Below are positions 1 to 64,000 of a stretch of DNA of 64,000 bases, piece by piece. This DNA comes from Winogradskyella sp. (GTDB lineage: Bacteria; Bacteroidota; Bacteroidia; Flavobacteriales; Flavobacteriaceae), in contig JAOEWO010000007.1 in assembly GCA_028383925.1 (NCBI GenBank), forward strand, positions 15,164-79,163, in the 5' to 3' direction. Numbering within the stretch: the stretch's first letter is position 1; every line of letters begins with the position of its first letter. The position numbers and the translations under genes are program-made. Below the pieces are notes generated by a model. The model saw only the letters and a list, made by a program, of their open reading frames with translations. It was not told the origin of the DNA and searched no databases.

Positions 1-506
1 TTACCAACATAACTGTTGTTTTTTATTGGAAGATTAGCATCTCCTAAATCAAAATTAGTATCAACATTTACAATATTTACCATTGGTAGTAAATTATCAT
101 AAGCACGATAATTGGCATAAGTTAGATCCTGACTACCTCCCAAAATAATTGGAACAATATTCATTTCTACCAAAATCGTAATTGCGGTGCGTATAGCAAA
201 ATAGGTATCTTCTACAGTTTCACCTGGCTCAATATCGCCTAAATCTGCGATGGTAGTGTGCCAGTTTCCTGGAAATAATGTGTAAAGTGTTTTTCTAACT
301 GAGTCATAGTTAATTTCAGACCCTATATAATTAACATCGTTTCTGTTTTCTTTAACACCTATAATAACTAGCTGTACATTATCTAAATCTGGAATACCAT
401 TTTGCCTAGAGTGTACTTTAATTTTTTTTCCTAGCGCTTGTAACGCTATTAGTTCATTATGAGCTAAAACCGAATCTGAAACGGGCGTTAGAAAATTAAA
501 ATTCAT
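1..506 (-). CDS. Arginase/formimidoylglutamase-family protein (5' part; runs off the window edge)
   Basis: Manual translation from ATG at 506: MNFNFLTPVSDSVLAH...IADLGDIEPG...PIILGGSQDLTY...VNVDTNFDLG, ureohydrolase-fold motifs; 6 nt downstream of the topA stop. Confidence 0.8.
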   Translation of the reverse strand, partial: MNFNFLTPVSDSVLAHNELIALQALGKKIKVHSRQNGIPDLDNVQLVIIGVKENRNDVNYIGSEINYDSVRKTLYTLFPGNWHTTIADLGDIEPGETVEDTYFAIRTAITILVEMNIVPIILGGSQDLTYANYRAYDNLLPMVNIVNVDTNFDLGDANLPIKNNSYVG

Positions 507-512
507 GTATAA

Positions 513-3044
513 TTACTTCTTTTTTACAGTTGCTTTTTTAGCAGTTGTTTTCTTTTTTGGTGCGGCTTTTTTCTTAGTCGCTTTTTTCTTTGGTGCGTTT
601 TTCTCTAATAAAGCTTGCGCCTTTTCTAATGTCATTTTACTAACATCTACTGTTTTGGCAAGCTCAACTTTTTGCTTACCTTTTATTAGGTTATGTCGTC
701 CCCATCTTGCTTTCTCAATACGGACACCTTCATCTTCCCAATTATGAATAACCTTATCAATCTCTTTTTGAATTTTTTCTTCAATCAAAGTTACAATGTC
801 TTCTTCAGATAAATTGTCCCAATCGTATTTTTTATTCACATTTATGAACAAGTTATTCCACTTAATAAATGGTCCAAAACGCCCTTTACCTTTTGTAACT
901 TCTAAATCTTGATACATATAGATAGGCGCATCTGCTAATTCTTTTTCCTTAATATAAATAACAGCCTCGTCTAACTCTACACTTAGCGGATCTACACCTT
1001 TAGGTAATGACACAAACTTTTTACCAAACTTTACATAAGGCCCAAAACGCCCGTTGTTAACCTCAACTTCTTCTTCTTTATAATGGCCTAATACTTTTGG
1101 AAGCTTAAACAAATCCATAGCTTGCTCAAACGTAATAGAGCTTAATTGTTGGTCTGGTGACAAACTTGCAAACTGAGATTTCTCCTCATCATCTGGTGTA
1201 CCTAGTTGCACTAAAGGCCCAAATTTACCTAAACGCACTAATACTGTACGTCCTGTTTTTGGATCTGTACCTAAAATACGCTCACCAGATTCGCGCTCTG
1301 CATTTTCTTGCACGTCTTCTACCTGCGGATGAAAACCTTTATAGAAATCTTTCATCATTTCGCGCCAGTCTTCTTTACCTTCTGCTATATCATCAAAACT
1401 CGCTTCTACTCTAGCCGTAAAATTGTAGTCTAAAATACTTTCAAAATGATTCACTAAAAAATCAGTTACAATTGTACCAATATCTGTAGGCACAAGTTTA
1501 CCTTTATTAGAACCCGTGGTTTCGGTAAGTGGACTATTCTTTATGTTGCCATTTTCAAAAACTAATTGCTTGTAAGCTCTTTCATCTCCTTCATTAATTC
1601 CTTTTTCTACATAATTTCTATTCTGAATTGTAGATATGGTTGGGGCGTAAGTTGACGGACGACCAATACCTAACTCTTCTAAGCGCTTTACTAAAGCAGC
1701 TTCTGTAAATCTTGCAGGTGGTCTTGTAAAACGTTCTGTTGCTGTAATATAATTGTTATTAAGATTTTCACCCACTTTTAAGTCTGGTAAAATACCTTCT
1801 TGTTCTGTATCTTCATCATCTGTGCCTTCTAAATAAACTTTTAAAAAACCTTCAAATGTTATAATCTCTCCGTTTGCTGTAAACTTATCACTTACCTTAG
1901 CTTTAGAGTTAATATCAATTTTAAGATTGGTACGCTCTAATTTAGCATCGCTCATTTGTGATGCTATGGCACGTTTCCATATTAAATCATACAATCGCGC
2001 TTGGTCGCGCTCAGCATTAACCGTGTGGTTGGCAAAATCAGTTGGCCTAATAGCCTCGTGAGCTTCTTGTGCGCCTTTAGATTTACCTTTATAATTAGTT
2101 GGTTTACTAAATTTAGACCCGTAAGCCGAGATAATTTCACTCTCAGCACCTTTTTTAGCTTCTTCAGATAAGTTAACACTATCAGTTCTCATATACGTAA
2201 TAAGACCAGCTTCGTACAAACGCTGAGCATTACTCATTGTTCTACTTACCGAATACCCTAACTTACGTGATGCTTCTTGTTGTAATGTTGATGTTGTAAA
2301 GGGCGCAGCAGCAGATTTTTTTGCAGGCTTTTTCTGTAAATCAGATACTGCATAAGTAGCATCAATATTATGTTTTAAAAACTGATGTGCTTCTTCTTCA
2401 GAACTAAAGTTCTTTGGTAATTTTGCTTTAAAAGAGTTACCACCATCTGTTTTAAATTCTGCATCAACTCTATAAGATGCCTCTGGCGTAAAACCTTGAA
2501 CTTCTCTTTCGCGTTCAACAATTAAACGCACAGAAACCGATTGCACACGGCCTGCAGACAACCCACCTTTAACTTTTCTCCACAATACTGGCGACAACTC
2601 ATAACCTACAATACGATCTAAAACACGTCTTGCTTGTTGTGCATCTACCAAGTTGTAATCTATGCTTCGTGGATTTTCTATGGCTTTTTGAATGGCACTT
2701 TTTGTAATCTCATGAAAAACAATACGTTTTGTCTTTTCTTTATCTAAACCTAAGGTCTCAGCCAAATGCCAAGCAATAGCTTCTCCCTCGCGATCCTCAT
2801 CACTAGCTAACCATACCATGTCTGCTTTTTTAGCTAAGTCTTTTAACTTCTTAACTACATCCTTTTTATCTTTAGAGACTTGGTACTTAGGCATAAAATC
2901 GCCTTCTACATCGACTCCGAGTTCTTTTGAAGGCAAATCTGATATATGTCCAAAACTAGACTCTACCTTATAATCTTTCCCTAAAAATTTCTCTATGGTT
3001 TTTGCCTTTGCAGGTGACTCAACTATGACTAGGTTCTTCGGCAT
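513..3044 (-). CDS. topA: DNA topoisomerase I
   Basis: NLVIVESPAKAKTI TOPRIM start, DEDREGE, SAGRVQS, LITYMRTDS active-site Tyr, C-terminal GRFGPY repeats and Lys-rich tail. Confidence 0.98.
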   Translation of the reverse strand: MPKNLVIVESPAKAKTIEKFLGKDYKVESSFGHISDLPSKELGVDVEGDFMPKYQVSKDKKDVVKKLKDLAKKADMVWLASDEDREGEAIAWHLAETLGLDKEKTKRIVFHEITKSAIQKAIENPRSIDYNLVDAQQARRVLDRIVGYELSPVLWRKVKGGLSAGRVQSVSVRLIVEREREVQGFTPEASYRVDAEFKTDGGNSFKAKLPKNFSSEEEAHQFLKHNIDATYAVSDLQKKPAKKSAAAPFTTSTLQQEASRKLGYSVSRTMSNAQRLYEAGLITYMRTDSVNLSEEAKKGAESEIISAYGSKFSKPTNYKGKSKGAQEAHEAIRPTDFANHTVNAERDQARLYDLIWKRAIASQMSDAKLERTNLKIDINSKAKVSDKFTANGEIITFEGFLKVYLEGTDDEDTEQEGILPDLKVGENLNNNYITATERFTRPPARFTEAALVKRLEELGIGRPSTYAPTISTIQNRNYVEKGINEGDERAYKQLVFENGNIKNSPLTETTGSNKGKLVPTDIGTIVTDFLVNHFESILDYNFTARVEASFDDIAEGKEDWREMMKDFYKGFHPQVEDVQENAERESGERILGTDPKTGRTVLVRLGKFGPLVQLGTPDDEEKSQFASLSPDQQLSSITFEQAMDLFKLPKVLGHYKEEEVEVNNGRFGPYVKFGKKFVSLPKGVDPLSVELDEAVIYIKEKELADAPIYMYQDLEVTKGKGRFGPFIKWNNLFINVNKKYDWDNLSEEDIVTLIEEKIQKEIDKVIHNWEDEGVRIEKARWGRHNLIKGKQKVELAKTVDVSKMTLEKAQALLEKNAPKKKATKKKAAPKKKTTAKKATVKKK

Positions 3045-3068
3045 ACTTTGTTTTTTTTTTTGAGGTTA

Positions 3069-3076
3069 CAAATGTA
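3069..3076 (-). promoter_or_regulatory. Bacteroidota sigma70 -7 element for topA
   Basis: TACATTTG on the minus strand matches TAnnTTTG, about 25 nt before the ATG. Confidence 0.65.
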
Positions 3077-3354
3077 TATGAATTTTAAGTTACAATCCTA
3101 ATTTCGTCCGAAATAGCACACAATTTACCGCAACTGATTACTTAAAAAAAGGATTTAAACCCCATTAAAACAGAATTTTTTGAATAGATTTTTAACCATT
3201 AATCCGTTGTGTCTTTTAGTAAAACTTATCACTTCGAAAGAGTTTTTCGATTGAAGATAAGAACGTTTTGGAGCAAGAAGTAGAATTTTTTGTGACCAAA
3301 ATCATTTAACTGCAGTAGTCTCTATATTTTAATGCAAAATACACTATAATACAA

Positions 3355-3783
3355 TTAATTTACAAATGTAAGTGGCTCTTCCCAGCCTTGAAGGCTAAAG
3401 GAGATACCTTCTAGACCATTAAGGTAATCTAAAACACTAAAACTATATGTTTTTGTAATATAGGCTTCACAGACTTCAGGGTTTGTAAATTTTAGACTTA
3501 GGTTAGCACCACCAAAATCACCTGCCTGCAAAGGAATATCCGACACCAACTGCACAACCCAACTTACACCATCGCAACCAGAGGCACTAAATGTTATATC
3601 TAGACAGTTATCATTAATTTGAGCACTTTCTATAGTGAATTCGCTTTGACTTGGCTCATTATATAGGTCTAAATCTATAAACGCAGTAAAATCGCAGGGT
3701 AACACTAAATCCCCATCATCGGTATTACACGCTAATAAAATGAAAGCTAACAGAATTATAGGACACTTAAAGTTTTTTAGCAT
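3355..3783 (-). CDS. Hypothetical lipoprotein
   Basis: Signal peptide with lipobox ILLAC, acidic mature region, SASGCDG and CEAY Cys motifs. Confidence 0.7.
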   Translation of the reverse strand: MLKNFKCPIILLAFILLACNTDDGDLVLPCDFTAFIDLDLYNEPSQSEFTIESAQINDNCLDITFSASGCDGVSWVVQLVSDIPLQAGDFGGANLSLKFTNPEVCEAYITKTYSFSVLDYLNGLEGISFSLQGWEEPLTFVN

Positions 3784-3867
3784 TATGTTTTTTAGCTTAG
3801 TTGGTAACAGTACGACTATTATGTTTTAAATTTAAAAAATTATCACTCTTTAGATAAATATTGCAAC

Positions 3868-3906
3868 TGCCACTTTGTCATAATCATCAAAATAATCCTA
3901 TCTTTG
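3868..3906 (+). promoter_or_regulatory. miaB operon promoter with overlapping operator-like motif
   Basis: TATCTTTG (-7) at 3899-3906, TTTG at 3874-3877, and TGCCA-CTT-TGTCA quasi-palindrome at 3868-3880. Confidence 0.65.
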
Positions 3907-3932
3907 CATACTTATTGAGATTTGAAAAAGCA

Positions 3933-5378
3933 ATGGAAAAGATCATAGACGAAAACAAACAAGGGGAAGCTCTTATTTTAGATAAAAAAGTAGGGAACGG
4001 TAAAAAACTATTTATAGAAAGTTACGGTTGTCAAATGAATTTTAGCGACAGCGAAATTGTAGCATCAATTTTAGCAGACCAAGGTTACAACACTACACAA
4101 TCTCTTGAAGACGCAGACTTAGTATTAGTTAACACCTGTTCTATTAGAGATAAAGCAGAACAAACCGTAAGAAAACGTTTAGCTAAATATAATGCCGTAA
4201 AGCAAATTAACCCAAAAATGAAAGTTGGTGTTTTGGGCTGTATGGCAGAGCGTTTAAAAAGTAAATTTCTAGAAGAAGAAAAAATTGTAGACCTTGTTGT
4301 TGGCCCAGATGCCTATAAAGACTTACCAAACCTTTTGGCAGAAGTAGAAGATGGTAGAGATGCAATTAACGTCATATTATCTAAAGAAGAAACCTATGGA
4401 GACATTGCACCTGTGCGTCTTAACAGTAATGGCATTACAGCATTTGTATCTATTACTAGAGGTTGCGACAATATGTGCACCTTTTGCGTAGTCCCATTTA
4501 CAAGAGGACGAGAGCGCAGTAGAGATCCACAAAGTATAATAGAAGAAATAAATGATTTATGGTCTAAAGGGTTTAAAGAAGTTACGCTTTTAGGGCAAAA
4601 TGTAGATAGTTTTCTTTGGTATGGTGGTGGCTTAAAGAAAGATTTCACAAAAGCATCCGATCTTCAAAAAGCTACGGCTGTTGACTTTTCTAAACTATTA
4701 GACATGTGCGCTAAAGCACAACCTAAGATGCGATATAGATTCTCTACATCTAACCCACAAGATTTAACTTTAGATGTTATTAGAACAATGGCTAAACACG
4801 ATAATATTTGCAATTACATTCATTTGCCTGTGCAAAGTGGTAGTAATCGTATATTAAAAGAAATGAATCGTTTGCACACGCGCGAAGAGTATTTTGAACT
4901 TATAGATAATATAAAGACATTAATACCAGACTGTTCTATTTCTCAAGATATGATTACTGGTTTCCCAACAGAAACAGAAGAAGACCACCAAGACACATTA
5001 TCTTTAATGGAATATGTAAAGTACGATTTTGGATTTATGTTTGCTTACTCAGAACGACCAGGTACTATGGCAGCAAGGAAGTTAGAGGATGATGTGCCTG
5101 CTGATGTAAAGAAGAGACGTCTTAACGACATTATTCAACTACAACAAATACACGCTTTAGAAAGAACACAAGCACACATTGGCAAAGTTGAAGAGGTCCT
5201 TGTAGAAAAAACATCAAAACGCTCTGATGCACATTGGTCGGGCAGAAATAGCCAAAATACAGTTGTCGTTTTTCCTAAAGAAAATTATAAACCTGGCGAA
5301 TTTGTTAATGTAAAAATAATAGACTGTACAAGCGCTACACTTATGGGTGAAGCGGTTGCGTATTCTAAAAACAATTAA
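3933..5378 (+). CDS. miaB: tRNA-2-methylthio-N6-dimethylallyladenosine synthase MiaB
   Basis: SYGCQMN, NTCSIR, GCMAER, radical-SAM CDNMCTFC, C-terminal TRAM domain; start placed at ATG 3933, downstream of the -7 element. Confidence 0.97.
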   Translation: MEKIIDENKQGEALILDKKVGNGKKLFIESYGCQMNFSDSEIVASILADQGYNTTQSLEDADLVLVNTCSIRDKAEQTVRKRLAKYNAVKQINPKMKVGVLGCMAERLKSKFLEEEKIVDLVVGPDAYKDLPNLLAEVEDGRDAINVILSKEETYGDIAPVRLNSNGITAFVSITRGCDNMCTFCVVPFTRGRERSRDPQSIIEEINDLWSKGFKEVTLLGQNVDSFLWYGGGLKKDFTKASDLQKATAVDFSKLLDMCAKAQPKMRYRFSTSNPQDLTLDVIRTMAKHDNICNYIHLPVQSGSNRILKEMNRLHTREEYFELIDNIKTLIPDCSISQDMITGFPTETEEDHQDTLSLMEYVKYDFGFMFAYSERPGTMAARKLEDDVPADVKKRRLNDIIQLQQIHALERTQAHIGKVEEVLVEKTSKRSDAHWSGRNSQNTVVVFPKENYKPGEFVNVKIIDCTSATLMGEAVAYSKNN

Positions 5379-5381
5379 TTT

Positions 5382-6647
5382 ATGGAATCGGTTCAGGCTA
5401 TAAAACAACGTTTTGGCATTATAGGTAACGATCCTAAATTAAATCGTGCCATAGAAAAAGCCTTGCAAGTTTCACCTACAGATATTTCGGTATTAGTTAC
5501 GGGCGAAAGTGGTGTTGGTAAAGAAAGTATACCAAAAATTATACACCAATTATCGCATAGAAAACACGGTAAATATATTGCCGTAAACTGTGGTGCTATA
5601 CCAGAAGGCACTATTGACAGCGAACTATTTGGGCACGAAAAAGGCGCTTTTACTGGCGCAACGGCAACACGGTCTGGTTATTTTGAAGTGGCAGACGGAG
5701 GCACCATATTTTTAGACGAAGTTGGCGAATTACCACTAACAACACAAGTCCGTTTATTACGTGTTTTAGAAAACGGAGAATTTATAAAAGTAGGTTCAAG
5801 TAAAGTCCAAAAAACAGATGTAAGAATTGTAGCCGCTACAAACGTTAACATGTTTGAAGCCATAAAAAAAGAAAAGTTTAGAGAAGATTTATACTACCGT
5901 CTTAGCACTATAGAAATAAACCTTCCGGCTTTAAGAGAACGAAAAGACGATATTCATTTATTATTTAGAAAATTTGCTAGCGATTTTGCATTAAAATATA
6001 AAATGCCTACAGTAAAACTTGAAGATGAAGCTATTCATCTACTTGTAAAATACAGATGGAATGGTAACATTAGACAATTAAGAAACGTTGCAGAACAAGT
6101 CTCTGTGCTAGAGCATAACCGTACAATAAGTGCTTTAACAATTCAAAACTACTTGCCTAATGCAGGCAGTAATTTACCAGCAGTAGTTAGTACCTCAAAA
6201 TCTGAAAGCGACTTTAGTAGTGAACGTGAAATACTATATAAAGTATTGTTTGATATGAAAGCAGATCTTAATGACCTTAAGAAGCTTACTATGAAACTCA
6301 TGAAAAACGGAAGCGCTAAAGATGTGCAAAAAGAAAACGAGCACCTTATAGAAAAAATTTATGGTGATGGTAAAGAAGAAAACTATGACGATGCCATTGA
6401 AGAATTAGGTGTTTTAGCTATACCAGAACACGCGACTAATACAGAACAAAGCACTACAGATATTGAAGACAAATATCATTTTGCTGAAGAAATTGAAGAA
6501 GAAGAAACGCTATCTTTACACGATAAAGAATTAGAGCTAATAAAAAAATCTTTAGAACGCCATAGTGGCAAAAGAAAACTAGCAGCTACAGAGCTTGGTA
6601 TTAGCGAACGCACATTATATCGGAAAATAAAACAATACGATCTTTAA
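5382..6647 (+). CDS. Sigma54-dependent Fis-family transcriptional activator without an N-terminal sensory domain
   Basis: GESGVGKE Walker A, intact GAFTGA loop, IFLDEVGE Walker B, C-terminal HTH (AATELGISERTLYRK). Confidence 0.93.
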   Translation: MESVQAIKQRFGIIGNDPKLNRAIEKALQVSPTDISVLVTGESGVGKESIPKIIHQLSHRKHGKYIAVNCGAIPEGTIDSELFGHEKGAFTGATATRSGYFEVADGGTIFLDEVGELPLTTQVRLLRVLENGEFIKVGSSKVQKTDVRIVAATNVNMFEAIKKEKFREDLYYRLSTIEINLPALRERKDDIHLLFRKFASDFALKYKMPTVKLEDEAIHLLVKYRWNGNIRQLRNVAEQVSVLEHNRTISALTIQNYLPNAGSNLPAVVSTSKSESDFSSEREILYKVLFDMKADLNDLKKLTMKLMKNGSAKDVQKENEHLIEKIYGDGKEENYDDAIEELGVLAIPEHATNTEQSTTDIEDKYHFAEEIEEEETLSLHDKELELIKKSLERHSGKRKLAATELGISERTLYRKIKQYDL

Positions 6648-6714
6648 GAACTATTTATGAAACAATAATGCCTAAAATGACGTTATTGAGATTAAAAGAT
6701 AAACAATTAATTAA

Positions 6715-7218
6715 ATGAAGCAATTACAATTTATACTTCTTATTCTAGCAAGTTCTGCTCTAGTTAACTGTAATGTCTATTCTTTTACTGGCGCAGATAC
6801 TGGTAATGCAAAAACGTTTCAAGTTAATTTTTTTCAAAATAATGCAGAGTTAGTAGAACCTGGTCTAGATATAGACTTTACTAATAGTCTGCAAGATTTG
6901 GTACAAAACCAAACCAACTTAAACTTAGCAACGCTAGGGGCCGATTTAATATTTGAAGGCGAAATTACAGAATATAGAATTGCACCGATGACGGCTACTG
7001 CTCAAAACACAGCTGCACAAAACAGACTAACAATAGGCGTAAATGTGCGCTATATTAACACCTTAGATGCAGAAAAAGATTTTGAAAAACGCTTTTCTTT
7101 CTTTTTTGATTATCCTGCAAACGCTCAGCTAACAGGAGGCACTAAAGACGAGGCCTTCGAAGTTATTTTTGAACGTTTAACCCAAGATATTTTTAACGCA
7201 TCTTTAGCAAATTGGTAA
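6715..7218 (+). CDS. lptE: LptE-family LPS assembly lipoprotein
   Basis: Lipoprotein signal ending ALVNC followed by YSFTGA, size and C-terminal IFNASLANW typical of Bacteroidota LptE-like proteins. Confidence 0.8.
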   Translation: MKQLQFILLILASSALVNCNVYSFTGADTGNAKTFQVNFFQNNAELVEPGLDIDFTNSLQDLVQNQTNLNLATLGADLIFEGEITEYRIAPMTATAQNTAAQNRLTIGVNVRYINTLDAEKDFEKRFSFFFDYPANAQLTGGTKDEAFEVIFERLTQDIFNASLANW

Positions 7219-7219
7219 A

Positions 7220-8143
7220 ATGCAACTTAAAGAACTTTCATATTTATTGCAACATCCTGAAGCCGTTACAGCTGCACAAGTAGATGCATTATCTTTAAAA
7301 ATAAAAGAGTATCCTTATTTTCAACCCTTAAAAGCACTCTATCTTAAAGGCTTAAAACAGAAAGAAAGCTATAAATACAATCACACGCTTAAACAGACTG
7401 CAGCACATACTACAGACCGTAGTGTATTGTTTGATTATATAACGTCTGAGGTATTTAATCAGAATGAAATATCTAATGAGATTAAGCAAAACTTAGAAGC
7501 TATAAAAAATATTGAAGTAACTGCAATAGATGATATTTCTGTAAACAAAAGCGTAGCAATAGATGATGCACTTAAAGAACATATAAAAGCAACAGAAGGC
7601 GTCTTAGACCCAAATCTATTTGAAGTAAAAAAACAACCACTACCTCAGTCTGAAGCTTTAGATACAGAAAAGTTTAACAGCGATGTTGCTGTTAAAAACA
7701 ACACGCTAGAGAAACAACTAAACATAGGCAAACCCTTAGAGTTTGATAAGTCTGAAAATCATTCGTTCGCAGAATGGCTAAAAATTACAAGTTTTAAACC
7801 CATAATAAGAGCAGAAAAAGAATTTAAAAAAGAGCCTTTAAGCGCTTCTAAAAGTACACCATTAGAAAACAAACTGGCTATTATAAATAAATTCATAGAT
7901 GAAAATCCTAAAATAAAACCAGTCACAAATCAAGTTTCTAAACCTAAGCTTGTTAATAATGATGAAGGGGTTTCAGACAGTTTAATGACCGAAACTTTAG
8001 CACGTATTTATCTCGAACAAAAAAACTATGATAAGGCGATTCAATCCTATAAAATTTTAAGTTTGAAATATCCAGAAAAAAGTAGTTTCTTTGCACACCA
8101 AATTAAAGCAGTAGAAGAATTAAAAGAAAATAATAAGACATAA
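7220..8143 (+). CDS. Conserved protein with C-terminal TPR-like motif
   Basis: YPYFQ N-terminal motif and MTETLARIYLEQKNYDKAIQSYKILSLKYPEKSSFFA; usual position between lptE and secG. Confidence 0.75.
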   Translation: MQLKELSYLLQHPEAVTAAQVDALSLKIKEYPYFQPLKALYLKGLKQKESYKYNHTLKQTAAHTTDRSVLFDYITSEVFNQNEISNEIKQNLEAIKNIEVTAIDDISVNKSVAIDDALKEHIKATEGVLDPNLFEVKKQPLPQSEALDTEKFNSDVAVKNNTLEKQLNIGKPLEFDKSENHSFAEWLKITSFKPIIRAEKEFKKEPLSASKSTPLENKLAIINKFIDENPKIKPVTNQVSKPKLVNNDEGVSDSLMTETLARIYLEQKNYDKAIQSYKILSLKYPEKSSFFAHQIKAVEELKENNKT

Positions 8144-8145
8144 AC

Positions 8146-8487
8146 ATGAGTACATTCGTAATCTTTTTGGTATTAATTGTAATAGTGGCATTTTTATTAA
8201 TCGTTGTCATTATGGTACAAAACCCCAAGGGCGGTGGTTTATCATCATCTTTTGGTGGTGGCGGAACTCAGCAATTAGGAGGTGTTAAAAAAACAGGAGA
8301 CTTTTTAGATAAAAGCACATGGTTTTTAGCAACAGCATTAATTTTATTAATACTTGCTTCTAACTTAACTATAGATGGCGGTAACAATATAGAATCTAAA
8401 GCTTTAGACTTAGATGAGCCAATAGAAATGCCAGTTACACCTGCTACTACTGATGATACAACAGACGGTACAGAAAGCGGAAGCTAA
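8146..8487 (+). CDS. secG: Preprotein translocase subunit SecG
   Basis: Two TM helices around VQNPKGGGLSSSFGGGG...FLDKSTW. Confidence 0.95.
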   Translation: MSTFVIFLVLIVIVAFLLIVVIMVQNPKGGGLSSSFGGGGTQQLGGVKKTGDFLDKSTWFLATALILLILASNLTIDGGNNIESKALDLDEPIEMPVTPATTDDTTDGTESGS

Positions 8488-8510
8488 AACATAACATACA
8501 TCATAATTTT

Positions 8511-8539
8511 AAAAGCCAACTGTTTAGTTGGCTTTTTTT
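8511..8539 (+). terminator. Intrinsic terminator after secG
   Basis: AAAAGCCAACT-gttt-AGTTGGCTTTT plus T run. Confidence 0.85.
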
Positions 8540-8562
8540 ATGACCTAAACATTTAAGATATA

Positions 8563-8602
8563 TGAAACTTTGTCAGTCGCATACAATTGGCATAATTTTC
8601 GA
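8563..8602 (+). promoter_or_regulatory. Putative groES control region: operator-like motif plus sigma54-like -24/-12 site
   Basis: TGAAA-CTT-TGTCA at 8563-8575; TGGCA at 8588-8592 with GG-N10-GA spacing (canonical GG-N10-GC). Confidence 0.45.
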
Positions 8603-8650
8603 ACTACGCTACAGAATAAAACAATTAAAATAATTAAAAACATAAATTAA

Positions 8651-8925
8651 ATGGCTTTAAACATTAAACCCTTAGCAGATCGTGTACTTGTAGAACCAAT
8701 GCAAGCTGAAACAAAAACAGCTTCAGGTATTATTATTCCAGATAATGCTAAAGAAAAACCACAAAAGGGAACTGTTGTTGCTATTGGCAACGGTACAAAA
8801 GATGAACCCTTAACAGTAAAAGTTGGCGATACTGTACTTTACGGTAAATATGGTGGTACAGAACTTAAATTAGAAGGTAAAGACTATTTAATGATGCGCG
8901 AAAGTGACATCTTGGCGATTATCTA

Positions 8926-8926
<1 letters not shown>
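8651..8926 (+). CDS. groES: Co-chaperonin GroES
   Basis: [37 protein letters not shown]. Confidence 0.98.
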
Positions 8927-10651
<1,725 letters not shown>

Positions 10652-10678
10652 TCGAGAACATAGACACAAAATGTATTA

Positions 10679-10712
10679 AACTAGTCAGTGAGAGAAACCG
10701 AGCTGACTAGTT
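10679..10712. other. 3'-UTR hairpin after groEL
   Basis: AACTAGTCAG / CTGACTAGTT perfect 10-bp inverted repeat upstream of the terminator. Confidence 0.55.
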
Positions 10713-10720
10713 ATAAATTT

Positions 10721-10750
10721 AAAAGCCTTTGATTTACATCAAAGGCTTTT
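10721..10750. terminator. Bidirectional intrinsic terminator between groEL and the heavy-metal cluster
   Basis: AAAAGCCTTTGAT-ttac-ATCAAAGGCTTTT between convergent genes. Confidence 0.85.
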
Positions 10751-10772
10751 CTTTTAGATTAATGATACTTTT

Positions 10773-11144
10773 TTACTCACCATCACCTTTACCTTTTTCG
10801 TGATCTTTCTTCACATCTTCATCACGGTATTTACAACATGGGTGAACTGAGTTATATTGTTCTTCTGTCGCTTTTATCTCTTTGGTATCGTGACCAACAG
10901 AAGCTAAATTCTTAGAAATAACTTTTATGCTTGTTTTACGCTCATCTATAATGAGTTTTAACTCATGCGTATCTACATTCCAAACGGCAGATTTTACACC
11001 TTTTGTTCTTATAGCTGCTTTTTCGATACGGTCTTTACACATGCCACAAACGCCATCTACTTCAATAGAGGTTTTTAAATTTTTGTTTTGTGCAAATGTT
11101 GCTGTTGTTACTAATACTGTGAAAATTAAAATTATTTTTTTCAT
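10773..11144 (-). CDS. Secreted heavy-metal-associated (HMA, MerP/CopZ-like) protein
   Basis: Signal peptide, GVCGMCKDRIE metal motif, C-terminal HPCCKYR. Confidence 0.88.
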   Translation of the reverse strand: MKKIILIFTVLVTTATFAQNKNLKTSIEVDGVCGMCKDRIEKAAIRTKGVKSAVWNVDTHELKLIIDERKTSIKVISKNLASVGHDTKEIKATEEQYNSVHPCCKYRDEDVKKDHEKGKGDGE

Positions 11145-11199
11145 CTAAAATTATTTTTGTACCCATAAAAATGAGAAACTGTTATACTTATATTTATAA

Positions 11200-11220
11200 G
11201 ATTCCTGCCTTCGCAAGAAT
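11200..11220. repeat. REP-like palindrome, family A
   Basis: GATTCCTGCCTTCGCAAGAAT; related copies at 54541-54560 and (reverse) 57375-57395. Confidence 0.75.
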
Positions 11221-11223
11221 TGG

Positions 11224-13458
11224 TTACTTTATTCTGTATCGCAAACCTGCATAATACATATTTCCAAAAATTGGGCCATACACAAAGTTACTATCAAAAT
11301 TTGAACTAAACGGATTATCTGGACTAATAATTGGGTTTGGCTGACGTACATTTGTTACATTTTCACCTCCAAAATAGATTTCAAACTTAGAAGAAAACAC
11401 TTTAGTAATCTGTAAGTTTAATGTACCTACAGTTGGTGAGTAATCATTTAATTGAAACTCTACAGCGCTTAAATCTGTACTCGGAAAACGCTGAGAATCT
11501 AACCAATTGTATGTCGCATCAAATTTCCATTGCGCCCCACTTTCTTTTGCATTGGTTTCGTAAGACGCATTAGCAAACACACGATGTTGAGGTATGAGGG
11601 GTTTTTCTAGTTGACCAGATGTGTAATCTGTTTTAATATCATAATACTTATAAGCTGTTCTAATATCGAGATTATCGAAGAGGTTATAGTTAAACTCAAA
11701 CTGAAAACTATTAGCATAGCTCTCTCCTTCAAGATTATAAAAATTAATTTCAAACGGGTTTTCCCAATCTACCACCACTTGATTCTGAAAATCGGTTCTA
11801 TAGAAATCAAACGTGATATCAGCTTTTCTATCAAAAAGATTAAAACCTTGAAGATAGCTTATACCATAATTCCAGGCAATTTCAGGATCTAAACCATATA
11901 TTTTTCCACCAGCATCTGTAATATTGATTTGTCTAGAGCTCGAAAACATATTCTGATTTTCTGCAAATATATTTGCACTACGTTTTCCTCTTCCTACCGA
12001 AAAGCGTAATGCTGATTTTTCCCAAGGTGTATAGCGCAAATGAAAACGTGGTGTTATAAAAAAGCCAAGTCTATTGTGTTGATCTGCTCTTAAACCTGCA
12101 GTAAAGGTTAATTTATCTAAATCGTCGTAAGCATACTCAAAAAAGGCACCAACAGAATTCTCTGTGCGCTCATAAGCATCTGTGTTTACCAACTCATCAT
12201 AATGATCAAAAGTAAAACTCACACCTGTTTTTACTTTATGGCGTGAATCTGAAATAATACTATTGTAGACTAAGTTAGAGTAGAAACTATTGTGCCTAAT
12301 ATCATAGGTGTTTAGACCAAAATAAGACTCTTGCTTATGGTGACTAAAGGCGGTTTGAAAGCCTAAACTTTGGTATGGTATTTCTGGATTAACATACCCT
12401 AATTTTGTAGTAACCTCAAAACGTTCTGTATCTATTTCACTTCCCCAAAAATTGGTAGTTCCGCTGTCTCTATCTGGATCGAAATCTAATTGACCCGATT
12501 GTGTATTATCATTTAAGTATCTCAAATTAATAAAACTCACCACCCCTTTTTCACCGTTGGTATATTGCCAACGATTCATAATATTAATTTGTTCTTTTAG
12601 CGGAACATCTAAAAAACTATCATCATTATTATCAAACTTTTGGTTTCTCAGATTGCCATGTAGATACAAACCAGTACTCCATTTGTCTGAAACTTGTTGA
12701 TTAATATGCGTGTTCAACTCTAAGCGTCCGTTTGCACCAGCAAAAGCATTTACAAATAATGGATCATCTGTTGTTGGCTTTACCATTTCTGCATTAATCT
12801 GCCCTGCAATACTTTCAAAACCATTAACTACACTACCAGAACCTTTTGTGATTTGAATACTTTCTACCCAAGTACCTGGAATAAAACTTAAGCCATAGGC
12901 CTGAGACGCACCACGAATTGCAGGTACATTCTCGGTTGTAATTAATATGTAAGGAGAATTAAGTCCCAACATTTTTATTTGTCGTGTACCCGAAACGGCA
13001 TCTGCAAAATTAACATCTATAGAGGGGTTAGTTTCAAAACTTTCAGAGAGATTACAACACGCTGCTTTTAAAAGTTCGTCACTACTTACAAAAAGAGTGT
13101 TTGCCGCTTTTAAATAAGATCTTGAAGTCGCCTTTTTTCTAGATGTTACAGTTACGGTATCTAGCTCATCTGATGCTTGGAGTACATGCTTTATATACGT
13201 GTTCTTAGTAACGGTTATTGTATCGGTTTTAAAACCAACATAGCTAATTACTAGCTTACTGTAAGAAAATTTATAGGGCAGCGTAAATGTGCCATCATCA
13301 TTGGTTATAGTACCAATGGTAGAATTTGCCCAATACACATTGGCGCCTGGCAACGGACTTTCTTTAGCGCTACTCGCTTCTAAAATTATACCTTTTAACT
13401 GTTCTTGTGATACCGCAAACAAGGGTAGCAAAAGCAATAAAATTATTGACTTTTTCAT
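11224..13458 (-). CDS. TonB-dependent receptor with a Cys-Cys plug motif (heavy-metal associated)
   Basis: N-terminal carboxypeptidase-regulatory-like domain, plug KAACCNLSESFETN, IQITKGSGSV, beta-barrel ending YAGLRYRIK. Confidence 0.9.
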   Translation of the reverse strand: MKKSIILLLLLPLFAVSQEQLKGIILEASSAKESPLPGANVYWANSTIGTITNDDGTFTLPYKFSYSKLVISYVGFKTDTITVTKNTYIKHVLQASDELDTVTVTSRKKATSRSYLKAANTLFVSSDELLKAACCNLSESFETNPSIDVNFADAVSGTRQIKMLGLNSPYILITTENVPAIRGASQAYGLSFIPGTWVESIQITKGSGSVVNGFESIAGQINAEMVKPTTDDPLFVNAFAGANGRLELNTHINQQVSDKWSTGLYLHGNLRNQKFDNNDDSFLDVPLKEQINIMNRWQYTNGEKGVVSFINLRYLNDNTQSGQLDFDPDRDSGTTNFWGSEIDTERFEVTTKLGYVNPEIPYQSLGFQTAFSHHKQESYFGLNTYDIRHNSFYSNLVYNSIISDSRHKVKTGVSFTFDHYDELVNTDAYERTENSVGAFFEYAYDDLDKLTFTAGLRADQHNRLGFFITPRFHLRYTPWEKSALRFSVGRGKRSANIFAENQNMFSSSRQINITDAGGKIYGLDPEIAWNYGISYLQGFNLFDRKADITFDFYRTDFQNQVVVDWENPFEINFYNLEGESYANSFQFEFNYNLFDNLDIRTAYKYYDIKTDYTSGQLEKPLIPQHRVFANASYETNAKESGAQWKFDATYNWLDSQRFPSTDLSAVEFQLNDYSPTVGTLNLQITKVFSSKFEIYFGGENVTNVRQPNPIISPDNPFSSNFDSNFVYGPIFGNMYYAGLRYRIK

Positions 13459-14180
13459 AAGCTCATTGTTTTAGATAGCATTACTAGTGCCATTAGTATC
13501 ATTATGGTATTCTCTATAAATGTGGCTTTTGTCATTGGTAACTTTAAAGCTGTACCAAGACAAGCACATTGAATCGTTGTTTTATTAAGTAGTGTTTTGG
13601 TAACACCAAACGTTGTAATACCTAAAACAACTAGCGTAATTATTAGTGCTATATTTACTTGAAAATGCATTAAAAACATAAGACCTAAGGCAACTTCTAT
13701 AAAAGGATAAACCCAACCATAAGCTGGAATTGCCTTAGCCAAAGGATCGTACATTTTGAAACTCTCTGGAAAACCTTTAAGATCGAGTAACTTAAAAAAG
13801 CTAAAAACAATATAAAATAAGCCCATAAAATCGAGCATAAACCCATCTAAATTAAATGGGTTTCTATTCAATAATACTGAGGCTATGACCAAATAACCTA
13901 AAATTAAGATTAATGGAAATAATTGTTTTAATTCACTTTGATTCTGAATTTCGGTTTTACTAAACGTGTTAACCTGTATACGTTCTGAAATTTTAAATTT
14001 ATCGGAAAGCACCGATTGAAGCGTCGTAAGATCTACGTGTGCTTTCATTTTTAAGGTTGCAGTATGTGCTTTTAGGTCTACTAACGCATTCTCTACACTT
14101 GGTAATGCAGAAAGCGCCTCTTCAACCGAAGATTTACAACCGTTACAAGTCATACCTGTAACATTATATGTGTGTGTCAT
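13455..14180 (-). CDS. HMA domain fused to a MauE/DoxX-like membrane domain
   Basis: GMTCNGC at the N-terminus; TM region with YDPLA, YPFIE and IQCACLG; 4-nt ATGA overlap with the receptor gene. Confidence 0.85.
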   Translation of the reverse strand: MTHTYNVTGMTCNGCKSSVEEALSALPSVENALVDLKAHTATLKMKAHVDLTTLQSVLSDKFKISERIQVNTFSKTEIQNQSELKQLFPLILILGYLVIASVLLNRNPFNLDGFMLDFMGLFYIVFSFFKLLDLKGFPESFKMYDPLAKAIPAYGWVYPFIEVALGLMFLMHFQVNIALIITLVVLGITTFGVTKTLLNKTTIQCACLGTALKLPMTKATFIENTIMILMALVMLSKTMSL

Positions 14181-14250
14181 TTGTTTAAATTTGAAATATT
14201 GATACTTAATACGTAATGGCTAAGCCACTAGTTATAAAATTTCAAATGCA

Positions 14251-14667
14251 TCAAATTAAATAAGTCTGGTCTAAGACTTGAATGTCTTTGATGAGTAATG
14301 GTGGAGAATAATCGTCTAATTGATATACCGAAGATGGTAATGTTTCAAATAAATTAATATACGAGTAGCTATATGCAAATAATACTTGCTGCTGTATGTC
14401 TTCTAAATCTTCAAAAGTATTTGTAGTTAATTGGTCTAAGCCTTCAATGACATCAACCTCATCTTTACAACATGTTTTTTTAACAGTTTCAGCAGTATCA
14501 ATAACAGAAACGACATCGTCTGCACATTTTTCAATTTGCGTAAATACAGCAACATCAATAAGCACACCACCACAGAAGTGTTTTTCTATCGTTAACGAAA
14601 ACGTAGAAAACAGCACCACCAACGATAGTATTACTGAAAAAACTTTATGTGTTTTTAAAAAATTCAC
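14251..14667 (-). CDS. HYC_CC_PP family protein
   Basis: TM/signal followed by HFCGG, CCKDE and YSPP motifs; GTG start; heads the heavy-metal cluster. Confidence 0.82.
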   Translation of the reverse strand: MNFLKTHKVFSVILSLVVLFSTFSLTIEKHFCGGVLIDVAVFTQIEKCADDVVSVIDTAETVKKTCCKDEVDVIEGLDQLTTNTFEDLEDIQQQVLFAYSYSYINLFETLPSSVYQLDDYSPPLLIKDIQVLDQTYLI

Positions 14668-14671
14668 ATTG

Positions 14672-14679
14672 CAAATTTA
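14672..14679 (-). promoter_or_regulatory. -7 element only 4 nt before the GTG start (probable leaderless mRNA)
   Basis: Minus strand reads TAAATTTG-CAAT-GTG. Confidence 0.6.
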
Positions 14680-14717
14680 CAAAATTCTAAAAGATCTTGT
14701 TTTATATTAAACCATTA

Positions 14718-15146
14718 TTAACGTTTTAACCTATGGTAATAAAATGCAGGAAGCAGAACAAGTATTAGTATGGGATGTATTAGAAACCTTCTAAAATTAA
14801 AAAACAGATAATAGTCTTCTTGCTTAGGGTTTAATACAAAATAGAGAAATGCCACCATTAAAAACACATAAGCAATTGTGTATATTAAAACTGAAAATTT
14901 AATTATACTTTTTTCTCTAAAGGTGAGATATAAAATACCTAGCGAGGTAACTGTATTTAGCAAATACCTTAAACTTGTATAAAGTATAAGTTTAGCAACT
15001 TCGCGTCTAGGGTTGTCTATGTAGAGGTAATCATTCTCAAAAAAAACCAGATAGGGATCATAAAATAAAATGGTCTCGTAGGCGCGTATAAGAACTAATA
15101 CTAGAAATAGAACTACTATACATAAGTATCTGGCTAGGTTAGGCAT
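14718..15146 (-). CDS. Exosortase F system-associated membrane protein
   Basis: LFYDP, LRYLLN, FNFRRFLIHP, LLPAFYY; 1-nt overlap with xrtF. Confidence 0.85.
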   Translation of the reverse strand: MPNLARYLCIVVLFLVLVLIRAYETILFYDPYLVFFENDYLYIDNPRREVAKLILYTSLRYLLNTVTSLGILYLTFREKSIIKFSVLIYTIAYVFLMVAFLYFVLNPKQEDYYLFFNFRRFLIHPILILVLLPAFYYHRLKR

Positions 15147-15691
15147 TATTTTTTGCTTTTTTTAGAAAATTGATTAACCCAAAACATCCATAGTAAAAAA
15201 ACAGTACCATAAATAAGTAACGGAAATATAACAGAGTGCAACACTTCTTTTCGCCATGGATAATGATACAGCCCTACAGACAAGACAACAATACGAATAA
15301 GATTAAAAGTATAGATAATAGCACTACCTACAAAACAGTATAAAAGTGTCGTTTTAAATTTACCAGCAAAAGCAACAATAAATGCTAAAAACAAAATAAT
15401 AACACTTACACCATTACACCCTTCTACAACTCTACCAAGATATTTTCCGTTTACAATTAGCTGTATTGAAGCTTCTTTTGGATGCGGTAGAATAGACGCA
15501 TTATAACCAATATCGTTAAGTAAGGTATTGGTTTGTTTTGCTACTAAGTTTGTAATATAATCTGGGTAATACAAAGTACCATCTGACAGATTTAAATATA
15601 AGTTGTACACAAGTGTTAAAACGACGTAAACCAACAGAAATGTAATAATAAATCTATTAACGTGTTTGTATTGTTTTAATAATGCTTTCAA
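15146..15691 (-). CDS. xrtF: Exosortase family protein XrtF
   Basis: VVEGCNG (catalytic Cys), NLIRI (Arg), HSVIFPLLIYG (His); TTG start. Confidence 0.88.
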   Translation of the reverse strand: MKALLKQYKHVNRFIITFLLVYVVLTLVYNLYLNLSDGTLYYPDYITNLVAKQTNTLLNDIGYNASILPHPKEASIQLIVNGKYLGRVVEGCNGVSVIILFLAFIVAFAGKFKTTLLYCFVGSAIIYTFNLIRIVVLSVGLYHYPWRKEVLHSVIFPLLIYGTVFLLWMFWVNQFSKKSKK

Positions 15692-15786
15692 AAAAAATAA
15701 GTAATGTTAGTTTGTTGTTAAATTTATAAAAACCACGTTTTATAACAGTGTATTTTAAATACTTTTACCAAAAAATTTAAAAACCC

Positions 15787-16245
15787 ATGACACTACAAGA
15801 ATTAAAACCCCAAATAAAAGCTATTATTTCTAGAGACAATCTAAGTGTTGATGAACGTTTAATGCACATTTGTGAAACGCTAGAAACCAATATAGCCTAT
15901 TACAATTGGGTTGGTTTTTATTTTAAAAATGGTGATAAAGACGAACTAAAACTTGGGCCTTATTTTGGTGAACCTACAGACCACATTATTATACCATTTG
16001 GTAAAGGCATTTGTGGACAAGTTGCTGTTAGTAATCAAAATTTTGTAGTGCCAGATGTTGCAGCACAAGACAATTATATTGCTTGTAGCATTACGGTAAA
16101 GGCAGAAATTGTAATTCCTATTTTTGTAAATGGTCAAAACATGGGGCAAATAGATATAGATTCTAATACACCAGATCCGTTTACAGAGGCAGATGAACGC
16201 TTTTTAGAGTTTGTTTGTAAAGAAGTGTCTAAACTTATATCATAA
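15787..16245 (+). CDS. GAF-domain protein, free methionine-R-sulfoxide reductase (MsrC) family
   Basis: NWVGFY, LGPYFG, GKGICG, YIACS, EIVIPI, IDIDS. Confidence 0.82.
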   Translation: MTLQELKPQIKAIISRDNLSVDERLMHICETLETNIAYYNWVGFYFKNGDKDELKLGPYFGEPTDHIIIPFGKGICGQVAVSNQNFVVPDVAAQDNYIACSITVKAEIVIPIFVNGQNMGQIDIDSNTPDPFTEADERFLEFVCKEVSKLIS

Positions 16246-16251
16246 AACAGA

Positions 16252-17505
16252 TTACATCCCTGTTCTTATAGCTTCAACAGGGTCTAGTCTAGATGCAGAC
16301 AATGCCGGAATAACACCAGATATTAATCCTATAAACGAAGCAATTAGAAAACCTATAAGCATATTCTGAAACGACAATATAAATTCAAAATCATCAGAAA
16401 AACTGTTTCCTGCCAACGTACCTAACCAGACTAAGAGCAAACCAATAAGTCCACCAACTACAGCTAGTATTATAGCTTCAAATAAAAATTGAAACAAAAT
16501 AAATCTGTTTTTTGCGCCTAATGATTTCTGAATTCCGATAAGGTTAGTCCGCTCTTTTACACTCACAAACATAATATTTGCAATACCAAAACCACCTACT
16601 AATAATGAGAAACCACTAATAATCCACCCTATTAAATTCATAGTACCAATAATACCATCAATAGCATCTTGCAAACCAGAAATAACCGTTAAAAAAAACG
16701 AATCTATCTCATCGGGTTTAATACCACGTTTATTTCTTAATACTTGGGTAATTTCGGCTTTTAAGCCTTCTATATCAATATCTGCTTTAGGTTTAATAAT
16801 TACAATATTTCTAAAGTTAGAATTATTATCACCATATCTGTTTCGCACATAATTAGCTGGCAAAAAAATAGAAATATCATTACTATCACCAAATAAGCCC
16901 GAACCTTGCTTTTTCACAACACCTATAACCGTAAATTTCTGACCATAGAGTCGCACTTTTTTACCGATAGGCTCAAATTCGCCAAACAACGATTTTGCTA
17001 TTTCAGATCCAATCACTACAACTGGCCTGCCTGCATTAGACTCAGATTCGGTATAAAATCTTCCTTTTTCAAATTCTAAAACCTGAATATCTGTAAACTC
17101 ATTTGAAACCACGACAGTATTAACACTACTAACAAGTTCAGACTCGTACCTAATGTTTTCGCGTTTTACAAACAACTGAAACGCTATATGCTCTGCGCCA
17201 GACACATTAGACTTAAGGTGCTTGTATTCGTTAAAAGAAATTTCGTCAAACTGTTCTCGTTTCCAACGCGGCACATCAGTTGGGCCAAAAGAGAAACTAG
17301 CTAAATACATGGTATTGCTGTCTAAAGAGTTTAATTGAGATTTAATTTGCTTGTCTAAAGAATCTACAGCAGCTAAAACTGCTATAATTGAGAATATACC
17401 AATAGTAACGCCCAGTAACGACAAAAACGTCCTAAGTTTATTGTTACGTAAAGCATTAAAGGCAAAAGAAAAACTTTCTTTAAATAAACGGAGATATAAA
17501 AACAT
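16252..17505 (-). CDS. MacB/FtsX-family ABC transporter permease, copy 2
   Basis: LRTFLSLLGVTIG, GIANIMFVSVKERTNLIGIQKSLGA, ASRLDPVEAIR. Confidence 0.92.
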   Translation of the reverse strand: MFLYLRLFKESFSFAFNALRNNKLRTFLSLLGVTIGIFSIIAVLAAVDSLDKQIKSQLNSLDSNTMYLASFSFGPTDVPRWKREQFDEISFNEYKHLKSNVSGAEHIAFQLFVKRENIRYESELVSSVNTVVVSNEFTDIQVLEFEKGRFYTESESNAGRPVVVIGSEIAKSLFGEFEPIGKKVRLYGQKFTVIGVVKKQGSGLFGDSNDISIFLPANYVRNRYGDNNSNFRNIVIIKPKADIDIEGLKAEITQVLRNKRGIKPDEIDSFFLTVISGLQDAIDGIIGTMNLIGWIISGFSLLVGGFGIANIMFVSVKERTNLIGIQKSLGAKNRFILFQFLFEAIILAVVGGLIGLLLVWLGTLAGNSFSDDFEFILSFQNMLIGFLIASFIGLISGVIPALSASRLDPVEAIRTGM

Positions 17506-17578
17506 TAGCCATTTCTTATTTAATTTTGAAAGATAATGGCTTTTCTATTATTAAGGTGTTACAAAAAGCATAAATATA

Positions 17579-18829
17579 TTACATACCTGTTCTAATAGCC
17601 TCAACAGGATCTAAACGTGATGCTGTTATTGCAGGAATTATACCCGATATAAGACCAATTACAGTAGAGAGGAAAAAGCCTAAGAACATGTTACCAAAAG
17701 ACAGAATAAATTCAAAATCTTCTACTAAACCATTCATAACTAATGAAATTAAATACACAAACAACAAACCAACCAAGCCACCAACAACAGCAAGTATCGT
17801 TGCTTCAAATAAAAATTGAAACAAAATAAATCTGTTTTTTGCGCCTAACGATTTCTGAATTCCTATAAGATTTGTACGTTCTTTTACACTCACAAACATA
17901 ATATTAGCAATACCAAAACCGCCAACAAGTAATGAAAACCCACTAATTAGCCAACCAGCACCATTAAGCACCGAAATAATTCCGTCAATAAAAGACATTA
18001 AACCTGCTATTTTATTTACAAAAAAATCATCTTCTTCGTCTGCCTTTAAACCTCTAAACACTCTCACTTTTTGTTTTAGTACTTGCTCAAAACCATCTAT
18101 ATCTACACCTGCTTTTGGTTTAATAGCTACTGCGCCTGGCAAACCACCTATACCACCATTTTTAAAACGTCTCACAAAATTTGCAGGCACAAAAGCCTTA
18201 TCATCTGGCGAGTCACCAAAACCTGAGCCTATTTTTTTTAATGTACCAATAACTGTTAATTTTCTGCCATAAACACGCACTTGCTTACCTATTGGATTAA
18301 CGGTACCAAATAAATTTTCTGCCAAATTTGAACCAACAACTATAACTGGTGCACCAGTATCTGATTCTAATTCAGAATAAAAGCGTCCATTTTCTATTTT
18401 TAAATCGTCAATTTCATAAATACCATGAGATACTGGTGTTACATTAACGTTACCAACAGTTTCTGCTTGATACCTTATGGTTTCATTACCACCAAATATA
18501 ACATAAGCAGAAGCTTCTATATTGGGTACATTTCTTTTAATAAACTCGTAATCATCATAACCCGTTTGAGGGTAATTATCGCGTTTCCATCGTGGTATGT
18601 CTGTTGGGCCAAAAGAATACTTAGAAATATAGATAGTGTTTTTATCTAAACCAGATAAACTATCTTTTATATTTTTATCTAAAGAATCTACTGCAGCCAA
18701 AACCGCAATAATTGAAAAAATACCTACTGTGACGCCCAAAAGAGACAAAAACGTTCGTAATTTATTATTTCTAAGTGCGTTTAACGCAAAAGAAAAACTC
18801 TCTTTAAAGACTCTTAAATAGACAAGCAT
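17579..18829 (-). CDS. MacB/FtsX-family ABC transporter permease, copy 1
   Basis: Same motifs; tandem paralog of 16252-17505. Confidence 0.92.
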   Translation of the reverse strand: MLVYLRVFKESFSFALNALRNNKLRTFLSLLGVTVGIFSIIAVLAAVDSLDKNIKDSLSGLDKNTIYISKYSFGPTDIPRWKRDNYPQTGYDDYEFIKRNVPNIEASAYVIFGGNETIRYQAETVGNVNVTPVSHGIYEIDDLKIENGRFYSELESDTGAPVIVVGSNLAENLFGTVNPIGKQVRVYGRKLTVIGTLKKIGSGFGDSPDDKAFVPANFVRRFKNGGIGGLPGAVAIKPKAGVDIDGFEQVLKQKVRVFRGLKADEEDDFFVNKIAGLMSFIDGIISVLNGAGWLISGFSLLVGGFGIANIMFVSVKERTNLIGIQKSLGAKNRFILFQFLFEATILAVVGGLVGLLFVYLISLVMNGLVEDFEFILSFGNMFLGFFLSTVIGLISGIIPAITASRLDPVEAIRTGM

Positions 18830-18860
18830 AGCTTAGTTGGTTTACTATATTATACATATT

Positions 18861-18887
18861 AGACGTTGTCAACAATTCATTGTTACA
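18861..18887 (-). promoter_or_regulatory. ECF-sigma-type promoter upstream of the permease pair
   Basis: Minus strand TGTAAC-N16-CGTCT, about 30 nt before the ATG. Confidence 0.55.
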
Positions 18888-18939
18888 AAAAAGTTGAATA
18901 AAGTACTTTTTACAGGAAGAACTTCTTTACGAATATCCT

Positions 18940-18947
18940 TATTTTTG
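18940..18947 (+). promoter_or_regulatory. -7 element for purH
   Basis: TATTTTTG followed by C, 26 nt before the ATG. Confidence 0.65.
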
Positions 18948-18973
18948 CGGCATCTAAATTACAACACAACACT

Positions 18974-20503
18974 ATGAGCAACAAGACCATTTCATCTGCA
19001 CTAATTTCCGTTTTCAGTAAAGATGGATTAGCACCAATTGTAAAAAAATTAAACGCCCTTAATGTTACCATATATTCTACTGGTGGTACAGAAAAATTTA
19101 TAAAAGACTTAGGTATTGCTGTCGTACCTGTTGAAGATGTTACGTCTTACCCATCGATTCTTGGTGGTCGTGTAAAGACATTACATCCAAAAGTTTTTGG
19201 TGGTATTTTAAACCGTCAAAACCATGAAGGTGATGTTGCAGAATTAGCAGAATTTGAAATTCCGCAAATAGACGTTGTCATTGTTGACCTCTACCCTTTT
19301 GAAAAAACGGTAGCATCTGGCGCAAGCAACCAAGATATTATTGAAAAAATTGATATAGGTGGTATTTCTTTAATTAGAGCTGCTGCTAAAAATTATGAAG
19401 ACGTTACTTGTGTATCTTCTGTTGATGATTATGCTGAGTTTTTAGAGTTATTAGAAACTAAAAACGGAGACACATCTTACGACGACCGTAAACGTTTTGC
19501 TGCAAAAGCATTTAATGTGTCTTCGCATTACGACTCTGCCATATTTAACTACTTTAATAAAGACAACAGCGAAACTGTTTTAAAAATTAGCGAAACAAAA
19601 GGTAAAACACTTCGTTATGGCGAAAATCCACACCAAAAAGGATTTTTCTTCGGAGAATTTGATGATATATTTACAAAGCTTCATGGTAAGGAATTAAGCT
19701 ATAACAATCTTTTAGACGTTGATGCTGCTGTAAATTTAATGCTCGAATTTAAGAATGACGCACCAACTTTTGCTGTTTTAAAACACAATAATGCCTGTGG
19801 TTTAGCACAACGCGACACACTACACCAAGCTTATGTAGATGCATTAGCTGGTGATCCTGTTTCTGCTTTTGGTGGTGTTTTAATTAGCAATACCGAGATT
19901 GATGCCGCAACAGCAACCGAAATACACAAATTATTTTGCGAAGTCGTTATTGCACCATCTTTTTCTAATGACGCACTAGATATTCTTAAAGGAAAGAAAA
20001 ATAGAATTCTTTTAATTCTAAAAGATATAGACATGCCACAAACAAACGTTAGAAGTTGTTTAAATGGTATCTTAGTACAAGACAGAAATAATATTACAGA
20101 CACCTTAGAAGGTTTAACATCTGTAACAGATAAAACAGCAACTAAAGCTGAGTTAGATGATTTAATATTTGCTTCAAAAATATGTAAGCATACAAAATCT
20201 AACACCATAGTACTAGCAAAAAATAAACAACTTTGTGCTAGTGGTACTGGGCAAACTAGCCGTGTAGATGCTTTAAACCAAGCTATTCATAAAGCAAAAT
20301 CTTTTAATTTTAATTTAGATGGAGCCGTTATGGCAAGTGATGCATTTTTTCCGTTTCCGGATTGTGTAGAAATAGCTGATAACGCAGGTATTTCTGCAGT
20401 TATACAACCAGGAGGTTCAATAAAAGATGAATTAAGCATTAACTATTGTAATGCAAATAATGTAGCCATGGTATTTACAGGGACACGTCATTTTAAGCAC
20501 TAA
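18974..20503 (+). CDS. purH: Bifunctional AICAR transformylase/IMP cyclohydrolase
   Basis: GGRVKTLHP, IDIGG, LRYGENPHQ, KHNNACG, ASDAFFPFPD, RHFKH. Confidence 0.98.
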   Translation: MSNKTISSALISVFSKDGLAPIVKKLNALNVTIYSTGGTEKFIKDLGIAVVPVEDVTSYPSILGGRVKTLHPKVFGGILNRQNHEGDVAELAEFEIPQIDVVIVDLYPFEKTVASGASNQDIIEKIDIGGISLIRAAAKNYEDVTCVSSVDDYAEFLELLETKNGDTSYDDRKRFAAKAFNVSSHYDSAIFNYFNKDNSETVLKISETKGKTLRYGENPHQKGFFFGEFDDIFTKLHGKELSYNNLLDVDAAVNLMLEFKNDAPTFAVLKHNNACGLAQRDTLHQAYVDALAGDPVSAFGGVLISNTEIDAATATEIHKLFCEVVIAPSFSNDALDILKGKKNRILLILKDIDMPQTNVRSCLNGILVQDRNNITDTLEGLTSVTDKTATKAELDDLIFASKICKHTKSNTIVLAKNKQLCASGTGQTSRVDALNQAIHKAKSFNFNLDGAVMASDAFFPFPDCVEIADNAGISAVIQPGGSIKDELSINYCNANNVAMVFTGTRHFKH

Positions 20504-20524
20504 AGAAAAACACTTTAAAGCAAT

Positions 20525-20553
20525 AAAAAGAGCGCCAATTGGTGCTCTTTTTT
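20525..20553 (+). terminator. Intrinsic terminator after purH
   Basis: AAAAAGAGCGCC-aatt-GGTGCTCTTTTTT. Confidence 0.85.
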
Positions 20554-20749
20554 AGTTTAGTCAAGGTTACAATTGTTACAAAAACAAAGTTTATAGCCAT
20601 ATAATAAGCTGTAAAAAGAAACAAAACAGAAATGCTGTTTACACAAAAAATGCAACAAATTGATAATAGTTGTATTAACTACGTATTTATTTATTAGATT
20701 TATTACTTTTACATATAAGTTTTTTAACCCGATATAATTATAACAGCAC

Positions 20750-21778
20750 ATGGGATTTTTTGATTTCCTAACCGAAGAAATAGCAATAGATTTAGGAACC
20801 GCAAATACATTAATAATCCACAACGACAAAGTTGTTGTTGATAGCCCTTCTATAGTAGCACGAGACCGAATTAGTGGTAAAATTATTGCCGTTGGTAAAG
20901 AGGCCAACATGATGCAAGGTAAAACCCACGAAAACATTAAAACTATTCGCCCTTTAAAAGATGGTGTAATTGCAGATTTTGATGCTTCTGAACAAATGAT
21001 TAGTTTGTTTATTAAGAATATTCCTGCTTTAAAGAAAAAATTCTTTAATCCGGCTTTAAGAATGGTGGTATGTATACCGTCTGGCATTACTGAAGTAGAG
21101 ATGCGTGCTGTAAAAGAATCTTGTGAGCGTGTTAATGGTAAAGAAGTTTATTTAATACACGAGCCAATGGCTGCTGCTATTGGTATTGGTGTAGATATAA
21201 TGCAACCAAAAGGTAATATGATTGTAGATATTGGTGGTGGTACTACCGAAATTGCTGTTATAGCACTTGGTGGTATTGTTTGTGATAAATCTGTAAAAGT
21301 TGCAGGTGATGTGTTTACAAACGATATTATTTACTACATGCGTACGCAACACAATTTATATGTTGGTGACAGAACTGCAGAAAAAATAAAAATTCAAATA
21401 GGTGCTGCAACAGAAGATTTAGAGCTACCACCAGATGATATGAGCGTTCAAGGACGTGACTTATTAACCGGTAAACCTAAACAAGTGCAGATTTCTTACA
21501 GAGAAATAGCAAAAGCTTTAGATAAATCTATTTTAAGAATTGAAGATTCTGTAATGGAGACCTTATCTCAAACTCCGCCAGAATTGGCTGCAGATATTTA
21601 TAACACCGGTATTTACTTGGCCGGAGGAGGTTCTATGTTAAGAGGTTTAGATAAACGGCTTTCTCAAAAAACAGATTTACCAGTTTATATAGCAGAAGAT
21701 CCTTTAAGAGCTGTTGTAAGAGGTACTGGTATTGTGCTTAAAAACTTACCTAAATTTAAAAGCGTATTGATTAAATAA
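20750..21778 (+). CDS. mreB: Rod shape-determining protein MreB
   Basis: IAIDLGTANT, EPMAAAIG, DIGGGTTE, AGGGSMLRGLD. Confidence 0.98.
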   Translation: MGFFDFLTEEIAIDLGTANTLIIHNDKVVVDSPSIVARDRISGKIIAVGKEANMMQGKTHENIKTIRPLKDGVIADFDASEQMISLFIKNIPALKKKFFNPALRMVVCIPSGITEVEMRAVKESCERVNGKEVYLIHEPMAAAIGIGVDIMQPKGNMIVDIGGGTTEIAVIALGGIVCDKSVKVAGDVFTNDIIYYMRTQHNLYVGDRTAEKIKIQIGAATEDLELPPDDMSVQGRDLLTGKPKQVQISYREIAKALDKSILRIEDSVMETLSQTPPELAADIYNTGIYLAGGGSMLRGLDKRLSQKTDLPVYIAEDPLRAVVRGTGIVLKNLPKFKSVLIK

Positions 21779-21789
21779 AAGCGTAAATA

Positions 21790-22611
21790 ATGCAACAAAT
21801 TTTAAATTTTGTTATTAGAAACAAAACCTTTCTGTTGTTTTTATTGCTTTTTGGTATTTCACTTGCGCTAACAATTCAGTCGCATTCTTATCATAGAAGT
21901 AAATTTATTAATTCGGCCAACGGATTAACAGGTGGTGTTTATGGTACATTTAACTCAATTGAAAAATACTTCGACTTAAAAGATCAAAACAATATTTTAG
22001 TTGAAGAAAACAAATATTTAAGAAAACTGCTATTTAATTCTAAAACCACAATAGATTCAACGTATATAGACACAACATTTATTGGGTCTAGGTATAATGT
22101 TACTATTGCAGAAGTTTATAAAAATAGTTATTCATTAAGCAATAATTATCTTACAATAAATAAAGGTTTAAAACACGGTATTAAACAAGATTTTGGTGTA
22201 ATTACATCAAAAGGAATTGTTGGCATAGTAGATAACACCTCTAATAACTACGCTACAGTGCTCTCTATTTTAAATAAAAAGAGTGGAATTAATGCTAAGT
22301 TAAAATCAACAAATCATATTGGGTCATTAAGATGGAATGGTAAATCTGCTCAGCATGTGCAACTAGAGGATGTTTCAAATTTTGCACCAGTAAAGGTTGG
22401 TGATACTATTGAAACTGGTGGAGAATCTTCAATTTTCCCAAAAGGTATCGGTATTGGTAGTGTTGAAAGTTATCTTACAGATATAAGTGGTGACACCTTC
22501 ACTATAGAGATAAAGCTATTTAACGATATGTCTAATATTGGTAACGTTTATATATTAGAAGATTTAGATAGACAAGAAATTGAAACTTTAGAGAATCAAA
22601 GTAATGAATAA
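21790..22611 (+). CDS. mreC: Rod shape-determining protein MreC
   Basis: N-terminal TM, coiled coil, TINKG, GIVGIV, SIFPKGIGIG; operon position. Confidence 0.95.
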   Translation: MQQILNFVIRNKTFLLFLLLFGISLALTIQSHSYHRSKFINSANGLTGGVYGTFNSIEKYFDLKDQNNILVEENKYLRKLLFNSKTTIDSTYIDTTFIGSRYNVTIAEVYKNSYSLSNNYLTINKGLKHGIKQDFGVITSKGIVGIVDNTSNNYATVLSILNKKSGINAKLKSTNHIGSLRWNGKSAQHVQLEDVSNFAPVKVGDTIETGGESSIFPKGIGIGSVESYLTDISGDTFTIEIKLFNDMSNIGNVYILEDLDRQEIETLENQSNE

Positions 22612-23110
22612 TGTAGTTGCAACACATATAATTAGATTTATACTACTTGTGTTAATACAAGTAACGATCTGCAATAACATTAACTTTTTAGGATTTATAA
22701 ACCCATATATTTATATAATTTTTATATTATTATTTCCAATCAGAGATACCAGAATTCAACTCTTATTAGTCAGTTTTCTATTGGGTATGTTAATAGATCT
22801 TTTCTCAGATTCTGGTGGTGTACATGCCGCAGCTTCTGTAGTTTTAGCCTACACTAGACCCGTAATTTTAAAGACATCTTTCGGTATGTTATACGAGCAC
22901 AAAACTATAAAATTTAGTAATACAGATGTTGGTCATCTTATTACATATGTAACGTTAGCTACCATTTTACATCATACCATTATGTTTTCACTAGAAATAT
23001 TTAACGTTTCTAACATAATTTTAATACTTAAAAAAACGTTGTTCTCTAGTATTTTTACTATAATAGTGAGTGTACTGATAATAATTCTGTTTAGCCGAAA
23101 TCGAAAATGA
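22604..23110 (+). CDS. mreD: Rod shape-determining protein MreD
   Basis: Hydrophobic, INPYIY, DLFSDSGGVHAAA; between mreC and mrdA. Confidence 0.9.
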   Translation: MNNVVATHIIRFILLVLIQVTICNNINFLGFINPYIYIIFILLFPIRDTRIQLLLVSFLLGMLIDLFSDSGGVHAAASVVLAYTRPVILKTSFGMLYEHKTIKFSNTDVGHLITYVTLATILHHTIMFSLEIFNVSNIILILKKTLFSSIFTIIVSVLIIILFSRNRK

Positions 23111-25047
23111 GAAAATTGTTACTCTTAACCACTGTTGTTTTAGTTGGTCTCGTTTTTATTGCGCGTTTATTTTACCTGCAAGTTTATAATAACTCTGCGT
23201 ACAGTATTTTTGAAGACAATGCTATTAGAAAAGTCTATAATTACCCAAAACGCGGTTATGTCTACGACAGAAATGGAAAACTTTTAGTTGCCAACCAACC
23301 TTCTTACGATGTTATGGTAATTCCTAGAGAGGTTGAACCTATGGACAGCTCAGACTTAACAGAATTCTGTAGGTTATTAAAAATTACTGAAGAAGAATAT
23401 ACAAAAAAGCTAAAAAGAGCAACACGATACTCACCAAGATTACCATCACCTTTTGTACCACAACTTTCAAAAAAGGATTATGCTGTACTACAAGAAAAAA
23501 TGCGAAAATTTGAAGGTTTTTATATTCAAAAGCGATCTTTAAGATCTTACCAAACCACTATAGGCGCAAATGTTTTAGGGGATATCGCAGAAGTAAATCG
23601 TCGTATTATTGCAAAACAACCATATTATAAGTTAGGTGACTTAATAGGAAACCAAGGAGTTGAAAAGACTTACGAGACTACTTTGAGAGGTGTTAAAGGG
23701 ATTAAATTTATTCAAAAAGACCGTTTTAATAAAAACATCGGTCCGTATAAAGACGGCATTTACGATACGTTACCAAAACCAGGAAAAAACATTACAATTA
23801 CCATAGATGCACGCTTACAAGCTTATGGTGAATTATTAATGCGAAATAAACGTGGTGGTATAATTGCAATTGAACCAAATTCAGGTGAAATATTAGCAAT
23901 GATCAGTGGCCCATCATACAACCCAAATCTTCTTGTAGGTAGAGAACGTTCGGGTAACTTTAAGAAATTATATAACGATAGCATTTCAAAACCATTATTT
24001 GATAGAGGTCTTCAAGCCATGTATCCGCCAGGCTCACCGTTTAAAACACTTAATGCATTAATTGCGTTACAAGAAGGGGTTGTTACTACAGAAGAGCGTT
24101 TTAGTTGTGCAATGGGCTATAAGTATGGAAACAGAAAAATGGGATGCCACGCCCATAAAAGTCCTGCAAACATGAATATAGGCATATACGAATCTTGTAA
24201 TGCTTATTTTGCTAATATTTACAGAAGAATAATAGACAAATATGAGTCGCCTGCAGAAGGTATGGATAATTGGAGTAAACATATTAAAAGTTTCGGTTTA
24301 GGAAATTATTTAAACAATGATTTAGCTGTTGGTCAGCCAGGTAAAGTTCCTAATGCTGCTACTTACAACAAAGGTTATGGCAAAAATAAGTGGTATACTA
24401 CATTTACTATTTCTAATGCTATTGGCCAAGGTGAAGTTTTAGCAACGCCAATTCAATTAGCAAATATGGCTGCTGCTATTGGCAATCGCGGTTATTACTA
24501 CACGCCTCATATTATTAAAAATATTGAAGGTGACACGGTACCAAGTCAATATACAACGCCTAAATACACTACTATAGACAAAAAACATTTTGAACCTGTA
24601 GTACAAGGCATGTTTGATGTTTACAATAAAGGAACTGCAAAATCTCTGCAAATTAAAGATATTGAAATCTGTGGTAAAACAGGTACAGCCGAAAATTATG
24701 CAATTATAGATAATGTAAAGACACAGTTAACAGATCACTCTATTTTTGTAGCCTTTGCACCAAAGGATAACCCCAAAATAGCTATAGCGGTTTTTGTAGA
24801 AAACGGATATTATGGGAGTCGTTTTGCTGGCAGAATGGCAAGTTTAATGATAGAGCGCTATCTTAAAGGTGAAATTTCTAGACCAGATATGGAAAACTTT
24901 GTATTAAGATATTCTTTAGAGCACGAGTATGAAAAGCCCTATTTAGTTAAGTCTTTTGGCATTAATAAACAAACTAAATTAGTACCTATTGATGACCAAG
25001 AGTTTCAAAATATTATGAAGCTAAAATCAGAAATTCCAAAGTCATAA
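23107..25047 (+). CDS. mrdA: Penicillin-binding protein 2
   Basis: RGYVYDRNG, PGSPFK (SxxK), SCN, KTGT. Confidence 0.95.
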   Translation: MRKLLLLTTVVLVGLVFIARLFYLQVYNNSAYSIFEDNAIRKVYNYPKRGYVYDRNGKLLVANQPSYDVMVIPREVEPMDSSDLTEFCRLLKITEEEYTKKLKRATRYSPRLPSPFVPQLSKKDYAVLQEKMRKFEGFYIQKRSLRSYQTTIGANVLGDIAEVNRRIIAKQPYYKLGDLIGNQGVEKTYETTLRGVKGIKFIQKDRFNKNIGPYKDGIYDTLPKPGKNITITIDARLQAYGELLMRNKRGGIIAIEPNSGEILAMISGPSYNPNLLVGRERSGNFKKLYNDSISKPLFDRGLQAMYPPGSPFKTLNALIALQEGVVTTEERFSCAMGYKYGNRKMGCHAHKSPANMNIGIYESCNAYFANIYRRIIDKYESPAEGMDNWSKHIKSFGLGNYLNNDLAVGQPGKVPNAATYNKGYGKNKWYTTFTISNAIGQGEVLATPIQLANMAAAIGNRGYYYTPHIIKNIEGDTVPSQYTTPKYTTIDKKHFEPVVQGMFDVYNKGTAKSLQIKDIEICGKTGTAENYAIIDNVKTQLTDHSIFVAFAPKDNPKIAIAVFVENGYYGSRFAGRMASLMIERYLKGEISRPDMENFVLRYSLEHEYEKPYLVKSFGINKQTKLVPIDDQEFQNIMKLKSEIPKS

Positions 25048-25050
25048 CAA

Positions 25051-26331
25051 ATGTTAAGAGAAAACCAAAGACGCTTTAAGTTTGACTGGCTTACTATAAT
25101 TTTATTTTTACTTTTAATTAGTTTTGGGTACTTAAATATTTTATCAGCCTCTCATGTAGGGGAAATAACCAGCTACTTTGATCCTACACAACTCTACGGA
25201 AAACACCTCATCTTTGTTGGCCTTACGTTTGTACTAATTGTTTTTATACTCTCTTTTGAAGCTAAGTTTTACGAGCGGTTTGCTAGCATTATATACATCG
25301 TAGCTATTTTAGCATTAGTGGGTTTATTTCTGTTTGGTAAAGACGTTAATGGTGCAAGATCATGGTATGGCATTGGTAGTATGACCATACAACCTAGTGA
25401 GTTTGCTAAGTTTGCAACAGCCCTTGCTGTAGCAAAGTATGTTAGCGATCTTGAAACTAATATGCAAACACTTAAAGACCAGCTAAGAGTTGTCGCTATT
25501 ATCTTAACACCAGCGATCCTTATATTACTTCAAAATGATGCTGGTAGTACTATTGTTTACCTTACTTTTTTCTTTGTTTTTTATAGAGAGGGATTACAAC
25601 AAATATACCTAGTGGTTGCTTTATCATTAATTGCTATAGCTGTGTTAGCTTTAAAATTTGGTGTTTTAATTGCTGCAGCAGTGGCACTATTGGTTTTAAT
25701 TACCCGGTATTTTCTTAGAAAGAATAAACGTGCTTCTGTACTTCAGTATATTTTAGTACTAGCGGTTTGTATAGGTTTTTCTTATGGTGTAAGATTATTT
25801 TATGAACATGTCTTAAAAGAACACCAACAAAATAGAATTAGCTTGTGGTTACGTTTAGAAAAAGACCCAGCTAAGCTAGAATTAATGAAGAAACGCGAGG
25901 CCTATAACCTTATACAATCTGAACAAGCTATAAGCTCTGGTGGGTGGACAGGCAAAGGCTTTTTACAAGGTACACGAACCACAGGTAAGTTTGTACCAGA
26001 ACAACACACCGATTACATCTTTAGCACCGTTGGTGAAGAATGGGGTTTTTGGGGAAGTACTTTTGTGGTACTATTATTTGTAACACTTATTGTAAGAATA
26101 CTTTATTTAGCCGAAACTCAAAAATCACAATTTAGCCGTGTATATGGTTATGGTGTTGCTTCTATATTTTTTATTCATTTTACTATTAATACAGGTATGG
26201 TAATGGGCTTAATACCTACTGTTGGTATTCCTTTACCGTTTTTTAGCTATGGTGGCTCTGGGCTTTGGGGCTTCACTATTTTACTTTTTATTTTTGTAAA
26301 ACTAGACAGCAATAAGATTAACGAATGGTAA
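25051..26331 (+). CDS. rodA: Rod shape-determining protein RodA (SEDS glycosyltransferase)
   Basis: IQPSEFAK, VPEQHTDYIF, GIPLPFFSYGGS. Confidence 0.96.
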   Translation: MLRENQRRFKFDWLTIILFLLLISFGYLNILSASHVGEITSYFDPTQLYGKHLIFVGLTFVLIVFILSFEAKFYERFASIIYIVAILALVGLFLFGKDVNGARSWYGIGSMTIQPSEFAKFATALAVAKYVSDLETNMQTLKDQLRVVAIILTPAILILLQNDAGSTIVYLTFFFVFYREGLQQIYLVVALSLIAIAVLALKFGVLIAAAVALLVLITRYFLRKNKRASVLQYILVLAVCIGFSYGVRLFYEHVLKEHQQNRISLWLRLEKDPAKLELMKKREAYNLIQSEQAISSGGWTGKGFLQGTRTTGKFVPEQHTDYIFSTVGEEWGFWGSTFVVLLFVTLIVRILYLAETQKSQFSRVYGYGVASIFFIHFTINTGMVMGLIPTVGIPLPFFSYGGSGLWGFTILLFIFVKLDSNKINEW

Positions 26332-26336
26332 ATAAA

Positions 26337-26362
26337 AAAGATTGCCATCTCTGACAATCTTT
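26337..26362. terminator. Probable bidirectional terminator after rodA
   Basis: AAAGATTGCCA-tctc-TGACAATCTTT with one mismatch, between convergent genes. Confidence 0.6.
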
Positions 26363-26392
26363 AAATATGAATCTAAATTTTAAAAAACAAAA

Positions 26393-26596
26393 TTATGTAA
26401 TTTTTGGTTCTTTAAAAGTAATAGACATTATATAAAGAAAGACACCAATCACCGGCAAACACAGTACTAATACTAACCAAAATACTTTACTTGTAAGTTT
26501 CATCTGTGATCTTTGCACAACGATACACAGAAACAGTATAATTAGTATGTAACAACCTATGAATAATTTTACCAATTCTGAATCTACCAAACTCAT
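26393..26596 (-). CDS. Small two-TM protein, PLDc_N-like
   Basis: KVFWLVLVLCLPVIGVFLY resembles the PLDc N-terminal helical hairpin. Confidence 0.55.
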   Translation of the reverse strand: MSLVDSELVKLFIGCYILIILFLCIVVQRSQMKLTSKVFWLVLVLCLPVIGVFLYIMSITFKEPKIT

Positions 26597-26684
26597 GATG
26601 TCTTTATATATTATTTATATCTTAAAATCTAATGACTAACTAACTCAAATTCAACTTTTAGATATAAATCTTAATAACCAATTT

Positions 26685-28169
26685 TTATTGCCCTTGACCT
26701 AGCGAGTAACCCCTTACACCATCAAAAGTGTATAAGTTTTCTGTCTTAATAGCATCAATATTATTTGACATTGCTGATTTTAGAATATCAATTATGCTTT
26801 CTTTTGATAGATCTTCACCGTCTTTAGCCAAATACCTACAGCGCCAATGATCTGTGCAAAATGTTTCACTAAAACCGTTTGGCCAGACCTTTACCCCTCT
26901 ATTAGTAATAAGAGAAAGCTCTAACGCTTCATTATTTAATTTTTTTAATTGATCTGCCAAAACATTAGCGTCATACCCGTTCCAATCTACAAACAGATCT
27001 ACACCAACAACGTTTTTAGTTTTTGAAGGTTTTCTTTGGTATTTTGGTAATACTAAAGGGGTGTTATCCTCATAAAACACTTCTGGCAACTGCTTGGGCT
27101 TATTTCCTAAATTAGTAATAATAGCCTCAGCAAATTCTTTTGTCCCAACACGTTTAGTACTCATTATTGGATCATAAATATCATTTGTATGGACACCATC
27201 TTCTATTGTTCTTAACCAAGCATTCTGTATCTTTTCGGCCACATCACTCTTACCTATATGATTAAGCATCATAACCGCACCATTTAATAAACCTGAAGGA
27301 TTTGCAACATTTTTACCCGCTATATTTGGTGCAGAACCATGAATAGCTTCAAACATTGAGCACTCTTCTCCTATATTAGCAGAGCCAGCTAAACCAACAG
27401 ATCCTGTAATTTGTGCTGCAATATCAGAGACGACATCGCCATATAAATTGGGCATTACAATAACATCAAAATCTTCTGGAGAATCAGCAACTAAAGCAGC
27501 ACCAATATCAACAATCCAATGTTCGTTTATAATTTCTGGGTAGCGAGAGGCCACCTCATCAAATACTTGGTGAAACAAACCATCTGTTTGTTTCATTATA
27601 TTGTCTTTTGTAAAGCAGGTTACCTTTTTGCGGCCATACTTCTTGGCATACTCAAAAGCATAAGTCACAATTTTTTCGCAACCTGGTCTGCTAATTAATT
27701 TAAGACATTGTGCCACCTCATCGGTCTGTTGGTGCTCTATACCTGCATATAAATCTTCTTCGTTTTCTCTAATAATAACCAAATCCATTTCTGGGTGTTT
27801 GGTCGTAACAAAAGGGTGTAAACTTCTACATGGTCTCACATTAGAATATAATCCTAAAGTTTTACGCATCGTTACATTTAAGCTTTTATACCCACCACCT
27901 TGAGGTGTTGTAATAGGTGCTTTAAGCAGAACTTTATTTCGTCTTATAGTTTCCCAAGCTTCATCTGAAATTCCGGTAGAGTTGCCAGAGAGATATACTT
28001 TTTCACCAACTTCAATTTCTTCAAAAGTTAAATCTGCACCTGCAGCATTAAGAATACTTAACGTGGCGTCCATAATTTCTGGACCTATGCCATCTCCTTT
28101 TGCTAGTGATACTTTTATTATAATTACAGTAGTTTTTATTACACCGCAAAGATGAATATAAAATACCAT
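26685..28169 (-). CDS. icd: NADP-dependent isocitrate dehydrogenase (form with C-terminal extension); true start uncertain
   Basis: GDGIGPEIM, KAPITTPQGGGYKSLNV, RENEEDLYAGIE, PNLYGD, EAIHGSAP, TDHWRCR, YSLGQGQ. Confidence 0.9.
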   Translation of the reverse strand: MVFYIHLCGVIKTTVIIIKVSLAKGDGIGPEIMDATLSILNAAGADLTFEEIEVGEKVYLSGNSTGISDEAWETIRRNKVLLKAPITTPQGGGYKSLNVTMRKTLGLYSNVRPCRSLHPFVTTKHPEMDLVIIRENEEDLYAGIEHQQTDEVAQCLKLISRPGCEKIVTYAFEYAKKYGRKKVTCFTKDNIMKQTDGLFHQVFDEVASRYPEIINEHWIVDIGAALVADSPEDFDVIVMPNLYGDVVSDIAAQITGSVGLAGSANIGEECSMFEAIHGSAPNIAGKNVANPSGLLNGAVMMLNHIGKSDVAEKIQNAWLRTIEDGVHTNDIYDPIMSTKRVGTKEFAEAIITNLGNKPKQLPEVFYEDNTPLVLPKYQRKPSKTKNVVGVDLFVDWNGYDANVLADQLKKLNNEALELSLITNRGVKVWPNGFSETFCTDHWRCRYLAKDGEDLSKESIIDILKSAMSNNIDAIKTENLYTFDGVRGYSLGQGQ

Positions 28170-28296
28170 ATAGTTTTATATATGTTTTTTATACAAATCA
28201 TTAATACAATTTATGTATTAAACAAAAACACATATAAACACTAGGATTTATTAACTACAATAATCATAAATCAGTCTTTATTTTAAGAACATTTAA

Positions 28297-30948
28297 CTAA
28301 CCTAAACTCGCTAAACTACTTTTTATAGTTTCAATTTTGGCTAAAGCATCTGCTTCTTTCTTCTTTTCTGAAGCAACAACTTGCTCTGGTGCACCTGCAA
28401 CAAAACGTTCGTTAGATAATTTTTTCTGAACAGACTTTAAAAATCCTTCGGTATAGCTTAACTCTTCGGTAAGTTTGGCAATTTCTGCCTCTACATCTAT
28501 ACTCCCTTCCATAGGTATAAAGTACTCGTTAGATTTTACACGATAGGTTAATGCGCCTTCTACAGCTTCTGTTACATAATTAAAACTACTTAAATTACCT
28601 AATTTAGAAATTACATCATCAAAAGTTGTAGCCACATTTTCGCTATTTACAACAGAGAAACCAATAGCATCTTTAAAAGCAATGTTCTTTTGTTTTCTTA
28701 TATTTCTTAATCCTGAAATAACTTCTGACGCAAAATCGAATTCAGAAATCAACGTTTCATTAATTGGTTTAGCTTCTGGCCATTTTGAAATAATTAAAGC
28801 TTCCTCTGGCGAGCGTTCTTTTATATAATGCCAAATTTCTTCGGTTAAGAATGGCATAAACGGATGTAATATTTTTAAAATATCTTCAAAAATCGTTGTA
28901 ACACTTTTTAGTGTTATAGCATCAATAGGCTGTTGGTATGCTGGTTTTACTATTTCTAGTAACCACGAAGCAAAATCATCCCAAATTAATTTGTACGTTG
29001 CCATAAGGGCATCGCTTAGTCTGTATTTACTAAAGTGATCTTCTATTTCAACAATAGTTTGCTGAAACTTAGAGTTAAACCACTCAACTGCTATTTTACT
29101 TGAGTTAGGCTGGCTTATGGTTGTATCTAATTCCCATCCTTGTACTAACCTAAAGGCATTCCATATTTTATTGGCAAATTGTTTTCCTTGCTGGCAAAGG
29201 TCTTCATCAAACATTAAATCGTTTCCGGCAGCAGAACTTAATAAAAGGCCTACTCTTACACCATCTGCACCATAATCTTCAATTAATTTTAGAGCATCAG
29301 GAGAATTTCCTAAAGACTTAGACATTTTTCGTCTTTGCTTATCTCTTACTAATCCGGTGAGGTAAACATTTTCGAACGGTCGTTCATCTTTATATTCATA
29401 CCCAGCAACAATCATACGTGCTACCCAAAAGAAAAGAATATCTGGCCCTGTTACTAAATCATTAGTTGGGTAATAGTATTTTATTTCTTCGTTTTCAGGA
29501 TTTCTAATACCATCAAAAACACTCATAGGCCATAGCCACGAAGAGAACCAAGTATCTAGTGCGTCTGTATCTTGTCGTAAATCTTCAATTTTAAAAGTCG
29601 TCGCTAATGCGCTCGAGCTAGCAGCAAGTTTTTCTTTAGCAAGTTTAAATGCGGCTTCCCTAGTCTCTGCTACTACAAAATCTTCTTTACCATCACCGTA
29701 GAAATAAGCTGGTATTTGCTGTCCCCAAAGTAATTGGCGAGAAATATTCCAATCACGGATATTCTCCATCCAATGGCGATAGGTGTTTTCAAATTTTTTA
29801 GGAAAGAGTTTTACCTCACCTGTCTTTAAAACTGCATCAATAGCTGGTTTTGCTAAGTCTTCCATTTTTAAAAACCATTGATCACTTAATCTTGGTTCTA
29901 TTACGGCTTTGGTTCTTTCTGAAGTTCCTACTTTATTGGTATGACTTTCAGTTTTTACTAAAATCCCAGCAGCTTCCAATTCTTTAGTTACTGCTTTTCT
30001 AACTACAAAACGATCTTGACCTTCGTAATGCATCCCAAAGCTATTTAAACTCGCATCTGCATTAAAAATATCAACCACTTCAAGATGGTGTTTATCACCT
30101 AACACTTTATCATTTTCATCATGAGCAGGCGTTACTTTAAGACATCCTGTTCCGAATTCAATATCCACGTATTCATCTTCAATAATAGGAATAACGCGAC
30201 CGCAAATTGGTACAATTGCCTTTTTACCTTTTAGGTGCGTAAAGCGTTCATCGTTTGGATTGATACAAATTGCAGTATCACCAAAAATAGTTTCAGGACG
30301 TGTTGTTGCTATGGTAAGTTTTTGGTCACTCCCTTCAATCTTATATTCTAAATAATATAGTAGACCTTGTCTTTCTTCGTGTACAACCTCTTCATCAGAC
30401 AAAGTTGTTTGAGCTTCCGGATCCCAATTTACCATGCGGTATCCTCTATAAATTAAACCCTTGTTGTGTAAATCTACAAAGACTTTAATAACGGCTTCAG
30501 ACATGTCATCATCCATCGTAAATTTAGTACGTTCCCAATCACAAGAACACCCTAGTTTTTTAAGTTGTTCTAATATAACACCACCATACTCTTCTGTCCA
30601 ATCCCAAGCATGCTCTAAAAATTCGTCTCGGGTTAAATCGTTTTTATCTATGCCCTGCACTTTTAATCTTGCAACTACTTTAGCTTCTGTAGCTATAGAA
30701 GCATGATCTGTTCCTGGTACCCAACATGCATTTTTACCTAATAAACGAGCACGACGTATTAATACATCTTGTATAGTGTTGTTTAACATGTGGCCCATGT
30801 GTAAAATCCCAGTAACGTTTGGTGGTGGAATTACAATGGTATAAGGCTCTCTATTATCTGGTTTTGAGTGGAAATAATTATGTTCCATCCAGTAGTTATA
30901 CCACTTTTGTTCTATTGAAAATGCATTATATTTTGATGGGATATCCAT
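28297..30948 (-). CDS. valS: Valine--tRNA ligase
   Basis: [28 protein letters not shown]-terminal coiled coil. Confidence 0.98.
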
Positions 30949-31132
30949 ATTTTGGTATTGTTTTTGCTAAGTAATAGACAAAAGTACTTATATTTCTTTT
31001 TTCGAAAAATTATTACGTGACTTATATGTGAGTAAAACCACAAATACTGTTAAAAGCTATGTATTAGGTCTAAATAATTTTGATGAGACTTAAAAAGTAA
31101 GTAATTTTGATAGTATCAATTAAAAATTTATA

Positions 31133-31561
31133 ATGATGAAAAATTTAATAACAATTTTATTTGTAGGCTTAATTAGCATAGGTTCTTATGCGCAAGAAAA
31201 AGTAGCAAAGATTGAGTTTAAAACAAACATAATTGATTACGGCACCATAGAAAAAGGCGCCAATGGTGTTAGAGTTTTTGAATTTACAAACACAGGCAAC
31301 GCACCTTTAATAATTTCTAGTGTTAAATCTACATGTGGTTGTACAGTTCCTAAAAAACCAAAAGGACCAATTATGCCTGGTGAAACTGGAGAAATTGAAG
31401 TAAAATACGACACCAACAGAGTTAACCCAATTAGAAAAACAATTACTGTTATCTCTAATGCTGAAACACCTACTGTAGCGTTAAAAATAAAAGGTTTAAT
31501 AATAGACCCAAATAAAACAAGTGTTTTAGAAAAGAAAGAAAAAAGTATGATTGAACAATAA
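31133..31561 (+). CDS. DUF1573 domain secreted protein
   Basis: Signal peptide, FEFTNTGNAPLII, STCGCTVP, PGETGEIEVKY; TAATTTTG -7 element at 31102-31109. Confidence 0.88.
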   Translation: MMKNLITILFVGLISIGSYAQEKVAKIEFKTNIIDYGTIEKGANGVRVFEFTNTGNAPLIISSVKSTCGCTVPKKPKGPIMPGETGEIEVKYDTNRVNPIRKTITVISNAETPTVALKIKGLIIDPNKTSVLEKKEKSMIEQ

Positions 31562-31583
31562 AAATTCAATCTTTAAATATTTT

Positions 31584-31620
31584 AATAAGCTCTCAATTTT
31601 TTTGAGAGCTTATTTTTTTT
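31584..31620 (+). terminator. Intrinsic terminator
   Basis: AATAAGCTCTCAA / TTGAGAGCTTATT plus T run. Confidence 0.85.
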
Positions 31621-31761
31621 AAAAATTTAACCAAATGATTCCTTTATAAAAATGTAAAGTTTGGGCACAAAAAATATAACTTTATCTCGATAGATTTTTT
31701 TACTAAAATTTATTAGTAGTTTTTGAGAAATTTCGGAACTTAGCATCTTAAAAATTATACT

Positions 31762-32952
31762 ATGCCTACGATATCAAAAAAAGGAATTAACATGCCAGAG
31801 TCGCCAATTAGAAAATTGGTACCTTATGCAGAAGAAGCGCACAAACAAGGTAAAACAGTCTATTATTTAAACATAGGACAACCCGATATTAAAACACCTT
31901 CTGTAGCTTTAGACGCCGTTAAAGTACACTCCTTAGATATCTTAGCTTACTCACGTTCTGAAGGGTCTGAGAATTACCGAATAAAAATAGCAGAATATTA
32001 CAAACACAATGCTATAGATGTAACACACAACGATATTATTGTTACAACCGGAGGAAGTGAAGCCTTGTTATTTGCCTTTGGTAGTATTATGGATGAACAC
32101 GACGAAATCATAATACCCGAACCTTTCTATGCTAATTACAATGGTTTTTCTATAGCATCTGGTGTAAATGTAGTGCCAGTAATTTCTAAAATAGAAGACA
32201 ATTTTGCTTTACCACCAATTGAAGAATTTGAAAAATTAATAACACCAAAAACTAAAGCTATATTAATTTGCAATCCTGGCAATCCTACAGGTTATCTTTA
32301 CTCTAAAGAAGAAATTAAAAAACTTGCTGCAATAGTAAAAAAACACGATTTGTTTTTAATTGCTGATGAGGTTTATAGAGAATTTGTTTATGATGGTATT
32401 TCTCATTATTCAATTTTACAAGAAGAAGGACTAGAAGAACATGCCATTGTTATAGACTCTGTATCTAAACGTTACAGCATGTGCGGTGCACGTATAGGTT
32501 ACCTTGTGTCTAAAAACAAAGAGGTAATGAAGACAGCCTTAAAATTTGCACAAGCAAGACTTAGCCCACCTACGCTAGCGCAAATAGCAAGTGAAGCCGC
32601 TTTACAAACACCGCAAAGCTATTTTGATGATGTTATAGAGGAGTATGTAAAGCGAAGAGATATTCTTATTGAAGGCCTAGAAAAAATTGAAGGCATTAAA
32701 GTTGCCAAGCCTAATGGTGCATTTTATTGTATTGCAGAGTTACCTGTTAAAAACACAGATGATTTTGCAAAATGGCTTTTAGAATCTTTTGATTATAAGA
32801 ACAATACAATTATGGTAGCACCTGCTGCAGGTTTTTATTCCACACCAGGCGTAGGCTTAAACCAAATTAGAATAGCTTACGTTCTTAATGAGGATAGCTT
32901 AAGACTCTCTGTTAAAGTATTAGAAGAAGCTCTAAAAGTATATAAAGATTAG
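31762..32952 (+). CDS. PLP-dependent aminotransferase class I/II (aspartate aminotransferase-like)
   Basis: LNIGQPD, CNPGNPTG, ADEVY, SVSKRYSMCGARIG. Confidence 0.92.
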   Translation: MPTISKKGINMPESPIRKLVPYAEEAHKQGKTVYYLNIGQPDIKTPSVALDAVKVHSLDILAYSRSEGSENYRIKIAEYYKHNAIDVTHNDIIVTTGGSEALLFAFGSIMDEHDEIIIPEPFYANYNGFSIASGVNVVPVISKIEDNFALPPIEEFEKLITPKTKAILICNPGNPTGYLYSKEEIKKLAAIVKKHDLFLIADEVYREFVYDGISHYSILQEEGLEEHAIVIDSVSKRYSMCGARIGYLVSKNKEVMKTALKFAQARLSPPTLAQIASEAALQTPQSYFDDVIEEYVKRRDILIEGLEKIEGIKVAKPNGAFYCIAELPVKNTDDFAKWLLESFDYKNNTIMVAPAAGFYSTPGVGLNQIRIAYVLNEDSLRLSVKVLEEALKVYKD

Positions 32953-32958
32953 TATAGT

Positions 32959-33969
32959 ATGATAAAACACAATATTTCCTTAAAAGCCTTTAATACTTTT
33001 GGTATTGATGCAAATGCAGGTGCATATTGTGATGTTACGACATTAGAGGATTTAAAAACGGTTCTAAAAGAAAAACAAAACAGACCGTTTTTTGTATTAA
33101 GCGGAGGTAGTAATATGCTACTCACCAAAGATATAGATGCGCTAGTACTTCATATAAATCTTAAAGGTATAACTGTAGTAAAAGAAACTAAAAATAGCAT
33201 AATTATTAATGCAAAAGCCGGCGAAAACTGGCACGATTTTGTATTGTGGTGTATAAAATACAACTATGGTGGCGTAGAAAATTTGTCATTAATACCTGGC
33301 AATATAGGCACAGCACCAATTCAAAACATAGGTGCTTATGGTGTTGAGCTTAAAGATGTTTTTGAGAGTTGTGAAGCCATTCATATTAAAAACCAATCAC
33401 ATAAAACATTTATGTATGATGATTGTAAATTTGGCTATAGGGAATCTGTTTTTAAACAAGATCTTAAAGACCAGTATATTATTACAAGTGTCAACCTAAG
33501 ACTCACTAAAAACAACCATAAACTTCACTTAGATTACGGTGCCATTAAAACAGAACTTGCAACGTTAAACATAGAAAAACCAACCATTAAAGACATTTCT
33601 AAAGCGGTAATAGCCATAAGACAAAGTAAACTACCAGACCCAAAAGACATTGGTAATAGTGGTAGTTTTTTTAAAAACCCTGTAATCTCTGCACAACAAT
33701 TTAAAGACTTACTAAGTAATTTCCCAGAAGCACCATCGTATAAAATATCTGATACTGCAATTAAAGTACCTGCAGGTTGGCTTATAGAAAAAGCAGGTTT
33801 TAAAGGCAAACGTTTTAAAGATTATGGTGTACATAATAAACAAGCGCTAGTCTTAGTTAATTATGGCAATGCTCAAGGTAAAGACATTTTTGATTTGGCA
33901 AAACTGATTCAAAAAACAGTAAAACGAATTTTTAATATAACAATAGATACAGAAGTAAATATTATATAA
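32959..33969 (+). CDS. murB: UDP-N-acetylmuramate dehydrogenase
   Basis: GGSN, PIQNIGAYG, FGYRES, GNSGSFFKNP, QALVLVN. Confidence 0.97.
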   Translation: MIKHNISLKAFNTFGIDANAGAYCDVTTLEDLKTVLKEKQNRPFFVLSGGSNMLLTKDIDALVLHINLKGITVVKETKNSIIINAKAGENWHDFVLWCIKYNYGGVENLSLIPGNIGTAPIQNIGAYGVELKDVFESCEAIHIKNQSHKTFMYDDCKFGYRESVFKQDLKDQYIITSVNLRLTKNNHKLHLDYGAIKTELATLNIEKPTIKDISKAVIAIRQSKLPDPKDIGNSGSFFKNPVISAQQFKDLLSNFPEAPSYKISDTAIKVPAGWLIEKAGFKGKRFKDYGVHNKQALVLVNYGNAQGKDIFDLAKLIQKTVKRIFNITIDTEVNII

Positions 33970-33972
33970 AAC

Positions 33973-34000
33973 AAAAGTCATAATTAATATTATGACTTTT
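33973..34000 (+). terminator. Probable terminator after murB
   Basis: AAAAGTCATAAT-taat-ATTATGACTTTT. Confidence 0.7.
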
Positions 34001-34163
34001 GCATCTAGAATAATTTTAAAAGCTATTAATCAGTACCCGTAAAGATGTTGAATAAAAATTATTCTATTATATGTTAACCAACGCGTTTGTTGTATTTGTT
34101 ATATTTACGTTTCAAAACAGAATTTAGACGTTATAAGAATCAGAAAAACAACACTTTAACATT

Positions 34164-34697
34164 TTGAGTATAACACCCACAGAACAAAAGATTATTAATT
34201 TCCTCGAAAAAGAGGATAAGCGAGCACTAAATTTATTGTATGAAAACTACTCTAATAGTCTTTATGGTGTTATATTGAAAATAACAATAAACGAAGAAAT
34301 AGCTCAAGATGCCTTACAAGAAACCTTTATTAAGGTTTGGAAAAACGCCTCTAAATACGATGCCAGCAAAGCAAAACTATTTACATGGTTGTTTAGAATT
34401 GCAAGAAATACAGCTATAGACAAATTACGCAGTTTTAATAACAGATACCACAAAGAAGTCCAAATCGATAATTCAAACGTATATATCTTACCAACGAGTA
34501 ATTTAAACCAAGACGTTTTCGATATTAAAGAGCATGTTGGGAGACTAGAAAAGAAGTATCAAATAGTGTTAGACGCTTTGTTTTTTCAAGGCATGACGCA
34601 ACAAGAAGCTAGCGATGAATTAGACATCCCATTAGGTACAATAAAATCTAGATTAAAAATAGGATTGAGAGAACTTAAGAAAGTTTACAATCCATAA
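34164..34697 (+). CDS. ECF RNA polymerase sigma factor (SigK-like)
   Basis: AQDALQETFIKVW, FTWLFRIARNTAID, IPLGTIKSRLK; TTG start. Confidence 0.92.
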   Translation: MSITPTEQKIINFLEKEDKRALNLLYENYSNSLYGVILKITINEEIAQDALQETFIKVWKNASKYDASKAKLFTWLFRIARNTAIDKLRSFNNRYHKEVQIDNSNVYILPTSNLNQDVFDIKEHVGRLEKKYQIVLDALFFQGMTQQEASDELDIPLGTIKSRLKIGLRELKKVYNP

Positions 34698-34708
34698 ATT
34701 TTATTACG

Positions 34709-35500
34709 ATGGAAAAAAAATTACATAACTTTTTAAATTCTAACCTACTCAACCAATATTTAGTAGGTGAAACTGATGCTATAGAAACAGCTGAAGTAGA
34801 ATTTTTTATTGCCAAATACCCAGAGGCGGAAGAAGCTTATAAAAAACTACAAAATAACTTAGAAATTATTGCTAATGTAGGTGCTAAAGATGCACCTCTA
34901 GATCTTTTAGATGATATCTTTAAATCTCTAGAAAAGACACAAACACCTAAAGTTATACCACTTACTCAAAGCAGAAGAGCTGCTTGGTTTAGCATTGCCG
35001 CTAGCGCAGCAGCCGTACTATTTGCTGTAAGTTCATTTATGCTCTACCAAGAAAACCAACAGCTAAATAGTGAAAACATAATTGTAGATGCTGAAATTCT
35101 TGATTTAAGAAACGACATTAACAAAAATAACTCTAAACTAGATGAACTTTCTAAAGAGTTAATGAAATTAAATAACCCTGATGCCAGAAAATATATTATT
35201 ACAGGTAACGATCGCGCTAAAGATCTTAAGACTGTAGCTTATATTAATTCGGTAGAAAAAACATCAATGATAGATGTTATTACACTGCCAAAATTACCGG
35301 AAGAACAGCACTACCAAATTTGGGCAGAACTAGAAGACAGAATGGTTAACTTAGGTATATTAGATGAGTCTGATCGTAAGCTAAAACAAATTCCGTACAT
35401 GGAAGATGCATTAGCACTTAGTATTAAGATTAGCAAAAAAGGTGATAACACCAATGAAAATGACACCGAAGTAGCAGAAATCTCATTAAAACAGAAATAA
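34709..35500 (+). CDS. Anti-sigma factor, RskA-like
   Basis: Single TM (IAASAAAVLFAV), coiled coil, LPKLPEEQHYQIWA; directly downstream of the ECF sigma. Confidence 0.82.
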   Translation: MEKKLHNFLNSNLLNQYLVGETDAIETAEVEFFIAKYPEAEEAYKKLQNNLEIIANVGAKDAPLDLLDDIFKSLEKTQTPKVIPLTQSRRAAWFSIAASAAAVLFAVSSFMLYQENQQLNSENIIVDAEILDLRNDINKNNSKLDELSKELMKLNNPDARKYIITGNDRAKDLKTVAYINSVEKTSMIDVITLPKLPEEQHYQIWAELEDRMVNLGILDESDRKLKQIPYMEDALALSIKISKKGDNTNENDTEVAEISLKQK

Positions 35501-35520
35501 ACGAGTATTTAACAAACTAC

Positions 35521-35551
35521 AAAGAGGCGCATGTAAAAATGCGCCTCTTTT
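35521..35551. terminator. Bidirectional terminator
   Basis: AAAGAGGCGCAT / ATGCGCCTCTTT between convergent genes. Confidence 0.85.
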
Positions 35552-35575
35552 GTGTATACTAGTTTTTTTTTTGAA

Positions 35576-36262
35576 TTACTCTTTTTCAAAAAATGTTTTA
35601 TGAATAATACCACCAATAATAGCACCAGCAATGGGAGCAACCCAAAACAACCAAACCTGAGATAAATAAGCTCCATCTGCAAATAAAGCCTGACTTAAAG
35701 ATCTTGCCGGATTTACCGATGTATTGGTAATAGGAATACTTATTAAGTGAATTAACGTTAACGCTAAACCTATTGCTATTGGTGCAAAGCCTTTTGGCGC
35801 TCTAACATTTGTACTCCCTAAAATTACTATTAAAAAAAACGCTGTTAAAACAACCTCAGCAATTAAAGCAGATAGCATACTATAACCATCTGGTGACAAA
35901 TATCCATAGCCATTAGCGGCAAAACCGTTGAGCGATATAAAGTCAGTTTTACCACTCATTATTGCCCATAAGGCTAATGCAGCAACAATTGCACCCAACA
36001 CTTGGGCAATAATATAACCTATTAAGTTTTTAGCCTCAAACTTACCACCAGCCCATAGACCAATAGAAACTGCCGGATTAAAATGCCCTCCAGAAATATG
36101 CCCAACAGCATAAGCCATTGTTAATACTGTAAGACCAAAAGCAAGTGAGACACCTACAAACCCAATTCCTAATTCTGGAAAACCAGCGGCAAAAACAGCA
36201 CTACCGCAACCACCGAAAACAAGCCAAAATGTTCCAAAAAATTCTGCAAATAACTTCTTCAT
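35576..36262 (-). CDS. aqpZ: Aquaporin Z
   Basis: [36 protein letters not shown]. Confidence 0.96.
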
Positions 36263-36393
36263 AATTGATAATTAATTAGTTAGTAATAAATATTTTATAC
36301 AAATAAGACACAACAAATATTCATTAAGTCACAATAGAAAGAGGAGCAAAAAACAAAGTAAAAGCCTTATCTTTGTATTAAATTTAATAAATA

Positions 36394-36597
36394 ATGAAAC
36401 TATTACTACTTACATTAGGTTTATTATCACTTGCTGTAGCAGGCATAGCTATTAAAATTTGGGCTAAAAAGGATGGTAAATTTGCTGGTACTTGTGCTAG
36501 CCAAAACCCAATGTTAAATACAGAGGGTGAAGCTTGTGGCTTTTGTGGTAAGTCTGCAGACGAATACAAAGACTGTAAAGAACCGCAACATTCATAA
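36394..36597 (+). CDS. Small membrane-anchored Cys-containing protein
   Basis: N-terminal TM, FAGTCASQNP, ACGFCG; TATCTTTG -7 element at 36368-36375. Confidence 0.75.
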   Translation: MKLLLLTLGLLSLAVAGIAIKIWAKKDGKFAGTCASQNPMLNTEGEACGFCGKSADEYKDCKEPQHS

Positions 36598-36603
36598 AAA
36601 TTA

Positions 36604-37716
36604 ATGACGTTTCTTACCGGGTTACTTTATCTTTTTATAGTTATTGTTTTTATACAAGTAAGTTACTACTTAAGTTTCCTATTTGCATTTGGTGTAAAAA
36701 GAGAAGAGCCTACAGCATCTCGTAATATTCCACTTTCTTTAATTATTTGCGCAAAAAATGAAGCCGAAAATTTAAAAAAAAACCTGCCTTTATTTTTAAA
36801 TCAAAATCATCCAGAATTCGAACTTGTTTTAGTAAATGATAGCTCAACAGATGATACACTAGAGGTTATGACATCTTTTGCACTAGCACATAACTCAATT
36901 AAAATTGTTGATGTAAAAAGTATTGAAGCTTTTTGGGGCAATAAAAAATACGCTCTCACTTTGGGTATAAAATCTTCTAAATACGATTTTTTAGTCTTTA
37001 CAGACGCAGATTGCCAACCCAACTCTACAAACTGGCTTAAAGAAATAAGCAGTAACTTTTCTAATGAAAAAGCTATTGTATTGGGTTATGGCGCTTACAA
37101 GAAAAAAAAATATTCTATATTAAATAAACTCATTCGCTTTGAAACTGTAATGACAGCATTACAATACATTTCTTATGCTAAATTAGGATTGCCTTATATG
37201 GGTGTTGGCAGAAATATGGCTTACAGAAAAACCTTGTTTTTTAATAATTCTGGTTTTAATAGCCATATGAAACTAAACTCTGGTGATGACGATTTGTTTA
37301 TAAATGAAGTTGCTCATAAAAATAACACTGCAATTTGTATTACAAAAAACAGCTTTACATTATCTGAGCCTAAAACGTCTATAAAAGACTGGATTATTCA
37401 AAAAAGAAGACATATTAGTACAGCAAAATTATATAAACCAAAACATCAAATATTGCTAGGTCTATTTTATAGCTCTCAACTTTTATTTTGGTTTTTAGCT
37501 ATCGTTTTATTGGCTAATGGTTATCAATGGCCCTTGGTCTCAATACTTGTTGGTTTTCGTTTTTTGATTCAACTTATAACTTTTGGTAGTGCTTCAAAAA
37601 AATTAAATGAAGTTGACCTGATATTTTTAGCACCTCTACTCGAATTATTTTTAATTAGCACACAATTAATTATCTTTAGTGCTAACCTAATATCTAAACC
37701 TAAGCATTGGAAATAA
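36604..37716 (+). CDS. Membrane glycosyltransferase family 2
   Basis: IICAKNE, VNDSSTD, FTDADC, SGDDD, QKRRH, flanking TM helices. Confidence 0.9.
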   Translation: MTFLTGLLYLFIVIVFIQVSYYLSFLFAFGVKREEPTASRNIPLSLIICAKNEAENLKKNLPLFLNQNHPEFELVLVNDSSTDDTLEVMTSFALAHNSIKIVDVKSIEAFWGNKKYALTLGIKSSKYDFLVFTDADCQPNSTNWLKEISSNFSNEKAIVLGYGAYKKKKYSILNKLIRFETVMTALQYISYAKLGLPYMGVGRNMAYRKTLFFNNSGFNSHMKLNSGDDDLFINEVAHKNNTAICITKNSFTLSEPKTSIKDWIIQKRRHISTAKLYKPKHQILLGLFYSSQLLFWFLAIVLLANGYQWPLVSILVGFRFLIQLITFGSASKKLNEVDLIFLAPLLELFLISTQLIIFSANLISKPKHWK

Positions 37717-38267
37717 AAGACGCCATAAAAAAAGCCAAACAGAATGACCAAATTGCGTTTAATTTTCTCCTAGACAACTATTGGAATGACGTTTACGCAT
37801 TTCAGCTTAAGCGCACACAAAATGAAAATGATGCAGAAGACGTAACTATACAAGCTTTTTCTAAAGCTTTTGATAAGATTAATACGTATGACGATAAATA
37901 CAACTTCAAAACATGGTTAATCACCATTTCAAAAAATATTCATATAGATTTAGTTAGAAAACAACAAAAAACTATTAAGAATACCTCTAAAGATAATGAT
38001 GACAACTACTTTCAGATTATAGATGACTCACCTACACCTGAGGATAAAATAATTACAGAACAGAATTTAGCCAAATTATTAAAAGATATAAAAAAGCTAA
38101 AACCACACTACCAAGCCGTTATTAACTTAAGATATTTTCAAGAATTAAGCTATAAAGAAATTTCTACTGCACTTAAAGAACCTATAAATAACGTTAAAGT
38201 AAAATTACTAAGAGCAAAAAAATTATTGGCAGAGATAATTACTAAGAGTGATGCTTACAACCCTTAA
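37707..38267 (+). CDS. ECF RNA polymerase sigma factor
   Basis: DAEDVTIQAFSKAF, FKTWLITISKN, LSYKEIS, VKVKLLRAKK; TTG start overlapping the GT2 end. Confidence 0.9.
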   Translation: MEIKDAIKKAKQNDQIAFNFLLDNYWNDVYAFQLKRTQNENDAEDVTIQAFSKAFDKINTYDDKYNFKTWLITISKNIHIDLVRKQQKTIKNTSKDNDDNYFQIIDDSPTPEDKIITEQNLAKLLKDIKKLKPHYQAVINLRYFQELSYKEISTALKEPINNVKVKLLRAKKLLAEIITKSDAYNP

Positions 38268-39495
38268 AAAACTAGGTCCTGGTCTCTTATTTGCTGGAGC
38301 AGCAATAGGGGTCTCTCATTTGGTACAATCTACAAGAGCTGGTGCAGATTTTGGCATGGGTTTACTTTGGGCTTTATTATTAGTTAATTTATTTAAATAT
38401 CCATTTTTTCAGTTTGGCCCTAGGTATGCTTCTGCAACTGGCGAGAGTTTAATAGAAGGCTACAGAAAGTTAGGTAAGGGTGTTTTGGCTACTTATTTTG
38501 TTTTAAGCTTGGGCACTATGTTTACAATTCAAACAGCAGTAACTATAGTTACTGCTGGCTTAGCTAACTCTTTGTTTGGTGACATTGGGCCTTTAGTAAT
38601 CGCTGGGATTTCTATTTCTAGTTTACAGTTATGGACGTTAATAATTCTTTCAGTTTGTTTAATAATTCTCTTTGTAGGTAAATACAATATTTTAGACAAA
38701 CTCATCAAAGTCATTATAATTACGCTAACTATTAGCACACTAGTTGCTGTAGTATGCGCTTATACAGGTTTTAACCAACCCTTATCATTTGTTCAAAAAT
38801 TACCCAAAAACGCAACAGAAATAGCTTTTTTAATTGCTTTTATGGGGTGGATGCCTGCCCCATTAGATATCTCTGTGTGGCATTCTATCTGGACTATAGA
38901 AAAGAAAAAAATACAAACTACATTATCACCAAAAGAAGCCTTGCTCGATTTTAATATTGGTTATGTTAGCACCATTATTTTAGGAATTGCATTTTTATGT
39001 CTTGGTTATTTTGTTATGCATTTATCTGGTGAAACATTTAGCAATAAAGCCGCTGTGTTTTCTAACCAGCTTATAGATTTATACACAAAAAGCTTAGGTA
39101 ATTGGGCTTACATTTTTATTGGCATTGCTGCATTTACAACAATGTTTAGCACCACAATTACAACGTTAGACGCCTCACCAAGAGCCCTCTCTAAAAGTTT
39201 AGATACGCTTGCCAACAGAACAACGAGAAACGGATATCGTAATTGGATATTTATTTTAACATTTGGCACACTTATAATTTTCTTTTTCTTTGCTTCAGAA
39301 ATGGGTTTACTTATTAAGATAGCAACTATTCTTTCTTTTATAACTGCACCTTTTTATGCCATTGTAAACTATAAACTTATTAGCAGTAAGCATACACCTG
39401 CTGCTTGGCGACCAAGTTTAAAATTACATATACTTTCGTTTTTGGGTATATTTTTCTTAATTGGATTTAGCCTTTGGTACCTTAACACTCTTTAG
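38251..39495 (+). CDS. NRAMP-superfamily divalent metal transporter-like membrane protein
   Basis: [48 protein letters not shown]; many TM helices. Confidence 0.8.
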
Positions 39496-39545
39496 CACAT
39501 TTTAATGATTTACTTTGTATCTTTGTAATCTTGAAAATAAGATAT

Positions 39546-40418
39546 ATGGAAACGCAAGTAGCATCAAATATTTTACCAGAAAGAAAACCCAAATGGCTAA
39601 GGGTAAAATTACCTACTGGAAAAAAATACACTGAACTTAGAAGTTTAGTAGATAAATACAAACTAAATACAATTTGTACCTCAGGTAGCTGCCCAAACAT
39701 GGGAGAATGTTGGGGCGAAGGCACTGCCACATTCATGATTTTGGGTAATGTTTGCACAAGATCTTGTGGCTTCTGTGGTGTAAAAACCGGAAGACCAGAA
39801 ACCGTAGATTGGGATGAGCCCGAAAAAGTAGCACGCTCTATAAAACTTATGCAAATAAAACACGCTGTTTTAACAAGCGTAGATAGAGATGACTTAAAAG
39901 ATATGGGCAGTATTATGTGGACAGAAACAGTAAATGCTGTAAGACGTATGAATCCTGAAACCACACTTGAAACACTTATTCCAGATTTTCAGGGTATAGA
40001 AAAACATATTGATAGAATTGTTGCTGTTGCACCAGAAGTTGTATCGCATAATATAGAAACGGTAAGACGTTTAACACGCGAGGTTAGAATACAAGCCAAA
40101 TACGACCGCAGTATGGATGTACTTAAATACTTAAAGCAACAAGGGCAACGCAGAACAAAATCTGGCATTATGTTAGGCTTAGGAGAAACTAAAGAAGAAG
40201 TTATTGAGACGCTGCACGATCTTAGAGAAAATGATGTTGATGTAGTTACCATTGGTCAATACTTACAACCAAGTAAAAAACACTTGCCCGTAAAACGTTT
40301 TGTAACACCAGATGAGTTTAAAGAATTTGAAGACGTCGGTTTAGCACTTGGGTTTAGACATGTAGAAAGTAGTGCATTAGTAAGATCTTCTTACAAAGCA
40401 CAAAAACATATTAATTAA
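39546..40418 (+). CDS. lipA: Lipoyl synthase
   Basis: [31 protein letters not shown]; TATCTTTG at 39518-39525 supports ATG 39546. Confidence 0.97.
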
Positions 40419-41434
40419 TGATTACTTTAGCCATTAATGGTTTTGGCAGAATTGGTAGACGTGTATTTAGGCTAGCGCTAAATAATCCACAAATTAAAAT
40501 TGTGGCAATTAATGATTTGGCAGATAGCAAAACATTAAGTCATTTATTAAAATATGATAGTATACATGGTGTTTTAAAATCTGCAATTAGTTGTGATGAA
40601 AATCACATCATAATTAATGATACTGCTATACCTTTATATAATAAAAAACATCCAAAACTTATAAACTGGTCTAATGTTCAACCAGATTACGTTATAGAAT
40701 CTACAGGAAAATTTAAAACCAAACCAGAGCTACAACACCATATAAATAATGGTGCTAAAAGAGTTATACTATCAGTTCCGGCAATAGAAGATGACATTAA
40801 AACAATAGTACTTGGTGTAAATGAATCTATAATTGACGGTTCTGAGACTATACTCTCTAACGCCTCTTGTACAACAAATAATGCGGCACCAATGATTTCT
40901 TTAATAAAAGCACATTTTGGTATTAAGCAAGCTTATATTACAACAGTACATTCTTATACAACCGATCAAAGTTTACACGACCAACCACACAGAGATTTAA
41001 GACGCGCAAGAGCTGCTGGCCAATCTATAGTACCAACAACCACTGGCGCAGCAAAAGCATTGACTAAAATTTTCCCAGATTTGTCTAATGTTATTGGCGG
41101 CTGTGGCATAAGAGTGCCTGTGGCAAACGGTTCTTTAACAGATATAACTATTAATGTAGAAAAGCCTACAACAATTAAAGCTATTAACTTAATCTTTAAA
41201 AATGCAGCTAAAAATCAATTAAAAGGCATTTTAGAGTATACAGAAGATCCCATTGTATCTATAGATATAGTAGGCAACACACATTCTTGCATTATAGATG
41301 CTCAAATGACATCTGTAATAGGCAATATGGTAAAAATAGTAGGTTGGTACGATAATGAAACAGGCTATAGTTCACGAATTTTAGACTTAATTTGCTATTT
41401 ATCGGATAAAAGTGCACTTTTGTCGAATAAATAA
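40418..41434 (+). CDS. gap: Type I glyceraldehyde-3-phosphate dehydrogenase family protein
   Basis: AINGFGRIGR, SNASCTTN, PTTTGAAKA, WYDNE; TAATG overlap with lipA. Confidence 0.9.
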   Translation: MITLAINGFGRIGRRVFRLALNNPQIKIVAINDLADSKTLSHLLKYDSIHGVLKSAISCDENHIIINDTAIPLYNKKHPKLINWSNVQPDYVIESTGKFKTKPELQHHINNGAKRVILSVPAIEDDIKTIVLGVNESIIDGSETILSNASCTTNNAAPMISLIKAHFGIKQAYITTVHSYTTDQSLHDQPHRDLRRARAAGQSIVPTTTGAAKALTKIFPDLSNVIGGCGIRVPVANGSLTDITINVEKPTTIKAINLIFKNAAKNQLKGILEYTEDPIVSIDIVGNTHSCIIDAQMTSVIGNMVKIVGWYDNETGYSSRILDLICYLSDKSALLSNK

Positions 41435-41463
41435 TTATATTTGTTCCTAATAAATGAGCAGAA

Positions 41464-43698
41464 ATGTCCCAAATTAAATATCACATATTTATTTTTATAG
41501 CATGCTTTAGCACTTTATTATCTGCACAGCAAGATAGTACAGAAGATAAAGACATGCTCTTAATAAGGCTTCAAAGCTATGTTGACCAAGCCAAGCTCGA
41601 TAGTGATCGTGGTAATTATTTTAGCTCAACCGACAACCTAAACAAAGCCTTAGAGATTGCAGAAAAAATTGAAGATAAATCTAACCAAGGTAAAATTTTA
41701 ACCAAAATTGCAAAAGTTGAATATTTAGGAAATAAACCAAACCAAGCCAACTTATCTATAAGTAAAGCACTTAAAATTCAGAGAGAAATAGAAGACTACG
41801 GCAGCCAAGCTATTGCTTATAATTTAAAAGGTGTTTTTCATAGTAACAAAAAAGAATACAAAAGTGCTTTAGATTATTTTACATCTGCAAAAAACCTTTT
41901 TGAACAAGAAGATTTAGAAGAATACATCTCTGAAGTTACCCTAAACAAAGCAAAAGTTTTTATAGCCTTAAAACAATTTGACAACGCTAAATCTGAATTA
42001 GAGAACACGATTATCATTACAAAAAAATACGATCAAAAACGCAGACTAAGTAGTGCGCTAATACAAAGTAGTATTATATCTAATGCTTTAGGAAAAAAAA
42101 CAGTAGCCTTAGCTGAAGCAGAAGAAGGTTTAAACATAGCAAAAACCTCAAATATTGTCGAAAACATAAATGAAGCTTATTTAACCTTAAGTGCAATTCA
42201 CGAAAAAAATAACGACTATAAAAATTCCTTCTTTTACATAAAAAAATACAATCAATTATCAGATTCTCTAACAAATGCCATGCGAAACAACTCAGTTTCT
42301 GGTGAAAATGGTGAGTTTATTAATGAATATATAGCAAAAAACGAACAATTAAAAGCTCAAATAGACGAAGTAAGTGCAGAAAGTAATTTTACAAGAATTA
42401 CTACCGTGCTTAGTATTGCTTTAATTACAATCTTATCGCTCTTAACATTATCGCTTTACAAGAATAATAATATTAGACTTAAGACCAACAATATGCTTCA
42501 TAAGAAGAATGACGAGCTTATAGTTGCAAAAGAGAAAGCAGAATTGGCCTCTAAGACAAAAGCAAATTTCTTATCTACAGTAACACACGAGTTACGCACA
42601 CCTTTATATGCCGTAACAGGGCTAACTAATATGTTGTTAGAAGAAGAACCAAAAACGCACCAAATACCACATTTAAAGTCTTTAAAATTTTCTGGTGATT
42701 ACCTACTAACTTTTATAAACGATATTCTTCAAATAAATAAAATTGAAGCAAATAAAGTGGAGTTAGACCCAGAGGGTTTTAACCTTAAAAACAAAATAGA
42801 AAATGTAATATCTGCACTGTCAAACTCAGCAAAAGATAATGGCACAAAATTACATTTAGAATACGACAATGACTTGCCAGAATTCTACAACGGAGATCAA
42901 TTAAAGATTTCTCAAATCTTAATTAACCTATTAGGTAATGCTATAAAATTTACAAAAAATGGGGATATTTGGGTGAGAACTCATAAAATTAGTCAGAACG
43001 GTAAACTCTATGCAATTCGCTTTGAAATTGAAGACAATGGTATTGGTATTACAAAAGAAAAACAAGAGTACATGTTTGAGAGTTTCTCTCAAGGCTCTGT
43101 TCAAATTAACAGAAAATACGGTGGTACAGGTTTAGGTTTGTCTATAGTAAAAGGCCTTATTCAAATTTTAAAAGGTAAGATTTATCTAAAAAGTGAATTA
43201 GGTAAAGGCACCACTTTCTTTTTTGAATTACCTTTAGAACACGTTGAAGAAGCCAAAAAAACGAAAGTCGTTGCAGGTGAAATAGTTAATAAAATGCAAG
43301 ATTTGGATTTAAACAAAATTAAAATTTTAGTTGTTGAAGACAATAAAATTAACCAAATGATTACAAAGAAAATCCTTAATAAAATGGGACTTTCTTGTGA
43401 TGTTGTAGATAATGGCGAAGATGCTGTAGAGCAAGTAAAAACTATAGCTTACAACATTGTTCTTATGGATATACACATGCCAGGCATTAGCGGATTAGAA
43501 GCTACAAAAATCATTAGAACTTTTGATAAAGACCTCACTATTTTTGCCCTAACAGCTGTAACCTTAGAAGATAAAATGCACGAATTTGGCGAAGCAGGAT
43601 TTAATGATATTATCTCAAAACCTTTTAAACAAGAAGATTTTGAGCAGAAATTATACGATGTACTTTCGGGCAAAGGGGTAACCTCTAATTTCTTTTAA
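41464..43698 (+). CDS. Hybrid sensor histidine kinase/response regulator with extracytoplasmic TPRs
   Basis: Signal peptide, TPR helices, TM, THELRTPL, NAIKFT, GGTGLGL, receiver VLMDIHMP; TATATTTG at 41436-41443. Confidence 0.93.
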   Translation: MSQIKYHIFIFIACFSTLLSAQQDSTEDKDMLLIRLQSYVDQAKLDSDRGNYFSSTDNLNKALEIAEKIEDKSNQGKILTKIAKVEYLGNKPNQANLSISKALKIQREIEDYGSQAIAYNLKGVFHSNKKEYKSALDYFTSAKNLFEQEDLEEYISEVTLNKAKVFIALKQFDNAKSELENTIIITKKYDQKRRLSSALIQSSIISNALGKKTVALAEAEEGLNIAKTSNIVENINEAYLTLSAIHEKNNDYKNSFFYIKKYNQLSDSLTNAMRNNSVSGENGEFINEYIAKNEQLKAQIDEVSAESNFTRITTVLSIALITILSLLTLSLYKNNNIRLKTNNMLHKKNDELIVAKEKAELASKTKANFLSTVTHELRTPLYAVTGLTNMLLEEEPKTHQIPHLKSLKFSGDYLLTFINDILQINKIEANKVELDPEGFNLKNKIENVISALSNSAKDNGTKLHLEYDNDLPEFYNGDQLKISQILINLLGNAIKFTKNGDIWVRTHKISQNGKLYAIRFEIEDNGIGITKEKQEYMFESFSQGSVQINRKYGGTGLGLSIVKGLIQILKGKIYLKSELGKGTTFFFELPLEHVEEAKKTKVVAGEIVNKMQDLDLNKIKILVVEDNKINQMITKKILNKMGLSCDVVDNGEDAVEQVKTIAYNIVLMDIHMPGISGLEATKIIRTFDKDLTIFALTAVTLEDKMHEFGEAGFNDIISKPFKQEDFEQKLYDVLSGKGVTSNFF

Positions 43699-44693
43699 TT
43701 CGCAAAAGTCTTTACTAAAGCATTAAACGTTTCAGGTTTATCTAAAACTAAACGTATAGGTAAATAGTATAAGTGTGACTCTAGATTTTTATAGTTAGAT
43801 AACCTTACAAAATCCTTTTCGGTAGTTATAATTAAACCAATAGATTTTAACTTATCAATATCAGATGAATTAAAATTGTAATGATCTGCATATTCTAAAT
43901 GATCAAACTCTAAGCCTTTAGAATTTAAAAAATCTACCAACGGCTTGGCATTTGCAATACCCGTTACTAAAGTAAACTTTGGCAATTTCACTAACACTTT
44001 AGATGCGTTAGCAGACACAACAACATCACTATAATCTATATAACTAAAAAAAGCACTTTGGTGAGATTGCAGCTTTAGCCCCTTTACAATTTTAGCTTTT
44101 TCAATTTCCGAAATATTACGATCACACTTGGTAACAACAACAACATCTGCTCTATTAGCACCCAACCTAGGCTCTCTTAAATTACCTGTTGGCAATACAA
44201 TATCCTTAGAGTATAAATTAGAATAAGCGGTTAACAAAATATTAAAACCAGCCTTTACTTTTCTATGCTGGTAAGCATCATCTAATAAAATAATTTCTGG
44301 TTTTTTTTCTAATTCTATTAATTTAGAAATTCCGTTTTGTCTATTTTCATCTACAGCAATAGTAATATCTTTAAACTTAGTATAAAACTGGTATGGCTCA
44401 TCACCAATAGCAGATGCTAATGTGCTTTTATTTGCTAAAACAAAGCCTTTAGATTGTCGTTTATACCCTCTGCTTAGGGTCGCTAAAGATTTTTCATCTT
44501 TTAACAATCTAATTAAATATTCTATCATTGGTGTTTTACCAGTACCGCCAGTACTTAAGTTTCCAACACAAATTATTGGCAAGTCATAAGACTTAGACGG
44601 CTTAATTCTTTTATCATATAACCAATTACGAAACCAGGTTACCAAGAAATAAATAGGAACAATAGGGAATAATATGATGCGTATAAACTTCAT
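43695..44693 (-). CDS. lpxK: Tetraacyldisaccharide 4'-kinase
   Basis: VGNLSTGGTGKTP, LSRGY, GDEP, LDDAYQH, TTEKD; ATG 44693 preferred to GTG 44699. Confidence 0.95.
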   Translation of the reverse strand: MKFIRIILFPIVPIYFLVTWFRNWLYDKRIKPSKSYDLPIICVGNLSTGGTGKTPMIEYLIRLLKDEKSLATLSRGYKRQSKGFVLANKSTLASAIGDEPYQFYTKFKDITIAVDENRQNGISKLIELEKKPEIILLDDAYQHRKVKAGFNILLTAYSNLYSKDIVLPTGNLREPRLGANRADVVVVTKCDRNISEIEKAKIVKGLKLQSHQSAFFSYIDYSDVVVSANASKVLVKLPKFTLVTGIANAKPLVDFLNSKGLEFDHLEYADHYNFNSSDIDKLKSIGLIITTEKDFVRLSNYKNLESHLYYLPIRLVLDKPETFNALVKTFAN

Positions 44694-44698
44694 GAGCA

Positions 44699-44717
44699 CT
44701 AAAATATATTATTTTTG
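44699..44717. promoter_or_regulatory. Back-to-back divergent -7 elements for lpxK and the Nif3 gene
   Basis: Minus TATTTTAG (44706-44699) and plus TATTTTTG (44710-44717) inside a 40-nt intergenic gap. Confidence 0.55.
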
Positions 44718-44733
44718 GTACAAATAAGCACTT

Positions 44734-45828
44734 ATGATAGTACAAGATGTAATAAATCACCTGCAAGACTTAGCACCTTTAGCTTATGCTGAAGATTTTG
44801 ATAATGTTGGTCTATTAGTTGGCGATAAAAACCAATCTATTACGGGCGTTCTTGTAACCTTAGACACTCTAGAAAGTGTTGTTGATGAAGCTATTAAAAA
44901 AAACTGTAACCTTATTGTTAGTTTTCATCCTATAATTTTTAAAGGTCTCAAAAAATTAACAGGCAAAACGTATGTAGAGCGCGTTGTTATTAAAGCCATA
45001 CAACACAATATTGCTATTTTTTCAATTCACACAGCTTTAGATAATGCCATTAAAGGTGTAAATTCTATTATTTGTAATCAATTAGGCTTACTAAACAAAC
45101 AAATTTTAATTCCGCAAACAGGTACTATTAAAAAATTACAAACGTATGTACCACAACAAAGCGCAGAAGTACTAAGGCAAGCACTTTTTAACGCAGGTGC
45201 TGGCAGCTTAGGTAATTATGAATCTTGTAGTTTTATTATTAATGGTGAAGGTACATATAAGGGTAACGCTAATTCTAATCCTGTAATTGGCAAAAAAGGA
45301 GAATTACATACCGAAAAAGAAACCGCTATTTCTGTAACTTATAAAAAACATTTAGAGTCTAATATACTAAATACCCTATTTAAAGCACACCCTTACGAAG
45401 AAGTGGCTTATGAAATTACAACGCTAGAAAACGCAAACCAACACATTGGCATGGGTATGGTTGGCGACTTAGAGGTACCAATGACAGAACTTGATTGTCT
45501 TAATTTTATTAAAGCTAAAATGAATACTGTTGCGGTAAGACACTCTAAGTTTTTAAATAAACCTATTAAACGTATAGCAGTATTAGGGGGCTCAGGCAGT
45601 TTTGCAATTAACGCCGCAAAAGCAGCAGGTGCAGATTTATTTGTGACTGCAGACCTTAAGTATCACGATTTTTTTAGTGCAGAAAATGATATTGTATTGG
45701 CAGATATAGGCCATTACGAAAGTGAACAGTTCACAAAAACGTTTTTAGTACACTATCTCTCGAAAAAAATTACTAATTTTGCAATCATTTTATCAAATAA
45801 AAATACAAATCCGGTAAAGTATTTATAA
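44734..45828 (+). CDS. Nif3-like dinuclear metal-centre protein with PII-like insertion
   Basis: FDNVGLLVGD, SFHP, HTALD, AHPYEEVAY, GHYESE. Confidence 0.92.
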   Translation: MIVQDVINHLQDLAPLAYAEDFDNVGLLVGDKNQSITGVLVTLDTLESVVDEAIKKNCNLIVSFHPIIFKGLKKLTGKTYVERVVIKAIQHNIAIFSIHTALDNAIKGVNSIICNQLGLLNKQILIPQTGTIKKLQTYVPQQSAEVLRQALFNAGAGSLGNYESCSFIINGEGTYKGNANSNPVIGKKGELHTEKETAISVTYKKHLESNILNTLFKAHPYEEVAYEITTLENANQHIGMGMVGDLEVPMTELDCLNFIKAKMNTVAVRHSKFLNKPIKRIAVLGGSGSFAINAAKAAGADLFVTADLKYHDFFSAENDIVLADIGHYESEQFTKTFLVHYLSKKITNFAIILSNKNTNPVKYL

Positions 45829-45830
45829 TT

Positions 45831-46616
45831 ATGGCAAAAAAAGCTGAAGTTTCTGTTGAAGAACGATTAAGAGCACTATATGATTTACAGTTAATCGACT
45901 CTAGAGTAGACGAGATAAGAAATGTCAGAGGTGAGCTTCCTTTAGAAGTAAGAGACTTAGAAGATGAAGTTGAAGGACTTAACAAAAGATTAGACAAGTT
46001 AAGTGATAACCTTGCAATAATTGACGATGAGATTAAAGGAAAAAAGAATTTAATCGAAGAAGCAAAATCTTTAATTAAAAAATATAGCGAGCAACAAAAC
46101 AATGTTAGAAATAACAGAGAATACAACTCGTTAACTAAAGAGATTGAATTTCAAGAATTAGAAATTCAATTAGCTGAAAAAAACATCAAAGAATTTAAAG
46201 CACAAATAGATCAGAAAAAAGAAGTTATTTCTGAAACTAAAAGTCGCTTAAAAGACAGACAAACACACCTTAAGCACAAAAAAGGTGAGTTAAATGAAAT
46301 TCTTAAAGAAACTGAAAAAGAAGAAGAAGCGCTTCTAAACAAATCTTTAGATTTTCAAAAGAAAATTGATGACCGCTTAGTTAAAGCCTACTTAAGAATT
46401 AGAAACAATGTTAAAAATGGTTTAGCTGTTGTTGCTATAGAGCGTGGTGCTTCAGGTGGTTCTTTCTTTACAATTCCACCACAAGTACAAGTAGAAATTG
46501 CATCTCGTAAAAAAGTAATTACAGATGAGCACAGTGGTCGTATCTTAGTTGATGCTATCTTAGCTGAAGAAGAAAAAACAAAAATGGAAAAATTATTTGC
46601 TAAACTTAGTAAATAA
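45831..46616 (+). CDS. Coiled-coil/C4 zinc-ribbon family protein (CT398/HP0958-like) lacking the Cys ligands
   Basis: Long coiled coil with NNREY; C-terminal GASGGSFFTIPPQ...ITDEHSGRIL; follows the Nif3 gene. Confidence 0.82.
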   Translation: MAKKAEVSVEERLRALYDLQLIDSRVDEIRNVRGELPLEVRDLEDEVEGLNKRLDKLSDNLAIIDDEIKGKKNLIEEAKSLIKKYSEQQNNVRNNREYNSLTKEIEFQELEIQLAEKNIKEFKAQIDQKKEVISETKSRLKDRQTHLKHKKGELNEILKETEKEEEALLNKSLDFQKKIDDRLVKAYLRIRNNVKNGLAVVAIERGASGGSFFTIPPQVQVEIASRKKVITDEHSGRILVDAILAEEEKTKMEKLFAKLSK

Positions 46617-46638
46617 TTATACCACACCCATTATATCT

Positions 46639-46669
46639 AAGCCTTTGCATTTTTTGCAAAGGCTTTTTT
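46639..46669 (+). terminator. Intrinsic terminator
   Basis: AAGCCTTTGCA / TGCAAAGGCTT plus T run. Confidence 0.85.
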
Positions 46670-46784
46670 ATTTAAGATAAATTTAAAATAATTGACTTTA
46701 AGGATTAGTATTTTTACACGACTATTATAAAAAACACATCCGCAGGTTATCATTTAAGTAATCCTGAATTAAATTTGCAATAAA

Positions 46785-47447
46785 ATGAAACATATACTAT
46801 CTATTTTAAGCATAACCTTACTATTTAGTTGCCATAACCAAGCTCAAGTTAACGACAAACAACAAGCTGTTATAAATGCCGACCCCATAGTTGTACCATT
46901 AAAAGATGGTAAAGCTAGAGCCTACTTTGCTAGTGGCTGTTTTTGGTGTGTAGAAGCCGTCTTTGAAAGTGTAAAAGGAGTAGAAGAATCTATAAGCGGT
47001 TATGCTGGTGGCCATACAGACAACCCAACTTACGAGGCTAGCAATACAGGTAGAACTGGGCATGCTGAAGCTGTAGAAATTATATATAATCCTAAAATAG
47101 TGAGTTTTGCAACCTTAGTAGATGTTTATTTTGCATCACAAAACCCAACCCAAGTCAATGGTCAAGGACCAGATAGAGGATCGCAATACCGCTCTATAAT
47201 TTTTTATCAAAATGACGAACAAAAGAAAATTATAAACCAAAAGAAAGCAGCTTTAGCTAAAAAATTAGATGCTACTATAGCAGCCGAAGTGTATCCGTTT
47301 CAAAAATTTTGGATTGGCGAAGCTTACCATCAAAACTATGAGCGTAGAAACCCTAATAATGGTTACATAAGAAATGTTTCTATACCGCGATTAAATAAAT
47401 TTAAAGCGAAGCTGCCAGAGGTATTAAAAACTAATACAAAACATTAA
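46785..47447 (+). CDS. msrA: Peptide-methionine (S)-S-oxide reductase, lipoprotein
   Basis: Lipobox LLFSC, GCFWC, TGHAEAV, QGPDRGSQYRS, EAYHQNY. Confidence 0.95.
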   Translation: MKHILSILSITLLFSCHNQAQVNDKQQAVINADPIVVPLKDGKARAYFASGCFWCVEAVFESVKGVEESISGYAGGHTDNPTYEASNTGRTGHAEAVEIIYNPKIVSFATLVDVYFASQNPTQVNGQGPDRGSQYRSIIFYQNDEQKKIINQKKAALAKKLDATIAAEVYPFQKFWIGEAYHQNYERRNPNNGYIRNVSIPRLNKFKAKLPEVLKTNTKH

Positions 47448-47494
47448 TACAAGCCCCAACTAAAACTAAAAAAACCTAAAAATCATAAAAAACA

Positions 47495-48847
47495 ATGAGT
47501 CAGAGTACTTTAATTAAGAATTCTTCAATTGTAAATGAAGGAAAAATAACCACTGCAGACGTCTTAATATCTAACGGACGTATACAACAAATAGGCCGTA
47601 TAGATAGCCAACCACAATACAAAATTATAGATGGTACTGGTAAACATCTTTTTCCAGGTATTATAGACGGCCAAGTACATTTTAGAGACCCAGGACTTAC
47701 ACATAAAGGTGATTTATATACCGAAAGCAAAGCTGCAATAGCTGGTGGCGTAACTTCTTTTATAGACATGCCAAATACATTACCTAATATATTAACGGTA
47801 AAAAGTCTCAAAGAAAAATATGAGATTGCTTCAAAAAAATCATTAGCCAATTATTCTTTTTTTCTTGGTGTAAATGGAGATAATATTGATGCTGTTATTA
47901 AAATGGATACCACGCAATTTATTGGTGTTTCAGACGATGGCTTGTATTTTATAAAAAAGGGAAACCTATTAGCTGATAGTCCAGAAAAAATGGAAAAATT
48001 ATTTGCTAATTGTAAATCTATAATCGCTATTCATTCCGAAAAAGAAGAGATTGTAGAAGCTAATGAACAAGCTTTTAGAGAAAAATACGGTGAAGATATT
48101 CCTGCAAAGTTTCACCCAATTATTAGAAGTACCGAAGGCTGTTACGAAGCAACCAAACGTGCTATAGGTTTAGCAAAAAAACACAATGCCAGACTGCATA
48201 TTCTGCACTTAACAACAGAGGCAGAAACGCACCTCTTTCAAAATGACATACCCCTAAAAGAGAAACATATAACAACAGAAGTTTCGGTACATCACTTATG
48301 GTTTTCAGACAAAGATTATGATCGCTTAGGAATGCTCATTAAGTGGAATCCTGCCATAAAAACAGAAAAAGACAAGCAAGGGTTACTTAAAGCACTATTA
48401 GACGATAGAATAGATATTATAACCACAGACCACGCACCACATACGCTAGAAGAAAAGCAACAACCTTATTTTAAATCTATGTCTGGCGCACCAATGGTGC
48501 AACACACGCTTAATTGCATGTTAGAATTTTATAAGCAAGATTTAATTTCATTAGAGAAAATCGCTGAAAAAATGTGTCATAATCCAGCTACACTGTATTG
48601 TATAACAGACAGAGGATATATTAGAGAAGGCTATTATGCAGACTTAACTTTAGTAGACTTAAATACAAAATGGACCGTTTCTAAAGAGAACATATTGTAC
48701 AAATGTGGATGGTCACCATTAGAGGGCACCACGTTTAATACCGCAATAAAACAAACCTTTGTAAATGGTAATTTGGTATATGACAACGGTACGTTTTTTG
48801 AGCAAGTAAAAGGACAAGAAATTGAATTTGGTAAGTGGCATCCATAA
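47495..48847 (+). CDS. Dihydroorotase-family amidohydrolase
   Basis: DGQVHFRDPG, DMPNT, IHSE, HILH, KWNPAIK, TDHAPH, KCGWSP; Lys motif replaced by SDDG. Confidence 0.85.
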   Translation: MSQSTLIKNSSIVNEGKITTADVLISNGRIQQIGRIDSQPQYKIIDGTGKHLFPGIIDGQVHFRDPGLTHKGDLYTESKAAIAGGVTSFIDMPNTLPNILTVKSLKEKYEIASKKSLANYSFFLGVNGDNIDAVIKMDTTQFIGVSDDGLYFIKKGNLLADSPEKMEKLFANCKSIIAIHSEKEEIVEANEQAFREKYGEDIPAKFHPIIRSTEGCYEATKRAIGLAKKHNARLHILHLTTEAETHLFQNDIPLKEKHITTEVSVHHLWFSDKDYDRLGMLIKWNPAIKTEKDKQGLLKALLDDRIDIITTDHAPHTLEEKQQPYFKSMSGAPMVQHTLNCMLEFYKQDLISLEKIAEKMCHNPATLYCITDRGYIREGYYADLTLVDLNTKWTVSKENILYKCGWSPLEGTTFNTAIKQTFVNGNLVYDNGTFFEQVKGQEIEFGKWHP

Positions 48848-48971
48848 CTCACAAATACCAACCGTAGCTAAACGTTAGATGTGTTTTTTTTTAATATAGC
48901 AAACTAGCTGTGACTATAGGTTTTAATTAAAGTATAAAAACGACGCTAGTTCGTATCATTTTTAAATATAA

Positions 48972-49026
48972 AAAATTGTATCGAGAACTATTTTAAAACT
49001 AAAATTTGGTTTCTCGATACAATTTT
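48972..49026. repeat. Perfect 16-bp inverted repeat (REP-like or bidirectional terminator)
   Basis: AAAATTGTATCGAGAA-N23-TTCTCGATACAATTTT between convergent genes. Confidence 0.75.
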
Positions 49027-49075
49027 CTCTAAGTGAACAATTTTATAAAACACAATAAGAGTTAAACCTTTTTTT

Positions 49076-49876
49076 TTATCGCTTAGTTGCCTTTATCTCA
49101 AACAACATAGGAAACAATTGGTCTTTTAACTTATACATACCATTATCTAATTTCACTAAATCAGGAAACACATCGTAAGGGCTTTCGTCATATTCATTAA
49201 GGTATTCAATATCTAAACCAGCTTCAATAAGTGCATTTATAATTTCACTTAATCCATGGTTCCAACCATATTCCTTACTCACCATTTTAGAAGATTGGTT
49301 AGCGTAAGTACCTTCGTATTCGTCATAAATCACTTCTTTTCTGTTATAATGGTATTTCATTTTAGAGACACCATCAATATAATCAAACATCCAAATTATA
49401 GGATGAAACTCTACAATATAAAACGTGCCACCAACATTAAGACGCTCAGCAATCATTTTTGCCCATGGTTTTAAATCGGGTAACCACCCAATAGTGCCGT
49501 AACTTGTAAAAACAATATCAAAAGTTTTAGAAACATGTTTAGAGGTGTCCAAAACATTACAACACACAAATTCGGCATCAAGCTTTAAATCATTATTAAG
49601 CTGTTGCGCTAATTTAACACCTTCATCACTTAAATCTACACCAACACACTTGGCTCCTAGCCTACTCCAACTCAAAGTATCTTGTCCAAAATGACATTGC
49701 AAATGCAACAAAGACTTGCCATTAACATGGCCTAATGCTTTTATTTCATAAGGCATTAAAGAGGTTTTACCAGCCTTAAAGGCTTCCATATTGTACATAT
49801 CACTTTGAGCATGCACATCTACTTTTTTGTTCCAAGTGGCTTTATTAACATCAAAATAATTAGTGTTGTCTTTCAT
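49076..49876 (-). CDS. Class I SAM-dependent methyltransferase
   Basis: LLHLQCHFGQD, GVDLS, FDIVFTSYG, WLPDL, VEFHP. Confidence 0.9.
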   Translation of the reverse strand: MKDNTNYFDVNKATWNKKVDVHAQSDMYNMEAFKAGKTSLMPYEIKALGHVNGKSLLHLQCHFGQDTLSWSRLGAKCVGVDLSDEGVKLAQQLNNDLKLDAEFVCCNVLDTSKHVSKTFDIVFTSYGTIGWLPDLKPWAKMIAERLNVGGTFYIVEFHPIIWMFDYIDGVSKMKYHYNRKEVIYDEYEGTYANQSSKMVSKEYGWNHGLSEIINALIEAGLDIEYLNEYDESPYDVFPDLVKLDNGMYKLKDQLFPMLFEIKATKR

Positions 49877-49895
49877 TTTCTTTGTAAGTTTTCAC

Positions 49896-49925
49896 GCCTT
49901 CCCTTTGGCAAAGTAAGGATGGGAC
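49896..49925. repeat. Degenerate REP-like arm, family B
   Basis: CCTTCCCTTTGGCAAAGTAAGGATGGG resembles the arms at 52306-52338 and 53919-53948. Confidence 0.55.
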
Positions 49926-49959
49926 TTAATTTTGCATGTAAATTAAAACTTTTTTAAAT

Positions 49960-50661
49960 ATGAAGTCATTATACATAGGCCTAATCTGTTTCTTACTCGT
50001 ATCAGCTTGTAAATCTGAGAACTCAAAAACAGTGATAACACCAGAAACAACATTAAAAGAGATTAAAATAGAGCCTACTATAGCAAGAAAAATTGCAAAT
50101 GCTCATGGTTTTGAAAACTGGAAAAACGTAAAAAAAGTAGCCTTTACACTTAAAGTAGACAGAGATAAAATAAAAGGCAGCGGAAGGTCGTGGCAATGGT
50201 TTCCTAAAAAAGATAGTGTTGTTATGATGGCTGGTGCACAACACATAAAATTTACAAGATCAAACCTCGATAGTGTGCCGCCAAACGCTGACCGTAACTT
50301 TATTAACGATAAATTTTGGGCCTTTGTACCTTTTCAATTGGTTTGGGACGCTTCTGCAACCATAACAACACCTAAAAAAGCAATAGCACCAATAAGCAAC
50401 GACCAATTAAATATGATTACTATTTTATACCCAAACCAAGGTGGTTACACACCTGGGGATGCTTACGATATTTTTTATGATAACGCCTTCTTAATTAAAG
50501 AATGGACTTTTAGAAAAGCAAATGCAACGAAGCCAACCTTATCTACAACCTTTGAAAACTACAAAGATTACAACGGTATTAAAATTGCAACAGATCACAA
50601 AATGAAAGGAGGCAATTGGAATTTAAATTTTGCAGATGTAAGCATAACTTTGCAAAAGTAG
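49960..50661 (+). CDS. Hypothetical lipoprotein
   Basis: Lipobox LVSAC, AHGFENW, FINDKFW, GGYTPGDAYD; TAATTTTG at 49927-49934. Confidence 0.75.
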   Translation: MKSLYIGLICFLLVSACKSENSKTVITPETTLKEIKIEPTIARKIANAHGFENWKNVKKVAFTLKVDRDKIKGSGRSWQWFPKKDSVVMMAGAQHIKFTRSNLDSVPPNADRNFINDKFWAFVPFQLVWDASATITTPKKAIAPISNDQLNMITILYPNQGGYTPGDAYDIFYDNAFLIKEWTFRKANATKPTLSTTFENYKDYNGIKIATDHKMKGGNWNLNFADVSITLQK

Positions 50662-50767
50662 AATTATGACCTTACTTTTATAACCTATAATGTAAGTTTC
50701 ACGAGACGAGTTAATACTTAAAACGTATAGCTTACATTTTCCGCCTTTTGGCGCCTATTATATATCT

Positions 50768-50804
50768 AAGCACTTTAACTTACGGGTTAAGGTGCTTTAT
50801 TTTT
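50768..50804 (+). terminator. Intrinsic terminator upstream of the kynurenine cluster
   Basis: AAGCACTTTAAC-ttacgg-GTTAAGGTGCTT followed by TATTTTT. Confidence 0.75.
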
Positions 50805-50922
50805 AAATGAAATTCATTTTGCAAGTCTTAGCTTTATAGGGTAACTATAAAATGTCTAGTTAAATTAATCACATTGAAAAACGGGATGTCAAATTTCCTT
50901 AGAAATCATCCTCTAAAATCCT

Positions 50923-50930
50923 TATTTTTG
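50923..50930 (+). promoter_or_regulatory. -7 element for the kynurenine cluster
   Basis: TATTTTTG 24 nt before TTG 50955. Confidence 0.6.
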
Positions 50931-50954
50931 TTACAAACCGAAAATCAATTCAAA

Positions 50955-52256
50955 TTGTCCAACTATAAACTTGGTCTTGATTACGCAAAGCAACAAGACA
51001 CTTTAGACGAATTAGCAAACTATAGACAGCAATTTCATATCCCTAAAGACAAAAACGGAAACGCACTTATTTACCTCTGTGGTAATTCGCTAGGGCTACA
51101 ACCAAAAGCTACTAAAACTTATATAAATCAAGAATTAGAAGATTGGGCAAACCTTGGTGTTGACGGACATACGCATGGCAAAAACCCATGGCTTGGTTAC
51201 CATGAATTATTAACAGAAGCCACGGCCAAACTTGTAGGTGCAAAACCTATTGAAGTCGTAACAATGAATTCTTTAACAGCGAATCTTCATTTTATGATGG
51301 CTTCGTTTTACAAGCCTACAAAAGAACGTTATAAAATACTTATTGAAAGTGATGCATTTCCGTCAGATAAGTATGCTGTAGAATCGCAATTACGCCATCA
51401 TGGCTACGATGATAAAGAAGGACTAATACTTTGGAAACCTAGAAAAAATGAAGAGTTATTACGATACGAAGATTTAGAAGAAATTCTTGAAGCCCACGGC
51501 AGTGAAATCGCTTTAGTAATGATTGGTGGTGTTAATTACTATACAGGTCAGTTTTTCGATTTTAAACGCATTACCAAACTCGGCCATAAGCAAGGTTGTA
51601 TGGTAGGTTTTGATTGTGCACACGGTGCCGGAAACGTAGATTTAGATTTACACAACTCAGGTGCAGACTTTGCCGTTTGGTGCACCTACAAGTACATGAA
51701 TTCTGGGCCAGGTAGCTTGTCTGGGTGTTTTGTGCACGAGCGTCATGCACATACTAAAGATTTAAACCGTTTTACAGGTTGGTGGAGTCATAATAAAGCC
51801 ACACGTTTTAATATGCGCCACGAGTTTGATGTTTTGCCAGGCGCAGAAGGCTGGCAATTAAGCAACCCACCTATATTATCTATGGCAGCTATAAAAGCCT
51901 CTCTAGATATGTTTAATGATATTGGTTTTGATAAACTTCTTAAAAAATCTAAAAAACTCACAGGCTATTTTGAGTATCTATTAAAACAATTAGGCGAAGA
52001 TACCATTAGAATTATTACACCAGAAAACCCTGATGAACGTGGTTGCCAGTTATCTATACAAGTATTAAAAGCAGACAAATCACTGCACGATAAACTAACC
52101 AAAGCCGGTGTTGTGAGCGATTGGCGAGAACCAGATGTTATTAGATGTGCACCAGTGCCATTGTACAACTCTTTTACAGATGTGTATTTGATGGTTGAAA
52201 AAATGAAAACTATTTTAAAAAAGCCTTCCCTAGCCCTTCCAGAGGAAGGGAACTAA
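50955..52256 (+). CDS. kynU: Kynureninase
   Basis: YLCGNSLGLQP, MNSLTANLH, FPSD, DCAHGAGN, WCTYKYMNSGPG, GWWSH, DWREPDVIR; TTG 50955 chosen as start. Confidence 0.96.
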   Translation: MSNYKLGLDYAKQQDTLDELANYRQQFHIPKDKNGNALIYLCGNSLGLQPKATKTYINQELEDWANLGVDGHTHGKNPWLGYHELLTEATAKLVGAKPIEVVTMNSLTANLHFMMASFYKPTKERYKILIESDAFPSDKYAVESQLRHHGYDDKEGLILWKPRKNEELLRYEDLEEILEAHGSEIALVMIGGVNYYTGQFFDFKRITKLGHKQGCMVGFDCAHGAGNVDLDLHNSGADFAVWCTYKYMNSGPGSLSGCFVHERHAHTKDLNRFTGWWSHNKATRFNMRHEFDVLPGAEGWQLSNPPILSMAAIKASLDMFNDIGFDKLLKKSKKLTGYFEYLLKQLGEDTIRIITPENPDERGCQLSIQVLKADKSLHDKLTKAGVVSDWREPDVIRCAPVPLYNSFTDVYLMVEKMKTILKKPSLALPEEGN

Positions 52257-52338
52257 TGATTAATATAAAGATGAATTCCAATACAGACAAAAGTAACAGT
52301 AAAAAGGTCTTCCCTTCTGGGGAAGATTTAGAAGGGCC
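52223..52338. repeat. REP-like inverted pair, family B, with both arms inside coding sequence
   Basis: Left GCCTTCCCTAGCCCTTCCAGAGGAAGGGAAC (52223-52253, end of kynU); right GGTCTTCCCTTCTGGGGAAGATTTAGAAGGGCC (52306-52338, start of kmo). Confidence 0.75.
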
Positions 52339-53770
52339 TACCCAAAACATATTAATTATAGGAGCGGGACTTTGCGGAAGTTTACTAGCATTAAGACTAG
52401 GACAACGCGGTTACAATGTTACCGTTTACGAAATGCGAACAGATTTACGTAAAACAGACATCTCTGCTGGCCGTTCTATAAACCTATCATTATCAGATCG
52501 CGGTATTAAAGCTATGAAAATGGTAGGCCTCGAAGACAAAGTAAAAACACTCTGTATTCCTATGAATGGTCGTATGTTACACGACAGAGAAGGCAACACC
52601 TTTCTATCTAATTACAGTGGTCGCGATCATGAATATATTAATTCAATATCGCGAGGAGAACTCAATGCCCTACTTTTAGACGAAGCCGAAAAACATGAAA
52701 ATGTGACCATTCATTTCAATAAAAAATGTACCGCTGTCAATTTCGAAAAAACCACTGCTAGTTTTCAAGATTATATTACAAAAGATGAGTTTATAGAAGA
52801 TGCAGATTGTATAATTGCCACAGATGGTGCAGGCTCTGCACTACGACGAAGTTATTTTTTAGAACGTAAATTCTTATTTAGCTTTTCGCAAAACTACTTA
52901 ACACATGGCTATAAAGAACTAAGTATCTTACCCACTGAAACTGGCGATTACAAAACCTATAAAAATGCATTACATATTTGGCCAAGAGGCGATTTTATGA
53001 TTATTGCATTACCAAATTTAGATGGCAGTTTTACAGTAACGCTATTTTTAAGTTATGCTGAAGGCGAATACAATTTTAATAATTTAACCACACCAGAAAT
53101 TGTTACGGAGTTCTTTCAAAAAGAATTTCCAGATGCTTTAGCATTAATGCCCAATTTAGTTGAAGATTTCTTTGAAAACCCAACAGCACCATTAGGCACC
53201 GTAAAATGCTCACCATGGCATTATAAAGGCAACACACTACTTATGGGAGATTCTGCACATGCTATTGTACCATTTTACGGACAAGGAATGAACGCATCTT
53301 TTGAAGATGTTGTAGAATTTGACAACGTATTAGAGCAAAATTTAGACAGCTGGGAAGCTACTTTTGAAGCTTACGAAAAAAACAGAAAAAAAGATACGGA
53401 TGCCATTGCAGATTTAGCTGTTGATAATTTTCACGAAATGAAGAGCCATGTTGGTCAAGCCATTTTTCAAGAAAAACGAAAAATAGAAATGGCTTTAGAA
53501 AAAGAGTTTCCAAACACTTATTCATCAAAATACAGTTTAGTTACCTTTAATGAACATATTGGCTACCGAGAAGCCATGGTTAGAGGTCGTGCACAAGACA
53601 AGGCTATTTTAAATATGTTAAAAGATGGAGACATCTCTACTGATTTTATTGTAAGCGGAAACGAAGGAGTCGACATAACAGACAAAGTCGTTTTAAAAAC
53701 CATTTTAGAAAAAGTAAAAATAGAAACTGAGGCGATTTTAGATGAAGATAAAATTGCAGGGTTGAGTTAA
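52256..53770 (+). CDS. kmo: Kynurenine 3-monooxygenase
   Basis: GAGLCG, GRSINLSLSDRG, DGAGS, ALHIWPRG, GDSAHAIVPFYGQGMNASFED; alternative ATG at 52271. Confidence 0.95.
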   Translation: MINIKMNSNTDKSNSKKVFPSGEDLEGPTQNILIIGAGLCGSLLALRLGQRGYNVTVYEMRTDLRKTDISAGRSINLSLSDRGIKAMKMVGLEDKVKTLCIPMNGRMLHDREGNTFLSNYSGRDHEYINSISRGELNALLLDEAEKHENVTIHFNKKCTAVNFEKTTASFQDYITKDEFIEDADCIIATDGAGSALRRSYFLERKFLFSFSQNYLTHGYKELSILPTETGDYKTYKNALHIWPRGDFMIIALPNLDGSFTVTLFLSYAEGEYNFNNLTTPEIVTEFFQKEFPDALALMPNLVEDFFENPTAPLGTVKCSPWHYKGNTLLMGDSAHAIVPFYGQGMNASFEDVVEFDNVLEQNLDSWEATFEAYEKNRKKDTDAIADLAVDNFHEMKSHVGQAIFQEKRKIEMALEKEFPNTYSSKYSLVTFNEHIGYREAMVRGRAQDKAILNMLKDGDISTDFIVSGNEGVDITDKVVLKTILEKVKIETEAILDEDKIAGLS

Positions 53771-53774
53771 AAAA

Positions 53775-53948
53775 GCCATCCTAAACTTCGCTAAAGGAAC
53801 TGAAAACAGAATTAACCTGCAAGGTTTTAAAAACCTTATAAGTTTAAAAAGTAGGATAAAGCATGGTTTAAGAACTGAACAATTTAATAATAACTTAAAA
53901 CTCAAATGCCCATATTGAGTTTTTCCCTCTGGGGAAATTAAAAAGGGC
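53775..53948. repeat. Degenerate family B inverted pair with a nested family C palindrome
   Basis: Left GCCATCCTAAACTTCGCTAAAGGAAC; nested AACCTGCAAGGTTTTAAAAACCTTATAAGTT (53814-53844); right GTTTTTCCCTCTGGGGAAATTAAAAAGGGC (53919-53948). Confidence 0.65.
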
Positions 53949-53959
53949 TTTTTTTTATT

Positions 53960-54367
53960 ATGAATGAAGTAACACCAAGAGGAGCATATCCACACGTTAA
54001 ACAAGTAGGCGATTTTATTTTTGTATCAGGCACAAGTTCTCGCAGACCAGACAATACCATTGCAGGAGTAGATATTATTGACGAAATGGGAACCAAAAAG
54101 CTTAACGCTTATACCCAAACCCAGGAAGTATTAAAACACATAGAGGGTAATTTAGCCAAAGTTGGAGCTTCATTAAAAGATGTCGTAGACGTTACGTCTT
54201 TTTTAGTGAATATGAATGATTTTGCTGATTACAATAGAGCCTATGGTGAGTTCTTTGAAAAACAAACAGGACCAACCAGAACAACGGTTGCTGTACACCA
54301 ATTACCACATCCTGATTTGGTGATTGAAATTAAGGTAATGGCCTACAAACCAATTACTACCAAGTAG
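53960..54367 (+). CDS. RidA/YjgF-family protein, probable 2-aminomuconate deaminase
   Basis: [38 protein letters not shown] resemble NbaF/AmnD-type deaminases; pathway context. Confidence 0.85.
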
Positions 54368-54479
54368 TAATCTTAAAATTAAAAAGGATATTTCACTTAA
54401 TCTTAAAAGTATATATAAGACATTATTATAGTTTGGTGAAATTATTTTAAAAGATTCAAGAAAAGAATATTGTAACTTA

Positions 54480-54510
54480 AGACCTTAGAGGTTTTAAAAA
54501 CATTAGTGAA
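54480..54510. repeat. Degenerate family C palindrome
   Basis: AGACCTTAGAGGTTTTAAAAACATTAG shares the AGGTTTTAAAAAC core with 53814-53844. Confidence 0.5.
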
Positions 54511-54513
54511 TTC

Positions 54514-55992
54514 GTGACAAAAAAACTAACAGATAAAGATATTCCTGCCTTCGCAGAAATTAAAAACTACATAAACGGTAAGTTTCATAATCCAATCCAT
54601 AATAACTGGATAGACAACTATAATCCTTCAAATGGGGAGATTTATGGACAAATACCCAACTCTTCAAAAGAAGATGTAGAAAACGCATACAAAGCTGCCA
54701 AAACTGCATTTCCGAGTTGGTCGCAAACCACGTTAGAAGAACGCAGTAGAATTCTTATAAAAATTTCAGAATTACTAGAAGCCAACCTGCAACGTTTTGC
54801 AGAAGCAGAATCTAAAGACAATGGTAAACCAATCGCTTTAGCTAAAGCTATAGACATACCAAGAGCGGCAAGTAATTTTAGATTTTTTGGAAACGCCATT
54901 ACGCAATTTGCTAGCGAAAGTCACGAAAGTATTGGCCAAAATGCTATTAATTATACGTTGCGTCAACCTATTGGAGTTGTAGGTTGTATTTCACCTTGGA
55001 ACCTTCCACTCTACTTATTTACATGGAAAATAGCACCAGCAATTGCAGCAGGAAACTGCGTTGTTGCAAAACCAAGCGAAGTCACACCTATGACAGCCTA
55101 TTTATTAGGTGAAATTTGTAACGAAGCAGGCTTACCAAAAGGAGTTTTAAATATTGTGCACGGACTAGGAGGCACAACAGGGCAAGCTATTGTAGAACAT
55201 AAAAACATTAAAGCAATTAGCTTTACAGGTGGTACAACAACAGGAGCACATATTGCACGCGTTGCTGCACCAATGTTTAAAAAACTATCTTTAGAATTGG
55301 GTGGTAAAAACCCAAACATCATTTTTGCAGATTGTGATTATGAAGATATGCTAGACACAACGGTGCGTTCGTCATTTGCCAATCAAGGTCAAATTTGTTT
55401 GTGCGGAAGTCGTATTTTTGTTGAAGCGTCTATTTACGAAAAGTTTAAAGCCGACTTTATTACAAAAGTAAAGGCACTAAAAGTTGGTCATCCGTCTGAA
55501 GCAGACACCAATATTGGTGCTTTGGTTTCTAAACCACATTTAGAAAAAGTAAAAGCATACATCGCAATTGCAAAAGAAGAAAACGGAACTGTTTTATGCG
55601 GTGGTAATGAAGTAACAGTTAAAGGTTTTGAAAAAGGATATTATCTTGAACCTACAGTGATTGAAGTACCACATGATGAATGCAGAGTTAACCAAGAAGA
55701 AGTATTTGGCCCTGTGGTTACTATAATGCCTTTTAACACAGAAGATGACGTTCTGCTAATGGCAAACAAAGTAAAATACGGACTATCTGCAACGCTTTGG
55801 ACAAACAACTTAAAACGCACTATGCGCATCAGTAATGAGCTACAAGCAGGAATCGTTTGGGTAAACACATGGATGATGCGCGATCTAAGAACTCCGTTTG
55901 GCGGCGTAAAAGCATCTGGCGTTGGCAGAGAAGGTGGCTTTGAAGCCTTACGCTTTTTTACAGAAGCAAAAAATGTATGTATTAAATATTAA
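54514..55992 (+). CDS. Aldehyde dehydrogenase, probable 2-aminomuconate 6-semialdehyde dehydrogenase (ALDH8A1/HMSD type)
   Basis: DIPRAASNFRFF, ISPWNLPLYL, FTGGT, LELGGKN, NQGQICLCGSR, RDLRTPFGG; GTG start. Confidence 0.9.
   Translation: MTKKLTDKDIPAFAEIKNYINGKFHNPIHNNWIDNYNPSNGEIYGQIPNSSKEDVENAYKAAKTAFPSWSQTTLEERSRILIKISELLEANLQRFAEAESKDNGKPIALAKAIDIPRAASNFRFFGNAITQFASESHESIGQNAINYTLRQPIGVVGCISPWNLPLYLFTWKIAPAIAAGNCVVAKPSEVTPMTAYLLGEICNEAGLPKGVLNIVHGLGGTTGQAIVEHKNIKAISFTGGTTTGAHIARVAAPMFKKLSLELGGKNPNIIFADCDYEDMLDTTVRSSFANQGQICLCGSRIFVEASIYEKFKADFITKVKALKVGHPSEADTNIGALVSKPHLEKVKAYIAIAKEENGTVLCGGNEVTVKGFEKGYYLEPTVIEVPHDECRVNQEEVFGPVVTIMPFNTEDDVLLMANKVKYGLSATLWTNNLKRTMRISNELQAGIVWVNTWMMRDLRTPFGGVKASGVGREGGFEALRFFTEAKNVCIKY
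54541..54560 (+). repeat. Family A REP-like copy translated in the ALDH N-terminus
   Basis: ATTCCTGCCTTCGCAGAAAT (IPAFAEI); first 15 nt identical to 11201-11215. Confidence 0.7.
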
Positions 55993-56047
55993 CAGTTCTG
56001 TGATACTGAGCTATTTTTAGCATCTCATAACAATTAAAACAAATGAT

Positions 56048-56575
56048 ATGAAAATTAAATTAACAACTCTAGTCGTACTTTTAATAGGCTCTACAGTATT
56101 TGCGCAAAAAGATTGGACACAATTAACACAAGATGGTTTTGCGATTAGCTATCCTAAAGATTGGGTCTCTAGCGACCAAAAACCACAACCATCAATGCAA
56201 TTTTTATTGATGTCGGACGAAAAATCTCAAATCAATGATAAATTTAGAGAAAATATAAATCTAACTTTAGAAGATTTAGGAGGCCAAACATTGAGCTTAG
56301 AAGACTATGCTAAAATATCGCTAGAGCAAATAACAACACAAATCCCTAGTGCTAAAGTTATTGTAAATGAAACGACTAAAATTAATGATTACGAAGCACG
56401 CTCTGTAATTTGGTCTGCTGATTTTGGAAATGGAATGGTCTTAAAATTTAAACAAGTATTTATATTAAATGGAGGTATGGCTTATGTCTTAACCTTTTCA
56501 TCTACAAGTGCAGAATATAACGATTATATTGAAGTAGGAGATAAAATCCTTAACAGTTTTAAACTCGCCAAATAA
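56048..56575 (+). CDS. Secreted PsbP/DcrB-like protein
   Basis: Signal peptide ending VFA-Q, FAISYPKDW, FRENINL, AYVLTFS, ILNSFKL. Confidence 0.7.
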   Translation: MKIKLTTLVVLLIGSTVFAQKDWTQLTQDGFAISYPKDWVSSDQKPQPSMQFLLMSDEKSQINDKFRENINLTLEDLGGQTLSLEDYAKISLEQITTQIPSAKVIVNETTKINDYEARSVIWSADFGNGMVLKFKQVFILNGGMAYVLTFSSTSAEYNDYIEVGDKILNSFKLAK

Positions 56576-57358
56576 ATGAATTTTAACCTTAACAACAAAC
56601 ACGCATTAGTTTGTGGCAGTACAGCAGGTATAGGTAAAGCAACAGCTTTAGCACTAGCAGAAGAAGGTGTAATAATCACTCTAATTGCCAGAAACGAAGA
56701 TAAGCTAAAAGCCACGCTTGCAGAGTTACCTCAACACAGACCACATAATTATATTGTAGCAGATTTTTCTAACCCTATAGATTTAAAACAAAAAGTGAGT
56801 GATTACATTTCTAATCATCATGGGTTTCATATCTTAATTAACAATACAGGCGGACCAAAAGGTGGACCAGTGTTTTCTGCAGATATCTCTGAATTTGAAA
56901 GCGCCTTTACACAACACCTTAAATGCAATCATGTATTAGCACAAAGTGTCGTTCCTTTTATGAAAACTGAAGGTTTTGGAAGAATTATTAATGTAATTTC
57001 TACATCTGTAAAACAACCCTTAGATGGCTTAGGTGTAAGTAATACTATTAGAGGTGCTGTTGCAAATTGGAGCAAGACTTTAGCGAATGAATTGGGTCAA
57101 TTTGGCATAACAGTAAATAACGTATTACCAGGTGCAACAGGCACAGAACGTTTAACTGAAATTATAAAAAACAAATCGGCTAAAATGGGTAATACAGAAG
57201 AAGAAGCTGCAAATGCTATGAAAAGTGCCGTACCTGCAAAACGCTTTGCTAAACCCGAAGAATTGGCAGATGCTATAACATTTTTAGCAAGTGAGCGTGC
57301 TGGTTACATTAATGGTATTAACTTACCTGTTGATGGAGGACGTACAAAAAGTTTGTAA
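56576..57358 (+). CDS. Atypical short-chain dehydrogenase/reductase (SxxxR in place of YxxxK)
   Basis: CGSTAGIG Rossmann motif, LINNTGGP, GLGVSNTIR, NNVLPG, PVDGG. Confidence 0.9.
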   Translation: MNFNLNNKHALVCGSTAGIGKATALALAEEGVIITLIARNEDKLKATLAELPQHRPHNYIVADFSNPIDLKQKVSDYISNHHGFHILINNTGGPKGGPVFSADISEFESAFTQHLKCNHVLAQSVVPFMKTEGFGRIINVISTSVKQPLDGLGVSNTIRGAVANWSKTLANELGQFGITVNNVLPGATGTERLTEIIKNKSAKMGNTEEEAANAMKSAVPAKRFAKPEELADAITFLASERAGYINGINLPVDGGRTKSL

Positions 57359-57370
57359 ATTTATACGACT

Positions 57371-57445
57371 TGTCATTCTTGCGAAAGCAGGAATCCACAA
57401 TATAAACAACACTAAAAACAGATTCTGGCCTAGGTCGGAATGACA
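57371..57445. repeat. REP-like inverted pair, family A
   Basis: TGTCATTCTTGCGAAAGCAGGAATCC (57371-57396) and GATTCTGGCCTAGGTCGGAATGACA (57421-57445); outer ends TGTCATTC/GAATGACA are complementary. Confidence 0.8.
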
Positions 57446-57458
57446 AAATAAAAACATT

Positions 57459-57995
57459 ATGAGCAAACTGTTTCCACCCCTGAATTTTAAAGCTTGGATT
57501 GAAGAAAACCGACACTTATTAAAACCACCTGTTGGCAACAAAGTGGTATGGAAAGATGGTGATTTTATTGTAATGGTTGTTGGTGGACCAAACAATAGAA
57601 AAGATTATCATTATAATGAAACACCAGAATTTTTCTATCAAATAGAAGGTGATATGGTTTTAAAAGTTATAGACGAAGGTGTACCAAAGGATATTGATAT
57701 AAGAGAAGGAGACATCTTTTTATTACCACCAAAGGTGCCGCATTCTCCTCAACGTGGCCCAAATACAGTGGGCTTAGTTATAGAATACCCAAGAGAAAAA
57801 GGAGTAAAAGATGCGCTACTTTGGTTTTGCGAAAACTGTACCACCAAACTTTACGAAGAAGATTTTACAGTAGAAAATATTGAAACCGATATGCCCGTAA
57901 TATTTGACAACTATTATGGTGATGCAAATAAACGCAGCTGCCCAAATTGTAAAGCTGTAATGCAACCGCCAAAAAAAGTAAAGGTAGAAGACTAA
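57459..57995 (+). CDS. nbaC: 3-hydroxyanthranilate 3,4-dioxygenase
   Basis: [30 protein letters not shown], rubredoxin-like CENC/CPNC. Confidence 0.96.
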
Positions 57996-58093
57996 ATAGT
58001 CTCATTTAATTCCCACTAAGGAAGACCTAACAATGACTTGTTTATTAAAATGTAAATTAGAAAAGAGACGCGAAATCGGACTCTGTATAGCAT

Positions 58094-59182
58094 ATGGAAC
58101 AAAAACGAAAACTTAGAATAAACGGCCACTCACACTTATTACCTTACCCAGAGGACATCCCTCAGTTTATGAAAGATAAAGGTATTTTTTGGGTAGATAA
58201 GGATCGTAAATTTATGCTTCAAAAAGATTGGAATCGCCCAATCACAGATTCTAGTTTCTTTTTAGATGAGAAACTCGAGTGGATGGAGCGCTATAAATTA
58301 GACCATGCTGTAGTTTTAAATTTATCGCAATTGTATGGCAACGGACTTAGGGTTGAAGAGATGAAGCAAGCCTTAAGGTTTCAAAATGACTTTAATGCAA
58401 AAGTTCAAAAAGAGCACCCAAGTAAGTTTACATGTGGCTTTGTAGTACACCCAGGTTTTGTTCAGGGTGCGTGCTGGGAGATTAAGCGTTGTGTTGAAGA
58501 ATTAGGCATGCAATTACTTTGTTTACCTACGCATTACATGGATACTATTGGGACGTGGCGTTGTATTTTTGATGAAGAAAATGAACCCATTTTTGAGCTT
58601 GCAAACAAATATAATTTAGCCATAGAAATACACCCTTATGATGGTGAAAAATTTATAAAATTAGAAAATACCTCATGGCGGTTTCATTTAATTTGGATGC
58701 TAGCACAATGTGCAGATGCTTATCATTTTTTAACTCTTAACGGCTACCAAGATAAATACCCTAATATGAGAACCTGTTTTGCTCATGGCGGACAATTAGC
58801 ACAAATTAATTTGGGCAGACGTATTCAAGGATTTGATGGTAGACCCGATTTATTTGAAGGTAAAAGTCACCCAAGAAAAGCTGTTGGACATAAAAACATA
58901 TTTTTTGACACCCTTGTGCACGATACAGGTGGCTTAGAGTTACTTATTAAAAACCAAGGTTCTAAACAAGTTTTAATGGGCTTAGACGACCCATATCCTT
59001 TAGGAGAAATGGAAAGCGAAAAGCAATCGTCTTATCCTGGTAAAATTTTAGATTTAGCGATAGAACGAGATATTATTACAGAAACTGAGCGCGATGCCAT
59101 TTGGGAAGATAATGTTATACAATGGCTTTGTGGTGATGATGAAGTGGCAAAACAGAAGTTAATTTCTAGAATACTATCTTAA
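58094..59182 (+). CDS. Amidohydrolase-2 family protein, probable ACMS decarboxylase
   Basis: NGHSH, EIHP, AHGG, FDTLVHD, GLDDPYPLGE correspond to ACMSD metal motifs; follows the 3-HAO gene. Confidence 0.8.
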   Translation: MEQKRKLRINGHSHLLPYPEDIPQFMKDKGIFWVDKDRKFMLQKDWNRPITDSSFFLDEKLEWMERYKLDHAVVLNLSQLYGNGLRVEEMKQALRFQNDFNAKVQKEHPSKFTCGFVVHPGFVQGACWEIKRCVEELGMQLLCLPTHYMDTIGTWRCIFDEENEPIFELANKYNLAIEIHPYDGEKFIKLENTSWRFHLIWMLAQCADAYHFLTLNGYQDKYPNMRTCFAHGGQLAQINLGRRIQGFDGRPDLFEGKSHPRKAVGHKNIFFDTLVHDTGGLELLIKNQGSKQVLMGLDDPYPLGEMESEKQSSYPGKILDLAIERDIITETERDAIWEDNVIQWLCGDDEVAKQKLISRILS

Positions 59183-59256
59183 GTTATACACTGCCGTTTA
59201 AGACGTAAACGACTTATATTACACTACTATAAACCGACAAATAAAACTAATCTTAT

Positions 59257-59898
59257 ATGTATTTTTTGCCTGAAGCTTTAGACGAATACGTAGTATCGCA
59301 CTCTGAGCAAGAGCCAGAACTATTACAAGAGCTTACAAGAGAAACCTATCAAAAAATTTTACAACCTATTATGCTTAGTGGGCCTTACCAAGGCAGAGTA
59401 TTAAGTATAATATCTAAACTAATTAATCCTAAGTATGTACTAGAATTAGGTACATTTACTGGCTATTCTACACTTTGTTTAGCCGAAGGTTTACAATCTG
59501 AAGGTATCATACATACTATAGATATTAACGAAGAGCTGGTAGATTTTCAGCGTAAATATTTTGACAAATCTAATTTTGGCAATCAAATAACCCAACACAC
59601 CGGAAGTGCTATAGATATTATACCAACATTAAATTTAAAGTTTGATTTAATTTTTATAGATGCAGATAAGCCTAATTATAGCAACTACTTTCATCTTGTT
59701 ATAGATAAGCTAAATAAAGGTGGTATTATTCTTTCTGACAACGTTTTATGGCATGGTAAAGTAGTTGAACCTGTTAGCGAAAAAGACACCTCTACAAAGG
59801 CTGTTTTAGATTATAACACACTTCTTATTAATGACAAACGTATAGAAACCGTAGTTTTACCAATACGAGATGGCCTAACAATAAGTAGACGGCTGTAA
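59257..59898 (+). CDS. O-methyltransferase (caffeoyl-CoA OMT/TrmR-like)
   Basis: LELGTFTGYS, FIDADK, SDNVLWHG, LPIRDGL. Confidence 0.9.
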   Translation: MYFLPEALDEYVVSHSEQEPELLQELTRETYQKILQPIMLSGPYQGRVLSIISKLINPKYVLELGTFTGYSTLCLAEGLQSEGIIHTIDINEELVDFQRKYFDKSNFGNQITQHTGSAIDIIPTLNLKFDLIFIDADKPNYSNYFHLVIDKLNKGGIILSDNVLWHGKVVEPVSEKDTSTKAVLDYNTLLINDKRIETVVLPIRDGLTISRRL

Positions 59899-60189
59899 TT
59901 ACTTATTTCGTTTTAAAGAACCTGTAAAATCTTGAAGCTCATCTTTTACACTATCTAATTCTTTTTGAATGTCTTTAACAGCATCTGTATCTATGATGTT
60001 ACTTTCTTTTGCACTTTTAGTAACCTCGTGCTTAATATCATTTGTTGCGTCTTTTAATTGACGCATACCTTTACCTAGCCCTCGGGCTATGTCTGGTATT
60101 TTATCAGAACCAAAAACCATAACTACTATAAATAGTATAAATATGACTTCGGTACCACCGATAAACAAGAATGTAGTTAATTGTATCAC
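59899..60189 (-). CDS. Twin-arginine translocase subunit TatA/TatB
   Basis: TM helix, FGSDKIPDIARGLGKGMRQLKDA; GTG start 4 nt after TATATTTG (60201-60194). Confidence 0.9.
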   Translation of the reverse strand: MIQLTTFLFIGGTEVIFILFIVVMVFGSDKIPDIARGLGKGMRQLKDATNDIKHEVTKSAKESNIIDTDAVKDIQKELDSVKDELQDFTGSLKRNK

Positions 60190-60218
60190 GTTGCAAATAT
60201 AGAGTGACTTTGTCTAAT

Positions 60219-60246
60219 AAAAAAAAGCCGACTCGTTAAAGTCGGC
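60219..60246 (-). terminator. Intrinsic terminator after the M1 peptidase gene
   Basis: Minus strand GCCGAC-N8-GTCGGC followed by a T run. Confidence 0.8.
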
Positions 60247-60270
60247 GTTATATTCTAAAAAAATAAAATA

Positions 60271-62574
60271 TTAGTCTTTTACTTTATTTTTAAACTTATC
60301 AAATTCATTGGCTTTAACTTCTCTAGGCCAAGAATTGTTAGACGTATCAACATCTGCAGTTTCCAAATCTGGATCTACCATAATTGATACTATTTCTTTA
60401 TCACTAGCTATAGATTTAGAAACCTCAGCATCGTTTAATCTCCAAACCTGTGCTGGGTAAGTTATGCGTTCTTTTGTACCATCTGCATAAGTATACTCTA
60501 CAATTAAAGGCATTACTAAACCACCTGGCTTATCAAAAGTTATGTTATAAAAATACTTAGGTGACTTTAAGTTTTTACGTTCTTCTGGCGTAAAGTTATC
60601 CATTACATATTCCTTTACTGTTTTAGCATTCTCTGTAACGTCTTGGCCAGACATATCTGCTTTGTAATCTTCACTTCCTTCTTCAACAAAAAACACTAGA
60701 GGTGGTAAATCATCTATTGAGCGTCCTTGTGCTTCTAATTGCTTTTTAACAGCGGCTGTTGGATTACTTGTTACCTGGTATTTTTTAACGTCCTTAATAC
60801 CTATATCTGTATAATCGGTTGTGTAAAACCAACCACGCCAAAACCAATCTAAATCTACCGCAGATGCATCTTCCATAGTACGAAAGAAATCTTCTGGTGT
60901 TGGGTGCTTAAACATCCATCTGTTAGCATACTCTCTAAAAGAATAATCAAAAAGCTCGCGCCCCATAATTGTTTCTCTCAAAATATTTAAACCTGTACCT
61001 GGCTTGCTGTAAGCATTGCTACCAAATTGATATGTATTTAAACCTTTTGTCATAATTGGTGCGATAAAATCTTGATCGCCACCCATATATCTTACAATAT
61101 TTTTAGCAGGCCCTCTTCTAGAAGGGTATTTTTCATCTTTAGGAGATAAAGCTGCAGGATACCACTCTCCAAAATCTTGTTCTGCAACATATTGTACAAA
61201 GGTATTTAAACCTTCATCCATCCACGTCCATTGACGTTCGTCACTATTTACAATCATTGGAAAGAAGTTGTGCCCTACTTCATGAATAATTACACTTATC
61301 ATTCCGTATTTAGTTCTATCAGAATAGTTTCCTTCTTTATCAGGACGACCAAAGTTAAAACATATCATAGGATATTCCATTCCCATTGGTGCATGTACTG
61401 ATATTGCTTTGTGGTAAGGATAATCAAACGTCATACGCGAGTAAGACTTTAAAGTACTTGCTACAGCGTTGGTTGACCAATCTTCCCATAACGGGTTTCC
61501 TTCTTTAGAATATAAGGATACAGCCATTACATCTTTATCGCCGATTTTAACCGCCATCATGTCCCATAAAAATTTACGCGAAGTTGCAAAACCAAAATCA
61601 CGAACCATCTGAGCTGAAAGTTTCCATGTTTTTTTAGCTGTGCTTTTTGATTTTTCAGTTTTTTCTGCTTCTGACTGTGTTACAATCATCACAGGTTTGT
61701 CATAAGATTTTTGAGCTTTCTTAAAACGTTTCATCATATCTTTAGTAAAGACATCTTCTCTGTTTGTTAAATATCCTGTACCGTCTAATATGTGATCTGC
61801 AGGCACTGTAATATTTACATCAAAATCACCAAATGGTAACGCAAACTCATCGCGTCCCCAAAACTGAGAATTTTGCCATCCTTCTACATCATTATATACT
61901 GCCATACGTGGGTAAAATTGAGCCATAACATAAATTTTGTTATCGTTTTCCTCAAAATACTCGTAACCCGATCGGCCACCTTCTGTAACGTGGTTGTTAA
62001 TGTTGTACCACCATTTAATATTAAAAGAAAACTGATCTCCAGTTTTCATAGACTTAGGCAGCTCAACACGCATCATAGTGCGGTTTATTGTGTGTGGTAA
62101 GTCTTTACCGTTAACATCTTTAACATGGTCTATATTAAAACCTCTTTCTAAATCTTCTGCTAAATAAGTTTTAGTAAAGTTAGATGCATAGTCTGCTTCT
62201 TGAGCTCTTTGATTAGAGATTAAAGGTGTTTTTGAGTCCTTTGCTCTCATATTTTGGTCTAATTGCACCCATAAATACTTTAGCTCATCTGGTGAGTTAT
62301 TGGTGTAAGTAATAGTTTCGTTACCATATAATCTTGCTTTTTCGTCATCAATCTCAATATCCATTTTATAATCTGCTTGCTGCTGATAATAAGCTGGACC
62401 TGGAGCACCAGAACCTGTTCTAAACATGTTTGGTGTAGAAAACTCATCATAAAGTTGCTTAAACTTGTTTTGATTAGTGTGGCCTGGTTTGCGTTCTTGC
62501 TTTACCTCGTCTTGAGCAAATGTATTTGCTGACACGAATAATAAAGCACAAAAAAAGTACTTAAAAATTTTCAT
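60271..62574 (-). CDS. Secreted M1-family zinc aminopeptidase
   Basis: Signal peptide, GMEYP, HEVGH...WMDEG, AYSK. Confidence 0.92.
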   Translation of the reverse strand: MKIFKYFFCALLFVSANTFAQDEVKQERKPGHTNQNKFKQLYDEFSTPNMFRTGSGAPGPAYYQQQADYKMDIEIDDEKARLYGNETITYTNNSPDELKYLWVQLDQNMRAKDSKTPLISNQRAQEADYASNFTKTYLAEDLERGFNIDHVKDVNGKDLPHTINRTMMRVELPKSMKTGDQFSFNIKWWYNINNHVTEGGRSGYEYFEENDNKIYVMAQFYPRMAVYNDVEGWQNSQFWGRDEFALPFGDFDVNITVPADHILDGTGYLTNREDVFTKDMMKRFKKAQKSYDKPVMIVTQSEAEKTEKSKSTAKKTWKLSAQMVRDFGFATSRKFLWDMMAVKIGDKDVMAVSLYSKEGNPLWEDWSTNAVASTLKSYSRMTFDYPYHKAISVHAPMGMEYPMICFNFGRPDKEGNYSDRTKYGMISVIIHEVGHNFFPMIVNSDERQWTWMDEGLNTFVQYVAEQDFGEWYPAALSPKDEKYPSRRGPAKNIVRYMGGDQDFIAPIMTKGLNTYQFGSNAYSKPGTGLNILRETIMGRELFDYSFREYANRWMFKHPTPEDFFRTMEDASAVDLDWFWRGWFYTTDYTDIGIKDVKKYQVTSNPTAAVKKQLEAQGRSIDDLPPLVFFVEEGSEDYKADMSGQDVTENAKTVKEYVMDNFTPEERKNLKSPKYFYNITFDKPGGLVMPLIVEYTYADGTKERITYPAQVWRLNDAEVSKSIASDKEIVSIMVDPDLETADVDTSNNSWPREVKANEFDKFKNKVKD

Positions 62575-62636
62575 ATGTAAATTGTCTGGTTAAAAATGGT
62601 GTGTAAATTAATAATTTAAGATGTCTTTAACAGTTT

Positions 62637-63146
62637 TTAATTAAAGTTTAACATGCATTTATCATTCTCTGGCGTTAATAAAAAACTCTTGTTTTTACCT
62701 TTAAGTTTAAGACGTACAATATTTTGTTGCTCTGATATAACATCAAACAAAACACGGTTGGTTATAGCTATAGAATTTATCTCGGTGACATCTTCTATTT
62801 CGAGATAACAATATACGATGTCATCTTTGTATTCTTTACCTATAAATTTAAAGTTAACAGCATTTTTATTAATGGTAACTTTCAATTTATCTTGTAAATA
62901 ACGTTTCATATAGTCTTCAATAGCTTCAGGCTCATTTTTTTCTGCTAGAGTTATAGTCTCATCATAACGCTGACGTAGTAACGTTTCAAAATCATCAATA
63001 AAAATCTGACTTATAATTTGAAGTGATTTCTGGTCCTCTACGTATTCTACTTTTGTAACGCTTATATAATATTCGTGTTTTTGGCTAGTATTAGCTGTAA
63101 ATAAAGGTGCAAATAGTATTGCTATTATTAAAGGTAATGATTTCAT
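62637..63146 (-). CDS. DUF6702-like secreted protein
   Basis: Signal peptide then HEYYISVT, FIDDFE, EQQNIV; adjacent to the M1 peptidase gene. Confidence 0.72.
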   Translation of the reverse strand: MKSLPLIIAILFAPLFTANTSQKHEYYISVTKVEYVEDQKSLQIISQIFIDDFETLLRQRYDETITLAEKNEPEAIEDYMKRYLQDKLKVTINKNAVNFKFIGKEYKDDIVYCYLEIEDVTEINSIAITNRVLFDVISEQQNIVRLKLKGKNKSFLLTPENDKCMLNFN

Positions 63147-63287
63147 GTTTTAATGCTGTTGTTTTATTTAAGGACAGGTATTAATGGTGTAATACCTTTA
63201 CATTATAATCTTAGATTTGTGTGAATTTAAGATTTGTGTTTTGTTTGTTCTAAGATTTTTAGTCTAATTTCAAAAAGCATTCCAAAA

Positions 63288-64000
63288 TTAGTCTTTAGCT
63301 ACCGATTTTCGGTTTTTTTTGTAAGCAACTAATTTAGTTTTTAAAAACTCAATAGCCGTTAGGTCGTCATTAGCTTCACATAATGCTTTAAAACTAGGGT
63401 CTTCTTCGCAAAACAAAAAATACTCGCTTCTTAAGTTTTCGGCAAGTGTTTCTTTTTCAAAAATTAGAGATTCGTAATCACGTCTTAAACGATTTATACA
63501 ATTTGCTCTTTCATCTAAAGCCACAATGGCTTTTAATTTTTTTGTTCTTCCGCTAATTTTATTCAATAATTTATGAAAATTAACACCTGCACCTGCACCA
63601 TAGCTACCACCACCTAAACTAAGAATACTACCAGCATCAGCATCGTGTAATTTTCTTTCATTTTGCGTTAAAGGTTTACCTGTAAAACCTGGAATACCTA
63701 AATCGTAAAAATTAATATCGGTTTTTGCATCAGAGTTTTCTAAGTCAGACTCTAGACTACCTGTTAACATTTTACCAATAACGACCTGACTTAGCTCATT
63801 AACCTGTTCTTCTAAAGTCACCCTAAAAGTGCCTAAATCTAATATAGATTGCGTAATAACAACGGTCTTAATTTGGTATCTTAAACTAGATATTGTTAGT
63901 GTATCTAATAATTTGGCAGGTATTACAAAGCTTCCATCTTCATTAGAAACAGTATATTTAACTGAGGTTTTGTTGAGTATATGAATACCTTCAACATCAT
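63288..64000 (-). CDS. Carboxypeptidase-regulatory-like domain protein (5' end outside the window)
   Basis: Frame stays open upstream of 63821 to the edge: DVEGIHILNKTSVKYTVSNEDGSFVIPAKLLDTLTISSLRYQ...VNELSQVVI. Confidence 0.75.
   Translation of the reverse strand, partial: DVEGIHILNKTSVKYTVSNEDGSFVIPAKLLDTLTISSLRYQIKTVVITQSILDLGTFRVTLEEQVNELSQVVIGKMLTGSLESDLENSDAKTDINFYDLGIPGFTGKPLTQNERKLHDADAGSILSLGGGSYGAGAGVNFHKLLNKISGRTKKLKAIVALDERANCINRLRRDYESLIFEKETLAENLRSEYFLFCEEDPSFKALCEANDDLTAIEFLKTKLVAYKKNRKSVAKD

Follow-up and report, generated by a model that had tools for sequence, protein, structure and literature searches.

An SDR without the catalytic tyrosine, encoded in a kynurenine gene cluster of Winogradskyella sp., is probably an NADPH-dependent C=C reductase that converts 4-oxalocrotonate (2-oxohex-3-enedioate) to 2-oxoadipate. 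A reaction named 'oxalocrotonate reductase' is still drawn between 2-aminomuconate and 2-oxoadipate in the legend to Fig. 4 of a 2026 review (PMC12899273), and we found no paper in the open-access literature that assigns this SDR clade, or a gene for oxalocrotonate reductase. Our candidate is placed by its gene neighbourhood, by its exchange for a decarboxylase/hydratase pair in related genomes, and by its characterised relatives, which are C=C reductases.

The SDR lies in a kynurenine gene cluster

The window, a stretch of 64,000 nucleotides from one contig, contains a cluster with the gene order kynU-kmo-rid-aldh-(PsbP-like insert)-SDR-hao-acmsd:

50874..52256, forward strand: kynureninase (TIGR01814 over its cut-off; the start is probably slightly downstream of the called TTG)
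52256..53770, forward strand: kynurenine 3-monooxygenase (KMO; FAD-monooxygenase domain and position)
53960..54367, forward strand: Rid-family 2-aminomuconate deaminase (best PDB match 6izh)
54514..55992, forward strand: putative 2-aminomuconate semialdehyde dehydrogenase, HMSD/ALDH8A1 type (ALDH; best model TIGR03216, below its cut-off, and synteny)
56048..56575, forward strand: PsbP-like protein, an insert in the cluster (in 12 of 80 related loci; not a conserved part)
56576..57358, forward strand: Tyr-less SDR of the His114/Arg256 clade, predicted NADPH-dependent 2-oxohex-3-enedioate (4-oxalocrotonate) reductase (motifs, alignment and model)
57459..57995, forward strand: 3-hydroxyanthranilate 3,4-dioxygenase (HAO; NF009763 and TIGR03037 over their cut-offs)
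58094..59182, forward strand: ACMSD, divergent type (best PDB matches human and bacterial ACMSD, E 1.2e-24)

The cluster thus holds every upper-pathway enzyme that we looked for: kynU, KMO, HAO, ACMSD, the semialdehyde dehydrogenase and the deaminase. The Rid protein matched the solved 2-aminomuconate deaminase 6izh with an E-value of 1.8e-48, the next match being at 7.9e-16. All genes of the cluster other than the SDR can be assigned, which agrees with the preliminary description of this DNA, where the SDR was singled out as the only enzyme lacking an assignable step. Genes for a decarboxylase, hydratase, aldolase or acetaldehyde dehydrogenase are absent from the cluster around the SDR, and none of the 4-oxalocrotonate decarboxylase/hydratase type was found in the source genome (G000), which is 83% complete. 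Elsewhere this genome encodes a TDO-family match, the E1 component of 2-oxoglutarate dehydrogenase and glutaryl-CoA dehydrogenase (GCDH). A search of five genomes (G000 and four complete relatives) for alternative exits from the pathway found no HglS, PF01361 tautomerase or ASPDH (PF01958) in any of the five; FAA-hydrolase matches were present.

Some further observations concern the locus itself. The PsbP-like gene abuts the start of the SDR. Short G+C-rich hairpins occur within the coding ends at the kynU/kmo junction (52228-52326) and in the spacer that precedes rid (53770-53960), and a promoter scan gave hits at chance level (36 vs 32.1). RNA runs held at most 0.08 of the words, and the few short identical contigs that touch the SDR do not thereby show transcription. 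Copies of the ACMSD at 58094-59182 with 59-90% identity were found in 7 of the 220 genomes of our phylum sample, the usual Bacteroidota/human type being only 25-31% identical to it. The nadC gene was not found in the 83% complete source genome and was found in four of four other genomes tested.

An active site that departs from the classical tetrad

The open reading frame at 56576-57358 (forward strand) encodes a protein of 260 amino acids. It carries the glycine motif GSTAGIG at residues 14-20, as expected of a Rossmann fold, scored over the cut-off for PF13561/PF00106, and gave a structural model with a TM-score of about 0.9 to SDRs. Its only tyrosines are residues 59, 77 and 244. The sequence SNTIR, which the preliminary description had placed at the YxxxK position, occupies residues 155-159 (nucleotide 57038), and an alignment with two classical SDRs from the fetched loci bears this placement out: the Y and K of YxxxK are matched by S155 and R159, and the catalytic Ser by S142. 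With one of these two SDRs, H114 also aligns to the tetrad Asn. In place of the classical Asn-Ser-Tyr-Lys tetrad the SDR therefore reads H114-S142-S155-R159. Among 35 aligned orthologs (34 others and the SDR itself, one copy being from a pathway-less genome), R39, S142, S155, N156, R159, R192 and R256 were invariant and H114 was present in 34. The earlier reading of IARN after strand 2 also held: the motif is found at residues 37-40, no acidic residue follows the strand, and R39 is kept in all 35.

FabG models scored the SDR far below their cut-offs. It reached 172 bits against the PRK08339 equivalog, the curated cut-off of which is 339, and it contains SDR domains only (PF00106/PF13561), not the aspartate dehydrogenase family domain PF01958. 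We take the family label of PRK08339 to be cd05344 (CDD). The SDR is mis-annotated as FabG, and the clade to which it belongs is real and uncharacterised.

The Tyr-less SNxxR signature is a trait of a large subfamily and is not peculiar to the SDR at 56576..57358. Among the 150 best representatives, S155 was conserved in 141 and R159 in 139, H114 in only 78. SNxxR is also found in TM1169, APE0912 and a Burkholderia SDR, and our SDR has the marks of this TM1169/APE0912-like subfamily, with S-N-x-x-R replacing YxxxK and an N-x-GGP motif. The top sequence scores were to SNxxR SDRs of unassigned function, some solved as NADP(H) complexes: TM1169 (1o5i), APE0912 (2z1n), the Burkholderia proteins 5va8, 5idx and 5vps, and PRK08339. 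Unlike the SDR studied here, the TM1169, APE0912 and Burkholderia types have neither His114 nor the GGR end. The pathway is tracked by the His114/Arg256 clade and not by the missing Tyr; non-His relatives in Bacteroidota had no kynurenine neighbours at 11 of 11 loci.

Clade members that carry names come from Bacteroidota, including a named Dysgonomonas cluster, and from Planctomycetota, Gemmatimonadota, Bdellovibrionota and Poseidoniales archaea; Myxococcota and Acidobacteria appear among the matches of a distant clade member. No eukaryotic name was found among the named matches, which are only part of all matches (one Atlas cluster was 88% bacterial), and since most matches are unnamed the missing eukaryotes are weak evidence of absence. 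A search for longer proteins returned nine, none of them a fusion of a clade SDR to a kynurenine enzyme. Six are extended at the N-terminus by sequence in which no Pfam domain was found, apparently through miscalled starts, and two others look chimeric. The ninth is archaeal, a protein of a Ca. Thalassarchaeaceae archaeon (P0385) in which a formyltransferase is fused to a His-type SDR of the clade. Relatives with 34-40% identity overlap a gene of the dihydrodipicolinate-synthase family in 7 of 26 plasmid records (H2, H3, H12, H14, H15, H16, H23), a hint that sister clades serve other 2-oxo-acid pathways.

The SDR accompanies ACMSD and the semialdehyde dehydrogenase

Linkage was tested within Bacteroidota. 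The SDR adjoins kynurenine genes in 80 of 80 close loci, and phylum-wide it lies among them, in several gene orders, in 20 of the 31 fetched loci from genomes with both SDR and ACMSD. Of 80 metagenome loci, 63 have a kynurenine neighbour (37 of the 44 that are at least 10 kb long), and none contains a decarboxylase-type gene.

For the phylum we sampled 220 genomes and called the SDR at E<1e-63, which matches the His/Arg clade in loci and tree; this threshold and the one used within the family (at least 59% identity) were chosen after seeing the data. The SDR clade was present in 41 genomes, ACMSD in 38 and HAO in 50. The SDR was found in 34 of the 38 ACMSD-positive genomes and was missing from 11 of the 12 that have HAO and no ACMSD, nine of these belonging to one genus. 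ALDH, Rid and TIGR03218 were searched for in 59 selected genomes of the 220. An ALDH ortholog and a deaminase-type Rid accompany the SDR in 33 of the 34 SDR- and ACMSD-bearing genomes, most of the distant Rid partners being only 35-46% identical to the Rid protein at 53960..54367. None of these genomes had a strong TIGR03218 match, and one had a single weak match. All 59 of the genomes tested for GCDH carry it, which makes its presence uninformative here; in four of the 59, GCDH and the SDR are no more than 10 kb apart.

The four genomes with ACMSD and no SDR are of several kinds. In two of them (G165 and G107) there are genes of the decarboxylase and hydratase types, an aldolase and an acetaldehyde dehydrogenase, and a third (G173) is also without ALDH and deaminase. 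Genome G170 (contig C11, locus L115) has a full tdo-kmo-kynU-kynB-acmsd-hao-rid-aldh set with neither a His-type SDR nor a decarboxylase match in the genome, and a third pathway ending may exist there.

Exchange for a decarboxylase/hydratase ending

The strongest result of the analysis is the profile across the family. In a sample of 200 genomes, one per genus, with SDR orthologs counted at 59% identity or more, 91 had both SDR and ALDH, 13 the SDR only, 6 ALDH only and 90 neither; the SDR is therefore present in 91 of 97 ALDH-bearing genomes. Two TIGR03218-type genes occur in all six ALDH-only genomes vs none of the 91 genomes with SDR and ALDH, one of which (G351) has a single such gene; all TIGR03218 matches are below the curated cut-off, so these labels are given on the strength of the best match, the tree and the neighbouring genes. 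Fisher P values overstate the case, since kin are not independent. In a fast ALDH tree the SDR-less, decarboxylase-bearing genomes fall in about four separate groups. The TIGR03218-type genes lie inside the kynurenine cluster in G339, G307 and G406, in the last two together with an aldolase and acetaldehyde dehydrogenase. Two tests had been proposed in the preliminary description, of linkage to kynurenine genes and of exclusion of 4-oxalocrotonate decarboxylase, and both came out as predicted, the linkage being to ACMSD and ALDH.

Scoring involved a few decisions. Eight family matches at 44-46% identity were dropped as non-orthologs (two of the eight were inspected, and both were without His114), G436 was scored as SDR-only despite a partial ALDH at the locus, and G442 was scored as having both despite stops. 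In G351 (contig C33, locus L329) the cluster contains both the SDR and a long-branch decarboxylase-type gene, and the hydratase-type partner was not found; this genome may represent a transitional state in the exchange of one ending for the other.

According to the TIGR03218 description the decarboxylase uses 2-oxohex-3-enedioate, so that the gene it replaces most simply uses the same compound. The 2-aminomuconate route of the Burkholderia cenocepacia type has its upper enzymes and the deaminase in common with the SDR cluster, and its meta-cleavage lower genes (decarboxylase, hydratase, aldolase and acetaldehyde dehydrogenase) appear in relatives that are without the SDR.

Structure and characterised relatives

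The AF2 model of the SDR had a pLDDT of 94.5. Its top Foldseek match was AerF (TM 0.94), including the complex with NADPH and 4-hydroxyphenylpyruvate, followed by NADP-bound Burkholderia SDRs; YwfH ranked 11 (TM 0.91; sequence E 7.7e-30). VIA-align gave a different order: L-sorbose reductase led (Z 36.4; 259 aligned at rmsd 1.8) and AerF came eleventh (Z 33.6; 252 aligned at rmsd 1.6). As AerF was not separated from other SDRs there, the fold alone does not decide.

By sequence the closest characterised relatives are AerF and BacG/YwfH, both NADPH C=C reductases, and the SDR shares with them the fold and, at the Tyr position, a Ser. BacG/YwfH of Bacillus subtilis (PDB 3u49, 3u4c and 3u4d) is about 30% identical and acts in bacilysin biosynthesis. 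Its reaction is a conjugate hydride addition to a 2-oxo-3-enoate, and we take its catalytic residues to be Lys-Tyr-Ser-Asn. The reported conversion by this NADPH reductase is of (epoxy-)3E-H2HPP to H4HPP (PMC9147277). AerF of Microcystis aeruginosa (PDB 6jh7, 6jha and 6jhb) is about 33% identical, and its Ser aligns with S155; the PDB titles name an NADPH complex and a bound 2-oxo acid, and the title of a reference calls the enzyme an NADPH alkenal double-bond reductase. An older review left its role open (PMC3252866). In mint SDRs, replacement of the Tyr is reported to switch between keto- and ene-reduction (PMC4988501).

The likeness to AerF has limits. AerF has K/Y/S/N where our SDR has H114/N118/S155/R159, so that the helix-4 Lys/Tyr and the Asn are missing and the mechanism is not copied from AerF. 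AerF is also biosynthetic (aeruginosin Choi), whereas the SDR cluster is catabolic. The SDR would work like AerF, yet is not an AerF.

Retention of the SDR without the pathway

The ALDH branch is missing from 8 of the 41 clade-bearing phylum genomes and from 13 of the 104 SDR-bearing family genomes. In a quick SDR tree, the pathway-linked sequences enclose eight branch-less His-type SDRs (support 90, not starred). Eight of the 13 SDR-only family genomes have lost just rid and aldh from the cluster, which leaves kynU-kmo-SDR-hao-acmsd, and in G121 and G197 the SDR sits beside kynU alone. In genus g26 (G221; loci L288-L297), eight of the 11 species have lost the cluster, two keep it and one has no SDR match. 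In these eight, kynU-kmo-rid-aldh and the hao-acmsd flank are deleted, and an intact SDR remains between msrA and a methyltransferase. ACMSD was not found in the cluster-less g26 species tested, and in G221 matches to kynU and TDO were missing as well. Pairwise dN/dS among the cluster-less SDRs was 0.05-0.15, which indicates purifying selection; the median for pathway-bearing SDRs was 0.083 (592 of 1596 pairs, those with dS<1.5), and values between distant genomes were saturated and not used.

Retention in genomes without the pathway makes a second substrate, or a wider specificity, probable. It is also an argument for a different role, that of a broad ene-reductase which clears reactive alkenes (muconic semialdehydes, kynurenine-derived enones, other 2-oxo-3-enoates) and so serves damage control and is not a flux step. 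Selection on the SDR after loss of the pathway in g26, its persistence in loci without rid and aldh or beside kynU alone, and the alkenal reductase title of AerF would all suit such an enzyme. We nevertheless consider this role unlikely, since it explains neither why a decarboxylase/hydratase pair is present in every SDR-less ALDH genome and in none of the 91 others, nor why the SDR is absent from 11 of 12 genomes with HAO and no ACMSD. A 4-oxalocrotonate reductase that probably also takes other activated alkenes would explain survival after pathway loss.

The substrate is more probably deaminated

The preliminary description left two substrates side by side, 2-oxohex-3-enedioate and the imine tautomer of 2-aminomuconate. 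A recent preprint reports that human ASPDH is an NAD(P)H-dependent 2-aminomuconate reductase, that its product is 2-aminohex-3-enedioate with no release of ammonia, and that in eukaryotes ASPDH and the fungal deaminase are mutually exclusive, the deaminase product being 2-oxohex-3-enedioate by NMR (bioRxiv 10.64898/2026.06.05.730449). It leaves the steps after ASPDH in animals open, and its main text does not mention SDRs or Bacteroidota. In Trp catabolism, ASPDH and, by prediction, the SDR each supply an NAD(P)H step that follows on that of aminomuconate semialdehyde dehydrogenase. ASPDH differs in that it belongs to the unrelated aspartate dehydrogenase family, acts before deamination, keeps the nitrogen and excludes the deaminase, and this last property argues that an enzyme kept together with the deaminase acts after it.

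Direct reduction of 2-aminomuconate or its imine by the SDR, to 2-oxoadipate and ammonia or to an unsaturated amino acid as with human ASPDH, thus seems improbable to us. Conjugation makes the imine tautomer an acceptor as well, the animal reaction sets a precedent for NAD(P)H reduction of 2-aminomuconate, and the deaminase activity of the distant Rid partners (35-46% identity) is assumed from synteny. But 33 of the 34 genomes retain, next to the SDR, a deaminase that would compete for the substrate, deaminase and reductase exclude each other in eukaryotes according to the same preprint, and it is the deaminated product that the genes found in place of the SDR use. Of the two proposals, C=C reduction of 2-oxohex-3-enedioate is the one favoured by linkage, by decarboxylase exclusion and by the C=C-reductase relatives, and the retained deaminase disfavours the 2-aminomuconate imine.

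Least probable is a reduction by the SDR of the ketone at C2, giving 2-hydroxyhex-3-enedioate or 2-hydroxyadipate, or a role as an isomerase or tautomerase that binds NADP and brings about no net reduction. The absence of a PF01361 tautomerase from five of five genomes formally leaves a place for a tautomerase, and L-sorbose reductase, a ketoreductase, is close in structure. But the SDR lacks the Tyr and Lys that belong to the ketoreductase tetrad, a tautomerase could not substitute for the decarboxylase-hydratase-aldolase route, and the five genomes yielded no enzyme of the HglS type, which serves hydroxy-acid routes.

Proposed reaction and its setting

The SDR is the best candidate for a reductase from 4-oxalocrotonate to 2-oxoadipate, and this is its likely role. 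Its substrate, 2-oxohex-3-enedioate, would be supplied by the neighbouring deaminase. NADPH may be held by Arg39, and hydride would pass to C4 of the 2-oxo-3-enoate in a 1,4-addition, the enolate then being protonated by His114 or by water. Lys146, Arg159, Arg192 and Arg256 are candidate carboxylate binders; the roles suggested for these residues and for His114 derive from conservation. The product 2-oxoadipate would proceed to the 2-oxoglutarate dehydrogenase complex and GCDH.

A corresponding choice has been described for fungi: in Aspergillus, 2-oxohex-3-enedioate may be reduced to 2-oxoadipate or decarboxylated, its fate in fungi is described as open, and an uncharacterised SDR, ATEG_10008, adjoins the fungal cluster (PMC7842363). 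For animals, the suggestion in the preliminary description that this gene would lead to their counterpart finds little support, as the human 2-aminomuconate reductase is reported to be ASPDH and the named matches included no eukaryote; the identification of ASPDH largely supersedes it.

Taking the parts together, we lean towards a broader view: that the textbook orphan 'oxalocrotonate reductase' receives its first gene with the His114/Arg256 clade; that a reductive ending (2-aminomuconate, 4-oxalocrotonate, 2-oxoadipate, glutaryl-CoA) is the default in Bacteroidota and has repeatedly been swapped for a meta-cleavage ending; that the clade reaches Planctomycetota, Gemmatimonadota, Myxococcota, Bdellovibrionota and marine archaea; and that its His-Ser-Ser-Arg site is one not seen in AerF. 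With a named, soluble candidate of 260 amino acids, the oxalocrotonate reductase reaction becomes testable. If the assignment is true, the enzyme could be used for coupling in the search for the steps in fungi and animals, the animal gene itself not being identified by it; a widespread 'FabG' annotation would be corrected, and Trp catabolism would be closed in abundant marine Bacteroidota.
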